Part shown: positions 1 through 6,396 of the stretch, in pieces | Layout of the letters: every line of letters begins with the position of its first letter | Numbering within the stretch: position 1 is the stretch's first letter | Source of the DNA: a virus | Lineage: Duplodnaviria > Heunggongvirae > Uroviricota > Caudoviricetes | IMG/VR virus record: IMGVR_UViG_2690316166_000011 | DNA length: 6,396 nucleotides | Direction: 5' to 3' (one strand) | The notes under the pieces: model-generated | Database searches by the model: none | Seen by the model: only the letters and a program-made list of their open reading frames with translations | What the model was told of the DNA's origin: nothing | Translations under genes and position numbers: made by a program

Positions 1-2105
<2,105 letters not shown>

Positions 2106-2113
<8 letters not shown>

Positions 2114-2510
2114 CTCTCTGTTTCCTTACTCTGTAATATGTTCCCTCTGTTGGTTTTGGTTGAAGTTCGAAACCATCATGATCAGCATTTACTCCAAGTA
2201 CCCGACCAGATGCCACTACTGCCATAATTAATGGGTTGTCAGGATCTAACCAGATATCACCGTCTATAGTGGCTTGTACTGGCTTACAGTACGCTTCAAC
2301 AATTTCCCCTGTATGGTTCCATCCTTCCTTGTTTAAACCTGCTATACCTTCTTTAATGCTCGAATACTGGCGATTAGTTAACTGTGTAGTACCATTAATT
2401 AAATCAATAAGGCGTAGTACTATAATGTTGCAATCGTTATCACCATACTTATATGGGTTATCAATTGAGTACTGAATAATACTCATTACTTCATTATGTA
2501 GATTTTTCAT
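2106..2510 (-). CDS. Small NlpC/P60-like tail protein (lambda gpK C-terminal-domain-like)
   Basis: 134-aa ORF at the gpK position, between the L-like and J-like genes. The motif GDNDCNIIV resembles the Cys-containing catalytic motif of NlpC/P60 peptidases (lambda gpK GVTDCYTLF), and GDIWL resembles gpK GDVLL. There is no JAMM/MPN HxH motif. The catalytic His is not clearly conserved. Start TAATG overlaps the upstream stop at 2508-2512. Confidence 0.4.
2123..2127 (-). promoter_or_regulatory. Shine-Dalgarno site (AAGGA) for the J-like tail tip gene
   Basis: Minus-strand sequence cagagtAAGGAaacagagagATG, with a 9-nt spacer to ATG 2113-2111. It lies inside the 3' end of the upstream gpK-like gene, consistent with translational coupling. 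Confidence 0.45.
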
Positions 2511-3133
2511 TACTTGTATTTCCAGTTCTGATTTTGATTAACTTGACCTAACAGACTAAAGTACTCATCATTTCTATAGTAAGATTGATATACTGAGTTG
2601 GCGGCAATTAATGCAGGTTGTCTGTCTAATTTCTTATAGACAGAATTCACATATATAGTCATTTCGTTTTGCTTCTGATTTGGATCAGTTACTGCCTGTA
2701 CATAGTCAATAAACCCCGTAAACATGAGCATTGAATCAATTACAGTACTATCATATGGATTGAGAATTACTAACTTGATATTCATCTGTGCATCTTTCAA
2801 GAAACCACCAAGGGCAAGAGCACGAACCGAGGCGTTTACATTGCTAATTTTAAAATTGATAGCATCATTAGACATGCCCTTTTGTTCAGAATATGAAGGT
2901 AATGAACCACTGATAATGTCGGGGAAACTTATGTACTTATAACCATCCAGATCTATATCAATTAGTGAATCCGTCCAGTGAAAACCATTAGTACCTTTTG
3001 GTAGTACATCAAAACAAGTAACATTAACGCCTAAGCTCATAATTTCCATTAGTGTTAATCTTGTCTTGGTTGTACCTCTGACTAACTTCCAGTACTTAAG
3101 AAGATTAGCATTAGTATATATACCTGAGTCCAT
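2510..3133 (-). CDS. Minor tail protein L-like (lambda gpL / GTA g13-like)
   Basis: 207-aa ORF whose start overlaps the Dit stop (TAATG at 3131-3135). From memory, the segment YKYISFPDIISGSLPSYSEQKGMSNDAINFKISNVNASVRALALGG resembles the lambda gpL region YQPYPIQGSGFELNGKGTSTRPTLTVSNLYGMVTGMAEDMQSLVGG. It lacks the C-terminal Cys cluster of lambda gpL. Confidence 0.5.
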   Translation of the reverse strand: MDSGIYTNANLLKYWKLVRGTTKTRLTLMEIMSLGVNVTCFDVLPKGTNGFHWTDSLIDIDLDGYKYISFPDIISGSLPSYSEQKGMSNDAINFKISNVNASVRALALGGFLKDAQMNIKLVILNPYDSTVIDSMLMFTGFIDYVQAVTDPNQKQNEMTIYVNSVYKKLDRQPALIAANSVYQSYYRNDEYFSLLGQVNQNQNWKYK

Positions 3134-3690
3134 TAGATGATATTCTCCGTTGCTTTCAATGTAATATTCATGATGTTCCCAATAGGCAATGAATAATCAT
3201 TGTCTGGATCTAATACAGCCTCGATCATGAGATTGTTATATTTGAGTGCTTCACTTGCCTGTACTGTATTTTGTAGAGCAGGGAAAATAGTAATTGAAGT
3301 ACTGGTACGTTCTACGATTCGATATAGCTTATTGTGATTGGAAAACTGTACCCACTCACCCACAGCTAATGTGTTAGTACTGATAGGTACAACCATATTA
3401 CCCGGTTTAGTGAGAGCAGTAGCGGTTACTGCACCAGTCTGTTTACCGTAATATGTACCTGCAAGCCCCAATGACATAGTGAAAGGTTTGCCCTGTGCAT
3501 ATTGAGCTAAAAAGCTATTCACTTCATTTAGTGATGCAGGATTAAAATTAAGGGTGAACTGAATTTGATAGTATTGAATTCCAGTACTTCTCATGATACG
3601 TTGACCTGTCCATGTTTGATTAGAATAGATCGGTTCAGTACTTTTAATTTGAAAGTTCGTTACTTTTATTTGATTTGAAAAGGATGCCAT
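3133..3690 (-). CDS. Distal tail protein-like (lambda gpM / Dit-like) minor tail protein
   Basis: 185-aa ORF that is the first complete tail gene after the tape measure gene on the same strand. It has a canonical SD (GAGG at 3698-3701, 7-nt spacer) before ATG 3690-3688, and a Dit-typical size. Family assignment is by position and size, not a computed alignment. Confidence 0.5.
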   Translation of the reverse strand: MASFSNQIKVTNFQIKSTEPIYSNQTWTGQRIMRSTGIQYYQIQFTLNFNPASLNEVNSFLAQYAQGKPFTMSLGLAGTYYGKQTGAVTATALTKPGNMVVPISTNTLAVGEWVQFSNHNKLYRIVERTSTSITIFPALQNTVQASEALKYNNLMIEAVLDPDNDYSLPIGNIMNITLKATENII

Positions 3691-3691
3691 T

Positions 3692-4264
3692 TTGTTACCT
3701 CGAATATCTTCTTTCTTTATTTATTTAAAAACCTCGATTCGTATTTTTTTTAACAGGCTTGATTGGCAGGCTGCATCCGTCATCGTTGCTATGTTGTTAT
3801 TTGCAGGCCAAATAGGCTATAACGCATATGATAAATGGAAAGAAAGTTCAGATGATGTTTTTAAGATGCGTGTAATCTTATTGAGCGAAATCAACAATAA
3901 CCTTTTAGCTCTTGCTACTGGTGGCGATGAGTCTCAGGTGTTAGGCACATATGAAATATGTATTCCTCTTCCAACTGAAGATACAGAAGCTATTAAAAGA
4001 GTAGCAACTGCCGTTTCTTATTTGCATGATGATGTATATTATTCCCAATTAGAAAAATTAGCATCACTCCCAAAAAAAGAAGTAGATGCCATCGTAAAGA
4101 GTTATTATTCATTATCGAGATTACGTACTCTTTCAACACAGCTTGCATACAATATTAAATACTCACCACCTAAAGTTAAATTATTGCGGGAAGAGTATTA
4201 CAATCTCTATACCCTTTCATCTTCTCTTTCACAATATTTGTCTTATCACACGGAAAATCCCTAA
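3692..4264 (+). CDS. Hypothetical protein with N-terminal hydrophobic membrane anchor; opposite-strand moron between tape measure and Dit genes; function unknown
   Basis: Open frame of 190 codons in AT-rich DNA, exactly filling the only gap in the minus-strand operon. The maximal ORF starts at TTG 3692, with AGGA at 3681-3684 giving a 7-nt spacer. An in-frame ATG at 3791 (codon 34) gives a 157-aa product starting MLLFAGQIGY, and another in-frame ATG lies at 3866. The hydrophobic stretch AASVIVAMLLFAGQIGY is followed by a charged, probably helical soluble region. There is no lipobox Cys and no nuclease or other catalytic motif I recognise. Stop TAA at 4262-4264. Confidence 0.6.
   Translation: MLPRISSFFIYLKTSIRIFFNRLDWQAASVIVAMLLFAGQIGYNAYDKWKESSDDVFKMRVILLSEINNNLLALATGGDESQVLGTYEICIPLPTEDTEAIKRVATAVSYLHDDVYYSQLEKLASLPKKEVDAIVKSYYSLSRLRTLSTQLAYNIKYSPPKVKLLREEYYNLYTLSSSLSQYLSYHTENP
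3698..3701 (-). promoter_or_regulatory. Shine-Dalgarno site (GAGG) for the Dit-like gene
   Basis: Minus-strand sequence aagatattcGAGGtaacaaaATG, with a 7-nt spacer to the start codon at 3690-3688. Confidence 0.55.
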
Positions 4265-4274
4265 CTGGGCTTTC

Positions 4275-6396
4275 TTATGTATTACGTTTTTGACTACTTC
4301 TCACAGCTTGAGAAACACTATTGGCGTGTTTCTTAAGCATCTCATTAAATTTCTTGTCATCATCAGCTACATCACCCTGGATGATCAATGGTGCGTTAAC
4401 GGTAATATCACCTGAAGTACTTCCACCTTCTTGTTTATCCAAGAATGCTGTTAATTTCTTATTCGCTTCAGGCTGCACCACTCTCTCGCCCTGCTTAAGT
4501 ACAAATGATTTGTTGTCATAACTTGCTGGTAGTTCATCTACCCCGCCATGGAACTGACCAGCAGCAGCACCCTTTGCAGTACTAATAATCGACATACCAA
4601 GTGAAAGTACTTGTGCATAGTTTGCCAATGAAGCTGGCCAAGGGGTAGCGAGTGCTTGGGCCAATGCTGACTGAATTGAAAGTACTGTCTGTGCAATGCT
4701 TATGCTCTTACTTAGGGTAAATGCAGCTTGTGCAGCCCCACTACTTTCCCCAAACGCATCAACCATGCCCTGTGATAGTGACTGTGCAGTACTTGAGAAG
4801 ATACTTAACTGATCCTGTGCATTCTGGTTACTGATTTGGATGGCCTGTGCATTGTACTTTGCCGTGATCTCAGCTTTACGTTTCTCATAGTCCTCATGGC
4901 CTTTCAGCAACAACTCATTCTGCTGAAGTTCAGCATTCATAGCATCAGCGTTATCTTTCAACTTCTGATCGGTATCGTTATAGGCTAATGGATTACCACC
5001 ATTGATACGCTGATTCTGTTGCTGTGCCAGATACCCCTTCTGATTGTCATTGAGTAGACCGGAACCAATAAGAGCATTGGTATCTTTCAGACCCTGATTA
5101 GGATCTTGATAACCAACCATTGAATTCAGTAAATCAGTACGTTGTTTAGCACCATATGCAGTAGCGTTCTTTAGCATTTCATCAGGATTGATACCGAGTA
5201 CTTGAGCACTATCGGTGATGGTTTTAAGAAGTGCCTTTTGTTGTCTGTCGAACTGCTGTAGACGTACCTGAAAACCATCTTCCCCAACTTGAGCAAGAGC
5301 AGCTTCCAGATTACGTTGAGCCTGTAGGCGTTTTGCATCTGCCGCCTTTTGTGCCGCTTCTGCCTGTTTACGTTGTTGTTCTAACTTCTTCGCTGCATCT
5401 TCAGCTTCTTTTGCCTGATCANNNNNNNNNNNNNNNNNNNNNNNNNNNNNNNNNNNNNNNNNNNNNNNNNNNNNNNNNNNNNNNNNNNNNNNNNNNNNNN
5501 NNNNNNNNNNNNNNNNNNNNNNNNNNNNNNNNNNNNNNNNNNNNNNNNNNNNNNNNNNNNNNNNNNNNNNNNNNNNNNNNNNNNNNNNNNNNNNNNNNNN
5601 NNNNNNNNNNNNNNNNNNNNNNNNNNNNNNNNNNNNNNNNNNNNNNNNNNNNNNNNNNNNNNNNNNNNNGTACGTAATTTTTCCCAGATATCCAACATAT
5701 CCTGTAGAGAACCCTTGGAAGTTTTAATACGTTCATTCAGATCTTCAAACAAACCTGCCTCGTGAGGTTTTTGATTTGCAGCATCATAGACACTGTTCAT
5801 GGCATTAACTAAAGGTGATAGGCCATCAGCAATAGTACCTTTAATGCTGGTAGTAAGTTTCCCAAGGTTTTTATCGAATTCAGCATATTTTTCAGCAGCA
5901 TCATTAGTTACTTCAGCATTTTGTGACTGGATATAGGCTGTAGCTTGAGCCTCATTATTGAACTGCTGAAGAGTACTAATCATGTGGCTTGAGTCACTGG
6001 CTAACGTTTCCATTACGTTAACTATTTCACTCTGTGATTTACCTGCATCACGCATGGCGTAAAAGGTGTGGATCACAGCCTGCATACCACCATCAGCCTG
6101 TTTTAAGTACTTGTTATAGTCCTGTAGGTTGAGTCCATATTCTTTAAGATCATCGGATACACCACCGCCAGCACGAAAAGCATCACCGAGCTTATCCAAG
6201 GTATCCTTGTTGAAATCACCAAACTTATCAATCTCAAGACCGAGGCCACTAAACGCCGCTGATAGCTGTTGTAACTGAACCACGGACAATCCGGTACTCT
6301 TACTGATCTGGTTCATTTCACGCACATATTCACGTGATGATTCTACTAATGCTGCCAGGCCACCAATACCAATAGCCGCAGCACCCGCGATCCCGG
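4275..6396 (-). CDS. Tape measure protein, C-terminal portion (5' end beyond right window edge; interrupted by N-gap 5422-5669)
   Basis: Minus-strand frame is open from the right window edge (hand translation of 6326-6396 gives GIAGAAAIGIGGLAALVESSREYVRE upstream of the listed Met at 6325). Left of the gap, the frame of ORF 4275-5177 stays open up to 5421 (hand translation gives DQAKEAEDAAKKLEQQRKQAEAAQKAADAKRLQAQRNLEAALAQ). The protein has A/Q/K/E-rich coiled-coil character followed by a long hydrophobic Ala/Ser/Leu-rich segment, and sits immediately upstream of the tail-tip genes. The two ORF-track pieces (5381-6325 and 4275-5177) are in different frames only because of the N-run. Confidence 0.75.
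5422..5669. other. N-run (assembly gap or masked sequence), 248 nt, inside the tape measure gene
   Basis: Run of n characters. The tape measure reading frame differs on the two sides. Confidence 0.95.

Follow-up and report, generated by a model that had tools for sequence, protein, structure and literature searches.

A reverse-strand moron between the tape measure and distal tail protein genes of an enterobacterial prophage lineage, with a putative TTG start interleaved with the start of its neighbour

T5 Llp and lactococcal Sie2009 are exclusion proteins, either membrane-anchored or lipoproteins, whose genes lie next to those for tail or receptor-binding proteins. Cor of phages phi80 and N15 and SieA of P22 are also exclusion proteins (PMC3594210), and gp15 of HK97 is the superinfection exclusion product of a moron and inserts into the inner membrane (PMC3594210; Cumby et al. 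2012). A moron site named fun(Z) has been described in P2-like phages (PMC6823313). The term moron is used here in the Juhala/Hendrix sense as summarised in PMC3594210, which includes extra DNA that is missing at that site in close relatives, a promoter and a terminator belonging to the insert, a deviant GC content, and expression in the repressed prophage.

The window analysed here is a 6,396-nt stretch of DNA from an uncharacterised, widespread temperate siphovirus prophage lineage of Enterobacteriaceae. Between the genes for the tape measure protein (TMP) and the distal tail protein (Dit) lies a tidy, fairly ordinary case of prophage moron cargo, the features of which are collected in Table 1. 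As a whole we find it probable that this is a reverse-strand moron in a cargo hotspot, translated from the TTG at 3692 into a bitopic product, with an exclusion-type benefit to the host. The first-pass annotation of the region had offered two start models for the cargo without choosing between them, and every coordinate it gave was correct on direct reading of the sequence. The lineage is absent from deposited phages except for one Dit match at 33% identity, and when INPHARED phages and complete E. coli genomes were searched by megablast and tblastn, neither the region nor the protein had a match. The PHROG 1302 alignment of Dit begins at residue 2 and every Dit in an intact locus begins MASFSNQIK, while the match to the Pfam pb9 B-domain is sub-threshold, below the curated cut-off (E 0.0025). 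At the other end of the cargo, the stop codon of TMP is 10 nt from that of the cargo gene.

Table 1. Features of the cargo locus and its flanks, in window coordinates
Feature	Position	Strand	Remarks
Distal tail protein (Dit, T5 pb9-like), 185 aa	3133..3690	-	PHROG 1302 'distal tail protein', E 8e-17
Weak candidate cargo promoter, TTGAAT, 17 nt, TGaTACGTT	3574..3602	+	Dit codons 30-39; lead only
Putative cargo Shine-Dalgarno, AAGGA	3680..3684	+	In Dit codons 3-4 (TCC TTT); 7-nt spacer to TTG
Dit ATG start codon	3688..3690	-	Plus strand CAT
Cargo (moron) CDS	3692..4264	+	190 codons, TTG start; ORF list
Cargo TTG start codon	3692..3694	+	1 base (3691) from Dit ATG
Dit Shine-Dalgarno, GAGG (plus strand CCTC)	3698..3701	-	In cargo codons 3-4 (CCT CGA)
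Backbone motif AATAAATAA (lineage consensus TATAAATAC)	3717..3725	-	Cargo codons 9-12; ~30 nt upstream of Dit ATG
Predicted single transmembrane helix, residues 27-45, AASVIVAMLLFAGQIGYNA	3770..3826	+	Hydropathy
Internal ATG (Met34), rejected start	3791..3793	+	Codon 34 of 190, mid transmembrane helix
Tape measure protein (TMP), C-terminal part	4275..5177	-	PHROG 13674 'tail length tape measure protein', E 2e-36
13-bp hairpin, candidate weak cargo terminator	4306..4338	+	42 nt past cargo stop, in TMP 3' coding sequence

Comparison of related loci indicates that the TMP-Dit junction is a cargo hotspot of this prophage lineage, newly identified by this work. The cargo protein of the window matches PHROG 3829, a family with no function assigned (profile search, E 1e-5), and TMP and Dit are 583-587 nt apart in loci with PHROG 3829 cargo versus 31-130 nt in ~20 related loci; in cargo-free relatives, Dit directly follows TMP. 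The cargo is thereby extra DNA that close relatives lack at the same site, and the label of moron already given to it is borne out by the many relatives with no insert at the junction and by others that carry unrelated cargo there. Three unrelated reverse-strand cargo families occupy the junction in other loci, and the families found at the junction include at least PHROG 3829, DUF6216, and DUF726. One locus (L025) has flanks that are 96-97% identical and a different cargo. The GC content of the cargo (34.4%) is not deviant when set beside Dit (36.9%), the next tail gene (34.6%), and TMP (42-43%). The other two junction cargo families are also membrane-associated.

The product is predicted to be bitopic, with a cationic tail of ~25 residues, one transmembrane helix, and a four-helix bundle of ~145 residues; the N-terminal tail is predicted to be cytoplasmic and the bundle periplasmic. 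The best 19-residue Kyte-Doolittle window scores 1.52-1.92 and falls at residues 27-46 in three homologues, residues 1-24 have a net charge of +3 or +4, and an AF2 model (pLDDT 83) has an unbroken helix over residues 25-75. The first-pass annotation had expected one or two hydrophobic N-terminal segments depending on the start, but two do not hold for the long form, which has one transmembrane helix and a non-membrane cationic tail. A second transmembrane segment in residues 1-24 was rejected, the hydropathy there (0.0-0.9) being too low, and no other part of the protein is less conserved. The architecture of a tail followed by a transmembrane helix holds family-wide, and all remote homologues have an N-terminal tail and then W-[QE]-A-x-S-V-I...A-M, a conserved motif that opens the transmembrane segment. 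Sequence and fold searches of the PDB gave no match beyond a generic four-helix bundle, which also occurs in periplasmic sensor domains.

In our reading the cargo would benefit the host, most likely by superinfection exclusion or by another envelope-level anti-phage activity. The gene is intact in Citrobacter and Enterobacter chromosomal remnants in which Dit and TMP are fragmented, and this intact retention in tail-decayed remnants, together with a whole-gene pN/pS of 0.14-0.21 in remnant-versus-intact comparisons, lends indirect support to a possible expression of the cargo from the repressed prophage. The cargo also appears to diverge faster than its flanks, the protein being only 45-57% identical between phages in which the TMP C-terminus is ~85% and Dit 72-80% identical. 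A remote family member is located at the fun(Z) site of the P2-like phages D8, 12W, P24B2, and others (hhalign probability 99.2% for the window protein against the PHROG 3829 member of D8). By analogy, retention, divergence, a swappable site, and a member at fun(Z) are typical of anti-phage cargo, and they point circumstantially to such a role.

A protein initiated at 3692 could instead serve another prophage envelope function, such as stress tolerance, virulence, or colicin resistance, or act in the lytic cycle, and we give this possibility some weight while doubting it. Morons serve a variety of roles (PMC3594210), periplasmic sensor domains share the generic bundle fold, and the searches run gave no homology to a known defence or exclusion protein. 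Against PADLOC-DB 2.0 at E <= 1, no family was returned for the window protein or for three of the four homologues scanned, and the fourth (P0008) had two weak matches (E ~0.005). The window protein has no Pfam match at E <= 0.1, and other family members have only weak, sub-threshold matches in Pfam and PADLOC. Homology to HK97 gp15/YebO was tried and rejected (hhalign probability 0.9%), and no sequence or fold similarity was detected to T5 Llp, phi80/N15 Cor, P22 SieA, or Sie2009. A lytic-cycle role is, however, countered by the intact cargo in virion-incompetent remnants, while the faster divergence, the site common to swappable alternative cargo, and the family member at the fun(Z) site all speak circumstantially for a benefit to the host through anti-phage activity.

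The sequence comparison supports translation of the cargo from TTG 3692 using AAGGA, which would leave two translation-initiation regions interleaved on opposite strands over 3680-3701. It had been proposed that AGGA at 3681-3684 lies within the first Dit codons and that the Shine-Dalgarno of Dit lies within cargo codons 3-4; both are read there, the latter 7 nt before the Dit ATG. AAGGA is invariant in 8/8 aligned loci, including two decayed prophage remnants with a dead Dit, and in L002 a single inserted nucleotide immediately upstream of AAGGA shifts the Dit frame but leaves AAGGA itself unchanged. Every locus with an intact Dit has the Dit Shine-Dalgarno, and where Dit is a pseudogene (L005) this signal has been lost, changed to TTTC, with cargo residue P3 becoming F. 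Synonymous divergence over Dit codons 2-10 is 0.058 (pS), versus 0.43-0.69 elsewhere in Dit. PHROG 3829 is the only cargo family with a 5' end that consistently extends across the Dit leader, and its first ~13 codons would be overprinted on that leader, a backbone sequence common to cargo-free relatives. The predicted RNA fold around the cargo 5' end is unremarkable (z 0.48). The locus offers a clear natural case of a cargo 5' end overprinted on the leader of its neighbour, and bears on the question of how morons become part of late operons that stay functional.

The conserved backbone motif in this stretch could serve Dit as a -10-like or leader element. Of 32 distinct sequences upstream of Dit, 29 contain its ATAAATA core, at -29 to -34 in 22 and at -42 to -44 in 7, and this applies to empty sites as well as to those with cargo of any type. 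As a phage-wide recurrent late-promoter motif ATAAATA was rejected, its 7-mer count being approximately that of chance for AT-rich loci, and it stands out only for being placed consistently upstream of Dit; because the motif is not enriched elsewhere, a promoter role is something that we only infer. For the cargo, a TTG start beside Dit means that the divergent promoters envisaged earlier in an intergenic region cannot exist, and the cargo promoter would have to lie inside the Dit coding sequence. A tool scan of 3300-4600 on the plus strand found no sigma-70-like promoter, in agreement with the earlier search by eye. The candidate at 3574-3602, not listed by that scan, has the best upstream PWM score and is present in 8/8 loci, yet 24% of shuffled sequences equal it; as a sigma-70 promoter it is positionally conserved but not above the shuffle background, and counts as a lead only. 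Downstream, the hairpin at 4306-4338 (MFE -21.9 kcal/mol, z -3.33) has no clean T-run, and the tool scan of the window returned no canonical intrinsic terminator, although for L006 it marked the homologous hairpin as terminator-like. The hairpin region is conserved, yet it is also coding sequence.

With this layout, a promoter within the 5' part of the Dit coding sequence would drive the cargo in the repressed prophage, and late tail transcription, antisense to the cargo, would shut it off. A more elaborate proposal, that the interleaved and perfectly complementary initiation regions form a built-in switch and that the cargo represents a new class of exclusion factor, is in our view unlikely. 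In the lysogen, only the cargo mRNA would exist and be translated. On induction, Dit-directed transcription, initiated at ATAAATA within the cargo codons or reading through from TMP, would collide and base-pair with the cargo 5' end, and the cargo would be silenced. The anchored periplasmic four-helix bundle would, under the same joint proposal, act on TMP/Dit-mediated DNA entry by phages that have this kind of tail, a target that, if true, would explain the presence of three cargo families exactly between TMP and Dit.

Initiation at ATG 3791 or later, which would yield a 157-aa product and a 100-nt AT-rich divergent intergenic region, is improbable. It draws on ATG being a stronger initiator than TTG, on the invariance of Met34 in close homologues, and on a public annotation that starts the Dryocola homologue at an ATG two codons ahead of 3791, for a length of 159 aa; secondary internal initiation is possible. 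The AT-rich region of ~100 bp that the first-pass annotation described for this start is there (3691-3790, 100 nt, 65% A+T), as is the lack of a Shine-Dalgarno before 3791, which weighs against its use. Met34 is within the sole transmembrane helix, so that a short form would lose its membrane anchor, and homologues down to 23% identity have an N-terminal tail ahead of the helix. Purifying selection is strong over codons 23-33, just upstream of ATG 3791, which evolve as protein (pN/pS 0.08, with 3/0/9 variable columns at the three codon positions).

The start codon is also actively kept at 3692. An alignment of homologous loci, the approach suggested earlier for deciding between the two starts, favours TTG 3692 across nine distinct loci. 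The codon at this position is TTG in six loci, GTG in L017, and ATG in L026, while L020/L032 have TTA followed by ATG, a one-codon shift. This is the sole in-frame canonical start common to all loci, and in the window no other canonical in-frame start occurs before codon 34. At the same position, neither empty loci nor those with other cargo conserve a start codon. The close-start arrangement, in which the TTG does sit beside the Dit start on the other strand with a single base between the codons, recurs in 9/9 distinct homologous loci, with the start kept by three codons or a one-codon shift; the head-to-head arrangement exceeds chance. Within subgroups, codons 3-22 have a pN/pS of 0.38-0.42 in frame 0 versus 0.6-2.2 in the other frames. 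Across the two subgroups these codons have no coding signature (pN/pS 1.17; variable columns 11/12/12), which may reflect saturation and dual constraint from the Dit leader. One sequence from an unrelated cargo family (L048) is also open up to the Dit ATG by chance, so the openness of a single sequence proves little.

The cargo ORF is open at 190-192 codons in eight distinct loci and is a 191-aa ORF in the ninth (L026), the non-cargo frames over the region have 1-6 stops in the nine distinct sequences, and the PHROG 3829 HMM matches 9/10 aligned family members (best E 6.5e-27), a pattern indicating that the plus-strand ORF is a real cargo gene. An Rfam search of the window at E <= 1 gave no match. 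A chance antisense ORF in an untranslated tail-operon spacer, with no protein made, would fit the promoter and terminator scan without a match for the cargo, the lack of a Pfam family, and the scarcity of homologues (11 clusters among 1.8 billion representatives), but it is exceedingly improbable and already contradicted by the substitution pattern (the whole-gene pN/pS), as well as facing a 190-codon frame that stays open in nine diverged sequences, the PHROG 3829 match, the confident AF2 model, and ORF-free relatives with only 31-130 nt at the junction.

Public annotation of PHROG 3829-type cargo is inconsistent, as some records call the homologue 190 aa and one 159 aa, and two further entries are contig-end partials. 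Our comparison indicates that the full 190-aa form is real; the 159-aa call removes half of the membrane anchor. The PHROG 3829, DUF6216, and DUF726 cargos would be cheap to clone and assay for anti-phage activity.

Among the described systems, HK97 gp15 is similar in being encoded by a small cargo gene in a siphovirus tail cluster next to the tape measure gene, in having an inner-membrane product (predicted here), in the absence of the gene from related phages, and in having homologues outside intact prophages. HK97 gp15 differs in that it is 62 aa, on the tail-gene strand, and followed by an annotated terminator, whereas the present gene encodes 190 aa, uses the opposite strand and flanks TMP on its other side, and its initiation region and that of Dit would interleave. 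The P2 fun(Z) site similarly holds swappable cargo, with a block of late tail genes on each side. In P2 itself, opposite-strand cargo is flanked by an operon terminator and the next late promoter, a layout that mirrors the hairpin-plus-motif arrangement of empty TMP-Dit junctions. P2 Fun(Z), at 528 aa, is very different in size from the present protein, and the family members in P2-like phages are on the tail-gene strand, have a shorter N-terminal tail, and do not overlap the start of a neighbour. As with Llp, Cor, SieA, and Sie2009, the present gene is in or beside the tail module and encodes a protein within the range of ~60-200 aa; a membrane anchor at the N-terminus and a domain outside the cytoplasm are both predicted here. 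By analogy, the resemblance to the topology of HK97 gp15-type proteins provides a functional lead toward exclusion.

The minus strand of the window carries a siphovirus tail module, and its sole sizeable plus-strand ORF, the cargo gene, occupies nearly all of the 584 nt between the stop codon of the tape measure protein (TMP) gene and the start of the distal tail protein (Dit) gene. Runs of masked N lie at 158-223, 405-452 and 5422-5669; the last cuts the TMP gene in two, so that it is listed as ORFs 4275-5177 and 5381-6325, while TMP in homologous loci is a single protein of ~737 aa.

Coordinates of the features discussed (window positions unless another sequence is named)
Feature	Position	Strand	Remarks
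Tail-tip protein	122-2113	-	
DUF6950 protein	2106-2510	-	
207-aa tail protein	2510-3133	-	
Dit, T5 pb9-like	3133-3690	-	PHROG 1302, E 8e-17
Best candidate cargo promoter	TTGAAT 3574-3579, TGaTACGTT 3594-3602	+	17-nt spacer
Cargo ORF	3692-4264	+	190 codons
ATAAATA-core motif	3717-3725	-	cargo codons 9-12 (F-I-Y-L)
TMP, C-terminal part	4275-5177	-	PHROG 13674, E 2e-36
13-bp hairpin	4306-4338		z -3.3; inside the last TMP codons (3′ end), 42 nt past the cargo stop
Remote homolog, 197 aa	L021 3480-4073 = Escherichia phage D8, OM475426 15457-16050	tail-gene strand	

The first-pass annotation had left two candidate starts for the cargo gene, TTG 3692 and ATG 3791, which is codon 34 of the ORF. We conclude that translation begins at 3692, because of the open frame, the kept start codon, the coding signature upstream of ATG 3791 and the architecture of the product. 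Relatives of the cargo protein are few, with five 90%-identity clusters, and 11 related clusters in a set of 1.8 billion representatives at 50% identity; nine distinct loci were gathered (the window, L002, L005, L012/L018, L017, L006, L019/L037, L020/L032 and L026). The frame is open for 190-192 codons from the position of 3692 in 9/9 loci, while the other two frames hold 1-6 stops within the first 99 nt (across eight loci). The codon at this position is TTG in six loci, GTG in L017 and ATG in L026; in L020/L032, TTA replaces TTG and the following codon has turned into ATG, so that the start is conserved or shifted by one codon. Besides TTG 3692, the window has no further canonical in-frame start before codon 34.

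Judged by their substitutions, codons 23-33, upstream of ATG 3791, evolve as protein: variable columns number 3/0/9 by codon position, pN/pS is 0.08, and Ala27 and Ser29 are each encoded by four synonymous codons across loci. Constraint on codons 3-22 is weaker, with a pN/pS within each subgroup of 0.38-0.42 in the cargo frame vs 0.6-2.2 in the other frames; compared across the two subgroups, the coding signal of these codons is lost (pN/pS 1.17). Met34 falls in the middle of the sole transmembrane helix. The comparison of nine loci thus favors the overlapping start at 3692, besides which internal initiation may make a minor contribution.

The start signals of the two genes are interleaved, and direct reading of the sequence bears out the first-pass coordinates. 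The Dit ATG (CAT 3688-3690) faces the TTG (3692-3694). The cargo Shine-Dalgarno (SD) sequence, AGGA 3681-3684 (AAGGA from 3680), lies 7 nt 5′ of the TTG in Dit codons 3-4, and the Dit SD, CCTC 3698-3701 (minus-strand GAGG), precedes the Dit ATG by 7 nt, within ORF codons 3-4. AAGGA is without variation in all aligned loci. Synonymous divergence is 0.058 in Dit codons 2-10 and 0.15 in codons 2-15 (window 3646-3687), 3- to 10-fold below the 0.43-0.69 of the remaining Dit, which is consistent with an overlapping cargo SD, 5′ UTR or promoter. Both genes constrain the interleaved signals. In L026, of the same PHROG 3829 family, the cargo ATG overlaps the Dit ATG as a CATG palindrome.

The TMP-Dit junction (window 3691-4274) is a cargo hotspot. 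Among 35 IMG/VR loci with relatives of the window Dit (L022-L056), ~20 have an empty junction, with 31-130 nt from TMP stop to Dit ATG and no cargo gene. Others carry PHROG 3829 cargo (L022-24, L026, L032, L037; 583-587 nt), a 208-217-aa DUF6216 membrane protein (L025, L035, L048, L049; 659-673 nt; Pfam E 1e-23) or a 260-280-aa DUF726 alpha/beta-hydrolase (L027-29, L051; 886-966 nt; Pfam E 4e-12). The three families are unrelated to each other, and all are opposite in strand to the tail genes. L025 carries DUF6216 cargo despite a TMP 97% and a Dit 96% identical to those of the window. The cargo gene is therefore in kind a tail-operon moron, as first labeled, since many relatives are empty and others hold different cargo at the junction. 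It diverges faster than its flanks (45-57% vs 72-86% identity), and its GC content of 34.4% is not distinctive. Both the cargo family and the phage lineage are uncharacterised.

Read in the direction of the tail genes, an empty junction starts with the TMP stop; a GC-rich hairpin with a T-run behind it comes next, then a conserved (T)ATAAATAC motif, and finally the SD and the Dit ATG. This order suggests that a terminator-promoter boundary separates TMP from Dit. The motif, with its ATAAATA core, is present in 29/32 distinct Dit-upstream sequences irrespective of cargo; counted from the Dit ATG, the core is at -29 to -34 in 22 sequences and at -42 to -44 in 7. Outside this position, the loci show no enrichment of the 7-mer. 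The motif may serve Dit as a -10-like element or leader, and it is similar in sequence to a T4-type late promoter or -10 box. DUF6216 cargo has its start ATG just past the motif (at a distance of 35-36 nt to the Dit ATG in L025 and L049), and DUF726 cargo starts 63-68 nt away from the Dit ATG. Only in PHROG 3829 does the gene consistently run across both the motif and the Dit SD as far as the Dit ATG, so its first ~13 codons are overprinted on the backbone leader, which probably explains their missing third-position bias. The overprinting of the cargo start on its neighbor's leader is unusually tight. The DUF6216 frame of L048 (~2349-3002, minus strand of the locus) is also open to an ATG overlapping the Dit ATG (CATG palindrome), where L025 and L049 have a stop codon; one open frame there is thus no evidence by itself.

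Independent short-read contigs from Shigella sonnei (L008-L011) and Klebsiella pneumoniae (L007) are all broken inside or just past ATAAATA in the cargo N-terminus, with contig position 1 of L008-L011 at window 3723 and L007 also breaking at its position 1. These breaks would fit branching of the assembly graph at the cargo/backbone boundary, e.g., if the genome also held a related prophage with other cargo; alternatively, coverage may drop in the AT-rich stretch.

The cargo gene is selectively retained in decayed prophages. Chromosomal remnants in Citrobacter cronae (L002, 7400-8900, seen on 17 contigs and adjoining modABC/gal genes) and Enterobacter sp. (L005, 7580-8820) keep only frameshifted fragments of TMP and Dit, and the 190-codon cargo gene is intact in both. 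Its pN/pS against intact relatives (0.14-0.21) points to purifying selection. In L002, a 1-nt insertion directly upstream of AAGGA frameshifts Dit with no change to AAGGA or to its distance from the TTG; in L005, the Dit SD has changed from CCTC to TTTC, and with it cargo Pro3 to Phe. From these changes, the Dit SD appears to fix Pro3 as long as Dit is alive, and the cargo signals outlast the death of Dit.

The cargo promoter must be located within the Dit coding sequence. No convincing sigma70-type promoter had been seen by eye, and a plus-strand scan likewise gave no sigma-70-like match. The best candidate, found in 8/8 loci including both remnants, is a lead only, since 24% of shuffled sequences reach its score and the same region encodes a conserved part of Dit. 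In L005, the stretch between about -200 and +700 has decayed less than the sequence further upstream. Downstream, the hairpin in the TMP 3′ end, whose inner stem is conserved across loci and whose L006 counterpart is flagged terminator-like, could terminate the cargo transcript and not the tail transcript.

The first-pass annotation had asked whether the product has one or two hydrophobic N-terminal segments. One stands, a transmembrane helix at residues 27-45 with Kyte-Doolittle values of 1.5-1.9; the preceding segment, residues 1-24, is cationic (+3 or +4) and too weakly hydrophobic to span the membrane. The AF2 model (pLDDT 83) has a helix at residues 6-22, a continuous helix at 25-75 and three more long helices, and the layout of N-tail, transmembrane helix and helical domain is common to homologs down to 23% identity. 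By the positive-inside rule, we infer a cytoplasmic N-tail and a periplasmic bundle. Searches of Pfam and PADLOC gave nothing above threshold for the protein, which is a member of PHROG 3829, a family with no function assigned.

The cargo would be expressed from the repressed prophage, with late transcription, antisense to it, silencing the gene, and by analogy with HK97 gp15 its product may act at the envelope in exclusion or defence. HK97 gp15, a moron product of the inner membrane whose gene adjoins that of TMP, blocks DNA entry (PMC3594210), although the two proteins are not homologous. P2-like phages have a remote family member (hhalign probability 99.2%), annotated as a hypothetical protein. 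Its gene lies between gpG and gpFI at the fun(Z) site, and P2-like phages are known to have three moron regions, of which this site is one (PMC6823313). Unlike the window gene, the homolog in phage D8 shares its strand with the tail genes, and its N-tail is far shorter. P2's own gene at this site encodes 528 aa, very different in size from the family member; it lies on the opposite strand, flanked by a terminator and by the pF promoter, and blocks T5.

Follow-up and report, generated by a model that had tools for sequence, protein, structure and literature searches.

A swappable antisense gene between the tape measure and Dit genes of an enterobacterial siphoprophage may encode an envelope-level phage exclusion protein

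INTRODUCTION

Why would a tail module that is read from one strand carry, between two of its structural genes, a coding sequence on the other strand? The question is raised by a 6,396-nucleotide stretch of viral DNA (IMG/VR record IMGVR_UViG_2690316166_000011; referred to at its full length as the window). The window is a minus-strand tail module whose genes overlap start to stop (122..2113, 2106..2510, 2510..3133, and 3133..3690 in the open reading frame listing). The 584-bp gap from the stop codon of the tape measure gene to the start codon of the gene for the distal tail protein (Dit) is occupied by a plus-strand open reading frame of 190 codons, designated here ORF190 (positions 3692..4264; TTG start codon, TAA at 4262-4264). 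The stop codons of ORF190 and the tape measure gene are 10 nt apart, and ORF190 and the Dit gene diverge, with 1 nt separating their start codons.

A previous sequence-only reading of this DNA had placed an opposite-strand open reading frame between the tape measure and Dit genes, with coordinates that agree with the open reading frame listing, and had interpreted it as a moron encoding a membrane-anchored protein. Morons, in the sense of Juhala 2000 and Cumby 2012, are said to be extra DNA that is absent from close relatives at the same position. [quoted passage not shown] Here we consider whether ORF190 is a gene, how it is distributed among related prophages, and what its product might do.

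RESULTS

The window and its flanking tail genes

The tape measure gene (4275..6396, minus strand; stop codon at 4275-4277) runs past the end of the window and was identified by a match to phrog_13674 (PHROGs; E=2e-36); its product has 737 amino acids in an S. sonnei contig (L010). The Dit gene (3133..3690, minus strand) encodes 185 amino acids and matched phrog_1302 (PHROGs; E=8e-17), with an additional weak match to the pb9 B-domain in the PHROGs and Pfam scans. Among sequenced phages the Dit protein had a single distant match. According to the open reading frame listing, the remaining minus-strand genes encode a 207-amino-acid protein (p207; 2510-3133), a 134-amino-acid DUF6950 protein (2106-2510), and a J-like protein (from 2113 downward).

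The N-terminus of the J-like protein (window 1950-2113, minus strand) is a Gly/Ala-rich hydrophobic stretch. Central tail fibres do not usually begin in this way, and the stretch may be a gpI-like segment fused to the protein. The J-like gene is interrupted by an IS3-family-like element, whose final 33 nt make up positions 1-33. The window also contains runs of N at 158-223, 405-452 and, inside the tape measure gene, 5422-5669; in comparison with a complete chromosome (L067), their lengths differ from those of the sequence that they replace (for example, 66 N for 37 nt).

ORF190 is almost certainly a real gene with a TTG start

Homologues of ORF190 that are 46-87% identical were found in Citrobacter, Enterobacter, Klebsiella, Dryocola, and viral contigs. 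Pairwise dN/dS values were 0.09-0.13 for the copies from Citrobacter and Enterobacter and 0.22 for that from Dryocola, and in four loci residues 25-33 (WQAASVIVA, upstream of Met34) differed almost only by synonymous third-position changes. ORF190 is under purifying selection, much of which could predate the decay of the prophages that carry it.

The start of the gene is conserved as well. In each of the seven distinct loci, codon 1 or codon 2 is a start codon, which is ATG in L032 and L038 and TTG in the other five. None has a further in-frame ATG, GTG, or TTG before the conserved membrane segment that starts at W25; the first additional in-frame ATG is codon 32 or 34, within that segment. 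A Shine-Dalgarno sequence, AAGGA (3680..3684, plus strand), lies 7 nt upstream of the start, inside Dit codons 2-4, and is conserved in 7/7 loci. These comparisons rule out the alternative 157-amino-acid form offered in the sequence-only reading, in favor of the 190-amino-acid form.

The ribosome-binding site of Dit (GAGG, 3698-3701) falls within ORF190 codons 3-4, and the first ~14 codons of ORF190 overlap both this site and a conserved box upstream of Dit that resembles TATAAATAC. This overlap accounts for the weak protein-level constraint on residues 1-24.

Several features would be expected of a spurious open reading frame in an AT-rich spacer from which no protein is made: the TTG start, the AT-rich region, and the lack of a Pfam domain match. 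However, dN/dS values of 0.09-0.22, the nearly exclusively synonymous changes in the membrane segment, and a conserved start codon that switches to ATG in two loci are not those of noncoding DNA, and a single architecture is found over 11 representative clusters, with an AlphaFold2 model at pLDDT 76 (see below). That explanation is effectively refuted, with a negligible remaining probability, and ORF190 is almost certainly a real accessory cassette gene.

The junction between the tape measure and Dit genes is a variable slot

A search anchored on Dit yielded 39 related loci from genomes and IMG/VR. The junction between the tape measure and Dit genes was empty (35-130 bp) in ~22 of these. Members of the ORF190 family occupied it in 6 (L028-30, L032, L038, and L043); with two further carriers, from Dryocola (L008) and Klebsiella (L009), the family is present in 8 of about 40 relatives. 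Five of the 39 loci (L025, L031, L041, L054, and L055) had instead a gene for a DUF6216 membrane protein of 208-228 amino acids (in L031, 5338-5964, with a family match of E=1e-23), and four (L033-35 and L057) had a gene for a DUF726 alpha/beta-hydrolase-like protein of 260-280 amino acids (for example, L033:5149-5937). In all three types of protein cassette, the gene runs antisense to the tail genes. The junction held a 54-amino-acid open reading frame in one locus (L060) and IS1 in another; in the latter, a viral contig, the element (InsA/InsB; L039:5236-6000) is inserted at the 5' end of Dit. No PADLOC model matched any of the three cargo families, and a literature search for DUF6216 returned one mention, in an unrelated paper on wastewater microbiology.

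The exchange of cargo is precise. Homology of the window to L031, which has the DUF6216 gene in place of ORF190, is limited to 224-3695 and 4255-5421, with flanks that are 94% identical. Because homology stops at 3695 and resumes at 4255, the exchanged unit (3696..4254) is essentially the open reading frame itself. Compared with the window, intact prophages have flanking proteins that are 72-93% identical but an ORF190 that is only 46-63% identical, which indicates faster evolution or allele shuffling.

These comparisons at the junction, which the sequence-only reading had suggested making, bear out its view of ORF190 as an opposite-strand add-on: the gene is missing from most relatives, other cargo is present in several, and the position is empty in ~22/39 loci and taken by a different gene in L031. 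In base composition, ORF190 (34.4% GC) does not stand apart as is said of morons, being close to Dit (36.9%) and p207 (34.6%); the tape measure gene has 42.9% GC.

Empty junctions have a common organization of their own. In L036 (5940-6000) and the equivalent region of about 15 other loci, a GC-rich hairpin directly follows the tape measure stop codon, and a TATAAATAC box comes ~35 nt before the Dit ATG; this region looks like an operon boundary. A degenerate copy of the box is located at window positions 3716-3730, and in ORF190-type loci it lies within codons 9-13 (I-Y-I/L-K). In the Dryocola locus, genes for AbiGi and a SegE-type GIY-YIG protein are found downstream of the tail module (L008:89-3293), a possible second accessory region in this prophage lineage.

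Fixed slots with alternative short cassettes, in which defective elements keep intact cargo, have been described as P2/P4-like defense hotspots (PMC9122126; 10.64898/2026.02.27.708500). The junction described here resembles them in being fixed between conserved phage genes and in having many alternative cassettes; it differs in belonging to another phage lineage and another position, and in that its protein cargo consists of single genes, always antisense, that are absent from PADLOC. While prophage hotspot cargo is already known as a kind, this junction is a newly described hotspot with two sibling cassettes in addition to ORF190.

ORF190 is intact in decayed prophages

The nearest homologues of ORF190, in Citrobacter cronae (87%) and an Enterobacter sp. 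(84%), are in small chromosomal islands at unrelated sites. Nucleotide homology of these islands to the window extends only over 2874-4640 and 3281-4505, centered on the open reading frame, and the islands are two independent prophage remnants. The Dit, p207, and tape measure remnants in the two islands (1.8 kb, 70-79% nucleotide identity to the window) have 8 indels, 6 of which break the frame, whereas the two copies of ORF190 (1.15 kb, 83-85% identity) have none. With a uniform indel rate, the probability that 0/8 indels would fall in ORF190 is ~0.02. The possibility that ORF190 moved to these sites alone was rejected, as remnants of the flanking tail genes are present at both. The neighboring proteins, of 311-331 amino acids in the Citrobacter island and 320 amino acids in the Enterobacter island, are unrelated to each other, and therefore there is no conserved partner gene.

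The window comes from Shigella sonnei and is 100% identical to complete chromosomes of this species. In four of these (L066-L069) the J-like gene, and in one also the tape measure gene, is split by insertion sequences at different sites, and the prophage is therefore defective in S. sonnei. ORF190 is 100% conserved in the complete S. sonnei genomes despite the insertion sequences that riddle the prophage. The element that carries ORF190 is an enterobacterial siphoprophage that is defective in S. sonnei. Neither the ORF190 nucleotide sequence nor a tblastn search had a match in 50,697 phage genomes, and megablast against complete E. coli genomes returned no match for the window or for the Enterobacter-type allele.

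Short-read S. sonnei contigs (L010-L013; 38 'partial' protein records) stop 32 nt into ORF190, at window positions 3723-3724, and a Klebsiella pneumoniae contig (L009) ends at the equivalent codon 15. Such ends could arise if the Dit-side edge of the cassette coincides with a repeat boundary or, in some strains, has received an IS insertion.

The location of ORF190 among tail genes, back to back with Dit and with its first codons overlapping the Dit ribosome-binding site, is what might be expected of a gene that benefits the phage in the lytic cycle by aiding injection or assembly, regulating lysis, or countering defense. However, ORF190 is missing from most relatives, whose tail modules are intact. 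The gene lies antisense to the late operon and has stayed intact in prophages with dead tail genes, and family members are also found in nonphage islands next to integrases. A lytic-cycle function thus has only a slim chance of being correct.

Candidate transcription signals

Because the start codons of ORF190 and Dit are back to back, a promoter for ORF190 must lie inside Dit. A candidate sigma-70 promoter, TTGAAT-17 nt-TACGTT (3574..3602, plus strand), is antisense within Dit codons about 30-39. It is the top-scoring sigma-70 site in 7/7 distinct type-A loci, including the two decayed remnants, in whose Dit sequences 12/12 and 11/12 hexamer bases are kept. The box was found in 3/5 DUF6216 loci, 1/4 DUF726 loci, and 0/22 empty junctions, as raw counts that ignore shared ancestry. 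In empty junctions, the -35 hexamer has lost its first T, or the -10 hexamer its A2 or T6, through synonymous changes in Dit (CAA to CAG, CGT to CGA). The association of the box with cargo is suggestive of a promoter for ORF190. A standard promoter and terminator scan of the plus strand called nothing.

Between the convergent stop codons is a hairpin, GGAAAATCCC-TAACT-GGGCTTTC (4252..4274), with the ORF190 stop codon in its loop. It is common to the window and L031 and marks the edge of the cassette. The hairpin is weak (dG of -7.2 kcal/mol on the plus strand and -9.4 kcal/mol on the minus strand) and was not called in a strict terminator scan; it is possible that it is a bidirectional terminator.

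The protein is predicted to be anchored in the inner membrane

The protein encoded in the window has only one strongly hydrophobic 19-mer, within residues 25-46 (WQAASVIVAMLLFAGQIGYNAY; 3764..3829, plus strand), and this predicted transmembrane anchor is conserved in the family. Its hydrophobicity is only moderate by hydropathy calculation (KD 1.52). All full-length members have a single hydrophobic segment, close to the N-terminus, and no plausible signal-peptidase site was found in the N-termini of the family. The flank preceding the segment has four K+R and one D+E in the window protein, and 3-9 K+R in nearly all full-length members with 0-2 D+E. By the positive-inside rule this net-positive flank predicts an N-in/C-out topology. 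The N-terminal hydrophobic anchor noted in the sequence-only reading thus extends, as a prediction from hydropathy and AlphaFold2, to the family as a whole as a single segment with a positive flank.

The remainder of the protein (residues 47-190; 3830..4261, plus strand) is predicted to form a periplasmic helical-bundle domain with near-invariant residues E66, N70, L126, and Y138. An AlphaFold2 model built on a 12-sequence alignment had a pLDDT of 76 and a pTM of 0.61; a model from a 5-sequence alignment (pLDDT 44) was unusable. In the model, a continuous helix (25-76) extends out of the membrane and is followed by bundle helices 98-125, 128-153, and 159-188, with a low-confidence loop (78-92) that bears a conserved C-x-PLP motif. 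Structure matches were generic four-helix bundles only, with no informative neighbor, and a PDB sequence profile search gave nothing consistent.

From these predictions, ORF190 is likely to be membrane anchored, and it is predicted to be a bitopic inner-membrane protein with a short basic cytoplasmic N-terminus, one transmembrane helix, and a four-helix bundle of ~145 residues in the periplasm. Homology to a tail structural protein or chaperone, which had been singled out beforehand as something to look for, was not detected among the tail protein or assembly-chaperone families in PHROGs or Pfam. Receptor masking, one of the functions listed in the sequence-only reading, would take place at the outer membrane, and it seems unlikely for a protein with an N-in/C-out inner-membrane anchor and only ~145 predicted periplasmic residues.

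Distant relatives of ORF190 are found in anti-phage slots and islands

A profile search of 1.84 billion representative proteins recovered just 11 clusters in the ORF190 family, and a third profile search of the protein database added no members. The family corresponds to phrog_3829 (PHROGs, function not assigned), which matched 11/14 members (best E=1.6e-29; E=1e-5 for the window protein). Pfam and NCBIfam scans of all 18 members gave nothing consistent, a literature search by accession and PHROG identifier found nothing on the family, and ORF190, six other family members, and the P2-branch protein had no match in PADLOC-DB 2.0. The sole PADLOC match in the family, for P0008, was weak (E about 0.005) and was judged to be due to chance.

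Distant members are located between gpG and gpFI in 13 P2-like phage records. These P2-branch proteins are ~20% identical to ORF190, and their genes are on the same strand as the tail genes. The gene was found in 203/5426 complete E. coli genomes (3.7%), and its product, WP_000494502, is annotated as 'hypothetical' or, in some sources, 'lysogenic conversion protein'. The gpG|gpFI slot, known as Z/fun and occupied exactly by these distant members, is in P2 itself the site of fun(Z), a lysogenic-conversion gene that blocks T5. Fun(Z) itself was rejected as a homologue of ORF190; it is an unrelated protein of 528 amino acids encoded on the opposite strand, in contrast to the P2-branch genes.

Other members adjoin the integrases of integrative islands, and some stand alone. 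One distant member (L014:7090-7962) is 38 bp downstream of a gene for a TIR protein (PADLOC PDC-S66, E=2e-112), and another (L018:6973-7797) is directly downstream of a gene for a DUF4238 protein, both at island positions adjacent to an integrase. DUF4238 is by itself sufficient for protection against T7 (PMC9122126). The AC1 TIR+TM system of Rousset et al. was considered as a representative of this family and rejected; it belongs to a different hotspot.

Proteins with a single transmembrane helix are frequent effectors of defense systems (PMC9122126), and together with the member next to a TIR protein, and with ClyA and designed membrane-lytic helical bundles among the fold matches, this could point to an abortive-infection or toxic effector that oligomerizes on infection, depolarizes or permeabilizes the membrane, and kills the cell before the phage cycle is complete. 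However, ORF190 is alone in the tail slot and its relatives are alone in most contexts, with no sensor partner; the close homologue P0016 has no TIR neighbor; and the fold matches are nonspecific, for a protein with one hydrophobic helix only. It therefore seems quite unlikely that ORF190 acts by abortive infection.

Prophages also carry genes that benefit the host in ways other than phage defense, for which Bor and Lom of lambda are models. ORF190 could be such a lysogenic-conversion factor, improving envelope function, stress tolerance, or colonization. Its intact state in the decayed remnants and in the IS-riddled S. sonnei prophages would fit, as would the lack of a match to defense models and the name 'lysogenic conversion protein' given to the P2-branch protein. 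However, the family is found in slots and islands that otherwise hold anti-phage genes (P2 Z/fun, and the TIR and DUF4238 neighborhoods), and in intact prophages ORF190 is the fastest-diverging gene of its neighborhood, which an arms race would explain better. Lysogenic conversion apart from defense is thus a rather unlikely explanation.

DISCUSSION

ORF190 appears to be an accessory gene that benefits the host, because it is swappable and nonessential, is kept in dead prophages, has relatives in anti-phage slots, diverges rapidly, and encodes a protein with a predicted envelope location. Sequence comparison and analogy with known systems suggest, as the best reading and with confidence that we would put at even, that ORF190 is a horizontally exchanged cassette for prophage-expressed exclusion of phages at the envelope. 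Some anti-phage function of the protein is similarly evenly poised between being right and wrong; that it blocks genome entry specifically is doubtful.

In the proposed mechanism, ORF190 would be transcribed antisense to the tail genes in the silent prophage, probably from the sigma-70 box in synonymous positions of the neighboring Dit gene. The protein would be located at the periplasmic face of the inner membrane, where it may stop incoming phages at an envelope step, by acting on the tape-measure/ejection conduit or its inner-membrane partner. The outcome would be superinfection exclusion as with HK97 gp15 or P22 SieA, brought about by an unrelated protein. A domain-less, single-gene periplasmic protein anchored in the inner membrane would, by this analogy, most simply be a superinfection-exclusion factor. 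Location in the cell envelope is a trait of superinfection-exclusion proteins that ORF190 shares by prediction, through its helix and positive N-terminal flank.

HK97 gp15 was the first-described moron; it mediates inner-membrane exclusion, affecting genome entry in a manner that is dependent on the tail region (PMC3594210). Like ORF190, it is encoded by an extra gene next to a siphophage tape measure gene, is absent from close relatives, and is a small inner-membrane protein. However, gp15 has 62 amino acids, belongs to the YebO family, and is encoded upstream of the tape measure gene in the orientation of the tail genes, whereas ORF190 is antisense and has 190 amino acids with a predicted periplasmic helical bundle. 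The two have no sequence relationship (hhalign probability 0.2%). The comparison with gp15 drawn in the sequence-only reading thus holds as a functional analogy and fails as a relationship between sequences.

P22 SieA is a parallel in gene arrangement: its gene likewise is antisense, and it converges on gene 16, the last late gene to encode a DNA-delivery protein. SieA is a prophage-expressed inner-membrane protein, of which several very divergent sequence types are found at one locus (PMC10883804). It differs from ORF190 in having several hydrophobic segments and no soluble bundle, and in coming from a podovirus, and no homology between the two was detected (hhalign probability 0.4%).

Taken as a whole, the view that ORF190/phrog_3829 is a new single-gene periplasmic exclusion protein with an inner-membrane anchor, that the junction between the tape measure and Dit genes is an undescribed defense hotspot, and that its three cassettes are driven by a promoter in synonymous codons of Dit is tentative, and falls somewhat short of an even chance.

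Prophage exclusion genes that act at the envelope are poorly catalogued because they are small, evolve rapidly, and lack recognizable domains. ORF190 provides a concrete, testable candidate family with no known domain or defense-database entry, at a swappable position in a lineage of siphophages with almost no representation among sequenced phages. In about 4% of complete E. coli genomes, the classic Z/fun slot is occupied by P2-branch members of the family, and DUF6216 and DUF726 are two further uncharacterized candidates from the slot described here. The apparent promoter within synonymous positions of a structural gene illustrates, in a small way, how the expression of cargo may be wired into the phage backbone. 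If ORF190 is active, it would offer a new handle on the passage of siphophage DNA across the periplasm and inner membrane, and would matter when phages are selected for therapy directed at Shigella, E. coli, Klebsiella, and Citrobacter.
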